NCBI GenBank assembly: GCA_964016885.1 | Contig: OZ024745.1 | Span: 105,090,001 to 105,154,000, forward strand | Reading direction: 5' to 3' | DNA length: 64,000 bases | DNA from: Eledone cirrhosa | Taxonomy: Eukaryota | Shown here: piece after piece, positions 1 through 64,000 of the stretch | Numbering within the stretch: the stretch's first letter is position 1 | How the letters are laid out: every line of letters begins with the position of its first letter | Program-made: the position numbers and the translations under genes | Notes under the pieces: generated by a model | Told to the model about the DNA's origin: nothing | What the model saw: the letters and a program-made list of their open reading frames with translations, nothing else | The model's database searches: none

Positions 1-1910
1 TAAACATGTCATGTAACAGGATTATATGGTTGATACCATCAAAAGCTTTTCAACATGAAGTATCATTGAATATATAATTCCATTGCTAGTTATGTTTTTG
101 CTTTTATTGTTTACCATTATATTTTGTATAAGAAACCATTTTTTGTCATTGATGAAAATATACTTCACAGTTCCAATACACTATTTTGTATGGAGTGGGG
201 TCCTAATTTGGTAGGGTTTAATTATTAGTCTTTTCGTTTATTGTTCCATGAAATGAATATGAAGGGAGCCTCTTGGTAGTTGTTCGACCAGCTAGAAATA
301 ACAGCCAATTGTCCCTTAAATCAGAAGCTGCTTCTTCTTCTTATTATTATTATTATTTTTCAGGGTGGTATCAGTAGAGGGTTGGACGCCAAGCTTTGCA
401 GCATAAAGTTACGGTCCTTTACGGTCTGAGTTCAAATCCTGCCGATATTAACTTTGCCTTTCATCCTTATGTGGTCGACAAAATAAAGTACCAGTAATGT
501 ACTGGGGTAATTGCTGGCCTTGTGCCAATAGTAGAAACAATTATTTTTCTTCTTCTTTGCCCACATATTCCAGAGAGAGTCGTTGGGGCAGTCCTCAAAC
601 ATTCCTTTCAGCAAGACTTGTCAGAAGCAACCGTTTCCAACTGATCTGGCTGAATCCCCAAATGAGACCAGCTGAGCTCATGGATGTTAAGTCAAATAAG
701 CTAGCTTCTATGTTATTTCTCAACATGTTAGAAATAACAGCTAAATTCCACTCCATTAAATTAAAATCTAGTTTTGGATGCATACTGCGTGAATAAGAAA
801 ACAAAAAAAAAAAGGGATGGTCAATGCATTTGATCATTAGTCTGCTTATCAGGTCTGACCTTCAGCTAAAGATCAACAATACCTGGTTCTATGTTACAAA
901 GCCCTTTGTTTAAATGTGTTTATACTTAAATCTAAACCTTCCACCATAATTTTATCTAAGAACCCTTTAGATAATGAGAAATTTTGTTATATTACTAAAT
1001 TCCTCAAAATACTTGATAATTTTCAATAATTTAAAAATTAAACACAATCTTTCATTAGAAATATAGTAACAATCCATCATAATTTTATGTAAGAACCTAT
1101 CTTAAGCTATATTCCAAATAATAAGAAAGTTATATTACTAAATCCTTTCCAATTGTTAACATTTAATTATTTTAAGATCCTTGGCAGTGTTTTCATTTTG
1201 AAATATGGTAATAAAATGATTAAAGACTAGGCTGTTGTTGTTAATGTTTAGCCTCAAGTAAACATTCTGGCAGAAGGCAATCCAGCTGTGACCATCTCAT
1301 CTTGTTTTCAGGCATACTATATCTATAACTATCATATCCAATCTGTCCCATTTTTTAACCCTCTAGCATTTAAACCAGCTGTATCCAGCCAGGATTCTCT
1401 CACCCCTTTCTGTTCAAACAGGCTGTAACTGGCTGCTCTTGTTCATGTTAAGGTATTGTTCTCAAAATATATAATATCAAAATCTCATAGATTTTATATT
1501 ATGTGAGATAAAGCCTTTACTGTGAACATACAATAGTAAATATAGAGTAAAGAGTTCAAGATGGCAATGCACAACTCAATGGAGATTCAACTGCTATTTC
1601 TAGCCTTGATATATAGACGTCCCACAATGTGGGCATATATGGAAGCAGATGACTGAAATCTTGTAACTAACTGTAAAAATAACAACATCAAATTCAATAA
1701 CTTTCAGACAGCTTTATTACCACTGATTTGTTTCATTCCATATGGAGACAAACATTTTTTAAAATAAAAATAAAAAAGGCAAAAAAAAAAGTTAGTTTGT
1801 TTTGAATATTTTTTCTTTTTTTTTTTGCAGAAACAATCATACATCTCTGTTGTTACAACCACTTAATGTTTTTATCATATGTATATTTACATACATATAT
1901 AGACATGGAC

Positions 1911-1942
<32 letters not shown>

Positions 1943-3461
1943 TCACATACATATATACACATGCACATATATATATATACACACCTACATAGATAGATAC
2001 ACATGCACGTGTATATATATATATATATATATCTACATACATATATAATGTGTGTATGTGTATACATATGCATATATCTTGGATACAATACTGCTTATTA
2101 GAAAATACATTACATAGAGTAATGTGACAAGTTTCTGGGAGTATACATGGACAGTACAAAAGCTTACAATTGGGATAAAATTGCATTACATTACATATAT
2201 AACACCCAAACATGGCTTTAGTCAAAAGACTGAAACCTGTACACATATAAGAGTATATAAGGGCCACCAAAAAGAAAAAAAATCTCATTAAACATGTACA
2301 TATATGTAAATACATATTGAACTTTGATAACAAGGCAATAAACAGCCAAAAGATTGCAACCTTGCACAGTTAATACATACAATAAATTACAATAATGTAC
2401 GTGTAAAACAGAACAAGGGAAAAGAGACAGAGGGACATGTATAAAACAGACAGGAGGAAAGCTTATAACCAGGATAAGAACATTGAAGCTCTGAAACAGT
2501 TTCGAAGCTGATCAACTGAAAAGTTACAAATTGAAATATGCTGATAACTTGACAGTTTATTTTTTGTTTTTCCTTTCTTTCTTCATTTTACTTTTTTTAT
2601 AACTTGAAGATTGGGAGTGTTATTATATTTTTCTCAAATAACAACCGCTCATAACTGTGATATGATGTGAAAAATAGATTGCAATAAAGATGGCGTGTTT
2701 TTTCTATAATTTTTGTGTTTTTGTTTCAATAATTTTTTTATTTATATGGGGAATTGAATCTATATTTTCATTTTGAGGAAGTTATAAAAAGCTCATAGTG
2801 CATATTAAGTTTTAAGCTGCATGTATGTATGATGTGGTAATTTAGATGGCTTAGCTTCAGACATAATTGAAATCCAGCTACAATTTAAGCTTGAACCAGC
2901 TACATCTTTTTTCTGCTCATGCATTTTACATCAATACATCTTAATACTCAGATTATTTTCCTTGCCTTGGAAGGGAGACAGAAATCTCAGTAAATTAAGA
3001 CATATTGCCCTTTCAAAAGCCACAACCACAATAACTAGATGATTCTAACATTTCAGTTACTCAAAGGATTACGTTGCTAATGGTGATCCATCTTGTTCTT
3101 TAACCATAGAAAAGAATCAAAATAAAATCAGCCCAAATCTTTGAAATTCTTGTTTTGCCCCCTCTTAGTAAATACATGCTCACCCATATATGTACACACA
3201 CTTGTCCCTGGAATCACAACAAAATAAAACAGAAATAAATATAACACTATATAGGTGTGCTTTAAATGGTTATCATCATTTTTCCAAGATGCTATTTTTC
3301 TAGTCTCAACACATGATCTTATCTTGCATCAATTACAAAACATGTGCAACTCCGATATATATATATATATTATATACACACACACACTTGTTTATGCACT
3401 TTCGTTTGAAATTATACACCTATCATCAAAAATGTCTGATTTATGAGGTGTACAACTTTAA

Positions 3462-3649
3462 CCCTTTAGTATTTAAATCAGCTGTATCCGGCCAATATTC
3501 TCTCATCTCTTTCTGTTCAAACCAGTCATAACCAGCTACTCATACTTATGTTAAGGTATTTTTCTCAAAATAAATAATATCAAAATTTTGTAGATTTGAT
3601 ATCATGTGATAAAAATACAATAATATAGGGTAATGTAAATGCTAAAGGG
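3462..3649. mobile_element. piggyBac-type MITE (TTAA TSD, CCCTTTAG TIR)
   Basis: ttaa|ccctttag...ctaaaggg|ttaa. Related copies near 1359, 11541, 11633, 17818-17968, 22458-22686, 26862-27348, 27682-27909, 32570-32992, 43146-43345, 49245-49774. Confidence 0.88.
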
Positions 3650-3813
3650 TTAAATAAAAGTAATTCTGTAAAATCCTAAAAAGTAAATAAATTTAACCAC
3701 TCTCCATGCTCTTTATTGAGTTCTTTAATATATGACTAGTTGACTTACCCTTAGGATTAAAGTAACATATAATATATATATAAGGCTATTTTTATATCGC
3801 ATATGGGTAAAAA

Positions 3814-4085
3814 ATATAGGAAAAAGACATTGAAAATACAATTGGAGTTTTTAAGAAGATTTATTAATAATAACTTTACCAGTTTCATGTTTGGATGATT
3901 TTCAAAAGTTAACTGAGACGGAGAGATGTGTGGCTATGTGGTGATGTTTCTTGCTTAATTACATAGCCACATATTTCTCAATCTCACTTAACTTTTGAAA
4001 ATCATCCAAACGTGAAACTAGTAAAATTATTATTAGTAAATTTTCCTAAAAATTCCAATTGCATTTCAACTTCTTTTTCCTATAT
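3814..4085. repeat. Diverged inverted repeat (about 125-bp arms, 21-nt loop) with minimal HHR motif in each arm
   Basis: Arms 3814-3939 and 3961-4085. Minus-strand arm reads TAACTT-TTGAAAA-tcatccaaacat-GAAAC-TG-GTA-AAGTTA, then AATAAA; TA tracts nearby. Confidence 0.85.
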
Positions 4086-5391
4086 ATATGTATATATATA
4101 TATAATGTTGCTTAACCTCTGTCAGTTCCAATCACAAGTGTTCCAGTAGTTTGAACAATGAAACAGCCCACTCATAAAACTGAAGGAGGGAAAGTGGCCA
4201 AGCTTCACAGAAATATGTCCCGTTAATGAAACTTTTAGAAAGATTCAGCATGTCACAGTGTCTGACAAGGCTGGCTCTTTTTGCTGCCTGAGTGGACCAG
4301 AGCAACATGAAATACAATGCACTGCTATTATATATATATATATATATACACACACATATGCATTTATATATCACCATCGTTGTTTTTATGTCCACTTTTC
4401 CATTCTTGTATGAGTTGGACTGTATGTATGTATGTGTATATATATATATACATATATAATATATATATTTAACAAATAAATAAAAGCTAAGCTTTTCCAG
4501 ATGAAGTGATATTAGACATTATAGTCACAAATCTGAGATAAAAAAAACAAAACAATCCTATTAACAGGGGACCTAAATCATGAATTTATCACTTGATGGA
4601 CAAGTGGGCCTGTTTTACTTTCCTGTGACAAATTCATACTTATAATGTCTATCAAATAGAAAATTTGCATTGGTGTGAGGAGGTAAAAAGAAAATTTATA
4701 AAGAGTTTGTGATGATCATTGAGTAAAGTGGTTAAAGTCAAAGCAAAATGAAATGTTGACATTCAACACATTCCAAACAAAACATTAGACACTGAAGACA
4801 GACTCAATTGAAATAGAAGACAATTACATCATATATTATTGATAATAATAATCTTTTGAGGTTCATTCATGTCTGGATAGAATCAGGTGTATGTATGTAT
4901 ATATATATATATATACATACGTATATATATATACATATGTATATATATATATATATATACATACATATATATACACACATATATATGTACACATACACAC
5001 ATAGACAACAAAATAAATGTTAGTTGCTATTCATTTTCCAAATATATTCTACTTATGTATGAAGAACTTTTTAACAGATGTTTGTACATTAGTATAGAGA
5101 AGTTCTATAATACGATATTACACATTTATACAGAGATGACTTAACTATAGTAAAAAAGCAGTAAATAACATTATGACTGGTAAATAAAAAATACTCTCTG
5201 TGTACTAAATGTATTTTAGATGTTATAGAAATTAGTTATTTCACAGCTTCAGAAGAAAGGTTGAGTGAGTAGGAGGAAAAACATGTTTATGTGTACATCT
5301 CACAAAAAGTACATATGACAAATACAATGTGTGTGTGTGTATATATATATATATTGGAAAATGTGTGAGATCCTTGGTACAGTTAGGTATA

Positions 5392-5756
5392 TTTTAAAAA
5401 AAGGAAAAGAATGACTTCACTTGTAGTGTTAAAAAATTTAATATCATTTTATAATATTATAAGTTGGTAGATCTAATAAGTTCTTTGTTAACTTCGGTGG
5501 GAAGAATTTTAAAGATTCCTGGTTAACTTTGGTTGAAGAACTTTCTCGCATTCGTCTGTGGCGATTGTCAAACAGTTTGACAATCGCCACAGACGAATGC
5601 GAGAAAGTTCTGCAACCAAAGTTAACCAGGAATCTTTAAAATTCTTCCCACTGAAGTTAACAAAGAACTTACTAGATCTACCAACTTATAATATTATAAA
5701 ATTATATCAAATTTTTTAACACTACAAGTGAAGTCATTCTTTTCCTTTTTTTTAAA
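5392..5756. repeat. About 180-bp-arm palindrome (1-nt spacer) with variant HHR motif in each arm
   Basis: Axis at 5574; about 5 mismatches between arms; TTGACAA-TCGC..GCGA-GAAA-GTTCT...AGAAC-TT; right end runs into (TA)n. Confidence 0.9.
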
Positions 5757-6289
5757 TATATATATACATATATTATATATATATTGTATATATATTGTAT
5801 ATATATGAGTGTATGGGTGAGTAAATAGTGTGAGCATAGATAGATGCATATCATACAGACATAACACCATACAACACAAACACATACACACTCCATACAC
5901 AAACATTTTTTCAAAGATGAAGATTCACTGCACCAGTCCTGAATTTCTTAAGTGCAAATCCTTCAGGTGACCCACCACCATTTTTTAAAGGAACACATTA
6001 TCTTTACTTTATGTACTAAGTATTTTTTTTTATAACCATTTACAGATACAAATGTGTGTGTATAAACATGACTAACAATGCACAAAAGAGAAAGTATTGA
6101 ATTCCATGAAGTAGAGTATATATTTAAGTCGGTCAGCTAAAATCAACACTGGCAAGTACTGGCAGTTTCCTCACACAAAACACCATGTAATTCATCAGGC
6201 CATTATTCTGAAATCTATATTTGAAGATTTGTACTTGTCTTTTACATGAGGAAATTCCTTGTAATAACCAGTGTTACTTTCAGCCAAAG

Positions 6290-6336
<47 letters not shown>

Positions 6337-6658
6337 TATTATAGATATAAATGAAAAGTGTTATAAGGTATTGTAGAACTGTCCAACCCATGCCAGCAAA
6401 TGTTGATATCACCATTATCATTGTCACTATGCTGGCATTGTGTAGGATTGATCAGTAATAAGATATATCACCTTTTGTATCTACCATAAACAGCAGCACC
6501 ACCTTAATGACAACTTAATCAGTAAGTGTCGGCTACAATTTTAATCTTGGACCTTGTTGTCTGGCTCTAAATTATCAATAATATGAAAAGACACAGACAC
6601 ACACCACACAAGCATACAATGAATTACCAAACTGTATTTATCCAAATGCATGCAGAAG

Positions 6659-6690
<32 letters not shown>

Positions 6691-7733
6691 ACCCAGTATA
6701 AATGACTCTGGTATAGGTTTGACCAGCAGTTGTTTTGGGATCATCTGAGTGGTAGATAGGGGATCCTGTGAATATACTGAAATAGAAGCTGTGAACCAAA
6801 GCTAATCTGTATTAATATGCAATAACAGACTGATATAGTGAAGTGGAACCTAAACTCTTCAAATGATTCCTAAACTATAGACTTTATCAGTTACCCTTCC
6901 TATCTTGAACATTTACAAAACTTGGGAGATTAGACACCCAAAGTTAAAAGTTATAGAGTGATAAGGGTAGCATTGGTGGATTTGACTTGGTAGATAGGCT
7001 TGAAGCAGTAACTGTCTCACATACATACACACATGCAAATTCATAAACTTCAGTTCAGGAGGGCTTAAAAAGGCTTCAAACACAACCCATCAGATTTAAG
7101 GAATAAAAAAAAAATAAACAACAACCAACAACAACATACTTGTGATATCGAAATGCACAAAAAATCTGCACGAAGAGAAAGAATAATCTAGACAGACATA
7201 GAATTTAGTAGGGATTATATCAACACCTTTTTCTTTCTCTCAATCCTTAACTTATTTTCCCCTACTTTTCCTCTTTCTCAGTCATTTTATGAAATTTTCC
7301 CAAGACTGGGATGTTTTTGGTTTGCAAATTTAAATACTTGCATACATTAATTTTTGGCACAAATATTTTATTATTATAGTTGGTAGCTCTTTCTCTGACC
7401 AAACATTAATAGTTTAACATGAAGAGAGAGACCACAAAATAAAAACATAAGTAAAATAGTATATAATAAGGCTTGAACTATGGCAATACCTTAAAATCAG
7501 CAAGTGTGGTCATAATTTTCCATATTCTTGAGTCACTAAGTTTATATGATAGGAATTGAAAACATGTATAAAAATGCCTACATGTGCATGTGTGTTTTTA
7601 AGTGATGCATGAATGTGTATAAATGAGAAGTGCTACAAGTTCTCACCCATATAAACTTGAAGCAGGCATTATACAGTTCATGCTTTGAGTATTATAAAAA
7701 AGGAAATTTGTAGGCTCTGCGAGTCTACTATAT

Positions 7734-7783
<50 letters not shown>

Positions 7784-7891
7784 TATAGTCCTGACTCTGG
7801 AAGTAAAGTGGACCTTTACATCTACTCTGCCACTAAATATTACTCAAGTACAACTTTGTGGTATTTCCAGGCTTCATGTGTCAATACTTCA

Positions 7892-7942
<51 letters not shown>

Positions 7943-7946
<4 letters not shown>

Positions 7947-8136
7947 TTAATATAGATGAGATTCTACAGGACTAGAACTGTTTCATTCTTTAGAAATCAT
8001 CAGGGATTCCTGATGATTTCTAAAGAATGAAACAGTTCTAGTCCTGTAGAATCTCATCTATATTAAAACTTTTATACTCTGCAATGTATTGAGTACCTTA
8101 CTTACTGTGGTTACCTCCGATTCAACCCGGAATAAC

Positions 8137-8138
<2 letters not shown>
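7943..8138. mobile_element. Penelope-like pLTR with inverted 5' duplication (64-bp-arm palindrome 7943-8070) in (TA)n
   Basis: Near-perfect palindrome centred at 8006/8007, HHR core in both arms, ATTAAA downstream, flanked by (TA)n. Confidence 0.65.
8003..8055 (+). ncRNA. Type I hammerhead ribozyme within a palindrome
   Basis: Stem I GGGATTC/GAATCTC; CTGATGA 8010-16; stem II TTC-TAAA-GAA (U.U closing); GAAA 8029-32; stem III ACAG/CTGT; GUA triplet ending at 8048. Confidence 0.7.
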
Positions 8139-8176
<38 letters not shown>

Positions 8177-8389
8177 GAAACCTGTAGTAGCAACAGATTG
8201 AAGCCTCAGTTTTAAATGTATAAATAAACTCAATATATTAGATCTCTATTAGTTTCCTTCAAACTTTGCTTTTTGGTGAGGAATTTAAATATTGAGTAAT
8301 TTTCTTCTCTCATTAGTACACCCAAAAGCAAATACATATTTATATACATATAATACATGTATATAAATATGTATGTGTATATTTATATG

Positions 8390-8970
8390 TATAAATACAT
8401 ATTAGAAAGAAACACATGTATATCTATATATGTATAAATACATATTAGAAAGAAATATATGTATATCTATATATGTATAAATACATATTAGAAAGAAATA
8501 TATGTATATCTATATATATATAAATACATATTAGAAAGAAACACATGTATATCTATATATGTATAAATACATATTAGAAAGAAACACATGTATATCTATA
8601 TATGTATAAATACATATTAGAAAGAAACACATGTATATCTATATATGTATAAATACATATTAGAAAGAAACACATGTATATCTATATATGTATAAATACA
8701 TATTAGAAAAAAATATATGTATATCTATATATATATAAATACATATTAGAAAGAAACACATGTATATCTATATATGTATAAATACATATTAGAAAGAAAT
8801 ATATGTATATCTATATAAATACATATTAGAAAGAAACACATGTATATCTATATATGTATAAATACATATTAGAAAGAAATATATGTATATCTATATATGT
8901 ATAAATACATATTAGAAAGAAACACATGTATATCTATATATGTATAAATACATATTAGAAAGAAATATAT
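8390..8970. repeat. 43-bp AT-rich minisatellite, about 13 copies
   Basis: Unit aaatacatattagaaagaaacacatgtatatctatatatgtat with minor variants. Confidence 0.95.
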
Positions 8971-9118
8971 GAGTGAGTGTGAATATTGTTGTACAATGTA
9001 ATCTTAAGCTAAAATTTAATAAATTTTGAATGAGGTGGAGTAGGAAGGGAGAAAGAGAGGAAAATAAGAGAGGGATAAAGAGAGAAAGGAAGTCAAGCAA
9101 AAATGCACAGTAATAATG

Positions 9119-9162
<44 letters not shown>

Positions 9163-9701
9163 TGTTTCTACTTTAGGCACAAGGCCAGCAATTACCCAGT
9201 GCATTACTGGTACTTTATTTTATCGACCCCGTAAGGATGAAAGGCAAAGTCAACCTCGGTGGGATTAATAATAATGATAATAATAATGAAATTAAATGAA
9301 ATGCCTTTAAAATAGTTACAAGTGATCTAACATGAAGATATCGTTATGCAGTGGACGGCTTGAAACAATTAGTTCTTTATTGCTAGTTGACAAGAGGTGT
9401 TTCTTGTTTGTTTTCTTTTATTTTTTATTGAAAGAAAGTAAATAAAAAAAAAATTGTAAAAGGAACTTAAAAAGACAAGATTTTTCTGTAGAATGATATA
9501 TGACATATGAAGATGTTAGCAATGAGCAAAGCTCAGACAGTAGCAACCATATTCTTATACAGTTCTGTTGTTGAGCATTGTGATTATGGAGATATATCTG
9601 TCTGTAGCGATGTAACTACTGCAGATATATATTTAAAAAAAAAAAAAAATTAGAATGAAGTTGTTGTTGTTGTTGTGTTTTATTCTTTTAGCAAACTTGC
9701 T

Positions 9702-10163
9702 TCATGGCTTCATCTTCACCAGTGGGATATTTTTGGTCGATAGGCATTTGTCGCAGACCCATTCTGCATAGACCTCTGCCCTTAGCAGGTGATAAGCGTC
9801 CTCTGTCAAACCAGTGCAGATGCGATGGAACCAGAAGTTACAGCCGCTCTCACATAGAATGGCCTGGTCACTGTCGTGAACCTCTTTATGACAGGTGCCG
9901 CAAGGGTAGATGGGCGGGGCATTAGGGTTGGCAGGATTAAAGACCATCGACTTGTTTCGCGGGTAGACCTTCTCGGAGGGGCCTGATGGCGGCGGCCCAA
10001 CTGGTTGGGCATGTGCCATCATTTGTTTGTTCGGTATGTTCAGAGATGGTATTGGTTGGTCATCGAACGGATTCTGTGCAAAGATCGTGTTGGTCTTTGC
10101 ACAGCTACCCGGATTGGGCAGCACTGGTGGGGGTGGGATCAACTCGGGTATTGTGGGGCTCGG
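9702..10163 (-). CDS. pygo: Pygopus, terminal coding exon (NPF motif and C-terminal PHD finger)
   Basis: ORF encodes AQNPFDD (Pygo N-terminal homology NPF motif) and PIYPCGTCHKEVHDSDQAILCESGCNFWFHRICTGLTEDAYHLLRAEVYAEWVCDKC (Pygo-type PHD). Polypyrimidine acceptor ttttattttccag|CCG at 10164-10165; 462 nt, phase 0, TGA at 9702. Confidence 0.95.
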   Translation of the reverse strand, partial: PSPTIPELIPPPPVLPNPGSCAKTNTIFAQNPFDDQPIPSLNIPNKQMMAHAQPVGPPPSGPSEKVYPRNKSMVFNPANPNAPPIYPCGTCHKEVHDSDQAILCESGCNFWFHRICTGLTEDAYHLLRAEVYAEWVCDKCLSTKNIPLVKMKP

Positions 10164-11634
10164 CTGGAAAATAAAAGAAAAAAGAAAACATGACATCAAA
10201 AATACACATTCTCATAGACATGTACAAAGATTTGCATAATAAAACGTTAGAAACATGCACAATAGCTTATCTGCAGGAGAAAAACAAATAAAAAATACTT
10301 ATATATTACATAATATCATCATCATCATTTTACGTCCGCTTTTCCCTGCTTGCAAGGGTGGGACGGGAACTGATTCTGGCTTGATTTCTACAGCTGGATG
10401 CCCTTCCTAACACCAACCTCATTTACAGTGAGTGCCGGGTGCTTTTTTGCCGTGACACCTCCACGACCACTTTGCAGTGGAATGATAGAGACCCCAGTCC
10501 TATCATCTCATTTCTATAGCTGAGTAAATATATATATATGTAAATTACACCCTACCGTTATTACAAAAGAAAATGAAGAACACATTAGATAATGTAGTCT
10601 GTCATACACAAGGTTTGAATAAAATGCATGATAAACACAGCTGGAACAGATCAGCTAGATCAGGCCTAACCTGAAGAGGAACAACATTACTCAGCCAACA
10701 AGTGAGCTTCTATGCAGTCACTAAATCTATTGCAATCAGCAGTCTATGATGTCTTTAAACATGACACATGTAAAAAAAAAAAAAATTAGGCAGTTACAGA
10801 TGGAACACCTTTGATCATAGGTCTTCTCATTAGGGCTGGCCAGAGACTAAATTAATTATTCTGCTTTCAAGTACCATGGGTGATGGAACATGCCAGCTAA
10901 TGAAATCAACAAAATGCTAGTTTGAACTGTTGATTTGTATCTGATTAGCTTATTGTACACATGGCGTAGATACTTAGTGAACAAATGTGTAGTACATCTA
11001 TGGAACTTTGACATGCTAGATATAACAGTAAAATTCACTGAAATACACAATACCATCTACAAAAAGAAAGGATACATTAGACATAATAGTCTCTGACATA
11101 CAAAAAAATGACAAGATGGTCTTAAACAACAACTTAATTCTTAGATTTAGTCCTTTAGCCAGTAAATATAATCAATAGAATTATTGACTATGCTTACATA
11201 TAAATTCTAAAATATTTATACTAGCAGGAAAAAACAAATAGTGAATATTTTAAATCATTTTATATAAAGATAAAATAACACCTGTAATATAATTATTGGT
11301 AATCAGAAACAGATCAATCAACAAGTCTCCTATAAATTAGTGGTCATGTGTGCCACTGTAAAAAGCACTGAAGGTTCTTGGCCAATGTTAGGTTGTGAAT
11401 TTAGGTGAGTGTTATCATTGTTAGTTTTAGCTTAGACTTGATCATAACCTGCTTTTTATATAAAATGTAATTACCCCTAGATGTGTGTACATTGCCTTAG
11501 TTGACCAGCTTTATTTGTAGGCTTGCTTCATTTGGATTAACCTTTTAGCATTTACATTACTCTATATATACTATTGTATTTTTGTGGTAGAGGCTTTATC
11601 TTACATAATTATCTCACATAATATATCTTTAACC

Positions 11635-11953
11635 CTTTAGCATTTAAACTGGCCATATTTGGCCAGAATTCTCTCACCTCTTTCTGTTCAAACCGACCAT
11701 TCATACTGATGTTAAGGTATTGTTCACAAAATAAATAACATCAAAATCTCATAGATTCTATATTCATCATCATCATCATCATTTTACGGGAAGAGCGGAC
11801 ATAAAATGATGATGATGATGATGAATATAGAATCTATGAGATTTTGATGTTATTTATTTTGTGAACAATACATTAACATCAGTATGAGTGGCCGGTTTGA
11901 ACAGAAAGAGGTGAGAGAATTCTGGCCAAATATGGCCAGTTTAAATGCTAAAG
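11635..11953. repeat. Fold-back palindrome of a MITE half plus (CAT)n RTE-type tail
   Basis: About 150-bp arms, few mismatches; 14-nt spacer resembling the RTE/SINE 3' end (gggaagagcggac). Confidence 0.9.
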
Positions 11954-12927
11954 ATATACATGGGGTATTATAAAGAGAAGCAGAGGGGAGGGTTAAATAG
12001 TAAAGGGATTTGTACAGAGTATGTGGATGAAGGAGAATTAGTAAAGGAAGCAAGGTATATGAAATAGAAAGATGAAGAAAAGGAAGAGGAAAACAAGGGA
12101 TTGTATTCAAGAGAGATAATAAAAACTCATAAGATTCTTTATATTCTTTAATGCATTTCATTCATTGAACTATGACTATGTTGATGTACTGCATTACTTC
12201 TAAAATATGTGATATAAAGAGATATAGCATTAACTGCAACATTGATTTTTTTTCTTATCCCCTCTATTGTTGTTGTTTGACCCAAGTCAACCTTGATCAA
12301 ATAGATCTATAATCAAAGGTGTTCTAGACATGACCATACCATCTTTTAGTATATCATTGACTACATTGCTAATGTAATCTTTCTTTTAAATGATCTAAAA
12401 ATTTCATTTTGAGTGAGATTTATGTAGACTTAAAATTAAACTGCCTCAATACTAAATGAAATGCTTGAAATAAATTTGAACTGAAGACCAACGAGTTGCA
12501 AATCCAATACTATATTCTCCATTTGACTAGTTTTTCTTCCATCAATTTCTTTCTAGCATGCCTAGAAGTTCTACCACTGTTCATATCACTACTGCTCCCA
12601 TGTCATATCAACACTTGTCATGTCTACACAAAGCCATTAATCTACAACATGAACTAATACAAATTCCACTACTTACTTTATCACTTGTTTTCTCCCCTTA
12701 CATCTCAGCCAACTGCTTTTCACAATTTACCTCATACCATTTCTCATTTTATTTCACAATCTAGCCATTATTTTTACCAAATATCCCAGTACTCTCACTT
12801 ACTAGCTACTTGTATTGGTATTAGCCTGGGATCAGTTGAGCTGGTTCCAACCAGTGTATCCTCAGCATTACAAACAGAAACAAAAGCCAACCATGCTCTC
12901 CAACAAATATTCTAATATCAACAAATT

Positions 12928-13783
12928 CATACATTATATATTAATTTCAACAATGTCATTATTCCGTGTGTCATAATTCTCGATTATCATTGGTTTATAG
13001 GTTTCAAACGACTTCGCCCACCTCAACGATGCCAAACTTAAATTAATACGCATAATGCCAATGAGGGAGTGAGAGGGGAGAGTAAGAAACAGAGAGGCAA
13101 AGTGAACGCTGTAACTATTACCATGTGTGCATGTGTATGTACGTGCGCGTATGTTTATGTGTGTGTGCGTGCAGCGTTCCACAGAAAGTAAAAGCAATTC
13201 GACTTTATCAAACAGTGAACTACAGCGGCGACGGCGTGCAGCCAGGAATGAAGAAGAACGGGCCGAACAGCGCCATCGGAACGCCGAATTTCAGAGGCGA
13301 AGACGTGCCGCCATGAATGAAGAGGAGCTGACTGAACAACGCCAATGAAACACTGGAGCCAAGCAGTGACGGCGTGCTGCGATGGTTGAAGACGAACTGG
13401 CTGAGAATCATCTTTTATATTAATTATCTATATCTATATCTACATATAATATAAAAGATTGGAACTTCCATCATCCTTTTGAGAAGCGTGGAACAACCAC
13501 GTCTATGCAATGATACATGTTTTACAGTCAGACAGAAGATGAACCATCTCCTAGAAGTCACTATTCTAGGTGGGAGCACCTAGAATTGTTCATATACTAT
13601 GCACAAACGGTACAATGAAGAATCTGGTATATCTGGAAGATTTTTTTTACTGTTTTTTGTATCACACAGACACCACGGACTCGCCTCACTGTAACCAGAT
13701 AAACATCCAATACAGTCATTTTCTCTTTTACCTGTGTTCTCTTATCATCTGTTTACCCGGGCAAAGCTGGGTACGTCAGCTAA
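12928..13783 (+). mobile_element. Non-autonomous Helitron (internally deleted)
   Basis: 3' hairpin TACCCGG-GCAAAG-CTGGGTA then CTAA|T (CTRR end). Charged repeat ORF (QRRRRAARNEEERAEQR) and helicase C-terminus-like VGAPRIVHILCTNGTMKNLVY. 5' boundary approximate. Confidence 0.75.
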
Positions 13784-14575
13784 TATATTATAAATTCTGA
13801 GTCAACAGAGGCAACTTATACACAGTGAAATTTCCAAATCACATACTATTATCTTAAAAGAAATAAAAAAGAAAGCTCATATTAGATGAGGAGTCCACTA
13901 TCAGTTTTAATGTTGATAAGTTTTTTTATCAACTAATTTGTGATAGAACATATATGTATTCCAAAGACATGTCCCCTTGACGCATTTTCCAACTCAAATC
14001 AGAGTGACACAATATGTGACAAAGCTTGACATACAATCAGGCTTCCACACAGTTTCTGTCTCTCAGATTTTACTCCCAAAAGCTTGTGTCACCTATAGGC
14101 TATAATAAAATGATTTGCCTATGATGCCAAGCTGGCTGATCAAACACAGAACCTCATGATAGTGTAAGAAACTTCTTAACAATGTAGTCATGCCTGTATT
14201 TGGATAATGTAGTTCTGGATATGCAAAAAAGACACAGTGAGCAAAGCCAGAACATTTTTTTGATCATCAGTCTAGTAGATCATGGCTAACTTTGGGTTAA
14301 ACAATATAGAATCCATCACACCCTCCACCACAACTTACTCCAGCTCTAACTTAAAAGAAACTGAGTGAGAAAGACAGAGATGATAATTCTGTCTCAAGAA
14401 ATTTGTTGCTTTTCTAAGCAATTTTGTTTAACATTCACATCACTGATCTAGCTATAAGTTTAGTTTATTATTTTCTTTTTGTCTGTGTTAGTGTTGTTTT
14501 TAAACTTTCTTTTCAGACTAATTCATCAGCCATTCCACATTCCGTGTGTTGTTTAAAACTAGCATAATTTCTAAC

Positions 14576-14596
14576 GTGAAGTACACTGCCAAACGG
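14576..14596 (-). CDS. Candidate 21-nt alternative microexon of pygopus (PFGSVLH)
   Basis: tag|CCGTTTGGCAGTGTACTTCAC|gttaga; phase 0-0 inside a phase-0 intron; about 195 nt AG-free, U-rich stretch upstream. Confidence 0.45.
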
Positions 14597-17500
14597 CTAG
14601 CCATCAGTTACCAGAATTAGTTATGACGAAAGCAACAAAAGAACAAAAAACACATTTTTTTTAAATACAAAAAAAATATAAACAACAAAAAATATAAAAA
14701 ATAAAAATAAAGATAATTGTCAAAAAATGCAACAACGCACATATATATACATACATACACACAAAATGAAAGGAAATAACCAAAAAACACAAGCCTGACA
14801 ATTCAAGAGAAAGAATTCTAGAAAACGATAATGAGTTAGGAAAAGGGAAATATTATTTCACAGAAGGAAAATAACAAAATAAAAAAATGATTAATTAGAA
14901 GACTGTCTTTTATTAGATTATGGCAAAATAAACAATGAAATTTCTTTCTGAAGAAATCAAAAGAATACTACAAGTGAGTTGTAAGAAAAGACAGTATTAA
15001 AGCATAATAATTGTTTCTACTTTTGGCACAAGACCAGAAATTACCCCAGTGTATTACTTGTGCTTTATTTTATTGACCCCGTAAGGATAAACGACAAAGC
15101 TAACCTCAGCCATGACTCTATGGTGTCTCACGCTCTACTGATACTGCCAATCTACCATAATAATAAACAATAAAAGATGGTGCAGATAGACAGATAGCTC
15201 AGTAGTTGAACATTGGATTGAGGAGCAGGAGGCATAAACACTGCAGAGAATCCCTTTTAACTGTTGTAGTAGCATATGTAAACCTGGATCACAGCACTGT
15301 ACAATAAGGCCTGTTTTCCTGGTTAATGTTGCGAGCTCCATAGCAGGCTTCACACTCATCACACGGTCCTTTTGGAGACAATGTTTCATGGTCAGATGCC
15401 TTTCCTCACATCAACTCTTTTTGTAGCCTCTTTTGAATGATCCTAATCTAAACTGAATACCCAGCAAATAACCATCCAGCCCATGCCAACAATAACCATT
15501 TGCAACAGTAAGACCACATGCCAATCCTTTGTGATAAGATATGCACCTAAAGTTTGATGCTTCCTTTATAGCTAAATAAAATTTTATCAACACACTGTTG
15601 GATTTCAATTTACTCATTTCAAGTATACATACATTTTAAAATAATTATCAAAGCATTAATTAACCCCCCCCCCCCAAAAAAAAAACACAAGTGAATTAAC
15701 AGCATTCTATAAAAGATATTTGAATACATGAATTAGATTTAGAATTTACAATCAACTCCACGCAGGATAGTGGTTCATTGTAGTAGGATAATTTTTCTTT
15801 TCTTTCATACAGACATACTCGTGGAATAGAATAATTTATGCTTGGTTCAATGCAGCTTAAAGTGAAGAACTGACAGGAAAATAATAATTGTTTCTACTTT
15901 TGGCACAAGGCCAGCAATTACCCAGTGCATTACTGGTACTTTATTTTATCGACCCCGTAAGGATGAAAGGCAAAGTCAACCTCGGCGGGATTTGAACTCA
16001 GATCGTAAAGGGACGTAACTATGCTGGAAAGCATGGCGTCCGACCCTCTACCTATACTGCCAATCCATCGCCTATAATAATAAACTCAACTATGATAGGT
16101 TGAAACAGTTGTAGAATAAATTAGTTTAATGTAAGAAAGAGGAAAAGCCAAACATTTTGGGCATTACTCATCATAGGAGAGCAATGTTTTCTGATGGTAG
16201 CAAAGAGATACGTTAGAGAGAGATGGGGGGAATAAGGGAAAGAGGGGTCACGTAATGACATGTTGGACAGCAGTCAAAGAGGGGAAATACTCAACAAGAA
16301 CACTAGTAATGTTGAAAAATGAAAAAGGAAGGGGGAAAAGATTAAGACAACCAAGAGATGACCAATAAGAGCAGTGCAGAATTAAGAAACACGAGAGAGG
16401 AAGCATTATTTTTATGTACAGCCCTTGCCATTCTGAGTTCAAATCTCGCCGAGGTTAACTTTGCCTTTCATCCTTACGGGGTCGATAAAATAAAGTACCA
16501 GTAATGTACTGGGTAATTGCTGGCCTTGTGCCAATAGTAGAAACAATTATTTTTATGTCCACTTTCAGATGCTGGCATGGGTTGAACTGGATGTTTTGTG
16601 TTTTACAGCTGGATGTCTTTTTGATGCCAACTCTTTTAGTTGCCTCTTATGACATACAGACATACAATGCATCTATTCTAAAAGCCTAGATACACATAGG
16701 ATTACATATATATTATATAATTGTTTCTACTTTAGGCACAAGGCCAGCAATTACCCAGTGCATTACTGGTACTTTATTTTATCGACCCCTTAAGGATGAA
16801 AGGCAAAGGCAAAGTCAACCTCGGCGGGATTTGAACTCAGATCGTAAAGGGACGTAACTATGCTGGAAAGCATGGCGTCCGACCCTCTACCGATACTGCC
16901 AATCCACCGCCCTTATATATATTATATAATAGTTGTGAAATTGTTAACTTGATTATATGTTATAAGCCGAGACATGTCAATAGATTTTGTTTTCGAAAGT
17001 TAGCTCCAATCAGCATTCTTCCATTTGTTTAGATACACTGAAGACTAGACAGAAAAACAGAAGAGCTTTTGTATGAACCAATGAGAGGACCTCTACATTA
17101 TCACATGATCTACTAAAAATTCTTCTTCTTCTTCTTAGGTACTCTGTCGGTTACAACGACGAGTGTTCCAGTTGATCCAATCAACAGAGCAGCCTGCTTG
17201 TGAAATTAACGTGCCAGTGGCTGAGCATTTCACAGACATGCATACCTTTATCTAGTTTGCAGCGAGTGTCCTTGAGCAAAACACTTTATTTCACGTTGTT
17301 TCAGTCCACTCAGCTGGCAAAATTGGGTTGTACCTGTAGTTTGAAGAACCAGCCTACTAGAAATAGTAACCAAATATTGCACAATTCACACCCTACTGTC
17401 TTAAAATGGGAAGCTTATATTGGATAATGTTATCCTAGATAAAGTAGAGGAGGGAAAATGAGTATTTTCTCATATCTATATGTTCCTTAAAATAAATGTG

Positions 17501-17817
17501 GCAATGATAATGGGTATGTCTGTGACCAGTAGACAATGAATGCCAACTCTGACTAGTGTTAAAGTTGTGAATATTGAAAGATCAACAACCTGAACAAGTG
17601 ATTATCAAACAAAACAATATCATTATAGTGTATTTTAAGGTGGTGAATTGGCATGCTTTGACACATAGAGTTATGGCCCTTGCCATTCTGAGTCCAAATC
17701 CCGCCGAGGTTTACTTTGCCTTTCATCCTTACGGGGTCGATAAAATAAAGTACCAGTAATGCACTGAGTAATTGCTGGCCTTGTGCCAAAAGTAGAAACA
17801 ATTATAGTGTATTTTAA

Positions 17818-17968
17818 CCCTTTAACATTTACATTAACCTGTATTTACTATTGTATTTTCATGGTAAAGGCTTTATCTCACATAATTATTTCACACAATA
17901 TCGAATCTATGAGATTTTGATATTTATTTTGAGAACAATACCCTAACACTGGTTTAAATGTTAAAGGG
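17818..17968. mobile_element. piggyBac-type MITE, internally deleted
   Basis: TTAA TSDs and CCCTTTA TIRs; sits in the TSD of the neighbouring SINE. Confidence 0.85.
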
Positions 17969-18421
17969 TTAAAATAATTAGTCTTTAAACTAGGGCAATG
18001 AATATCAACTCTAACTAGTGTTAAAGTTGTAAATCTGTAAGATCAACAACCTGAACAAGTGGTTATAAAACAAAACAATATCATTATAGTGTATTTTAAA
18101 GAGATTCAATTATTTATCTTAATCCTGTAAAATAAAGTGGGTAAGTATCAAAGATAAGAAACAAACCAAAGTAGTCGAGTGAATAAATCAAAACCAGTGT
18201 TATGTGTATGGATATGTATGCATATACAGACATGCCAACATTGAGTGCACTACTAATACAACAGATAACAATACATAATTTAGCTGGCTAGACTGTCAAA
18301 TCAGAACATTTGTCCACTCCCCACTAACACCACCTCAACCACCTATCATTTCCATAGAATTAAATATAATTTATTGAACTTTCGAGCCTCTGATTTGTAA
18401 ATTATAAATTGGAACTACAAG

Positions 18422-18472
<51 letters not shown>

Positions 18473-18566
18473 TAAAAGACTAATTGTCAACAATATCTTT
18501 TGCATTTGCATTATTTATTCTATGTCCATACCTGCATTGTTTTGGCTTTGTTATACATATACAAAC

Positions 18567-18606
<40 letters not shown>

Positions 18607-18671
18607 AATCTTGCAGGATTCCAAGGCCAGAATTTATCTAATCTATCTTACGGACGATCTGTCGATTTTGA

Positions 18672-21600
18672 GAATGTAGGCACCTTGAAAGGTCGATCAA
18701 ATGAGGTTGTAGAGATGCTTGAACGTAAAGAAGTTGATGTTTGTTGTGTTCAAGAGACTAGGTGGAGAGGTGGGTCTGCCAGATTCATCGTGGGTAAAAA
18801 ACGATGCTAAAAACTTTTCTGGGTGAGAAATGACAACGGACTGAGTGGTGTAGGAATTATGTTAGATGAAAAATGGGTAGATAAGGTAATTGACGTAAAT
18901 AGAGTAAATGACAGAATAATTAAAATAAGACTAGTTCTAAATAGAACTACTGTGACAATATCCACTTATGCACCCCAATCTGGACTGCCTGGCGTTATAA
19001 AAGACAGATTCTATGAGTCGCTAATGCTCACTACCTCCCAACTAACCGACAGTGACTACATAATTATTGCTGGCGACCTAAACGGTCACGTTGGACAACA
19101 TAGTGATGGCTATGATGGAATCCATGGAGGCTATGGGTTTGGAAATAGAAATGAGGAGGCTTCAGAATCCTGGAATTCTGTGACGCTAATAACCTAACTA
19201 TCTGTAACACAAACTTCATAAAACGAGAAAACCACTTGATCACCTATAGATCAGGGAAACACGCCAGCCAGATAGATTATATCCTTACTAGAAGACGTGA
19301 CAAAGTGTCTATTGTAAACACTAAATCCCTCCCCCGTGAAGAATGCACCTCCCAACATAGCCTAGTAGTTAGTGACCTCATAGTCAGGAATAGACGTACT
19401 CAACGACAGAGGAGGACTACCACGAGGAGAAGAATATGGAAGTTGAAGGACCCCATAGCCAGTGACAAATTTAAAAGCTTATTACTTGATGCCTTTGACA
19501 ATAAGGAAGAGCAACTAGAGACGTGCAATATAGAGGAACAGTGGGAATTCCTGAAAGTGAACCTGCTGAAAGCAACGGATGAAATCTGTGGCTGGAACAG
19601 ACCTATTGGTAGGAGGAGAGTAACTTGGTGGTGGAACAGTAAGGTGGAGGAGACAATCCAGGCCAAAAAGTAGGCTTGGAAAGTATGGCAGGATGGGGGA
19701 AGTAGAGAACACTATCAAGTGGCCAGGAGAGAAGCTAGGAGACAAGTGTACTTTGAAGCAGAAGATAGAAAGTTCAAGCATGTTCTACAACGTGAGGACC
19801 AAAAATGTGAGGTGTTCAGGATTGCTAGACAATGTGTCAAGGAAAACCGTGATATTGTCGGGGAGAAGTGTGTCCGTAATGGTAATGGTGTACTTGCCCT
19901 CACTGATACTAATAAGAAGATAGCTTGGAAGTGTCACTACGAGAGACTACTAAATGAGGAGAATAAATGGGAAAAAGATAGTCTGCCTCAAATCGATCCA
20001 ATAGAAGGAGCAGCGGTGCAAGTTAAAGGTAGTATAATAAGTAAGGCAATCAAAGATATGAAGACAGACAAGGCAGCTGGGCCTTTGGAGATAGTTGCTG
20101 AGATGTTGAAGGCATCTGGAATGGTGGCACACACTATGGTCACCCGTATAGTTAACCAAGTAATACAGAATGATGTAGCAGCATCATCATTAACTGCTAC
20201 AAGGGTTAAGGGGATGCTCTAGATAGGGGAAACTACAGAGGCATTAAGTTAATTGACCAGGTCATGAAGGTCACAGAAAGAGTTATAGCGCAACTAATCA
20301 GAGCGAATTGATCTAGATGAAATGCAGTTTGGGTTTGTGTCAGGTAAAAGTACCACAGACGCTCTTTTCCTTGTATGACAACTTCATGAGAAGTACCTAG
20401 CTAAAAGTAAACCCTTCTACTTAGCTTTTGTAGACCTGGAGAAAGCCTTTGACAGAGTCCCCCACTCCATTATCTGGTGGGCTCTTAGAAAACTGAGAGC
20501 TATACAAGCCATGTATAAAGAAACAGTCAGTAAGGTTAGAATTAACAATGAATTTTGTGAAGAATTTAGTGTAAAAGTTGGTGTTCATCAAGGCTCTGTC
20601 CTTAGCCCCTTCATATTTATTATTGCCCTTCAAGCTATAACAGAGGAGTTTAAGATCGGCTGCCCATGGGAGCTCCTATACACAGATGATCTAACTCTCA
20701 TAGCTGAATCTATGGCTGAACTAGAGAAGAAAATCAAAACATGGAAGCATGGCCTAGAATCAAAATGCCTTAAAGTTAACTTGTTTGTAGAAAGGAAAAT
20801 GGCCATGCTCAGTGTGTAGGAAAGGAGTAGGCAGAAATTCCATTTTATGTCCCAAATGCAAACTATAGGTACATAAAAGATGTAGTGGGATCACAGGTAA
20901 ACTATCTAAGAATGTGGATTTTATATGTGACCGATGCTCAGATTCAATAAGTAGCAAGTGCCCCCAGGATACTAGCTCCTATTGCCCAGATGGTTCTATA
21001 GAAATAGTGAACACTTTCCGTTACCTGGGTGACAAAATCGGCAGTGGTGGAGGGTGCTCTGAAAGTACAGTAGCCAGAGTCAGAACGGGATGGAAAAAGT
21101 TCAGAGATATTATACCGCTGTTGGTCACAAAAGGTTTCTCTCTAAAAATGAAAGGCAGATTGTATGATGCCCGTATGCAAACAGCAATGCTACATGGCAG
21201 TGAGACATGGGTATTGCGTGCAGAGGACCTGCACAGAATGGAAAGGAATGAGGCATGCATGCTCCTTTGGATGTGTAATAGTAATATACGTGAACGGCAA
21301 ATCATAAATGAACTAAGTGAGAAATTAGGAATAAGAGGGATCAGATGCTGTTTACTTGAGAGAAGACTATGTTGGTATGGTCACGTGATACGCATGAAAG
21401 ACGACAGCTGTATAAAAAAGTGCAGGGCGATTAAAATTGATGGAAGTTACAGAAAAACCTGGGACGATTTGATAAATTCCGACCTTACACACTTGCACCT
21501 CTCTAAGACAATGTCACTGGACCGAGATCTTTGGTGTTACACAGTTATACAGAAGACCCGCCTTGCAAATATACACCCCAATCCACTACCCCTACCCTAT

Positions 21601-21785
21601 CCTCCCACTCCCACTAATACCACCCTCTCTGATATTTTAGTACCTTATTTTCATAGAATTTGAAGTTGGTCAGACACTATATCTACCCAACATATGGTCA
21701 TCTGATCTGACTTATCTCACAGCAGCACAACACATCTAACCAATACTAGTGTCGAAAAATGGACTTTAAATGGTGATGGTGATGT
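18672..21785 (+). mobile_element. RTE-clade LINE, near full-length, degenerate (APE endonuclease + RT)
   Basis: NVGTLKGRS, CVQETRWRG, GDLNGHVG, SQIDYIL (APE); FVDLEKAFD, GVHQGSVLSP, LYTDD (RT); multiple frameshifts and stops; (GAT)-like tail near 21770. Confidence 0.95.
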
Positions 21786-22771
21786 ATGAGTGAATACATG
21801 AGCCTTTGAGTACGCATGTATGTGGGTGTAAGCATGTATACATTAAGGCAGAGCTAATAAGTTTAATTTATTAACTAAAAACCATCAATTAAAATCTTGC
21901 TTATCCTTTTTTGTTATGCTCGCAGGCAAAATATACTGCATAAAGGAACATCATTTACCCTATGAAAATGATGATGATATGTAAATAACAATTCTTTACT
22001 AAGATATTTATTTAACACTCACTCTAACAAATAAGATAGAAAATTGTAAAAAGATGATTAAGTTGTTAATAAGCAAGAATTTTTTGAATTAGTCTATATT
22101 ATACAAAATAAACATCTATTTAAAGAAAACAGTAATAATATAAAAGAAAATAAAGAAAGCCAAATTGCTACCACTATTTTGTACATTTTTATTATAAATA
22201 TTTGATAGTCTTCAGCAATGAAGATATTTCAGACAATAGAGAACAGTTCTGCATTCAAATCTTCATAAGGTTAACTTTGATATTCATCTTTTTGGGGTTA
22301 ATAAAATTAATTATTACTAATATATTAGTCAACTGAATTATGCAACTCTCATAAAAAATGTGGCTTATATCTACCAAACAGAAGGGCCACTATTTGATAA
22401 GCAGAGACATCTTTTTTGGTAGTTTGGGATGAGGATCAAAGTGATTGGTCAGTTTAATCCTTTTGCATCTAAACCGGCCATATCCGACCAGAATACTCTC
22501 ACCTGTTTCTGTTCAAACCGGCTGTAACTGGCCACTCATACTGATGTTAAGGTAGTGTTCTCAAAATAAATATCAAAATCTCATAGATTCGATACTACAT
22601 GAAATATTATGTGAAATAAAGTGTTTACCATGAAAATATAATAGTATATATAGAGTAATGTATAATTCTATAATTCTACTAAAGGGTTAATCCTAAACAC
22701 AAGTTGTCAAAAGAGTCATCATCATGCTAATTTTTACAGAGAGACTAGATATATACATATGACTGTATTTA

Positions 22772-25105
22772 CTGTATATACTCATATATAAGTTGAGAAA
22801 TGTGACCAAAAAAAAAAAAAAAAAAAAAGGGTCAATATTTTGATAATTTTCACCAACTTCAAATTCTATGAAAATAAGGTACTAAAATATCTGGAGTGAT
22901 TATTTCGTAATGAAACACTGTTTATCTATATTTACTACATCGTCATGTTATTGATGCATTCCTCTGAGAACATTCCAAACAATTTTTTTATAATTTGACC
23001 TTTTTAATATATAAATATACCCTAGATGGCTGTTTTTCTCTGTAACTTAATTATACTTTTTCTTTCTATCCTCCTTCTATCTTGTATTTAATTGCTCTAG
23101 CTCTTTCACCTTTCTCTCACTCTCTCATTTTCTTGCTGTGCCTCTCCTTAGTCAATCTCTTTTTCAACTATTCCTTATTATGTCCCCTTGCCCATAGTTT
23201 CAATCACCCCCCCCTCCTGGTATTTTTAATGATCTCCTTAACAGTTAAAGAAAATGTTAAAAAAATATCTTAAATATCTATGGGGTAAAAGGCTAGATTA
23301 ATAATATCATCATCATCACCATTTTACGTCCATTCTTCCACGCTAGCATTGGTTAGACGGGTTGTCCTGTTGTGGGCAGTGTCCAGTCAGCTGACCTTGT
23401 CTTGCTCATACAGGAACAGATTCTGGCTTGATTTCTACAGCTGGATGCCCCTCCTAACACCAACCTCATTTACAGTGAGTGTTGGGTGCCTTTTTTTTCC
23501 GTGGCGCCTACACGTCTACTTTACAGTGTGGGCTGGGTGCTTTTTTTTTTTGCCGTGGCACCTCCATGACCACTTTGCAGTGGAATGATAGCTGAATAAA
23601 CTGGAGCAATGTGAAATAAAGTGTCTTGCTCAAGGAAACAACACATCACCCGGTCCGAGAATTGAACTCACAACCTTTCGATTGCAAGCCCAATGCTCTA
23701 ACCACTAAGCCATTTTAATTTGTAAGTAATAATCTGGATGATTTAAATAATTTTTAACCAACTTACATGGTTTAAAAAATTATACAGTGTAAAAATGAAC
23801 TAATAAAGAAAAATATATTCTTTTTCAAAATTACACCAATGTGGAATATTAAACTTTTTATTTAACTGAGTGAGAGGGCATGCTGGCAGGAGATGTGTGT
23901 AATTGTAAAAATCTACATAAAGCTTTAATACTTATAAGATGTTAAATTGTTTCCAAGTTTTTTTTAAGGCATGCAATTTCATTTGATGTGATATTAAATA
24001 AAAATCTGTTACAATCAGATGTTGCTATTGTTATCTGCTAAAAAAAAGAAAAAGAAGTAAAATACTCCTAGCCTTTGAGTAGCAGGAAGTAAAAAAAAAA
24101 ACTTGTGAAACTTGTTAAGACTTTATAAAACAGATGAAATGTTAAAAAAATCATTTTGTAATGGAGTTGTGAAACAAACTATACTCTAAACAACACTAAC
24201 AACATTTTAAATATCAAAATATTAAAGCTTCATAAATATATTCTCCACTCATAAGAATTTCAAAACTGCACCCTCTAAACATGTGTTGATTAGCTGCCTT
24301 GGCTCTAAATTAACTATCAAAATATATGATAGTGCACATACTTAAATATGGAATGATACGCGACCCCCCCCCCCACACACACACAGCCCCAGCAGACAGG
24401 ATGGCGAAGGCGTTTCCCCAGAGGACGGCGAGGGAGACACGCTGGAAAAGCCACTCTAACTCGCAGGGCTCACACATGCGGCTGGCCAGCTCAATGCCTA
24501 TGGTGGTGAGTAGGGAGGTAGCCCTAGGGCTGAGGACACCAGAAGTCTCCACTGCCAGGGGTACAACCGCAAACCTGTCGGAGAGTGACCGGTATTTGAG
24601 GAGTTTGGTCTCCTCGGCCCGATGTGCAGCAGAACTTGGGTTAGTTGCAGACTGCACCAGGTTGCGGGTGCAGAAAGTTCGGTGCAAGTAGCAACCCAGA
24701 GGAGGGGTTTGCCACCGCAGAATGGGAAGATGGTCATGCCATCTAGCCTTCTGCTGTCCCCTCGGTCCAGCCCCACCGGCTCGAGCTGGGAAGGGAAGCC
24801 CGTAGTGTCCAAGCCAAGCTTTATGACCTCATTGAGGGCGGCATGGCGTGGAAGGCGGCTGGCACTGTGGCGACAGCAAAGCGGGTGGAGGCCGAAAGAG
24901 TCCACGGTGGATCCGCAGCGATATTGGTGTGGTTCGCAGATCCTGAGGCTGAGCCTCAAGGAAACACCGATGCGCAGGCTATTGTTGTCTAGCTGCGTGC
25001 CAGTGGAGAAGGAGGGCAGGGCATGGAGCTTATGAACAGGGTTTGGATTTTTGCCCATTTCTCTGACATAAAATAGGGTTTTGACTTATATTCAAGTATA
25101 TAGGG
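22772..25105. mobile_element. pogo/Tigger-like non-autonomous element with nested insertions
   Basis: TA TSD; TIR pair CTGTATATACTCATATATAAGTTGA and TTGACTTATATTCAAGTATATAGGG; subterminal sequence matches the shorter copy at about 48240-48682. Confidence 0.6.
24385..25030 (-). mobile_element. CRE-like (restriction-like endonuclease) non-LTR retrotransposon 3' fragment
   Basis: RHAALNEVIK..LEPVGLDRGDSRRLDGMT.PF..GKPLLWVATC and PLAVETSG..LFQRVSLAV..GNA (zinc knuckle + RLE C-terminus); markedly GC-rich. Confidence 0.85.
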
Positions 25106-27406
25106 TATGTTTATAACTCATGCTGTGTTACTATAGTAATAATTATTTGACAGCCTATAAAGCGGTTGGTGGAGAAACAGACACAAGTAGTAGAGAAGAC
25201 TCTTTAGTCTTGCAAAGAACATTTTTTTTTTAATGTTTAGTCAATGAGGGAAAGGCAGAGTCCATGACATTTTTCATGGCCTTCAATACTAATGAAAAGT
25301 AGGAAGGTGGGTGTCTTAAAAATAGAGACCTCGCCTGAATACTCAGAACAAAGTGGACACCACTAAAGGCACCCAAGGGTCAGGTGATAATTAAATTCAT
25401 AGCTTGAATGTTTGTGACAGAGTGTTAACCTGGAGGTCACAAGTTGGTCACAGCAGCATTTGATCTCATAATGCAAAGAGTTGAAAAAACTACCACAAGA
25501 CATCTTGTCTGGTCCTCTAACAATTCTAATAATCCACCAACCTGAACTGGTACTTATGTTAGTGCCCAGGAAAGGAGGAAAGGCAAAGTTGATCGTGGTG
25601 GGATTTGAACTTAGAATGTAAAAAGGTGGTATAAATGTCATGACAACCTTTCTTATGCTGGTGCCACAATAAAATACACCTAGTATACTCCCTAAAATGG
25701 TTAGTATTAGGAAGGGCTCCCAGATATAGAAACCCTGAATAGAAGATGACTGTTTGTTAAAACTTGTTTAACCCATGGCAGCATAGAAAACAGACATAAA
25801 ATGATGATGATGATGATGATACTACTTCAATACTAAGGGTTTTGATCAAGCAAGATTACTAAAAAAGACAAAAAAAAAATTACAGCATGATGCCTGAATA
25901 GAATGATGCAGAGAAATGGTGACTAAGAACACGAGAAACACATTTGGTTGAGAAAATCTAAGATACCCAATATACTATTTTTTATGGAAAATTACATACA
26001 TTATATCTAATAACTGATCAATAACATTGCAGTGAGTAAAATATATTCTAAACACAGTGCAGGAACTTGTTAAAGAAGTGATTGCTATTCAATGAAAATT
26101 ATGATCAGTTTGTCTAATATCCAACAAAAATATAAGTGTAATTAAAGAGTTTCTTTATAAAGTGTCTTTCCTTGACAAAAATGATAAAGGTGCAGTGCTT
26201 GTCCAATAAAATAAATGTTACCTGGACCCTAGGGAGTGAGAAATCCCTAGTGATAGCTGATCATTACATTTTTGTTTTTATTGTTTGATTATATATATAA
26301 TATATAAAATGTTGGTACAACTGCTAACAGCAAGTCAGTTTGATGGGAACTAAAAAAATATTGGATTTCTAAATACAGAAAACAAAAAAAAAACAAAAAT
26401 AAATAAATAATAATAATTATAACAATAAAAAAATATTTACAAGAAAAATAACAAAAGACAAACACTATATCTTTTGTCATGTAATAAATGAAATTCAAGT
26501 AAAAATAAAATTTCCTAGTCTTCCACCCACCCTAAAAATATTTTTTTTCTGAATTGGCTATGATTTTCACAAAGAAAATCTTACATTTTTTAAAGGAGTC
26601 TACAATATAATATGAAAGCATGTAATTGTACATCTCAATTTCTTTCTTTTAAAGCAACTTCTCTGATAAAAAAAACAAACATTATTGTAAGCATAATGAA
26701 GATCATGCAAAAAATATATAAGTAGGCTCTTACAACCCATTTATAACACATTTAAATTTCCCTTCTCTTCTTTTTTTATTTCTGTTGTGCTGTATTGCAC
26801 ATGAGACCATTATTGCATGATTCCAGTAGTATTTTAATTCTTTTATAAGATGTTACCATAACCCTTTAGCATTTAAACTGACCAGAATTCTCTCACCACT
26901 TTCTGTTCAAACTAGCCATAAATGGCTGTTCATACTTATGTTAAGTTATTGTTCTCAAAATAAATAATATCAAAATCTCGTAGATTCGATATTACGTGAG
27001 GTAAAGTGTTAACCATGAATATACAATAGTAAATATAGAGTAATTTCATTTTATTTCATTTTACGTCTGCTTTGTCCCTGCTTGCAAGGGTGGGACGGGA
27101 ACTGATTTTGGCTTGATTTCTACAGCTGGATGCCCTCCCTAACACCAACCTCATTTACAGTGAGTGCTAGGTGTTTTTTTGCTGTGGCACCTCCATGACC
27201 ACTTTGCAGTGGAATGATATGGACCCCAGTCCCTATCATCTCATTTCTACAGCTGAGTAAACTGGAGCAATGTGAAATAAAGTGTCTTGCTCAAGGAAAC
27301 AACACATCACCCGGTCTGAGAATTGAACTCAATGTAAATGCTAAATGGTTAAGCATTTCTGGAGATAGGGAGAGTTTGAGTGGTTCTTTTCCATGAGTCT
27401 TCTCTC

Positions 27407-27443
<37 letters not shown>

Positions 27444-30123
27444 CAAGTACTCGTCATAATGATGAAAAGTACAGTTTACCATGGCAGGATTTGAATCCAG
27501 AGTGCAGAAAACTGGAATAAATACTGCAAGGCACTCTATTTGGCATTCTAGTGACTCTACCAAATCAGTGCCTGTTTCCCTCTTTAAAGACCACAAAACA
27601 AGTAAACTGCAAAATACTACAACTAGTTTCTCTACTTTCTTAAATATGAGCCAATGACAAATTTCCTATGGAATCATTTAACCCATTAGCATTTAAACTG
27701 GCCGTTTCCAGCCAGAATTCTCTCACCACTTTTTGTTCAAATTGGCCATAACTTGCTACTTATACTTATGTTAAAGTATTGTCCTCAAAATAAATAATAT
27801 CAAAATCTCATAGATTCATAGATTCAATATCATGTGAGATACTATGTGAGATAAAGCCTTTAACGTGAAAATACAATAGTAAATATAGAGTAATGTAAAA
27901 GCTAAAGTGTTAAACTGCTGAAAATAGCAATGGAATCTCCCCATACCAGCTTAAAAATATTTTTAGATAGCCATAAAAAAACAGGATGGTCTTGGATGGA
28001 ATTCCATACTAAAGAAACTTTACATCAACTTTGGCATAATGTTCTAATTAAAGCAACTATTCTACTGAAAACTCCTTAACCAAATTAATTGGTTACTCTA
28101 ATGTGGAAGTATAAATGGAAGCCTTTCTTAATCCTATTCCATTAACTTCAGCAATTTTCACTTGGATCCACTTGGTGTTTTTCATGTTTCTTTTTATTGG
28201 TCTTAGTTATTGGAATGTGGCCACACAGAAATAGTTGATTATGATGTCTTAAGTACTTATCACAATGCATAGTGTCTTTAAGGAATAATTGATTAGGATG
28301 TTTTAAGTACTTAATGCATAATGTTTCAAAAACAAGAGAACCAGAAAATTATACATTATGAAGCATTTACTTAATTGAAATTAAATGTAGAATGAAAATT
28401 AAACTAACTCTATTTTATGGACTAAAGGAGAATGAAAATCAATGTTGATGTAGGTGGGTTTTGAATGAAGAACATAAAAAGACATAACTAAAACACCAAA
28501 GTATTTTGTTGAATGCTTTATTTATTCTGAATTCTGCAATGTACTGTACTATACTTATTCTTTCCCCGACACTTTTTTAAATTCATAATAATAATTATAG
28601 CCGCCATCATATCTTAATTCTCTTTCACTCTCCTAGACTCATCTTTACCTTCCCTTTAGTTCTCATTCAGTACCATTACTAAACATTAATTCTCTCTCAA
28701 CCTTCCATGCTCTTCTTCTCTACTCTAGGCAGTTAAATAAAATGCCTGGCCATTGCAGAACACATTTAGTAATCATAAGTGCTAATAACTTATTTTCTTG
28801 TCTTATTTGTTTCAGTGAACAAACAGCGGACATATGATGATGATGATCATCATCATCATTTAACGTCCACTTTTTCTGCTGACAAGTGTTGGACAGATCT
28901 TCACAGACTGTGTCAGTACTGAAGCAAGTCTATTGTCCCCCAGACAGGCCTGTCATCTGCATCTCGCTTACATATGGCTCACGTTCTTCTGAGTGCATTT
29001 TATTGTGGCACCAGCACAAGAGAGATTGTCATATCCTTTCAACTCTTTGTTTATCAAGCTTTCTATAGCTGGATGCCCTTCCTATAACCAACTACTTTAC
29101 AGCATGTACTGGGTGCATTTATTGTGTAGGTCACCAACATTAGAAAGATTGCTATGTCCTTGACACAACTGAAGAGTCTTCCTGACCCTTTGTTTAGCAA
29201 GCTTTCTATGGCTGGATGTCCTTCCTACCATCAACTACTTTACAGCATTTAAAGTAATATTAATTGTCATTTAACTCCAAATTGATCTGACCTACATATG
29301 ATCAAAGGCATTCCAGCTGAGATCTTTTTAATCCTTTTGATGCCAAACCACCTAACACTTATGCATGTAAATCAGTGTTTAAGGCCCAAGTTTTACTTCC
29401 ATGCAACATCACAGTTCTCATACAGGCATTATATAATCTGCCTTTCATCAGGAGGGAAAAAAACCCTTTGTAGCCAGCAGAGGTAGCAGCTCCCAGAACT
29501 TTTTCTACTCGGTACTCACTATAGCTACTCTACATTCAAAGCATCCTCCCCCACTGCTAATTAAATCCTCTATATAGGAGAAGCTGTCAACCACTTCTAG
29601 GGAGCCATTTGAGCATTTGATAATGTCTGTTTCATGTGAGTGTTTGCTGCTTACTTCTGTGCACCTATCACAAACACAGCTTACATTCTTTGTTAGCTTA
29701 CTTGAGATACCACTACATATTTTGTGTACCTATATTTTACATTGTGTACACTGTGAGGAATTTCTAACTGATTCCTTTTTTGCATATGGAGCATGGTCAT
29801 TTCCCAGGCAGATCAGTCCTGTCATCTTCCCTACTTACAGACTTTAGTTATTGCTAAGTTGACTTTGAGGTATTTCAATTCCAGATTTTGTTCCAAGCCT
29901 GGAATTTCTATTCTAGTTGCCCTGCAGATTCAGGAATTTTAAACTTGTCTGTTATGGCATAGAGGACTATAATAAACAAAAAGGGACTGAGGACAAAGCC
30001 CTCATGGATCCCTACCTGCATGCTAATTCATCACTTATAGTTAACTCTATATTGCTACTCATGCCCCTCTGCATATGATTTATACAGCCCTCACAAACCA
30101 CTCATCTACCCCTAATTTCTTAA

Positions 30124-31409
30124 CCCTTTAGCATTCGCATTAATTTTCAAACGTCATGCTTATCTGTTCACATTATTTTCAGTTAATCGGTGGATTGGCA
30201 GTATCGGTAGAGGGTCGGACGCCATGCTTTGACGCATAGAGTTACGGCCCTTTCCATTCTGAGTTCAAATCCCGCCGAGGTTAACTTTGCCTTTCATCCT
30301 TACGGGGTCGATAAAATAAAGTACCAGTCATATACTGGGTAATTGCTGGCCTTGTGCCAAAAGTAGAAACAATTATTTTCAGTTAATCATACTCAAGAGG
30401 GTTATCAATTTTATTTGTTTGTAATTTTCTTAATTTTCTATGTGCAGACTTGAAATTTTGTCAGTAGATGTTTAAATATCAATAATTTACAATTATATAA
30501 TTTTACCTAATTTTTTTGGTCAAATTTGATTTTTATGGTCAGGTGAAATTAATTAATAGGGGCATTTGAAGTATCAACCAGGTGCAAATACTGGTTTAAT
30601 TTTAAAAACGTTGTTTTCAGCACAATACTTGATATATAAGAATCACTAAACCTTATATCAGTGTTCCAGTAATTCCACAGTCTTGGAAATTGTTTTATAC
30701 CGAATATAATATTTACGGTAAAAAATGCTCGCATTTCCGCAGCATGTAGGTCGACAAACAGATAGGACTTTCCTCGATTTGAAATCTGTTGTTGGGCATA
30801 TCGATTAATCTCTTCTGCCATAACTCCGAAGAAAGTTTGTGGTAAAAACAAAAAGAAATAATCCAGTGCTTTAGCATCGGGAGCTAATGTGTGTTGTGGA
30901 CCAGTAATTTGAATAAAATCGGAAACATATATTAGTGTGGTATTTTTCAACCATGTTGCTGAAATATTTTCAATGGCGCTCTGGAGTCTCCTTCGTTTTC
31001 ACTTTCAAAATAATCACCGTCGGACGAAATTTCAGAAATATAAACATCAGATTCGATTGATGATAAATCACTAATATTATCGTTTGTTTCTTGTTTATTC
31101 TGAATGTCGTCGTGTGTAAAAACTTCAAAGTCAGTATTGCAACTTTCACAAGCCATGTTGATACAAAAAAAAAAAATTTGTTGCACTTTCAAAGTTAAAA
31201 AAACACTTGTTGTTTTAAGTTGTTCCACTATATTAAGTGTTAATTTTCACGGTAAAGGCCTAATCTCGTAGCAGTCTCGAATTGACAAGATTTTGATGAT
31301 GGCTTGTTTATTTTTAGAACGATTTTTTAGTGTGGGTGTTTTCAGGCGATTTGAACAAATGAAGGGGAAATAATTTTGGGCGATTTCGGGTGGTTTGAAC
31401 ACTAAAGGG
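30124..31409 (-). mobile_element. piggyBac deletion derivative with transposase N-terminal remnant
   Basis: TTAA TSDs (30120-23, 31410-13); CCCTTTAG...CTAAAGGG termini; ORF 30549-30950 (DYFFLFL..EEINRYAQQ..EMRAFF..NYW) resembles PGBD-type transposases, preceded by an acidic N-terminal piece (30947-31156). Confidence 0.88.
30189..30371 (+). mobile_element. tRNA-derived SINE with Nin-like central domain (family A)
   Basis: A/B box-like head (GAGTTCAAATCC), GCCTTTCATCCTTACGGGGTCGATAAAATAAAGTACCAG core, 17-bp TSD attattttcagttaatc. Other copies at about 361-545, 9160-9265, 15005-15110, 15882-16072, 16420-16550, 16717-16912, 17639-17800, 32345-32520, 32603-32790, 58617-58805, 62065-62240, 62885-63020. 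Confidence 0.9.
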
Positions 31410-32569
31410 TTAAGAGTACAAATGAATGCTTTTTAGAGGAGCTTACCTTTAGCTAAGTACTTCTGCAGTTTTCTCATAAGGAGGAGGGCATCAGTGGTAC
31501 TTCTACCCAGTACAAAACCAAACTACATCTCATCTAGGTTAATTTGATCCGTAATCAGCTGTGCTGCAACTCTACGATAACTTTATCTAAGCATAGGTAT
31601 CGCTGTGTGATTAAAACCTCCCTTAGCAGCCACATGGCTTTGGTTTCAATCCCAATATGTAGCACCTTCAGAAAGTGTCTTTTACAATAACCATCGACTG
31701 ACTAGTGCATTGAGAAATTATTTGGTAAATAGAACAGTAAGAAATCAATATATATATATTTATTTATGTGAGTGTGATGTCTTCACTTTGCATGGACACC
31801 ATTTGAGTAAATGACAGCATTTGTTTATGTCCCACAGCTCAGTGATCTGACATATGGAGATCAGTACTTTTAAAAAATGAAAATAATAGTTGATATTAGG
31901 AAGGACATATGGAAATAGCATGCTTAAAAAACGTCTCATCTAACCTATTCCAGCATGGTAAAACAGATGTAAAAATGATAATATAATTATATATATACCC
32001 TCTTAAAAAAAAAAAAGAACACATTGTATAATGTGGTTTGAAAAAAGACAGGCTGGTCACAGCTAGAATGTATTTGGCCATAAGTTTGTTTGATGGAATT
32101 TGTCTTGGGACTAAAAATCAACAACTACTACACCCCAAACCAACAAAAGACCCTCTATATGGTTTCTTATCTTGTTAGAAACAACACCCAAATCTCTCTC
32201 AAAGTACATCCTATCATCTTAAACAAAAGGAAGAACACACTGAGCCCTTGATAAACGATGCTTGAATAAAAGACAGAATAGTTATAGCTGGAACACCATT
32301 GATCATATAACTATTTCCCTATCAGAGCTGATCTACAAATAACTGCTTCTACTTTTGGCACAAGGCCAGCAATTACCTAGTACATTACTGGTACTTTATT
32401 TTATCGACCCCATAAGGGTGAAAGGCAAAGTTAACCTCGGCAGGATTTGAACTCGGAGTGTAAAGGGACATAACTATGCTAGAAAGCATGGCGTCCAACC
32501 CTCTACCGATACTGCCAATTCAACAACGTTATAAAAGCTATAAAAACAAAGGCCAGTTTTGTATTCTAA

Positions 32570-32992
32570 CTCTTTAGCATTTACATTATTCTATATAAAC
32601 TAGGCGGTGGATTGGCAGTATCGGTAGAGGGTCGGACACCATGCTTTCCAGCATAGTTACGTCCCTTTACGATCTGAGTTCAAATCCCGCAGAGGTTGAC
32701 TTTGCCTTTCATCCTTACGGGGGTCGATTAAATAAAGTACCAGTAATGCACTGGGTAATTGCTGGCCTTGTGCCTAAAGTAGAAACAATTATTCTATATA
32801 AACTATTGTATTTTCATGGTAAACACTTTATCTTACATCATATCGCACATAATATTGAATCTACGAGATTTTGATATCATTTATTTTGAGAACAATACCT
32901 TAACATAAGTATGAGCAGCTGGTTATGGCTGGTTTAAATGGAAAGAGGTGAGAGAATTCTGGCCGGATATGGCCGGTTTAAATGCTAAAGGG
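32570..32992. mobile_element. piggyBac-type MITE interrupted by a SINE (about 32603-32790)
   Basis: MITE halves separated by a full SINE with TSD attattctatataaacta. Confidence 0.85.
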
Positions 32993-33448
32993 TTAATGTA
33001 TGTCATATCATGTAAAGGTATTTTTGATAGGTAGGTCACTATACACATGCGAGTATTTAATGAAATTTGGAGAATAAAATGAGCAATAAGAAAGCTAAAA
33101 AGAAAAAAATCATATTTTAACTGAGTTACTATTAACATATTTAATATATGTAAAACAAACTAGAAAAACTATGTAACAAGGGAAAATAATCCATATTAGT
33201 TAATGTCTAATAATCATTTTTATTTTCTTGCTAACTCCAAAGATATTTCAATCTGACTCTGACCTCATTAGTGAAGTATATAGATTTCTACTGTACTTGG
33301 TTAAGTAACAATGATTGAATCAGTAAATAAATATAGAAGATTGTTTATTAGATTGATCATTTGTTGGTGTAGGAAAAGAGAATTGCTTACAAAATTAATT
33401 AAATCAGAGATGTTTTGTTAAATATTTTACATTGCCACCAGCTTTTAA

Positions 33449-33513
<65 letters not shown>

Positions 33514-33524
33514 ATGTGTATGTG

Positions 33525-33558
<34 letters not shown>

Positions 33559-33676
33559 CACAAACTCTCAAAACAGTTAAGTGATAATATTAGTATGCTT
33601 AGAAAGATGGTAAAAAGCAAAATAGTGAAGCAAGATGAATAAAAAAACAAAGTAAATAAAGAGCTTGCTACCATAC

Positions 33677-33741
33677 CTGTGAGTTGATCGGTGTAGGCGT
33701 TGCGTTCTGAAGCTTAAGTGCTCTTTGATTCCGGACATCAG
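33677..33741 (-). CDS. pygo: Pygopus internal coding exon (65 nt, phase 1 to phase 0)
   Basis: tttatctttattcag|CTGATGTCC...AACTCACAG|gtatgg. Reads (A)DVRNQRALKLQNATPTPINSQ and joins the first and terminal exons in frame; non-repeat, GC-richer island. Confidence 0.75.
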
Positions 33742-34312
33742 CTGAATAAAGATAAATAAAATCAAATAAAATCATTTCAATGTAGCCAAACTTTTATAAT
33801 TCAAAAACAAATCTTTTCAAAGAATTAATACTTAAAAATATATCAAAAGGTCATTACATTAAATTGCCTTGCCTATGCCAACAAGAAAACAAAAAATTAC
33901 ACACTGCCAAGCACTAAGAGGCATAAATAGATTATAATAAATTAGGCATTTCAGCCAGGTACAGACCTGTTTCTTAATTTGTTTGGTACTAATATGTAAC
34001 AAGTCTAGGTATTTGAATTATAAGAACAATCTATCCAATAGTCTTCCACATAGTTTGTCAACTTAATTTCACTAACAAGACTTGGCTTGATCCAAAGCAA
34101 TGGTGCTATGCAGTTGGATGAAACCAAGGACCTCATATTTGCAAAGCAAACATCTTAACCACTCAGATACATATATATCTCAGCTGACTAGTACTCGAAT
34201 TCCTCTGAATCACCACATTAGTAAATATTTCTTGTCATTTATATATATATCTATAAATCTACAACCCAATAACCGTCTCCTTCTCTCTCTCTCTCTACAT
34301 ATATATATATAT

Positions 34313-34768
34313 AGTCGAGAGCTTATTAAGTTGTGTGTGTTGGACTGTTGTTTCTATTCAATACACGCTTACCACGTTTGACTAGCGGCGAACGAGGTGA
34401 TAAATTTCATCTTACTGTGTGAACGTTGGTACATAGTGTTTGTGGCATTTAATCAGATTCTCTCGCTGATGATGCCCAAGGATTATCTGTTACAAACACA
34501 CTCAGGGCGAAACAGATTAGGGATAATCTGTCCGAGAGATATAATGGTTATTGAGGCGGTTTGTATAATAATATATTTTTATTTTATCATTCTGTCTGCT
34601 TTTTGGTTAAATATTTCAAACAAATGTGGTTTTTCAACCCTTGTAATATTAGACACACGGTTTACTGTGTTTCTTACTGCATATATATTATTATACGGCT
34701 CAGTATTTTATACTTGGAGCTTAATAGTTACAAGGTTTCAATTGGAGTTTTAACTCTAATTTTCATTT
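34313..34768 (+). mobile_element. HHR-bearing non-coding retroelement (Penelope pLTR / retrozyme-like) in a (TA)n tract
   Basis: About 455 bp unique segment with (TA)n on both sides, containing the complete hammerhead; no credible ORF. Confidence 0.65.
34459..34539 (+). ncRNA. Type I hammerhead ribozyme
   Basis: Stem I TCTCTCG/CGAGAGA; core CTGATGA (34466-72); stem II GCCC/GGGC; GAAA (34509-12); stem III ACAGATTA-GGGA-TAATCTGT; GUC triplet, predicted cleavage after 34532. Confidence 0.9.
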
Positions 34769-34778
34769 ATATATATAT

Positions 34779-37443
34779 ATGGAGGAGTCAATTAAGGCCA
34801 AAAAGCAGGCTTGGAAAGCATGGCGGGATGGGGGAAGTAGAGAAGACTATCAGGTAGCCAGGAGGGAAGCTAGGAGACAAGTGTACTTCGCAAGAAGGGA
34901 AGCAGAGGAAAGAAAGTTCAAGCATGTTCTACAACGTGAGGACCAAAAACGTGAGGTGTTCAGGATTGCCAGGCAATGTGTCAAGGAAAACCGTGATATT
35001 GTCGGGGAGAAGTGTGTGCTTAACGATGATGGCATACTTGCCATCACCGACGCTGATAAGAAGGTAGCTTGGAAGTGTCACTACGAAAGGCTTCTAAATG
35101 AGGAGAACAAATGGGAGAAAGACAGTCTCCCCCACATCGACCCAATAGAGGGACCAGCAGTGTTAGTCCAGGGTAGTACAATAAGCAAGGCAATCAAAGA
35201 TATGAAGACGGGTAAGGCGGCTGGTCCTTCGGAAATAGTTGCTGAGATGCTGAAGGCAACTGGTTCGGTGGGACACACCATGGTCACCCAGATAGTTAAC
35301 CAAGTCGTACAGAATGGGGTTGTTCCGAAGGACTGGCGTAGCAGCATCATCGTTAACTGCTATAAGGGAAAAGGAGATGCCCTAGATAGGAGTAACTATA
35401 GAGGCATTAAATTAATCGACCAGGTCATGAAGGTCACGGAAAAAGTAATAGCGCAACTAATCAGAGAGAGAATTGATCTAGATGAAATGCAGTTCGGATT
35501 TGTGTCAGGCAAAAGTACCACAGACGCTCTTTTCATTGTACGACAACTACAGGAGAAGTACCTAGCTAAAAGTAAACCCCTATACTTAGCTTTCGTCGAC
35601 TTGGAGAAAGCCTTCGACAGAGTCCCCCGTTCCATTATCTGGTGGTCTCTTAGAAAACTAGGTGTTGACGAATGGCTTGTGAGAGCTATACAAGCCATGT
35701 ATAAAGAAACAGTCAGTAAGGTTAGAATTAACAACGAATATAGTGAAGAGTTTAGCGTAAAAGTTGGTGTCCATCAGGGCTCTGTTCTTAGCCCCCTACT
35801 ATTTATTATTGCCCTTCAGGCTATAACAGAGGAGTTCAAGACCGGCTGCCCATGGGAACTCCTATACGCAGATGATCTAACGCTCATAGCTGAATCAATG
35901 ACCGAACTAGAGAAGAAATTCCAAACATGGAAGCACGGCCTAGAATCAAAAGGCCTTAAAATTAACCTGGCTAAGACAAAAGTTCTAGTTTGTAGGAAAG
36001 AAAATATGGCGGCAGTCCCATCTGGGAAATGGCCATGCTCAGTGTGTAGGAAAGGCGTAGGTAGAAACTCCATTTTATGTCCCAAATGCAAAGTATGGGT
36101 GCATAAAAGATGTAGTGGGATCACAGGTAAGCTAACTAAGAACATAGATTTTACATGTGGCCGGTGCTCTGGTGCAATAAGTAGCAGCAAGTGCCCACAA
36201 AATACTAGCTCCTTCAACTGCGCAGAGGGTTCTATAGAAATAGTGGACAGCTTCCGTTACCTGGATGACAAAATCAGCAGTGGGGGAGGGTGCTCTGAAA
36301 GTACAGTAGCTAGAGTCAGAACTGGATGGAAAAAGTTCAGAGAGCTTATACCACTATTAGCCGCTAGAGGGTTCTCCCTAAAAATGAAAGGCAGGTTATA
36401 CGATGCCTGCATACGAACAGCAATGCTGCATGGCAGTGAGACCTGGGCATTGTGTGCAGAGGATATACGCAGACTAGAGAGGAACGAAGCTTGCATGCTC
36501 CGCTGGATGTGCAATAGTAATATACGTGAACGGCAAAGCATAAACGAACTAAGGAAAAAATTAGAAATAAGAGGGATCAGATGTTGTTTACTCGAGAGAA
36601 GGCTACGTTGGTACGGTCACGTGATGCGCATGAAAGACGACAGCTGTATAACAAAGTGCAGGGCAATAAAGATAGACGGTAGCCACGGAGTAGGCAGACC
36701 CAGAAAAACATGGGACGAGCTGATAAATTCCGACCTCACACGCTTACACCTCTCCAAGACAATGTCACTGGACCGAGACCTTTGGCGGTACTCAGTAATA
36801 GAGAAGACCCGCCTTACCTAAATACAAAGTAAAAACCTACTACAGTCAGTAGGCATCTCTATCAAAACACCCCCCCCCGTCCCACCACCTCCACCCCATC
36901 CACACCGCCCCTTTCAATGTACAGTTATGTTGGTCCCACAACATCCAGGCCGAAACAAATGAGATCGTGTAGGTGTCACGACAAAAAAAACACACAGTCC
37001 ACGCTGTAAATGTGGCCGTGTAGGCAACACGGTAAAAACCTCCCAGCCCCACACTGTAAATGTGGTTGGTGTTAGGAAGGGCATCCAGCTGTAGAAAACC
37101 CGCCAGACAGTCCACGCTGTAATGTGGCCGTGTAGGCAACACGGTAAAAACCTCCCAGCCCCACACTGTAAATGTGGTTGGTGTTAGGAAGGGCATCCAG
37201 CTGTAGAAAACCCGCCAGACAGTCCACGCTGTAATGTGGCCGTGTAGGCAACACGGTAAAAACCTCCCAGCCCCACACTGTAAATGTGGTTGGTGTTAGG
37301 AAGGGCATCCAACTGTAGAAAACCCGCCAGACAGTCCTATGCGAGCAAGACAACCACTCTTGAATCAAGTGGGAAAACCCCCGTCCAAACCCATGCAAGC
37401 GTGGAACACGGACGCTAAACCTGATGATGATGATGATGATGAT
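34779..37443 (+). mobile_element. RTE-clade LINE, 5'-truncated, with uninterrupted 680-aa RT ORF (34779-36821) and (GAT)n tail
   Basis: Complete RT (FVDLEKAFD, QGSVLSP, YADD), C4HC3 finger, GRPRKTW C-terminus, no APE domain; (GAT)n tail then (TA)n. Confidence 0.95.
36994..37330 (+). repeat. Three tandem 112-bp units in the RTE 3' region
   Basis: acagtcc recurs at 36994, 37107, 37219 and 37331 with near-identical intervening sequence. Confidence 0.9.
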
Positions 37444-37669
37444 ATATATATATATATATATGTATGTATATATATATATATATATATACATACATACACA
37501 CATATATATGTGGGATAATAGGTAGACTAACAGGAAGGGAAGACTCTGTTTGTAGAAGATGCATGAGGGTAACCAAGGGGAAGATAGCCAGTGATGTAAA
37601 CCTATTCTAGTCACAGGAAGGACCCATAGGAAAGGTTGATAGCATCTGCTATCTAGGCCATGCAATTAG

Positions 37670-38213
37670 CATTGGAGGAGTGTGATCAGAGAGCATAATA
37701 GCAAGAATAAGGATAGGATGGAACAAATTCAGAGCTACTCCCACTGTTGACTACAAAAGGTTTCTCCCTACATACAAAAGGATGACTGTATAACACCTGT
37801 GTGCAAAGTGTGGTGCTGTATGGTTGTGAAACATGGGCTGTGACTAGAGAGAAATGAAGCAACCCTGCTTTGTGAGATGTGCAATGTAAATATGAAAGAA
37901 AGGCAGAGCTTGGACAAGTTGAGGGTTTAAGAGGAATCCGAGGTTGTGTGCAGGAGAGAAGGCTGCATTGGTTTCAACATGTGATTGTTAAGTGAAGAAG
38001 TGCCAGGAAATGCCAGTGGAAGGAAGTCACGGTAGAGGTAGACCAAGAAAGACCTGGGCAGAGGTTGTGCTTGCTGATCTTAAATCACTAAGACTCGCAG
38101 AGGCGATGACAAAGGATCGCAACTTGTGGAGAAATACTGTACTGAGAAGGACCCGCTCAACCCATGTAAGCGTGGTAAAGCAGATGTAAAAATGATGATG
38201 ATGATGATGATGA
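37670..38213 (+). mobile_element. RTE LINE 3' fragment, decayed
   Basis: GRGRPRKTWAEVV ORF remnant and (GAT)n tail. Confidence 0.85.
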
Positions 38214-38253
38214 TATATATATATACAAACACACACAAATATATATATATATA

Positions 38254-38400
38254 CAGCTCCAGACATGTTTCGGTCTAATTATACCTTCTCAGTAAATTAC
38301 AATGAAAACATATCAAGTAGATGTTCAAATTTTACGCAAGCGTGAATAATTTAATATTAGCCTTGTGGTCTTTTTTACTGTATAAATATTTATAATTAAC
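38254..38400 (-). mobile_element. Penelope-like pLTR fragment with degenerate minimal HHR
   Basis: Minus strand CTGAGAA-GGT..ACC-GAAAC-AT-GTC (38292-38262), palindromic ACATGT, adjacent to (TA)n; core has a C3/A8 mismatch and no stem I. Confidence 0.45.
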
Positions 38401-39506
38401 TATAGAAATAGTGGACAGCTTCCATTACCTGGGTGACAAAATCAGCAGTGGGGAGGGTGCTCTGAAAGTACAGTAGCTAGAGTCAGAACGGGATGGAAAC
38501 AGTTCAGAGAGCTTATACCACTATTGGCCGCTAAAGGGTTCTCTCTAAAAATGAAAGGCAGGCTGTATGATGCCTGCATATGAACAGCAATGTTACATGG
38601 CAGTGAGACCTGGGCATTGTGTGCAGAGGATATACGCAGACTGGAGAGAAACGAAGCTTGCATGCTCAGCTGGATGTGTAATAGTAATATATGTGAATGG
38701 CAAAGCATAAACGAACTAAGGGAGAAATTAGGAATAAGAGGGATCAGATGTTGTTTACTCGAGAGAAGACTACGTTGGCACGGTCACGTGATGCGCATGA
38801 CAGACGACAGCTGTATAAAAAAGTGCAGGGCGATAAAAATAGACGGTAGCCACGGAGTAGGCAGACCCAGAAAAACCTGGGACGACTTGATTAATTCCGA
38901 CCTCACACACTTACACCTCTCCAAGACAATGTCACTGGACCGAGATCTTTGGTGCTACACAGTTATACAGAAGACCCACCTTGCATAAGTACAAAGCGAA
39001 ATCTACAGTCAGTAGGCACCTCTAACAAAATACACCCCTGTCCCCCTACCCCCACCAAATCCACACCACCCCCTTAAATGTGAAGTTATGTTGGTACCAC
39101 AACATCCAGTCCGAAACAAATGAGGTCATGTAGGTGTCACGACAAAAAAACACAGTCTACGCTGTAATGTGGCCGTGTAGGTAACACGGTAAAAACCTCC
39201 CAGTACACACTGTAAACGTGGTTGGTGTTGGGAAGGGCACCCAGCTGTAGAAAACCTGCCAGACGTGTAGGTGTCATGACAAAAAAACACACAGTCCATG
39301 CTGTAATGTGGCCGTGTAGGTAACATGGTAAAAACCTCCCAGTCCACACTATAAACGTGGTTGGTGTTAGGAAGGGCATCCAGCCGTAGAAAACCCGCCA
39401 GACAGTCCTATACGAGCAGGATAACCAATCTTGCCTCAAGTGGGAAAACTCCCGTCCAAACTCATGCAAGCGTGGAAGATGGACGTTAAACGATGATGAT
39501 GATGAT
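38400..39506 (+). mobile_element. RTE LINE 3' fragment, same subfamily as the 34779 copy
   Basis: MLHGSETWALCAEDIRRLERNEA, closely similar to 36232-37440; (GAT)n tail. Confidence 0.92.
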
Positions 39507-40453
39507 CATCATCACTGAGATCTGTTTTTTTTTCCTTTTTTATTCTAAAAGGATTATAGTTTTACTGTGTTTAGCTACACTGTCTTATATCCTTTCCTGG
39601 GTCAACCCTTCTTTTTCATTATCTCTCAGTTGATAAAATAAAAACTAATCATGCAGTGGGTTTATATAATTCATTCCCAAAATTGTATAGTCCTTATGCT
39701 AAAGATAAACAGAAATCGTTACATGTAGTAATTATATTTTACAATTATCTTCAAAAGAAGTGTGTCTGTTCAACCAATAATTTAATACAACAGTTGTTGA
39801 AACGTTATTAATAACTAGTTGTTCAAAGAAACAAAAAGAAACATTGGACCATTTGTATATGTGCATGTAAGATGGAGAGAAGTATTGTTATTTATTTATA
39901 TCTATTCAGTGTCACACAGTTACAAGCATATAAGAGAAAGTGATTGAAATAAATAGAAATAAATTATTTTTTGAAAATTTATAAATATTTTTAAAAGAGA
40001 AATGATGCATGCCAACACAATTTTTTTTTGCCTCAGTAACCTTGGGAAACATGCAAAGATTGATCATACCTGCCCCAGAGCATCAAGAATCATTCAGCTA
40101 AATACAATGTTTAATTCCTATACTTTGCCTGTCATCTCTCAGAGATTAGTTTTAAAAATAGTATCTTTAATTAGCTTGAATTCAGTATTTAGATGGATGG
40201 ATTTAGAAGTAAAAAAAGTGACAGGAGATGGGATCCAAACTCGGAATGTATAGATCCAGAATAGAGACAGCAAAGCATTCGGTTTGAAACTTCAACAATT
40301 CTGCCAATGCATCAACCCTGGACTGGTATTCTTTTTTATCTACTCTGAGAGAATGAAAGGCAAAGTTACCTTCAACAGGATTTGAATCTAGAGCATAGAG
40401 AGACAGAACAAATACAGAGGCATTTAATCCTAGCAACTGCCAATTTGCTAAGG

Positions 40454-40591
40454 CAGGGTTTCCTAAACTTTGTCAAATGCGGAACCCTTTTCATCGTAAT
40501 ATAAATATACTTCTCTACCTTTTTTCACGGAATCCCAGACATTCCCTAGTAGAACCCTTGGGTTCCGTGGAACCCACTTTGGGAACCACTG
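40454..40591. mobile_element. hAT (Charlie-like) MITE
   Basis: Perfect 8-bp TSD tgctaagg; TIRs CAGGGTTTCCTAAA / TTTGGGAACCACTG. Confidence 0.9.
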
Positions 40592-43145
40592 TGCTAAGGC
40601 ATTATCCATGGTGCTTGTCCTTCTTTACAAATGGTGAAGTGCGATTTGGGTGAGATTTTACAGTTATTTCTAGCAGGCTAGAAGTTATATGTAAAATATT
40701 TGTAAATATACTGTGTTTTTTTCCAGCCAACTCATGCATGTGTATAGGTGTATAATATATATTTATACAGCTATGTATATGACTACATTACAATGGCTTG
40801 GTAGTACATATCATGCCTTCGTAAATTGTTTTAGGTGCTCATCCAACAAACAGACACAGGCACCCTCTTAGTCCTCTCAATTTTGATTTCAGGGGGGAAC
40901 ATGTAGGATGTGACAGCTTGGGGGACGGGAGGGTTGCACTATCATTGGGCTGGTAAGTTCTTTATCGACCCCAAAAGGATGATGGGTAAAGTAGATCTCA
41001 GCAGGACTTGAACACAGAAATGCATACATATTCACTATTTGCTGTAAGTAAAACAAAACATTTTTTTATTTCACAGTGTGAAACTAACAGTCACCAATTC
41101 AATTTTTTCATTGGTGTTTCTAAAACAAAAAAGACAAAAAAAAAGGTCACAATAACAACAGCAACACAAACACACAAAACTACATAGCAGACACATCTAA
41201 AGAAGTCAAAATAGAAAAAAATGGTCTACACCTACCTAACAATAACAATAAAAATACATGCAAAAATCTCTATTCTTAAGATAGACCGGATATTGCTTAT
41301 ATATTGTGTTGTTAGAATGCAAAATATATTAAAATCCCAATGAAAGAATCACTTTATTAGTTGGTAGTCTACTTAGCAAAAGTGGTTATGTAAGAAAGAG
41401 GAAAGAAGAATAGGTTAGAAAGGGGAATATAAAGAAAGGAATTGTTTAGTTCTGTATATGGCATTAATTTCATTATTATTTTCCTTTTAATTGTTTTCTG
41501 TTTGATTTTCTAGTTCTTTTTTTAATGATTTATATATTCTGACTTCAAACACAAACTACAATACTTTATTGTTGCCCGAAATATCTCTAAAACTTCCATA
41601 GTATTTCTCAGACCATCTATAATAAAAACAATGTTATTATTACTTTTTTTTTGTCTTATTCTCATTGCGTGCTGCTACTGTATTACCGAGCACAGCTCTG
41701 TGTGTCTTGGGTACATGCAGTGTTGTTTTTCATATTGTTGTTTCAATTGTATTGAAATTACTCTAACATGTGTAAGTCCTTGAGTTTTAGTTAAGCATTT
41801 GTCTGTGTGTTTTTAAATCACTCCGAGAACACCTATTATTATAGGGATTGTTTCTGTTTCCATCATCCACATTCGGTGGCTCAAACCTGTCCTTGTAATG
41901 TGAGCATCTAGCAAATTTACACGGGCTACAGCAGATGATATTTGTCTAAGTTGCCACACAATGTGATGGATCCTGAAATCACATGTTTCCAAATTAGACT
42001 TCTTAACCATGCAGCCATGCTTGTACATAGATGATATAGCAAAAACTTGTTACTTAGTAGAAATTTCCTGGAGACACTTCTGATATTTGCCATTTTGAAA
42101 ATATTAAGTACCATAAAAATTGTAAAGGAGAATTTGAATTTGGACTAATTAACACAAGAGGGGGATGGGGGTAAGGGGAGAGAGAGAGAGAGGAAAACTA
42201 AAAATATTTTTTAATATTGGGAATTGAAAATTACAATGCTGTCAGAGAAAATAGAACAATGTTAAATGAACAAACACTAAAAGAAAAAAGAAAACATTGT
42301 AATTCACAAGACTGAATGAAATGGATTCGAGAAACTTTTCAATATTCAATATGGAAGCAGTTTACAAACTCTTGTCAGCGCTAAATTGCTCTCAACATTT
42401 CCAGAAGAATTGAAATTGAGAATTCACAGAAGGACAACATTTTTATATGATGGAATTGGTTATTGGCTAATTATGACTGGAGCATGGGCAGATGAAGATG
42501 ATGATGATAACTGAATCTTCAAATATAAAAAAAGAACAAGTTTGAACTGTGATTTAAAACAAACATAGAGACTGATTATAAGGAATTGATATTAAAAGAA
42601 AAGGGAAAAAAGTAAAAAAAGAATGTGTCATTTGCTGCTGTTGTTATCAAGCATTTTACAGAATCTAAAAGAAAAATTATTTAGTTTTCTGAAGTAGGGA
42701 TTTTGTATATTTACAAAGATAAAAATATAAGCAAATTCAAAACAATTTATATCAATATAAAAAATGTATCTCTAAAGATGTTATTTAAACACCATAAACA
42801 ACTTTTTCTGATACAAAATCTTATATTAATAAAAAGTTATTTTTATCTTTTAATTTGTTAATGAGGGTTTTGTATGCATTGTTTAATTTGCATATGGCAC
42901 AATAGCTTGAAATTAAGATGCTACAGATCTGATCACATAGGCCTGATTTGAAATCTTACAACAGACATTGTATGTATTATGCATCTCTGAAAGACTCATA
43001 CCTCTATACTTGTATCATTTTGATTCACGCTTTCATGACCATATTTCTTATTTTGAAAATAATCAAATAATACAATACCTAAATTTGTCGTTATTAATAT
43101 CCTGTAATGATTTAGCAGAAAATATTTTAAAAACAGGTTTGTTAA

Positions 43146-43345
43146 CCCTTTAGCATTTATATTACTCTATATATACTATTGTATTTTCATGGTAAAAGCT
43201 TTAGCTCACATAATATCGAATCTATGAGATTTTGATATTATTTATTTTGAGAACAATATCTTAACGAGTGGCCTGTTACAGCCAGTTTAAACAGAAAGAG
43301 GTGAGAGAATTCTGGATGGATATGGCCGATTTAAACGCTAAAGGG
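43146..43345. mobile_element. piggyBac-type MITE, intact copy
   Basis: TTAA TSD on both sides, CCCTTTAGC/GCTAAAGGG TIRs. Confidence 0.9.
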
Positions 43346-45139
43346 TTAACTCAAAAGTTTTTTAGTATCTTTACTAATGGACAGATCATTGTGAAAGTTT
43401 TCAGTATTAGAGTAAAGACTGATTTTTAATGATACAGTCATAATGCTGTTTTATACTTTTTAGATGTCTTGCTATGTGGTTTCATCTGGTACAGGATGTT
43501 AAAAGTTGAGTTGGTATCAAGAACATAACTTAATGAAAAATTTTTAGATAAAATTATGATTGAAGATTTTAATTGAAGCTTAACAGATGGACATGCTTGT
43601 ATTTTAGAACCAGGGTCAGTTTTAGTAGGTTGGCATGAAAATGGTTAATTGTTGATTGGTTCTCTATTTATTGTTAATTTTCTAATTATTTAATATCTCC
43701 AAACATACAATGTCTTTCCCTGCATCTAAAAGCCAAATATTAAATTATATTATACCCTGCTCAGCTACACACAAATAATAAGATGGACAAATGACTAAAT
43801 GCATCTATAGATAGAATATTTCATCCAACTTTCTGGCATTCTTCACACACGTCATACCGTACTGATGGCATTGCTGTTAGATTGCACTACTGATGATTTG
43901 AAATAAATATGAAATAGCTCAAGACTCCCTCATATCACAAATTCTCAGTTTTGTAGTTGTGTAGTTGCATAAAGAAACATTGTTTGAGAACATTCATGTC
44001 CTAGAAGACAAGTTATACAATAACATTAACCATGAAGTGAGGCTGTCCCTTATTAGCAAATATACCTAACATGCTTACCGCTAGAGTTCAACATGGCATT
44101 TAGATCAACAACTCAAAATTTAAAGCCCTGCAGCCATAAATCAAGGTGTTCATTTTTTCAAAATGGCAGTGGTGAAGTGCATTGGGCGTTGGAAATATGT
44201 TAATGGGAGACAAATTCAGTTTCACTAGGATAATTAACAATAAAACCAAATTACAGATTATTTTCAAGAACATGCCTTTATACTAATTGCCACCTAATTA
44301 GAGTGATTTCTTAATCAGTCAAAGCTGCATGTTAGAAGAAAGTAAGCTCTTTATAGCAAAATAATATTACAAATAGGTTAATATCAAATGTCCAGCTTCA
44401 TGTTCACTTTCATAATCTGAAGAAGCTAAAGAAGTTTCATTGTTTCAACTGGACACCAAACATAACAGAAGACAACTGCAGAAAATATATCCTTTATCCA
44501 TTTAATGAAACAACAACTGGACCTGAACACTGGTCCTCTGAGTTCTTATGATGTAAACTATCTTAGGCTATCACTGTAAGGTTTCTCCCTCTTCTAAGGG
44601 ACACAACATTATGTCCACTAAAAAAGAAAGCAAAAAAGTGACTTTTGTCTTCTTGGATACATTTTTTTGGTGTTAGTGGCATGATAAAAAGCACCCAGTC
44701 CCAACTGTAAAGTTGGCCAGTTTCTTTTTTTTTCTTCTGTTGCTGTGTTTTCCAGATCATTAAGGACCATAGCATGGGGTAAAATGTGAAACTCATTCCA
44801 GCATAGAAAAATACAGATGTAAAATAATGATGAATGTGAAAGGATTAATTGAAACTTGACTGATGTGTAGAAGGGGAAATGACTAAATTATATGGTTCTG
44901 TGCACATGAGTGCATGCATGTGTATTTATTTCTCAAAACCCAGCTAGATGACACTGCATGAAAGATTAGAATTTTCCAAATGTCATCATAAATAACTCTG
45001 TGGTAATAAAAATCAAATCATAGCCAATAACAATGTCAAGAGTTTTAATCAGTGCAACAAAGGCTATTTAAGCACATGATACTTGGTCATAAATACAAGT
45101 ATACAGTTAGAGGAAAATAGGCTGAGTTTACACATATCA

Positions 45140-45610
45140 CCACTCTCCATAATAATTGTTTCTACTTTTAGCACAAGGCCAGCAATTATTCCAGTGCATT
45201 ACTGGTACTTTATTCTATTGACCCCGTAAGGATGAAAGGCAAAGCTAACCTGGGCGGGATTTGAACTCAGGCTGTAAAGGGTCGTAACTATGCTGCAAAG
45301 CATGGCGTCTGATGCTCTACTAATACTGCCAATCCACCACTCTCCATAATAATTATTTCTACTTTTGGCGCAAGGCCAGCAATTATCCCAGTGCATTACT
45401 GGTACTTTATTTTATCAAACCCATAAGGATGAAAGGCAAAGTTTACCTCGGCGGGATTTGAACCCAGACCGTAAAAGATTGACCCTCTTCCATCACTCTC
45501 CATAATAATTGTTTCTACTTTAGGCACAAGGCCAGCAATTATCCAGTGCATTACTGGTACTTTATTTTATCGACCCCGTAAGGATAAAAGGCAAAGTCAA
45601 CCTCGGCACA
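45140..45610 (-). mobile_element. Three tandem family-A SINE copies
   Basis: Each unit is preceded by the same cactctccataataatt sequence (about 45141, 45337, 45494). Confidence 0.88.
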
Positions 45611-46079
45611 ATCACATTGTATCCTTTTTACATCTATTCAACAGGCACGGCTGCAATATTTACTCCACAACAGATATCTTTCCTTTTCAAAATGCCAAGT
45701 CTGGTTGAGGATTATGTGAAGGGTACAAATGTATGTGGAATGCTTAGCCACTTACTCTATATTGTTTCTAATATAAAGAACAAAGCCATAAATTTGTGGA
45801 GAAGGAAACAGTCAATTATATCAAGCCTCAATACTTGAATGGTACTTCTTAATTCTACTGACCCTGGTAAGATGAAAAGCAAAGTTTCTCTCAGCAGAGT
45901 TTGAATACAGAATATAACAGGCCATATGTAAATACAGCAAAGCATTTTGTCTAACGTTCTAACAATTCTACCAATCACAGAAAAGTGTGAGAGTTTTGAG
46001 CAAAGCGCTTTGTTAAAATGAAGAAAAGTTACAGAAAATGTTGTATGTGCTGTATTTGAAATCATGGTTTGTGACGATG

Positions 46080-47370
46080 AAAAAAGCGGGCATCAATTGG
46101 TATGTGGTTTCTAGCTCAGACAAATGAAATAGATAGCAAACAACTGTTGGTCACATACAAATTTAATGCAATAAATTACATTAGGTGTGACTTTGGAGGT
46201 GGTTCTGGTACCATGTAGACAATCCAGGTTGAGGATGAAGGAATCATCTGGATAAGGATCCAGAACAGGTTGAAGGACCTGTTGATCAGGGGCTTGTGCA
46301 GATTATGATTATGTCTGAAGAGAGGGTATTCCAGAAAGATGTGGAAAGTAGCAAGTTCAGATTGGAGGAAATGAAAATAACAGAAAGGTTAGATGACATG
46401 CTGAAAGGTGAGGGAGAAGTGAATATGGTTGGAGGTGAGGCAAGTATGGGGCATAAGGATGGAAGAATGGTCAACAGCTAGGGTGTAATTCCAGCCAACT
46501 TGAATGGCTGGTTGGGGGGTAACCATGGAAAAAAGGAGACCATTTAGTTGGCCTTAAAGTTAGAGTTTCAGTTATAAAAGTGAATGAATTGTGAAAAAAG
46601 GATAGATTGAAGCATGAGTAAAAGTCAGTTGGTTTGTAAAAAGTAGAAGTGGAGGTGGTCATTGGAAATAAAGGTGTTTGAGAAGTTGCTGGAAATGTTA
46701 GAGATGGTAAATGTGAATTCTAAAGCAGAGTGGAAAGAGTTAATGAAAGAAATGACGATAGTGAATTGGTTCTATGTGAAGGAAAAAGAAGTGGTACTGA
46801 TACAATTATATGAATAGTTGTGGGGAGGGGGGGGGGGGGGTAAAAGGAGTAAAGATCTAGGTTTCAAGGTAACCAACAACCAGATCCATAACCACTCCAG
46901 TACCTTGCAGACAAACTCACCAGAACAAAAGAAGCCATTGATGGTTAGGGTGAGTTTGTCATAAAACGATGTATCAAAGTGTGGTGCAGTGAACTAGAAT
47001 GAATTTAACGGCTGTGAGGGATGATGATGTAAAGGGGGCTTAACATCTATGGTAAAAAGTAGTTAGGGGAAAAGAAAAGAGTTGCACATGCATAATAACT
47101 AGTTGATGTCATGGATGTTGGATACAAGAGCTGATACCATGGGTAACAAGTTGGTAAAGACATTTTGAGATGAGCTCAGTAGGATAGTTGCAGGCAAAGA
47201 TGATGATGCAACTTAGCATATTGGCCTTATAGATCTTGGAGTGGAAGTAAATGGTGAAGGTACTGCTTGGTAAACAATAACATTGGTTGATGTGGAAGGA
47301 ATGAGAGAGGAAATGAATTTGTATTTGGTAAAGATAAGTCATTGTTCTATATTCACATTGATAAACAGTA
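46080..47370 (-). mobile_element. Decayed Penelope-like element (RT and GIY-YIG remnants)
   Basis: Translatable remnants FTIDV, TSTFYKPTD and PNVIYCI match PLE RT and GIY-YIG motifs; many stops and frameshifts. Confidence 0.65.
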
Positions 47371-49244
47371 GTTAAAAGAATACCTCCAGGATTTAATACT
47401 GTTACTAAGTTTAGGGCACAAATAAATTCAAAAACTTAGTTGTTAGTGACCTAACTGACAAAATTCTGTGCAAGTAATACAGAAGAGCCGACTTCCCACA
47501 GGCACAAGGCTGAAGCATGTATACAGTATGCACCACCCAACCCCACCCTCCCATGAGAAAAGGCTGAAGTATACATCCAGTGAAGCCTCCCCAGCCCACA
47601 CTGTAAAGTGGTCGTGTTGGTGTCATGACAAAAAGCATCCAGTCCACACTGAGGTTGGTGTTAGGAAGGGCATCCAGCTGTAGAAACCAAACCAAAATCA
47701 GTTCTGTATGAGCAAGACATGATCACCTGACCTAAAATTGCCCACAACAGGACAACTCGTCTAACCCATGCTAGTGTAAAAAAATGGACGTAAAACAGTG
47801 ATGATGACTTTATGTTATGATCATTAAAATAAATACTAGACAGGTCTTCTTTATTTTCCTTCTGTGCTATACTGCGTATCAGTCTGCCTTTGACAGCTCC
47901 TGTAATATATTAGTTTTTCTAAGACAAGATGTTAGCCCTTGATTAATCCTTCTAATTTCTGGAGAAAGGGATGTACCTGATTTTGAGAGAGAGAGAGAGG
48001 AGAATCAACTCCAGTGCTTCACTGGTACGTTATTTATTGACCTCTGGAAGGATTAAAGGCAAAGTCAATCTCTTTTAACTGCAGTTTATCAATGAGAATG
48101 TAGAACTCAAAGTGCAGAGAGCAGGAACAATATCCAAAGTTCCTACAAATTTACAAATTCTCCATCTTTGCCAATTCATTTAATCAATTATTTTCTACTT
48201 TTAAAATCTTGTGATCTTCAGATGTTGTTAGAATTTACCATATAAGTTGAGAAATATGTGACAAAAAAAAAAAAAAAATATCAATGGTAAAATGGTGTTA
48301 GTTTATATTCGTGCTGATTTTTCACCAACTTCAAATTCTATGTAAATGAGGTGCTGAAATATTTTTGCTTTATATTATTATTATTATTATCACTGTTTAA
48401 TGTCCATTTTCCAAGCTTGCATGGGTTAGACAGGTCGTCCATGCCATGAGACAAGTCTGGCCAGATTAGCTAAGCCATACTTTGTTCAGAGAGAACTGTA
48501 AAATTTGGCCAGGATTTTTACAGTTGGATGCCCTTCCTAACACATGACACTCATGACAATTTCTAAACCATACCAACTAAACAATGTGTTGATTAGCTAC
48601 CTCAACTTATAAACTAGGTATGGATTTTTGCCCTTTTCTCAGATATAAAATAGCAGGTTGGCTTATATTCGAGTATATACAGCATATTTAATATTATTTA
48701 TGATATCAATACAGTGAAATAATGAGATGATAAATAGGTTAGAGTTTTCTCATCTACCTTTACTTGGAGGCATGCCTTTCTTCTACAACACAGCACTCAC
48801 CTCCAAAAACAAATTTATTGATCAAGAAAACCAATATCCTTGTTCAAACAAAACATATATGTGTGTAATGAGAGTATAAAAACACAAACATATTTATTTT
48901 TAAAAATGCATTATATGATACATGTGTGCATTGTATGTCAAAATATACTGTTTAACCCATACTAGCACTGAAAATAGACGTTAAACGATGATGATGTTGA
49001 TGATATATATTCCAAAATGATTGTCTGCATGTGTGTCCCATCTACTCCTCAATTTGTAAGTTGTCTAGCTCAGTTGGTAAGAGTTGTACTAATAATGTGA
49101 ATGCGTTCGGCTTCATACCCAATACTGGCCAGCTTTCAATTTTCTTTATATTCCTTTATTACCTAGGCACACACATCTATTATGAGTTTGACACAGAGTC
49201 TAAATTTATATGAACATAAAGGATTTGAAATAGCTTTATTTCAA

Positions 49245-49774
49245 TCCTTTAGCATTTAAACCAACCATATCCGACCAGAGGCACATGGCTTAATGGTTAG
49301 AGCATTGGCCTTGCAATCGAAAGGTTGTGAGTTCAATTCTCAGACCGGGTGATCTGTTGTTTCCTTGAGCAAGACACTTTATTTCACATTGCTCCAATTT
49401 ACTCAGCTGTAGAAATGAGATGATAGGGACTGGGGTCCATATCATTCCACTGCAAAGTGGTAGTGGAGGTGCCACAGCAAAAAAGCACCCAGCACTTACT
49501 GTAAATGAGGTTGGTGTTAGGAAGGGCATCCAGCCAGAATCAGTTCCTGTCCCACCCTTGCAAGCAGGGAAAAGGCAGACGTAAAATGAAATGAATGAAT
49601 GAAATGAATGAATTCCTTCACCTCTTTCTGTTCAAACTGATGTTAAGATATTGTTCTCAAAATAAATAATATCAAAATCTCATAGATTTGATATTATATG
49701 GGATAATTATGTGAGGTAAAGCCTTTACCATGAAAATATAATAGTAAATATAGAGTAATGTAAATGCTAAAGGA
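49245..49774. mobile_element. piggyBac-type MITE interrupted by an RTE-tailed SINE (about 49280-49610, + strand)
   Basis: MITE body resumes after the SINE (aatg)n tail. Confidence 0.8.
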
Positions 49775-51403
49775 TTAAACAATAAATTGAATATAATCTA
49801 AGTTACATCATTGGCTAACTGTTTCTCTTCATTTATATTATGGAATCAATGAATACAGGGCTGTAAGGGCATATATATATAAAATGCAAATAGTAAATTA
49901 TCTGGCCTCGGTGTATATATCTATCAGCAACTACTTTTGATTGGATTTTGTCACCCCCATTGACATATAATAGTGAGAGATGGAGGCAGTGACATTGGTA
50001 GTTTGGTTCTTTTGTGTTCGGACCTGGTCTATATGTTTCACAGACACACACACACGCAACTTACTACACAAACTGGTGATCTTTTCAACAAAGTATTTTC
50101 TATGGAACTGCTTGACCGCACCGGTTGCTCTAAAGTGGGGGCAGCACTTCCCAACTTTAGATAATATTGATCGACTTATACATATGTATAAAAAAGAAAG
50201 ACAAGCAACAGGGTGTTTACCTCAGTTGTATAGAGTAACTCAGCTGTTTAGAAAATCAAGACGTGTACATTGACTCTGAATAACATTGTTACTATTGTTT
50301 TGTTTTGTTTCCTTTATGTTAAGCATTTGAATCTTACATTGAATCTATCTTTATCATGTGAACATAAAGTATGCATTAACCTTTAATTGAAACATTAAAT
50401 CGTTATCATCATCATTTAATGTCCATTTTCCATGCTGTATTTTTTTTTTATTTCAAATATAATTACTCCTCAAAAACGGCTATAATCATCATCATCATCA
50501 TTTAACATCCATTTTCTACACTTGCATATTTCTAAATGCACATTTGTATGTATTTTCAAATGTCCAATCTTCTCTCCTGAATACTTTAAGCATCTCTTCC
50601 TATTGCTCATTAAACTTTCATTTCCTTTACCCAACATTTTTTTTGTATGTAGTCAATTGTCCAGTTTCTGTTGAATGTAGCTATTGCTTACTTCTCTGCT
50701 ACCACCACAATGCTAAATCAATATGTCTTACAGTTCTACCTCTTATTTCTACTCACCTTATCTTTCATTTTTTCTTTTCTTTATCTCTCGCCCACTTTAT
50801 CTCTTATTCTTTCCCTAAACTGTCAATCTGTATGTTTTTTTTTTAATGAAAATTGTGTTGAGGTTATTTCTTTTACCAAGACACAAGACCAGAAATATTG
50901 GTAGAAAGGGTACAGTCAATTATATCAACTAGTAGTTGATAGGTAATTATTTTATCAACCCCAGAAGGATAAAACTGACTCACAATTTCAATATCTACAA
51001 TGGCATTGTCACTTCGGATTATCTTCAGCATCATTTCAACTTCTCTTACTGATACTTTCTGCCTCTTAATTCCACTCTCATGCTCCTCCATCTCTCCTCC
51101 TTTGTCTTTTCTTTCTCTCTCTCCCATTCTACTTGTTTCATATTCTTTCAGCTACTCTCAACAGTCAATCTGTATGCTTAGTCTATATACTCATATCTTC
51201 TGTATTTTGAATTAGACACTCAGTGTTCATATGTTTGCCTTTCATTTACTTTGCAATTGCATTTCTATTTAAAGTTACATTTCTTCATTTTCTTTTTAAT
51301 TTAAAACTGAAAATGAAACAATGAAATTTACAGCTCACACCTGTACAGGTTTAGCTGGCCACATAGGAGGTTAATTGGGAGCTAGTACTATTATGAAAAG
51401 CAA

Positions 51404-51743
51404 TCATCATCATCATTTCATTTTACGTCCACTTTTTCCCTGCTTGCAAGGGTGGGACAGGAACTGATTCTGGCTTGATTTCTACAGCTGGATGCCCTTC
51501 CTAACACCAACCTCATTTACAGTGAGTGCTGGGTGCGTTTTTTGTCGTGGCACCTCCACGACCACTTTGCAGTGGAATGATATGGACCCCAGTCCCTATC
51601 ATCTCATTTCTACAGCTGAGTAAGCTGGAGCAATGTGAAATAAAGTGTCTTGCTCAAGGAAACAACACATCACCTGGTCTGAGAATTGAACTCACAACCT
51701 TTCGATTGCAAGGCCAATGCTCTAACCACTAAGCCATGTGCCT
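51404..51743 (-). mobile_element. Family-B SINE, full length
   Basis: Near-identical to 53331-53670. Confidence 0.9.
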
Positions 51744-53330
51744 CCAATGTAAAATGAAATGTCATGCTGCAGAACACAATATGCCATCTGGTTCAAGAAT
51801 CAAACTCAAGATCTTATCTTCATGAATCCAACACCCTAACCACTAGGCTATGTGTTTATCTCCATCAATGATACCATGGAAAAGATGTTCCTCACGCCTT
51901 TGCTTCCAAATGCAAGCGAGCTCTGAGGGCAACAAGAAATCCTGCTTTGCTCATAGCTAATTTTATGCTCATAGCTAATGTAGGATGCTGAAGAGTTGGG
52001 AACCATCTCCCAGCTCAGCTTTTTATTTATGCCCCTAAGAGTAAAACCAAAAATATTGTGTATCCTGGGGTGATGTCATGACAGTGTTAAGAATTCCTAA
52101 AAGTACGTATGATACTGACAGATTTAATGTTATGAAGCTGAGATTCATCACAATTTTTTAATGTAATTCCTTTAGGGTGCCAAGCATTGCTCTTAGCCAG
52201 TTCCAATATTTGGATGTGTGGGCTACCTCTGGGTACTATAGTTTAAATATGTTATAAGAATGATATATTTCTATTGGTGGTTTACTTCTCATCTACACAA
52301 TTTCTACTAATTTTTAAGTTTCTTAAAAATTAAAATGTTTGATAATAGTTTCAAATGAATCAAAATTTATTTCACTTTCACTTAATCCTGTGTTATTAAT
52401 ATACATACATGATTTAGCAATGACATTTCCACAATTGAATTATGAGGTATACTATTCATATTGAGTGTTTATCTGTAGTATAATGAATAACATAAAGAAA
52501 TGTTATAAGTATGTTGATAGAATCTTACATGAATGCTAACTTTCCAAGCGAAATCCAATACTGTTCAACTAAATTGAATATGTCTTCACCATGAATGATT
52601 CTGTTACATTTATAGCTACTTTTCAACACTGGGTATTCAACACACACACATATTACTAGTTCTAGTCATTATATCTCTTTTTGTCAAAACACTAGGTTAC
52701 GGGACACAAACAGATATACACATACACACACAATCATCATCATCATCACCGTTTTACGTCCGTTCTTCCATGCTAGCATGGGTTAGACGGGTTGTCCTGT
52801 TGTGGGCAGTGTCTGGTCGGCTGACCATGCCTTGCTCATACAGGAACTGATCTGGCTTGATTTCTACAGCTGGATGCCCTTCCTAACACCAACCTCATTT
52901 ACAGTGAGTGCTGGGTGCTTTTTCGTGGCGCCTATACGTCCACTTTACAGTGTGGGCTGGGTGCTTTTTTGCCGTGGCACCTCCACGACCACCTTGCGGT
53001 GGGGGGTGTGGGGGCATATTGTCTATATGCTTCAGCTTGTACCCATGGGAGGTCGGGTACTCTGTATTACTGCGTGATGCCAGAATGCACTTCCATATAA
53101 AATACACAAGTCAGCCAGAGTCTATACTTGAAAACTCTTGTCCAATGTACTGCAAAGTAGAACTGAACCCACAACCACATGGTTGCAAAGTGAATTTCTT
53201 AACAACATACCTTTGTCCACATTTTCCCATCTCCAGGAGTATTTTACTTGATTTACTCTATTATTATTCAGTGACAGACTATTAATATGGTCATTCAACA
53301 TTGGGATGCACACATTCAAATTTCACATAT

Positions 53331-53670
53331 TCATTTCATTCATTCATTTCATTTTACGTCCGCTTTTTCCTGCTTGCAAGGGTGGGACGGGAACTGATTT
53401 TGGCTTGATTTCTACAGCTGGATGCCCTTCCTAACACCAACCTCATTTACAGTGAGTGCTGGGTGCTTTTTTGCCGTGGCACCTCCCCGACCACTTTGCA
53501 GTGGAATGATATGGACCCCAGTCCCTATCATCTCATTTCTACAGCTGAGTAAACTGGAGCAATGTGAAATAAAGTGTCTTGCTCAAGGAAACAACACATC
53601 ACCCGGTCTGAGAATTGAACTCACAACCTTTCGATTGCAAGGCCAATGCTCTAACCACTAAGCCATGTGC
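53331..53670 (-). mobile_element. tRNA-derived SINE with RTE-derived 3' tail (family B)
   Basis: tRNA head (ttagtggttagagcattggcc..gagttcaattct), ccttgagcaagacacttt domain, 3' end matching the RTE tail at 57545-57597. Other copies at about 10317-10525, 23308-23712, 27045-27330, 47470-47807, 49280-49610, 51404-51743, 52735-53080. Confidence 0.9.
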
Positions 53671-53929
53671 TTCCATTTATATCATTATCACCATTTAATG
53701 TCCATTTTACACACTAGTATAGGTTAGATGAGCTGTCCTGTTGTGAGACAAGCCAGGTCGGATAACTGTGTCTTGCTCATACAGAACTGATTTTGGTTTG
53801 GTGCCCTTCCTAATGCCAACCATATTTATAGTATGTACTAGGTGCCTTTTGTTGTGACACCTATATGACCACTTTACAGTGTGGACTGGGTGCCTTTGGG
53901 GAAAGGTGACATATTCTAGATGTATGCAT

Positions 53930-54708
53930 CAAGCCATGCACATAGGAAATTGGGTTTTCTGTATTACTGCATAATGCCAGAGATAGATCGCGGTCCTGTG
54001 TCATCACCTGTGAGAGGTACAATTGTGCAAGGTCAGCTTTTATCACCTCATCCCAAGTTTTCATACTCCATAGCTTCCATCAACTTTGATCACTTTTTAT
54101 TCAGCTGTCATCCTTCATATGGATCATATGTCCATACCAACAATACCAACACAATCTTTTCTCCCTCACACTGAATCAGATCCTTCTTATGCCCAGTTTC
54201 TCACTCAGTTCATTCATATTACTATTACACATCCATCAAAGCATAGAAGCTTCATTTCTTTCCAATCTTTGCAGGTCCTCTGCACACAGCACCCAGGTCT
54301 CACTACCATGCAATATTACTGTTTGTATATAAACATCATACAATCTGCCTTTCATTTCGAGGGAAAAATCGTTTGAAGTTAGCAGCAATAGTAGTTCCCT
54401 GAACTTTCTCCAACCTGTTCTCACTCTGGCTACTGTAATTTTGAAACACCTTCTTCCACTGTAAATTTGATCCCCCAAGTAGCAGTATCTACTGCTTCTA
54501 CAGAGCCTGCTGGGCATTTGAAGGAGTGTGTATCTTGTGGGCTCTTGCTATTAACTACACCTGTGCATTGGCCACATATAAAACCTACGTTCTTTGCTTT
54601 CCTGCCTGAGATCCCACTGCATCTCTTGTGTACCCATAGATGCATTTGGGACATAGGGTGGAATTTCTACCTACACCATTTCTGCACACTGAGCAAGGCC
54701 ATTTCCCC
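53930..54708 (-). mobile_element. RTE LINE 3' fragment, decayed
   Basis: GKWPCSVC, WVHKRCSG and LHGSETWVLCAEDLQRLERNEASML on the minus strand. Confidence 0.9.
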
Positions 54709-54968
54709 CGAGGGATTTCTCTATAAAGGTATTGAAAAGATTTTTTAGAGAATGAAACATATGTAGATCAAATAAATAATGTATTAACAGTTGAACTTTG
54801 GTGATCTTTTTCTTGTGTTAATATGTGCTCTGTGATAATAAATTCAAGATGAACAAAAGTAAACCAACTGAATTTATCTGTGACATAACTTGCGCTAATC
54901 ATGATAATGAATAAACCACATCTGCGCTTTAAATATCTGAATGCCTTACTGTTGTAAGAATTTACTGC
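54709..54968 (+). mobile_element. Penelope-like pLTR fragment with minimal variant HHR
   Basis: TTGAAAA (54732-38), stem II ATTTT/AGAAT, GAAAC-ATAT-GTA (palindromic ACATATGT), AATAAA at 54771; ends in a (TA)/(TG) microsatellite. Confidence 0.55.
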
Positions 54969-55195
54969 ATATATATATATATGTATGTGTGTGTGTATAT
55001 ATATATATGTGTGTGTGTGTATATATATATGTATGTGTGTGTGTATATATATATGTGTGTGTGTGTATATATATATGTGTGTGTGTGTATATATATATGT
55101 GTGTGTGTATATATATATATGTGAGTGTATATATATATATATGTGTGTGTATATATATATGTGTGTGTATATATATATGTGTGTGTATATATATA

Positions 55196-55229
<34 letters not shown>

Positions 55230-55250
55230 CATACACAGATACACACACAC
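54969..55250. repeat. Compound (TA)n(TG)n microsatellite array
   Basis: Alternating TA and TG blocks; one of many microsatellites in the window. Confidence 0.95.
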
Positions 55251-55548
55251 GCATAATCATACATATGTGGCTAACCATACATTTACATGATAGGCTTTAT
55301 GCTTCTGCAGTTTCCATATAGAAAACACTAGTCAACAGGAGGCTATACTTGAAAGCTTTGGCCAATGTACTGCACAGTGGGACTGAACCCAGAACCACTT
55401 GGATGCAAAATGAATTTAACACACATCTGTCCACATTTTTCCATCTCCAGGAGTATTTTACTTGATTTTCTCTACTGTTATTCAATGATAAACTATTATT
55501 ATAGTAATTTCTGTTGAGATTCATACATTCAGATTTATATATATATAA

Positions 55549-57597
55549 AAGACTAGCATGGAAGGCTTGGAAAAAGGGTGGGAGTAGGGAAGAATATACA
55601 GCCGCTAAGAGAGAAGCTAGACGTCGGGTGTACTTAGCACGCAGGGAGGTGGAGAGTAGGAGGTTTGCCCATGTTCTGCGACAGGAAGATCAGAGGCGTG
55701 CAGTGTTCCACATTGCAAGGCAGTGAGTGTGTCAATGCAAATCAGGATGTTGTTGGAGATAAATGTGTCCAGGATGATGCCGGTGTACTTAGTGTCACGA
55801 ATGATCAGAAAAAGGAGGCCTGGAAATGTCATTATGAGAGACTGATGAATGTGGAGAACGATTGGGAGATAGAGAAATTACCCTTAGCAGATCCGACATA
55901 GGGACCAGCTATTGAGATTGACGAATATAGGGTCCAAGAGGCGATTAAGGAAATGAAAAATAGTAAGGCTGCTGGACCATCGGGAATAGTTGCTGAGATG
56001 CTGAAGGCATCAGGGGACGTAGGCACTAAACTGGTCATCAATCAGGCTATATATGGTGGTGTCATACCCAAAGACTGGTGCAGCAGTATTCTCATAAATT
56101 GCTACAAAGGTAAAGGGGATGCTCTAGAGAGGAGCAATTATAGGGGTATAAAACTGATGAATCAGGTTATGAAAGTGGCAGAAAGGATATTAGCACAACT
56201 AATTAGAGAAAGGGTCAAACTAGATGAGATGCAGTTTGGTTTTGTGCCTGGGAAGAGTACAACAGATGCCCTCTTCTTGGTGAGACAATTGCAAGAGAGG
56301 TTCTTAGAGAAAAATAAGCCACTATACTTAGCCTTTGTTGACCTAGAGAAGGCCTTTGATAGGGTACCCCGATCTGTCATCTGGTGGTCCCTAAGGAAGC
56401 TAGGTGTTGAGGAATGGCTTGTGAGGACAGTGCAAACTTTGTACAGAGGTACTCTCAGTAAAGTCAGGGTAGGAATGGAGTTTAGTGAGGAATTCCAGAT
56501 ACAAGTAGGAGTACATCAAGGTTCGGTCCTCAGCCCGCTCTTGTTCATTATAGTCCTCCAACCATAACAGAGGAGTTTATGACTGGCTGTCCATGGGAAC
56601 TTCTCTATGCGGACGATCTGGTTCTTACAGCAGAATCAGTAGAGGAGCTAGAGAATAAATTCTGGCTATGGAAACAGCAGTTGGAAGCAAGAGGACTGAG
56701 AGTGAACCTAGCTAAGACAAAAGTGTTGATGAGTAGAAAAGAGGACAAAACTCTGATTCTGTCAGGGAAATGGCCATGTTCGATATGCAGAAAAAGAACT
56801 GGCATAAATTCTATAAAATGCACACAATGCAGATCCTGGGTACACAAGAGATGTAGCGGGATAGCAGGCAAACTCACAGGTAGGGAGAAATATGTATGCA
56901 GTAGACGTACAGGGAAATTAGACAGTAGAAGTCGCATTGATAGACACATTTTTCAAATGCAGGAGGGCACTATAGAAGTGGTTGATAGCTTCCGGTACCT
57001 AGGAGATCAGATTACATGGGATGGCGTGTTCCGAGGCCATAGTATCTAGAATAAGGACGGGTTGGAAGAAATTTAGGGAGCTGCTTCCCCTGCTGACGAA
57101 GGGTTTCTCCCTGTGTACGAAAGGCCGGTTGTATGATGCCTGTGTGAGGAGCGTGATGCTGCATGGTAGTGAGACATGGGCAGCAACTGCAGAGGATATG
57201 CGACGGTTGGAGAGAAATGAGGCAAGCATGCTCCGTTGGATGTGCAGTGTAAATGTGCGTGAACGACCCAGCATGAATGTGTTGAGAGAGAAACTGTGTC
57301 TGAGAGGGATAGAATGTAGTGTTCGGGAGAGGAGACTGAGGTGGTATGGACATGTGATGCGCATGGAGTATGACTGATGGGTGAAGAAGTGCCAGGAAAT
57401 ACCAGTTGAAAGAAGACGTGATAGAGGTAGACCACGAAAAACATGGGCGGAGGTGGTGCGAACAGACCTCAGATCGTTGAAGCTCACGGTGGAGATGACG
57501 AAGGACCGTGACGAGTGGAGAGATGCTGTGCTGAATAAGACCCATCCCACCCTTGCAAGCAGGGAAAGCGGACGTAAAATGATGATGATGATGATGA
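55549..57597 (+). mobile_element. RTE LINE, 5'-truncated, second subfamily
   Basis: RT motifs over several frames, C4HC3-like finger, tail cccacccttgcaagcagggaaagcggacgtaaaat(gat)n; TA tracts at both ends. Confidence 0.95.
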
Positions 57598-57619
57598 TAT
57601 ATATATATTCTTTTTTTAG

Positions 57620-57826
57620 GACACTCTTCTTCGGTCACAAATGACCATGGGATTTGCACCAAGAAAGTTTACCTCCGAGGCACAAGTCCGGGCAAGGTTG
57701 TTTGTGGAAGACCAGCCGTCGCCCATGCATACCAAGGGAAAGGCAATGGCCGATACAGCTTGACACCAGTGACGTCGCAACGTGAAGTATTGTGTCTTGC
57801 TCAAGGACACAACACATCACCCTGGG
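57620..57826 (-). mobile_element. SINE-like fragment sharing the family-B central domain but with a different tail
   Basis: tgtcttgctcaaggacacaacacatcacc shared with family B; remaining GC-rich part differs. Confidence 0.6.
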
Positions 57827-58080
57827 ACACTCTGTATACTACTTCTTCTTTCCTTATCTTCATTAACGCATGTGAACCTAATGAGACTGTTTTTGCATCT
57901 TTCTCTTGTTTATTTTCCAAACACAGGTTTGCCACAATGATAATAACATAAGAGAATCGAGTAAATTAACCTTAATGACAGAAAATAAGTGTTCAGCAGC
58001 CACTACAGAGAATAGAGCTCTGTATCTCATGAATTCCGGCCAAATAAAATACGAAAATTCCAGCTAAAACAAGTCAGAAT

Positions 58081-58347
58081 AATAATTGTTTCTACGTTTG
58101 GCACAAGGCCAGCAATTAGCCAGTGCATTACTGGTACTTTATTTTATCGACCAAGTAAGGATAAAAGGCAAAGTTAACCTCCACGGGATTTGAACTCACA
58201 ATGGCAAGGGCCGTAACTCTATGCGTCAAAACATGGCGTCCGACCCTCTACCGATACTGCCAATCGAATAATTGTTTCTACTTTTTGGCACAAGGCCGCC
58301 AATTAACCAGTGCATTACTGGTACTTTATTTTATCGACCTTGTAAGG
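58081..58347 (-). mobile_element. Two tandem family-A SINE copies (one full, one truncated)
   Basis: Repeated aataattgtttctac...gtactttattttatcgacc. Confidence 0.85.
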
Positions 58348-59335
58348 TTGAGAGAAATATATGATCCAGTGGAGAATAGTTAAAGAAGATAATTTCTTTA
58401 CTAAATAGTGGAAAGTTTTTTCTGTTTCAAACATAATCTCTGTTGATGTCTCATTACGTACCTGCCTATCTTATATTTATACTCATCAGCCATGCATACT
58501 TCTCTCTCTCTCTCTCTGTGCATGCTTATTCCTCTTCGTACACACTTATGTTCTCCTATATATAACACCCCCACAAAAATGGCCACAATGTTTTTATTAT
58601 TATTTTTTTTTAAACAGGGCAGTGGATTGGCAGTATCGGTAGAGAGTCGGACACAATGCTTTGCAGCAGAGTTACGGCCCTTTACGGTCTGAGTTCAAAT
58701 CCCGCCGAGGTTAACTTTACCTTTCATCCTTACGGGGTCGATAAAATAAAGTACCAGTAATGTACTAGGATAATTGCTGGCCTTGTGCCAAAAGTAGAAA
58801 CAATTTTTTTTTAAAACAGAATTCCATGTTTTGAAAAGAGAGATTTACGTCGGATGTTTATTTTTCTTTGTTTTTCTGAATTACGACTTCATTCGCATCT
58901 TCGATACTTTATCGAATGAAATGTTAGCCTTTAAAATGGAGTGGGATATATATATATATATCTATTACTGTAGTGTAGTGTGGTGTGGTAAATAAATATA
59001 TACATATACACCATGTCCGGAGACAATGAAACCAGCCTTTTGTGTTTGACCTCTATCCACTTAGTTTGACACCCTAGTTGTCAGATTCTTGTAATCCAAT
59101 CGCTCTACATTTGCTTAAACCTCTCTTATTGTTCTACTGCTCTCTTTCTTTTCGTTTATTTACCATTCATATTCTCTTCCTTCATCCATCTTTGCTTCCT
59201 TGTTTTATCTTCAAACTTCATTCTTTCTATACCTTCCCCTTTCTTTCTGTCTAACAGACTATTCCTTTTATCGCCTGTTCCACTTATTCCTATTTCTCTT
59301 CTCTCCTTCCTCTCTAGCCAAATATATCTATTCGA

Positions 59336-59690
59336 CTAGTTATTTCCTCTTCCAACACACACACATATTATATACATGCATATATATATTGAGAAAAGAA
59401 AATAACTAGTATGTGTGTACACACACACATTATATACATATATATTGAGAAAAGAAAATAACTAGTATGTGTGTACACACACACATTATATACATATATA
59501 TTGAGAAAAGGAAATAACTAAGTATGTGTGTACACACACACACAAACAAACATTATATACATATATATTGGGAAAAAGAAATAACTAGCTGTCGAAACGA
59601 TCGAAGCTCAGCCGTCGGGGTCTTGACTATTTTCCTATACATGACTAGTTATTTCTATAATATGCTTGACTAGTTATTTCCTTTTCACAA
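59336..59690. repeat. Composite direct/inverted repeat (four units of about 58-65 bp plus inverted copies of the unit end)
   Basis: ttgagaaaagaaaataactag x4, with reverse-complement actagttatttc at about 59335, 59644 and 59669. Confidence 0.8.
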
Positions 59691-60568
59691 TCTGTTTCAC
59701 TGGTATACGCATGTGTGTGCGTATATTTATGTCGACAAATGAAAACAAATTAATTCGAAAAATGCACGAAAATGGAATACGGAAACTACCACAGAATACA
59801 AAATAATGATAAAAGAATAAAGAAATTTAACAAAATTAGGGAATATTTGGTAAAATATAATGAATTTAGAAAGCAAGCAGAACAAATTTTTTTTTTAAAC
59901 TGCTATTAAAATCAAAATCAGTTTTTCTTGAGTGATATCTTGATCATTAAAATCTTGGAGGAAATGCATGAATGTTACAGAATCACTACTTTAAAAAAAT
60001 CTGTTCTCTTTGTATGCAATCAATAAAGAGAAGGATCTTTACGTGGATACTTCAAATTGCTAGAAATAGCATCCACAATTCTCTTAGAGTATCACAGCCT
60101 ACTGTCCCAAGAAAGGAAGAATATAGAATAATATAGTTGAAGATATATTATGTAATAAAGGACGGGATGGTCGTGGCTGGAATATCTGACCATAGATCAA
60201 CTGGATCAGGACCGATTGGAACCTAAACAACCATTGCAGTAGTATATTATACTATTACACGATTGAACATTAAGGCAACAATATATATTCAATATGTTAG
60301 AAAGAGTAGCAAAATTTCAACTAAATTATACCCTATTATCTTTCAAAATAAAAAAAAGAAAAGAAAGATACATTGAATATGTAGACTTAAAAATCCTGCA
60401 TGAAAAAAAAACACACACACACACATCGAAGATGTTCACAAGCAGGAGGACTTTTAATTATACCTGGATTAGGGCGGACCCGGGGTTAAATAAGAACAAT
60501 AACAAAAATCAATATATCTATTAATGAAGGTGGCGGGGATCTATAAATGAAATAATGTGAAGGAATAC

Positions 60569-60605
60569 CTCTATTTTTCGCCGGTACTCGTCGATCCCTG
60601 GGCAT
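60569..60605 (-). CDS. pygo: Pygopus probable first coding exon (MPRDRRVPAKNR, 37 nt, phase 1)
   Basis: ATG at 60605 in the CpG-rich non-repeat island; donor AG|gtattc; phase 1 matches the 33741 exon; total CDS 564 nt = 187 aa + stop. Confidence 0.65.
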
Positions 60606-60815
60606 TTGATAGTAGTTGCTAATCAGAAAGATATTGGTCGGCTTCACACAGTTTCTGAATAGAATTTCCCAGCATTGGCACCAAACAATAGCCAAACGTG
60701 AAGGTATCGCTTAACGCCGATACTTCCGGTTGTATCACCGACAGCTTCCTCGGCCGAACTCGGCAAAATTCGGTGGACAACGTTGGTTGTCGGAAATATA
60801 CAAAATCGTACGCAA
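60606..60815 (-). promoter_or_regulatory. Putative pygopus promoter/5' UTR: CpG-enriched island with ETS motif
   Basis: Local CpG enrichment in an otherwise CpG-poor window; ACTTCCGG (ETS/GABP consensus) at 60722-60729, about 120 bp upstream of the ATG. Confidence 0.55.
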
Positions 60816-61613
60816 AGTCAATAATAAATAAAAATAGAAGTATTTTTATGAGTTAAAATTTGAAAAAAATATAATATGCTGTGGTGTTTAGACGCACGTG
60901 TATGTGTCTTCGTATTTGCATGTACCTGTGTTCATGTTTGCATTTGTATACGTATACATGTGCGTGCCTATATATTTCCATTTGTATATTTTTCTGCTTG
61001 TATATGCGTGCATGTGCTTGTATTTGAGTGCGTGCGATTCTTTTTTTTGTATATGCGTGTGTGTTGTTGATAGTTTTATATGCGTGATAGTGTGTTTATC
61101 TTCATATAAAAATTAATGTACGTAAAATATGTTCTAAATTGTAGGTCACAGTTTGGTACATAAGTTGTTGAAATTTTGTATAGTAAAACATTTTATATAA
61201 TGTGTTCATTTTTGTACCAGACAGAAAGAAAGAAAATATTATATAACCCCAAGCTCTGTTAAAGACATTGCAATTATTTACTAATTAGAAAATAATTCAT
61301 TTAGGAGTAATTATGTAAATTAGTACAACGTTAAAAAAAAAAAATGTTTTCTCACAAAATAAAAAATTAAAGGAAAACTTCTAAATTAGGTTCTATATCT
61401 CTTTGTGAGATTTTGTGAAACTTAACTTTCATTAACGCTTTCAGTTTAACTAAAGAGTGTCAGCATCTTTTTAAAACAATTTAACAGTGTTATTGTGAAT
61501 TCTTTAGTCAATGACGACCAGGGACGGGTTATTGTGGTGGCAAAAGTAGCATTTCGTAGGCCCCGCGCTGCTTTATATACTACCTTTAATATCTATGTCA
61601 CATCATACCAACC

Positions 61614-61739
61614 CCAGTACTTGATTGGTACTTTATTTTATCGACCCCGTAAGGATGAAAGGCAAAGTTAATCCTGCCGAGGTTAACTTTGCCTTCATCC
61701 TTACGAGGTCGATATAATAAAGTACCAGTAATGCACTGG
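61614..61739. repeat. Fold-back of two family-A SINE core domains
   Basis: tggtactttattttatcgacc..gcaaagttaa / ttaactttgcc..ggtcgatataataaagtacca with a short spacer. Confidence 0.8.
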
Positions 61740-62375
61740 TGTCGATTTAATCGACTTTCCCCTCCACCAAAAATTGTTGGCCTTGTGCCTAAATCAGAAA
61801 CCAATATTTATGTCAACATTTACAAAAAAAAAAAAAAATGTGTGCCTTTGTAGTATATGCTATAGGCTCCACGCTAACCTAATGCGGCACTGATGACAGG
61901 TGAGACCTGTATCTATATATAGTTCAGCTCACCCAGCAAAAGTGCACGCGCCTCTCCTTTCCTTCACCGTCAACATGATCACTGGATGTCGCTAGAGTTG
62001 ACTTCTAAATTAGTAAGTACACCACGCCTTCTTCTTCAGCACATGGTCAACAATTTAGGGGAAGGTGAAAGTCGATTAAATCGGCCCCAGTGCCTTATTG
62101 GTACTTTATTTTATCGACCCTGTAAGGATGAAAGGCAAAGCTAGCCTCGGCGGGATTTTAAACTTGGAGCGTAAAGGGCCGTTATTACATGCCGCAAAGC
62201 ATGTTGTCCGATGCTCTGTCGATATTGCCAATCCACCACCTTCTATTTATCATAAAACAGTAGCACTGGGTTGAGAATATTTGGCTGCTATTTCTAGCAT
62301 TTTAGAGTGATAACGTAGAGATTCATAAAGGGATTAAAGTGAACCGAAACTTGACAGGAATTACGCAACCATGTG

Positions 62376-62668
62376 CAGGGCGGGATTTAATGGGGGGGGG
62401 AGCAATTTCTCCGGCCCCCCTGCAGTGTGTGTGTGTGTGTGGGAAGGGGGGGGGGGCTTCCAGCGATGGCCGTAGCAATTTATTTGTGCCTTCAACTGGG
62501 CTTTTTAGTTTTAGGATGGTTAGAATTTTTGGATTTAATATTTATAACTTTTCATTTCCAATTACTTGCGACAAGTTAACTTTGATGTATAAAAGTGGGG
62601 TGTTTGCTGTGTATTCTACTTTTTCTGTGTACGAGAGCCCCTCCCTCCAAGGTCTAAACCCAACCCTG
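62376..62668. mobile_element. hAT-type MITE
   Basis: TIRs CAGGGCGGGATTTA / TAAACCCAACCCTG; 8-bp TSD accatgtg/gccatgtg. Confidence 0.8.
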
Positions 62669-63135
62669 GCCATGTGACAGAAGTCTGTGCGAGCCTTGAT
62701 TGCAAAGTACCATTTTCCATTTGTTTTACAAAGTGAAAATCATATTTTATAATCAATGATCACCGTAGTCTGAACAAACTTAGTGCTGCCGCCCTACCCA
62801 CACACTTTCTATTCGTTTATTCCAAAATCCCACTTATTGTTTATGTCCTTATGGATAAACGAATACACTGGAACTGTAATAATAATTGTTTCTACTTTAG
62901 GCACAAGGCCAGCAATTATCCAGTGCATTACTGGTACTTTATTTTATCGACCCCGTAAGGATGAAAGGCAAAGTCAACCTCGGCGGGATTTGAACTCAGA
63001 TCGTAAAGGGACGTAACTATACTGGAACTGTAATAATAATATAATCGAAACAAACGGTAATAACCACACGTAACAGAACAACAATCTTTTAAGAACCAAC
63101 AATCCAACACTCGAACTCGAACTGTTAACTTGAAC

Positions 63136-63378
63136 TCCAACTTCGACTACCAACACACGACCTGTGGAACTAGTACCAACTTTGACTATCAACACACGAA
63201 CTGTGGAACTAGTACCAACTTCGACTACCAACACACGAACTCTGTAACTAGTACCAACTTCGACTATCAACAGACGAACTGTGGAACTAGTACCAACTTT
63301 GACTATCAACACACGAACTCTGGAACTAGTACCAACTTTGACTATCAACACACGAACTGTGAAACTAGTACCAACTTT
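63136..63378. repeat. 39-bp minisatellite, about 6 copies
   Basis: Unit accaacttcgactatcaacacacgaactgtggaactagt. Confidence 0.95.
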
Positions 63379-63734
63379 CCCACTTACTCAGACTGCAACT
63401 ATTTATATGTAGTGGTCCAGCCCATTCTCACCAGGGGGGGGGGGGGGGGGGGGGCGTCGTACTCTTGCACAACATTGATACCATGAACAAGTAGTCAATG
63501 TATGATAAAATGTTTAATGAATCCTGGCTAACAGATCCATATTTTTTAAAAATTGGATGAGAAAAGAAAAAGAAACAGCAATAAAGCTTTTCTTTTTTTT
63601 TTATTGCTTAAACAAAAAGGTAGTTAGTATTCATGGCCGTTTCCGAAGCTTCCGCGAATGAGATGAGAGAGAACTAGTTCAAAATGCTTGCATCTGGGTG
63701 AAATTTACTAAAAACACGCTATGAGCCATGGTAG

Positions 63735-63919
63735 TAGTGCTGGATTTAGGACAAATTAGGTCCTGTGCTAGTTAAGTTATGAGGGCCCTTACTTGGGAAG
63801 TAGGCTCGGTAAAAAAGAAAAATTTGTGGCTGGAAGATGCCCCCCCCCCCCCCCAACACACACACTCACTCACTGGCCAACGGGGCCCTGTGCTTAAGAC
63901 AATGGTAAATCCTGCACTG
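63735..63919. mobile_element. hAT-type MITE
   Basis: TIRs TAGTGCTGGATTTA / TAAATCCTGCACTG; degenerate TSD catggtag/catggtgt. Confidence 0.65.
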
Positions 63920-64000
63920 CATGGTGTTGATATTAAATACAAGCTCACAAAGATGTTTTAACAAAGCATGTTTCTTTAACTTCACAGAAAAGATAGTATT

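What the first reader, a model, noticed from the sequence alone, without database searches (positions are those of the whole stretch)
3814..8138. Cluster of three ribozyme-bearing fold-back palindromes downstream of the pygopus stop codon
Seen: three palindromes unrelated in sequence (3814-4085, 5392-5756, 7943-8070), each next to (TA)n and each with an HHR motif mirrored on both strands. In two of them the symmetry axis (5574; 8006/7) falls in the 5' strand of HHR stem I. Known: Penelope-like elements often leave an inverted 5' pLTR, and some clades target microsatellites. Inference: a recurring insertion product giving bidirectional ribozyme hairpins. If they lie in a long pygopus 3' UTR (1.8-9.7 kb is notably poor in LINEs/SINEs), the long hairpin would mask the ribozyme, and ADAR editing or helicases could unmask cleavage, a possible editing-gated mRNA stability switch.
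Basis: partly seen in the sequence, partly recalled or inferred. Interest (0 to 1): 0.85.

Follow-up and report, generated by a model that had tools for sequence, protein, structure and literature searches.

The report
Penelope retroelement stubs forming ribozyme palindromes
The three palindromes beside the pygopus gene are short remnants of three Penelope-like retrotransposon families, one of which has left over 4,000 such palindromes in this genome, likely made when reverse transcription runs off the predicted start of the element's RNA and two copies are joined head to head, and they are unlikely to be an mRNA switch.

Summary
The palindromes are real, but they are ordinary products of Penelope-like elements (PLEs), not a pygopus-specific device. 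Each is (TA)n + short inverted pseudo-LTR arm + long arm with a unique tail + (TA)n, from three families whose longer copies encode PLE reverse transcriptase/GIY-YIG proteins (P3: Hydra-type; P1, P2: Neptune-like). The P3 family has 4,179 exact-pattern head-to-head hammerhead palindromes genome-wide (control 0). P3's hammerhead fits type I with a compensatory stem I pair; P1 and P2 carry the known U3-A8 core variant; P2's fold is incomplete. New detail: the symmetry axis sits 30 nt downstream of the element's TATA box, at the predicted transcription start (4,179 there, 83 near the cut site, 20 upstream of TATA), so the template was likely uncleaved RNA copied to its 5' end. The editing-gated switch is not supported: on the pygopus-sense strand all three ribozymes are damaged, the P3 hairpin is 86 kcal/mol more stable than the ribozyme fold, editing would hit catalytic adenosines, and five AATAAA signals lie within 500 nt of the stop. 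UTR extent could not be tested.

The parts
7944..8137 (.). P3: minimal Hydra-type PLE insertion, two pLTR stubs head to head between TA tracts
   Evidence: 40 of 40 scored hits to the left arm are 100% identical; parent ORF in L146/L215
8004..8054 (+). P3 type I hammerhead, antisense to pygopus; stem I 6 of 6 pairs, predicted cut after 8048
7959..8009 (-). P3 hammerhead copy on the pygopus-sense strand; stem I has 2 mismatches of 6; predicted cut after 7965
8004..8009 (.). P3 junction, at the predicted transcription start of the pLTR (30 nt after the TATA box, which is absent from this stub)
   Evidence: transcription start is predicted, not measured
8070..8137 (+). P3 tail, present on one arm only
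5355..5756 (.). P2: minimal Neptune-like PLE insertion; long arm with tail on the left (sense on minus strand), short arm on the right; axis 5574
   Evidence: parent ORF remnant with CX4CxxC linker in L129
5577..5583 (+). P2 hammerhead-like core UUGACAA (mirror copy 5571-5565 on minus); stem II and GAAA follow; stem I cut to 2 bp by the junction, stem III unclear
3783..4082 (.). P1: older Neptune-like PLE insertion; long arm with tail on the left, short arm on the right
   Evidence: GIY-YIG and CX4CxxC remnants upstream of promoter-bearing copies L072, L089
3995..4029 (+). P1 hammerhead, core UUGAAAA (U3-A8 variant), GAAAC..GUA; mirror copy starts at 3905 on minus with stem II broken
9702..10164 (-). 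pygopus last coding exon (PHD finger), stop at 9702-9704
9214..9684 (-). five AATAAA hexamers within 500 nt of the stop (9684, 9429, 9422, 9381, 9219); candidate poly(A) signals, untested

Best explanation
The three palindromes are independent, promoterless insertions of three Penelope-like element families into TA microsatellites, each made of two pseudo-LTR stubs joined head to head, likely formed when reverse transcription runs off the predicted 5' end of an uncleaved pLTR transcript. Shown: family membership, parent ORFs, the short arm/long arm/tail layout, heterogeneous junctions, and the sharp position of the axis 30 nt after the TATA box in the P3 and P2 families. Inferred: the element's protein nicks both strands of a (TA)n target and primes one cDNA at the outer start site (arm with tail) and one at the inner site (arm without); both run to +1; their 3' ends are joined by micro-homology or snap-back fill-in. 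A single cDNA folding back at +1 is the close alternative for the last step. Because stem I begins at +1, the axis lands in the 5' strand of stem I and both ribozyme cores are kept. With respect to pygopus the stubs are most likely passengers; if read through they would form long hairpins, likely ADAR substrates, in which the ribozyme cannot fold.
For: Family and layout. Parents: P3 pLTR is joined to an RT + GIY-YIG ORF with DKT, RWR, CxCX5C, CxxC/CxH and no CCHH, matching the Hydra clade description (PMC8557442 section 11) except RWR for RWK; P1 and P2 parents show CX4CxxC. Census: 4,179 palindromes with the axis within about 15 nt upstream of the core, control 0; 83 with the axis at the cut site or stem III, control 0; 20 upstream of the TATA box, control 44. 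Of 50 fetched P3-family palindromes (the first 50 listed on C1), 43 have the tail on exactly one arm, 7 none detected, 0 on both; in 20 of the 24 of subfamily A the longer arm ends within 1 nt of +1; TATA-to-+1 spacing is 30 in 15 of 20 promoter-bearing copies. P2: spacing 30 in 12 of 16 measurable copies; longer arm ends within 11 nt of the core in 25 of 27 fetched palindromes (of 29), 13 of 27 at 8-11 with +1 at 9. Larger inverted pairs have arms of unequal extent (7 of 7 fetched), which simple fold-back cannot give; 10 of 24 small junctions are not simple fold-backs. The Anolis PLE protein nicks and extends both target strands, starts at two sites that bound the tail, and uses uncleaved RNA (PMC11167929).
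Against: The transcription start is predicted from TATA spacing only; in D. virilis Penelope the promoter is internal and TATA-less and a computer-predicted promoter was dispensable (PMC2377424 passages). 14 of 24 small junctions, and the window's P3, fit a simple fold-back with 0-2 untemplated bases. Both arms carry the same loop II variant in 39 of 50 (8.25 expected), which fits fold-back as well as double copying of one RNA or RNAs from one locus. In P3 and P2 the predicted start and the end of stem I coincide, so they cannot be told apart; P1 junctions lie 25-55 nt upstream of the core, beyond stem I and up to the predicted start, but this was judged by eye on old, palindrome-biased copies. 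The three pattern anchors differ in conservation across subfamilies, so 4,179:83:20 is not an exact ratio. One arm in L211 runs 6 nt upstream of +1.
Confidence: 0.72

Rival explanations
1. Same PLE origin, but the axis is set by structure, not by the RNA end: one cDNA stops once it has copied the 5' strand of stem I (its DNA copy can pair with the copy of the 3' strand), folds back and copies itself.
For: 14 of 24 junctions fit a simple fold-back; arms share variants in 39 of 50; some junctions use the stem I complementarity directly (L250, L181, L182).
Against: 10 of 24 junctions do not fit; larger inverted pairs are asymmetric; in L250 the short arm's end is extended into tail sequence that only the other arm carries; P1 axes lie well upstream of stem I; about 20 of 45 single cores read straight through stem I into the promoter, so stem I is no general block.
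Confidence: 0.17
2. Head-to-head palindromes arise by self-priming on an antisense template from a bidirectional pLTR promoter, as proposed for Adineta Penelopes.
For: Proposed from palindromes at inverted junctions in PMC3846280 (passages); TATA boxes read in both directions.
Against: It does not predict a junction at sense TATA+30, nor loss of the TATA box from thousands of copies; both-strand extension from a sense RNA has since been shown in vitro.
Confidence: 0.06
3. The cluster lies in a long pygopus 3' UTR and acts as an editing- or helicase-gated ribozyme switch.
For: Repeat cover is lower at 1.8-9.7 kb (17% against 37%); octopus RNA is heavily hyper-edited at long hairpins (PMC5625713 passages; organism identity is my unverified reading).
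Against: Minus-strand ribozymes are damaged in all three; hairpin favoured by 86 kcal/mol, at least 32 after 50% editing modelled as loss of pairing; five core As are themselves editing targets; AATAAA signals close to the stop; P3 is a very young, identical-copy insertion, so not a conserved element; thousands of the same objects lie elsewhere.
Confidence: 0.02
4. They are MITEs or fold-back DNA transposons, or assembly fold-back artefacts.
For: Palindromic shape; some copies look like terminal inverted repeats around kilobases of sequence.
Against: Ends are asymmetric (tail on one arm), junctions differ between copies, and the enclosed sequence is PLE RT/GIY-YIG; arms of P1 and P2 differ from each other; flanks are unique.
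Confidence: 0.01

Closest known systems
EN+ Penelope-like elements with an inverted 5'-truncated pLTR and one-sided tail (Craig et al. 2021, PMC8557442; Arkhipova et al. 2013, PMC3846280)
   Same: Inverted head-to-head pLTR copy, tail at one end, (TA)n targets, hammerhead in the pLTR, TATA and Inr-like motifs in the pLTR, short palindromes at the junction.
   Different: Here the commonest product has no ORF, 3' UTR or promoter: only the part from predicted +1 onward, thousands of times, with the axis at a fixed place. I found no statement of that in the papers searched.
Hydra clade of C-terminal EN+ PLEs (PMC8557442 section 11)
   Same: P3 parent has DKT, CxCX5C linker, CxxC and CxH, no CCHH, a hammerhead and (TA)n insertion.
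   Different: RWR instead of RWK; long microsatellite-rich 3' UTR; no phylogenetic placement was run.
Minimal type I hammerheads of metazoan PLEs, including the U3-A8 variant of Schistosoma Cercyon (Cervera and De la Pena 2014, PMC4209133)
   Same: Type I topology, palindromic loop III in P1 and P3, U3-A8 core in P1 and P2; that paper also notes pairs of motifs 100-700 bp apart on opposite strands.
   Different: P1 and P3 have U opposite U at the base of stem II in place of the conserved G10.1-C11.1; stem II is short; P3 has a 4-bp stem III.
PAc (Poseidon of Anolis) in vitro mechanism (Frangieh et al. 2024, PMC11167929)
   Same: AT-rich nicking, extension of both strands, two internal start sites bounding the tail, uncleaved RNA as substrate: together these predict the layout seen here.
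   Different: Different clade; that work did not address where cDNA ends or how the inverted junction forms.
L1 twin priming (recalled, no call)
   Same: Two primers from the two target strands give an inversion joined by micro-homology.
   Different: In L1 the two cDNAs cover different parts of the RNA; here they cover the same part and end at the same point.

Membership tests
EN+ Penelope-like element | Single ORF with RT and C-terminal GIY-YIG endonuclease linked to the pLTR | tested here: met
   P3 parent ORF runs RT (YRDD) to GIY-YIG in L215/L146 and is joined to the pLTR; Pfam GIY-YIG only E=0.015, below cut-off; P1 and P2 parents are broken remnants
EN+ Penelope-like element | Direct or inverted pLTRs with an optional tail at one end | tested here: met
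   43 of 50 P3 palindromes have the tail on exactly one arm, 0 on both; all three window copies likewise
Hydra clade | CxCX5C linker, CxxC and CxH around E and N, no CCHH, DKT | tested here: met
   CNCLNKEAC, CDLC, CMH, SDKT in L146/L215 against PMC8557442 section 11
Hydra clade | RWK motif | tested here: inconclusive
   RWR at the matching place
Hydra clade | Placement in an RT phylogeny | not tested
   no reference set fetched
Neptune clade (P1, P2 parents) | CX2-5CxxC linker upstream of the GIY-YIG domain | tested here: met
   KCGHPNCGTC in L089; KCGDTRCGTC in L129; this motif is shared with Nematis and Naiad, so it does not fix the clade; domain order (linker after RT-thumb-like sequence) argues against Naiad
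Type I hammerhead ribozyme | Core C3-G8 (or U3-A8), GAAA, NUH cut site | tested here: met
   P3 and P1; P2 has core and GAAA but no clear cut triplet
Type I hammerhead ribozyme | Stems I-III with covariation | tested here: met
   P3 family: stem I pair 4 is A-U in 26 and C-G in 12 of 45 arms that keep the inner stem, no A-G or C-U; 95% of cells paired on 31 pre-selected rows of 77. This reflects few events between subfamilies. P1: stems seen, covariation not tested. P2: stem III and I not resolved
Type I hammerhead ribozyme | G10.1-C11.1 pair at the base of stem II | tested here: not met
   U opposite U in 76 of 77 P3-family copies and in P1; so these are hammerhead variants, and activity is open
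Type I hammerhead ribozyme | Self-cleavage at the predicted site | not testable with these tools
   needs in vitro or cyclic-phosphate sequencing data
MITE or fold-back DNA transposon | Symmetric terminal inverted repeats with fixed ends and a transposase partner | tested here: not met
   asymmetric ends, variable junctions, RT partner
Non-LTR retrozyme | Head-to-tail tandem units each with a hammerhead | tested here: not met
   window copies are head-to-head pairs; true tandem arrays of a 310-bp unit exist elsewhere (L213, L214)

The most novel reading that the evidence does not exclude
Thousands of these palindromes are a genomic record of how Penelope-like elements integrate: a capped, uncleaved transcript that begins exactly at hammerhead stem I is copied twice from the two strands of a TA target, both cDNAs run off at +1 and are end-joined. 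This would explain the long-unexplained head-to-head inverted pLTR, would mean the ribozyme is placed to remove the cap rather than to make the template end, and would make PLE stubs a major self-contained source of the double-stranded RNA behind cephalopod hyper-editing.
Probability: 0.4. Interest if true: 0.65.

Novelty: new variant of a known kind. Interest (0 to 1): 0.4.

Why it matters
How PLEs form their inverted repeats is named as an open problem (PMC8557442 passages), and the earlier proposal was self-priming on antisense RNA (PMC3846280). A fixed axis at TATA+30 in thousands of copies gives a direct, cheap test: map the RNA 5' end, then move it in vitro. It also gives a candidate source of long perfect hairpins in a genome type reported to have unusually many (PMC5625713). 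For pygopus itself the finding is probably of no consequence.

Tried and rejected
No RNA holder listed for 2200-10140: 20 possible RNA runs hold 0.05-0.06 of words and 4 runs of one study hold 0.53-0.80; none of this was laid on the sequence, so it is no evidence on expression, UTR length, editing or assembly. No read-based result was obtained. A search with the P3 tail alone returned nothing, a limit of the search, since the tail is present in many loci. Rfam miRNA hits are hairpin-shape matches below gathering scores. The CUGAAG at 5651 in P2 is not the family core (most copies have CCGAAG). Discarded computations: searches (stem register off by one; redone; its P1/P2 motif print-out is used; palindrome finder failed its positive control; redone), the fold-back table (search order wrong; redone). 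Arm-to-arm identity in P2 was uninformative because many arms are truncated. A cap-templated extra C fits the window's P3 junction and L013 but only 1 of 24 census junctions (L212), so I do not claim it. The 10 kb left of the window showed LINE remnants and no recognisable host gene in an ORF listing; not pursued. Homologue search confirms pygopus but does not identify the organism. Earlier scan notes: none. Literature searches that found no statement of an axis at the transcription start; most subscription papers are outside this library, and supplements of PMC8557442 (element lists, HHR files) were not read and may list these families.
Full report
Observation. The three inverted repeats are present as described: arms 3834-3939/3961-4066, 5388-5573/5575-5760 and 7943-8004/8009-8070, each beside a TA tract. 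The minus strand carries the last coding exon of pygopus, stop at 9702-9704. The window lies on contig C5 of a 3.0-Gb genome; I read it as octopus-like from recalled genome features, which no call confirms.

All three are repeat-family copies. The P3 arm gave 737 candidates, with all 40 scored 100% identical; P2 gave 2,450 and P1 1,158. Flanks show that each element is longer than its palindrome: (TA)n, a short inverted arm, a long arm ending in a unique tail, (TA)n. Copies that keep upstream sequence show a TATA box followed by the hammerhead, and further upstream a PLE ORF. For P3 the ORF runs from RT to GIY-YIG with DKT, RWR, CxCX5C, CxxC, CxH and no CCHH, as described for the Hydra clade, which inserts into (TA)n (PMC8557442, section 11 read). 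P1 and P2 parents are broken but show a CX4CxxC linker, Neptune-like. An inverted 5'-truncated copy and a one-sided tail are the standard PLE arrangement (PMC8557442 passages; PMC3846280 passages).

The ribozymes. P3 is a type I hammerhead: stem I AGAUUC/GAAUCU, core CUGAUGA, short stem II, GAAA, 4-bp stem III, GUA. Among 148 cores examined, 77 were distinct and in register; of the 45 that keep the inner stem I, pair 4 is A-U in 26 and C-G in 12, never A-G or C-U; on 31 rows pre-selected for an intact 5' strand, 95% of cells pair. This is a few subfamily-level events, not independent changes. P1 has the U3-A8 core variant, known from Schistosoma PLEs (PMC4209133, parts 1-2 of 4 read). P2 has a U3-A8 core, stem II and GAAA but no clear stem III. 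P1 and P3 lack the conserved G10.1-C11.1 pair (U opposite U in 76 of 77). Rfam gives no hit at gathering score and weak hammerhead hits below it. Activity is untested.

Census. Exact-pattern scans found 4,179 P3-family palindromes with the axis just upstream of the core (control 0), out of 38,578 core 12-mers (control 131; this total includes a retrozyme family); 83 with the axis around the cut site (control 0); 20 with it upstream of the TATA box (control 44); 29 for P2 and 9 for P1, both older and so under-counted by exact patterns. The anchors differ in conservation, so the ratios are approximate. I fetched the first 50 listed P3 palindromes (all on C1). Junctions are heterogeneous, so they formed repeatedly. 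The tail is on exactly one arm in 43 of 50, undetected in 7, on both in 0. In 20 of the 24 of subfamily A the longer arm ends within 1 nt of the first base of stem I, which lies 30 nt after the first T of the TATA box in 15 of 20 promoter-bearing copies. Of 45 other cores in 40 loci, 20 keep the promoter, 14 have an inverted partner (loose motif rule), 6 stop at stem I without one, 4 are retrozyme units and 1 is chance. In P2 the spacing is again 30 in 12 of 16 measurable copies, and the longer arm ends within 11 nt of the core in 25 of 27 fetched palindromes. P1 axes lie 25-55 nt upstream of the core, beyond stem I and up to TATA+30, judged by eye.

Mechanism. If the template had been cut by the ribozyme, the axis would lie at the cut site and the core would be missing; it is not. 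The simplest reading is that cDNA runs off the 5' end of a transcript started by the pLTR promoter (inferred; the start is predicted, and D. virilis Penelope uses an internal TATA-less promoter, PMC2377424 passages). The Anolis PLE protein nicks AT-rich DNA, extends both strands, starts at two sites that bound the tail and uses uncleaved RNA (PMC11167929, parts 1-2 of 4 read), which predicts a long and a short arm pointing away from each other. For the final join, two cDNAs are favoured by the unequal arms of 7 of 7 larger inverted pairs, by L250 and by 10 of 24 junctions that are not simple fold-backs; fold-back of one cDNA fits the other 14 and the window's P3, and shared variants in both arms (39 of 50 against 8.25) fit either. 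I put PLE origin near certain, the axis at the transcription start at about 0.7, and two-cDNA joining a little ahead of fold-back.

The switch idea. No read evidence on UTR length or editing was obtained. Five AATAAA hexamers lie within 500 nt of the stop. On the minus strand, which would be mRNA, P3's stem I has 2 mismatches of 6, P2's stem I is cut to 2 bp and P1's stem II has lost its C-G pair; the intact P3 ribozyme is antisense to pygopus. The P3 hairpin is 75 (plus) and 86 (minus) kcal/mol more stable than the ribozyme fold; with half the paired As modelled as non-pairing and the core spared the gap is still at least 21 and 32, and the chance of sparing five core As at that level is 0.03 (I modelled inosine as G or as non-pairing, a rough bracket). 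Single metazoan PLE hammerheads did not cleave alone, and the Anolis one needs its protein. Plain hyper-editing of such hairpins is plausible where they are transcribed: lizard Penelope is heavily edited and octopus has unusually many long hairpin loci (PMC5625713 passages).

The cluster. In 217 kb of fetched flanks there were 21 short-spacer palindromes, 2 with a strict hammerhead motif (flanks are biased to TA-rich places). At the strict rate three in 4.3 kb has P about 1e-5, about 7 such stretches per genome; at the all-palindrome rate P is about 0.009 (hand calculation). The stretch has 2.5 TA tracts per kb against 0.6 in the rest of the window, so target density is a sufficient explanation, and selection for a cluster is not shown.

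Novelty. The architecture, the ribozyme class and TA targeting are in print; opposite-strand hammerhead pairs were noted in 2014. The promoterless minimal palindrome at thousands of copies with its axis at TATA+30 was not found in my searches, which miss most subscription papers and all supplements. Also seen: bioRxiv 10.64898/2026.07.22.740005 (part 1 of 5) and PMC7229834 (passages) on retrozymes; PMC11703226 (passages; irrelevant). Verdict: a variant of a known PLE product, of modest interest for PLE mechanism, and probably irrelevant to pygopus.

Noticed in passing
L213 (G000:C1:5388200-5393200) and L214 (G000:C1:15433300-15439000): Arrays of a 310-bp unit, each with a type I hammerhead that shares the U-U stem II base and has a palindromic stem III: non-LTR retrozymes. 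Both arrays invert in the middle (6+8 and 6+10 units pointing outward) and sit in TA tracts, suggesting the same two-strand priming on a circular or multimeric RNA.
   Followed up: partly
L002, L012, L027, L030, L045, L158 flanks: Another abundant 90-120 bp palindrome family beside TA tracts, with a GAAAC motif but no upstream core in the arms; possibly a further PLE family whose axis falls inside the ribozyme.
   Followed up: no
window 11635-11953, with partial copies at 1354-1550 and 3453-3653: A 152-bp-arm palindrome starting TTAACCCTTT, resembling a TTAA-targeting MITE (label recalled); it lies in the pygopus intron.
   Followed up: no
window 8336-8971: 43-bp AT-rich minisatellite, 15 copies, between the pygopus stop and P3.
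   Followed up: no
window 9161-9287 and 343-562: Inverted pair of a high-copy SINE-like repeat (label recalled) 8.7 kb apart; the right copy is about 420 nt after the pygopus stop.
   Followed up: no
window 1816-1870 (+): A strong splice-acceptor-like tract followed by a short open frame and downstream AATAAA; might be the last exon of a convergent plus-strand gene, which would make part of this region its 3' UTR (by eye).
   Followed up: no
L146, L147, L215, L149: Hydra-type PLE copies with long open frames (about 600-650 aa), 93-98% identical to each other: a young, probably recently active family with a microsatellite-filled 3' UTR.
   Followed up: partly

Follow-up and report, generated by a model that had tools for sequence, protein, structure and literature searches.

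A candidate U3:A8 hammerhead motif at the axis of a palindromic, probably Penelope-like repeat end in the octopod Eledone cirrhosa

Introduction

Hammerheads with a U3-A8 core pair occur in several natural examples that are active in vitro (Perreault et al. 2011, PMC3088659), and about 1,300 minimal motifs with this pair are reported by way of the Cercyon Penelope-like elements (PLEs) of Schistosoma mansoni (Cervera and de la Pena 2014, PMC4209133). Animal PLE hammerheads are mostly minimal and dimer-dependent (PMC4209133; PMC6765202), and PLE hammerheads are often poor cleavers (PMC4209133). Cleavage of the anole PLE hammerhead depended on protein, and insertion in vitro could do without the ribozyme; in the available part of that report, no RNA-seq reads start or stop at its site (PMC11167929).

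PLE insertions are characterized by a 5'-truncated copy in inverted orientation, by (TA)n targets and by a tail of 30-40 bp at one of the ends (PMC8557442). Their head-to-head palindromic junctions have been attributed to self-priming (PMC3846280), and the tail has been traced to two RT start sites (PMC11167929). Head-to-head pLTR insertions are described for Adineta Penelope (PMC3846280), Naiad and others (PMC8557442) and anole Poseidon (PMC11167929).

Architecture of the palindrome

The window analysed here (64,000 nt of Eledone cirrhosa contig OZ024745.1, positions 105,090,001 to 105,154,000) contains a palindrome for which an earlier note, made from the sequence alone, had given arms of 180 bp. 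The arms measure 186 bp each, with a 1-nt spacer and 6 mismatches (Table 1), and no third copy of the arm was detected within the window by blastn. The palindrome lies 3.9 kb beyond the stop codon of pygopus, whose last coding exon (PHD finger; window positions 9702-10211, minus strand) is 98% identical to that of Octopus bimaculoides. The arms have diverged by 3.2%, which translates very roughly into 4.5 million years under the rate that PMC13282606 implies. The locus is likely an ordinary dead insertion of a truncated copy.

The locus resembles the head-to-head pLTR insertions cited above, with which it shares an inverted 5'-truncated copy, a palindromic junction, a tail of 30-40 nt at one end (33 nt here) and an AT-rich target (PMC3846280, PMC8557442, PMC11167929). 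Unlike those insertions, as described in the same sources, the octopus locus comprises only the last 190-220 nt of the element, and its junction falls inside ribozyme stem I.

Table 1. Features of the palindrome and of the predicted hammerhead motif (window coordinates)
Feature	Positions	Strand	Remarks
(TA)n microsatellite, left insertion target	5340..5354	.	Read from sequence
33-nt extension (tail), left copy only	5355..5387	-	Missing from right arm
Left arm: inverted 5'-truncated copy of element 3' end, second hammerhead motif inside	5388..5573	-	
Palindrome axis, 1-nt spacer inside stem I 5' strand	5574..5574	.	
Stem I 5' strand remnant AGU	5574..5576	+	Intact copies carry AGAUC ahead of AGU
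Right arm: direct 5'-truncated copy of element 3' end, without tail	5575..5760	+	
Core box UUGACAA (U3 ... A8 A9)	5577..5583	+	Read from sequence; free of majority substitutions in the variant rows listed (40 of 270)
Stem II, 4 bp, U-A at base, 11-nt loop, loop position 5591 variable	5584..5602	+	
Core box GAAA (G12 A13 A14 A15.1)	5603..5606	+	Read from sequence
Extended stem III: outer helix of 6 bp, internal loop (variable), second helix GUUAAC/GUUAAC of 6 bp, end region of 29 nt (variable)	5606..5669	+	
U17, predicted cleavage site; CUU triplet, putatively cut on its 3' side	5670..5670	+	From hammerhead numbering
Stem I 3' strand: ACU, bulged A5674, GAUCU	5671..5679	+	Pairs with upstream letters of intact copies
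AT-rich linker, differs between copies and species	5680..5720	+	Loose ends at 5680-5681 and 5424-5427
Conserved 3'-terminal block, most abundant part of the family	5721..5755	+	Depth peak, mirror bins 5369-5450
Degenerate (TA)n, right insertion target	5755..5812	.	Read from sequence

The hammerhead motif in the window

The right arm carries the core of a type I hammerhead in full (U4 G5 A6 N7, A9, G12 A13 A14, A15.1-U16.1 and H17). The Watson-Crick pair between positions 3 and 8 is present as U3-A8, and the strict CUGANGA consensus is absent. The earlier note had placed TTGACAA, stem II, GAAA, stem III, the CTT ending at 5670 and a 3-bp stem I (AGT 5574-5576/ACT 5671-5673) cut by the axis, and all of them lie where it put them. 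Stem II is formed by 5584-5587/5599-5602. The outer helix of stem III (5606-5611/5664-5669) encloses 52 nt, including GTTAAC at 5621-5626 and 5656-5661; each GTTAAC is self-complementary, and the distal helix could therefore pair within one RNA or between two. The very short palindromic helix III of the metazoan PLE dimer type is replaced here by a stem III domain of 64 nt. At the level of the family, the core is surrounded by three stems with the open end at stem I, whose 3+5 bp are taken from intact copies. At the window locus, stem I is incomplete, with 3 bp on the plus strand and 2 bp on the minus strand, where the motif of the left arm has its core at 5571-5565 and a predicted cut after 5478.

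The expectation that standard searches would miss this motif was borne out. The CUGANGA descriptor gave no matches, and Rfam returned no hammerhead in register: RAGATH-1-hammerhead matched out of register at 19.5 bits (E 0.24; gathering score 56.3), and the other matches were to generic miRNA-hairpin models only, under their gathering scores. A descriptor written after the motif had been seen, at the observed strictness, matched none of 100 dinucleotide shuffles of the window, and a looser form (G-U allowed, 4-bp stem III, any Watson-Crick 3:8 pair) matched eight. In the window alone the motif is suggestive but not proof, and the case against chance comes mainly from other copies.

Copies in four octopod runs

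Contigs from four of 23 listed runs (X1, X4, X6 and X8), one per species label (A to D), were mapped on positions 5000-6200 at 80% likeness, with 5320-5361 skipped as repeat. X1 may be what the assembly was built from; species B to D are taken to be related octopods. The matched contigs (2,973, 1,327, 925 and 151 in the four runs) lie nearly all on the palindrome. The earlier proposal that the motif represents a family, with U3:A8 in a core of hammerhead type, is supported: it is part of a multi-copy repeat in all four runs. Summed depth in X1, which is not a copy number, is ~20,000 over two core bins, 163,000 at the 3' end and 10.8 on the single-copy flank, from which we infer, roughly, thousands of copies. 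The roughly tenfold rise in depth toward the 3' end is in line with 5' truncation, and the depth profile and contig counts of the four runs indicate a dispersed, 5'-truncated repeat. Many indels occur in the AT-rich linker, at mirror positions 5435-5466.

Copies terminate on (TA)n at 5388-5393 in 36 and 31 contigs of X1 and in 29 of X4. High-copy contig pieces reach 5362-5366, within the 33-nt tail region, in all four runs, and copies occur both with and without the tail. The left flank is without contig cover in X1 and is uninformative there. The palindromic form recurs: of the 16 listed pieces from X1 and X4, 5 cross the axis with 9-19 differences and thus stem from other loci, whose junction lies close to this position. 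At least six further joints tie an inverted piece to 5573-5577 (three in X1, two in X6 and one in X8; the listing covers 15 of the 60 and 12 of the 15 joint rows). Joints at 5494-5618, 5530-5646/5649 and in the AT-rich 5685-5720 zone were left out of this count because the element is self-similar there. The joints listed, which are a biased selection, suggest that the 5' strand of stem I may be a hotspot of truncation and inversion. At the window locus, both arms share letters unlike the family majority (5591, 5618 and 5705), which fits one template.

Recovery of stem I from non-palindromic copies

Contigs that cover 5573/5574 and then run into other DNA number 37, 66, 28 and 11 in the four runs, and in most copies over 5573 the upstream DNA is not palindromic and supplies the rest of stem I. 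Among the loose ends listed (24 of 544 rows), the consensus in X1, X4 and X8 terminates in CCTGAGAT, followed by C5573 and AGT, with an agreement of 0.62-0.72. The recovered stem I consists of AGU/ACU, the bulged A5674 and AGAUC/GAUCU, its 3' strand being 5671-5679. The earlier note had proposed that non-palindromic copies would restore a stem I of TCTAGT/ACTAGA. Such copies were found and their stem I is complete, but the predicted 5' letters were not recovered as the main strand, which reads GAGATC-AGT in three of the four runs; the consensus of the fourth terminates in GAGACT-AGT.

The duplex of the recovered upstream letters with 5671-5682 has an energy of -6.6 kcal/mol, versus -1.2 for the window's own upstream sequence, and is matched by 84 of 4,096 hexamers. 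Alternative 5' strands keep the pairing: three other forms (the X6 consensus, an X1 variant of three contigs and one X8 contig) give -6.2 to -6.6, with the bulge shifted in two of them.

Conservation across copies and species

Majority substitutions, folded onto one arm, were taken from the 40 of 270 variant rows listed. These rows appear to hold majority changes, since all 20 with computed shares reach at least 50% in at least one run; position 5476, where the majority is the right-arm letter, was left out. Within 5574-5679, 13 positions in these rows differ from the right arm. None of them falls on the 54 core and stem positions (hypergeometric 4e-5), and 12 lie in unpaired parts of stem III; among circular shifts preserving the clustering, 3 of 106 gave equally few core and stem substitutions. 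The set of 54 positions was chosen after the variants had been seen and omits GAAT/ATTC, a pairing that the earlier note had proposed within stem III. Both tetramers are present in the window (5630-5633 and 5641-5644), but their pairing is not conserved, because 5642 is A in most of the depth of X4, X6 and X8; with this pairing included, 1 of the 13 substitutions falls in the structure.

Stems II and III are unchanged in the 40 of 270 rows listed, and no compensatory changes in them were found there. In species C and D, 13 listed pieces lie over the motif, of which 10 run at least 13 letters past the match (pieces 23, 24 and 28, where the contig itself stops, were left out), and in 8 of these 10 the similarity stops at 5678-5685, the end of stem I. 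Conservation, as read from these sequences, follows the hammerhead outline.

Folding and predicted activity

The folding energy of the stretch is no better than that of shuffles (z -0.09). The stem III helices have pair probabilities of 0.93-0.96 and about 0.8, and a stem III that is stable alone would make a dimer partner unnecessary. Stem II is weak in the window sequence (0.13-0.17) and competes with a hairpin in which the core is buried; the window's own stem I of 3 bp does not form (0.01). A read-through RNA over both arms would fold as one 186-bp hairpin (-277 kcal/mol, versus -5.4 for the hammerhead fold). Since stem I is limited to 3 bp (2 bp on the minus strand) and read-through RNA would form a single hairpin, the ribozyme is predicted to be inactive at the window locus.

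The motif has U-A at 10.1-11.1 and CUU as its cleavage triplet. Hammerheads with U-A rather than G-C at 10.1-11.1, or with CUU rather than an RUH triplet, are slower. Sites of the form cUH with a GAAAg box occur naturally (available part of PMC7936874).

Relationship to known hammerheads and PLEs

The natural U3-A8 hammerheads of PMC3088659 have the same compensated core pair as the octopus motif; those in the available text are several examples, whereas the octopus motif belongs to a high-copy, probable retroelement family of an animal. A close counterpart is Cercyon, which, as far as the available part of PMC4209133 describes it, likewise combines a type I fold and a UUGANAA core with a position in PLE end repeats, and which also occurs mostly as single truncated copies, with opposite-strand pairs 100-700 bp apart. 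One listed Cercyon example shares the U-A at the base of stem II. In contrast, Cercyon hammerheads all but lack a helix III and presumably depend on dimers, while the octopus motif combines a bulged stem I of 8 bp with its stem III domain of 64 nt, which contains two 6-bp helices. The PLE hammerheads of fungi and protists share with it a type I fold and a stable helix III, and one is active as a monomer; those PLEs are telomeric and endonuclease-less and U3-A8 is not mentioned for them in the available text, whereas the octopus repeat is dispersed in an animal genome (PMC4209133).

As U3-A8 is published for a PLE hammerhead family (PMC4209133, available part), the octopus motif is a variant within a known association and not a new ribozyme class. 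What appears to be new is the combination of the known U3-A8 pair with a long, stable stem III in what is likely an animal PLE. No report of this combination in an animal PLE, and no prior description of the repeat family, was found in the literature searched; Repbase or Dfam may already hold the family.

Hydra-clade PLE hammerheads (Craig et al. 2021, PMC8557442, File S2) share with the octopus motif a location 100-200 nt from the 3' end, (TA)n targets and an occurrence in octopus; the motif in the window starts about 185-220 nt from the end. The core and stem II start of Hydra-2_aJap agree with the octopus motif in 12 of 14 letters, the two exceptions being positions 3 and 8 (compared by eye). 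All listed Hydra cores are C3:G8 with stems III of 3-4 bp, unlike the U3:A8 core and long stem III described here, and Hydra-1_Obim of Octopus bimaculoides is canonical, minimal and unrelated in sequence (PMC8557442, available part). Five motifs of the repeat were not found in the available supplement of PMC8557442, in which line breaks could mask a match. The Hydra-2_aJap match and the (TA)n target hint at the Hydra clade, although preference for (TA)n is common to the Hydra, Neptune and Naiad clades and has no power to separate them (PMC8557442, available part). Hydra-like is the best guess, with Neptune as an alternative; assignment to Naiad was rejected, the 3' end of Naiad_Obim in the available supplement of PMC8557442 being unlike the arm.

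Neither an RT nor a GIY-YIG frame was found among 59 stop-to-stop ORFs of at least 55 aa within 1-16 kb (low-complexity frames excluded), and the sole Pfam match among them is the pygopus exon. A coding reading of the arm (an ATG in stem II and 40 codons, as in the anole element) was rejected: majority changes fall on codon positions 1, 2 and 3 in the numbers 6, 4 and 2, one of them creates a stop in most of the X4 depth, 1-nt indels are present, and no protein homologue of the frame was found.

Outside octopods, the 3'-end motif gave no matches in viral contigs and none in GTDB contigs. Matches to the core and stem II pattern (4 metagenome and 9 viral) were taken as chance because they come without a matching stem III and stem I or arm-long similarity. 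Two related AT-rich metagenome contigs (L002:4361-4391 and L003:242-272) both carry a core-like TTGAGAA and a short stem II; neither a stem III nor a stem I could be made out convincingly in them.

Interpretation and alternative explanations

The abundant octopus repeat end is probably the 3' end of a PLE. Its intact copies would carry a type I hammerhead with U3:A8, an 8-bp stem I containing a bulge, and a long stem III; such a hammerhead would be able to cut itself as a monomer after U5670. An unlikely alternative within the same type of element is that the fold has been kept as a protein-binding or RT-start structure that does not cleave, or cleaves only with the element's protein. The CUU triplet, the U-A at the base of stem II and the weakness of stem II are in line with it, as is the anole PLE hammerhead, protein-dependent, dispensable in vitro and without RNA-seq ends (PMC11167929, available part). 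Against this, the rows listed contain no majority change at an unpaired core position in any of the four species, and positions 3 and 8 depart from the consensus together, with their pairing preserved, as would be expected under selection on the active site. A good deal less probable is a non-autonomous tandem retrozyme, whose circular RNA would be cut by the hammerhead and of which the palindrome would be a side product. Animal type I hammerheads are often found in non-LTR retrozymes proposed to derive from PLEs (10.64898/2026.07.22.740005, available part), and the arm is non-coding with no reading frame linked to it; but the joint rows listed (15 of 60 and 12 of 15) include no head-to-tail joint, the window locus has none, depth climbs about tenfold toward the 3' end, and copies finish on (TA)n with an optional tail.

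Two further explanations concern the palindrome more than the motif. Retrotransposition could have had no part in the palindrome, if fold-back repair or DNA template switching converted a single older copy at a later time. The exactly symmetric axis with its 1-nt spacer and the non-majority letters common to both arms would allow this. The explanation is very improbable given that the same form is seen elsewhere (the axis-spanning pieces of X1 and X4 and the further inverted joints at 5573-5577), that (TA)n stands at both ends and that the form is typical of PLE insertions (PMC3846280, available part). Slightly less credible still is a chance resemblance to a hammerhead within a foldback DNA transposon, a MITE or an assembly artefact. 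A folding energy no better than that of shuffles, the 8 of 100 shuffles that match the loose descriptor and the lack, among the matches listed, of a contig that fits the locus across the axis or the left flank all speak for it. It is largely refuted by the contig copies: most of those covering 5573 continue upstream non-palindromically and complete stem I, conservation tracks the hammerhead outline, and the arms differ at 6 sites with a tail on one of them.

Proposed origin and significance

If the repeat end is that of a PLE with an active hammerhead, the element's RT and GIY-YIG nuclease would nick a TA microsatellite and copy the RNA from its 3' end. Copying would halt within stem I, in its 5' strand, after which the product would either prime itself or be joined by a second copy made off the same template, giving two head-to-head copies. 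The second arm would join the target at its ATATA, which would explain why it has no tail. Arm divergence would place this insertion roughly 4-5 million years ago. In the intact element, the RNA would probably fold as a type I hammerhead, cut after U5670 as a monomer and so trim precursor RNA at the element end.

A wider reading, tentative and rather doubtful as a whole, is that thousands of copies in several octopod species represent an undescribed PLE family with a monomer-active hammerhead (U3:A8, bulged stem I and long stem III), which is invisible to CUGANGA and Rfam searches and whose 5' edge is a preferred point of truncation or fold-back. If true, it would tie a ribozyme fold directly to the origin of the inverted ends of PLEs; the axis just before the CUGAUGA core of the neighbouring palindrome at 7943-8070 would be a parallel case for such a fold-back point. 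The usual animal PLE hammerheads are minimal, slow and in need of dimers or protein, which has put their purpose for PLEs in question. A high-copy animal family with a stable stem III would offer a clean test of a PLE hammerhead working alone, and of why U3:A8 is kept. Descriptor and Rfam searches would also undercount PLE ribozymes, which touches claims that some PLE groups lack them. The window locus itself may at most add double-stranded RNA to pygopus read-through transcripts.

Other palindromes and repeats in the window

Three hammerhead-bearing palindromes lie 1.6-5.9 kb downstream of pygopus and could form double-stranded RNA if transcribed. One of the other two, at 7943-8070, has perfect 62-bp arms and a 4-nt spacer, with (TA)n on its left and ~67 nt extra before (TA)n on its right. 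It is unrelated to the palindrome at 5388-5760 and has a canonical CTGATGA core from 8010, just beyond the axis. The stem II of this motif measures 3 bp and is closed by U.U, a closure shared with Hydra-clade hammerheads; Rfam Hammerhead_3 matched it at 14.4 bits (E 1.3). It probably represents another PLE family, also cut inside stem I. The other, at 3834-4066, is an older palindrome beside (TA)n with arms about 83% alike. It bears a second U3:A8 minimal-hammerhead-like motif (core at 3995 on the plus strand and 3905 on the minus strand), the minus copy of which has a 6-bp stem I and the plus copy a palindromic ACTAGT stem III; stem II is decayed.

A further palindrome at 11635-11953 has 152-bp arms and a 15-nt spacer, and no hammerhead core was found in it. 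Its arms lie in a repeat with several copies in the window, and we take it to resemble a MITE with long terminal inverted repeats. Tandem arrays occupy 8244-9097 (43-nt unit), 63098-63409 (39-nt unit) and 37009-37344 (112-nt unit). Broken copies of non-LTR retrotransposons with RT-like frames, presumably RTE-like and unrelated to the hammerhead, are located at 18811-21663, 34728-36821 and 55902-57377.
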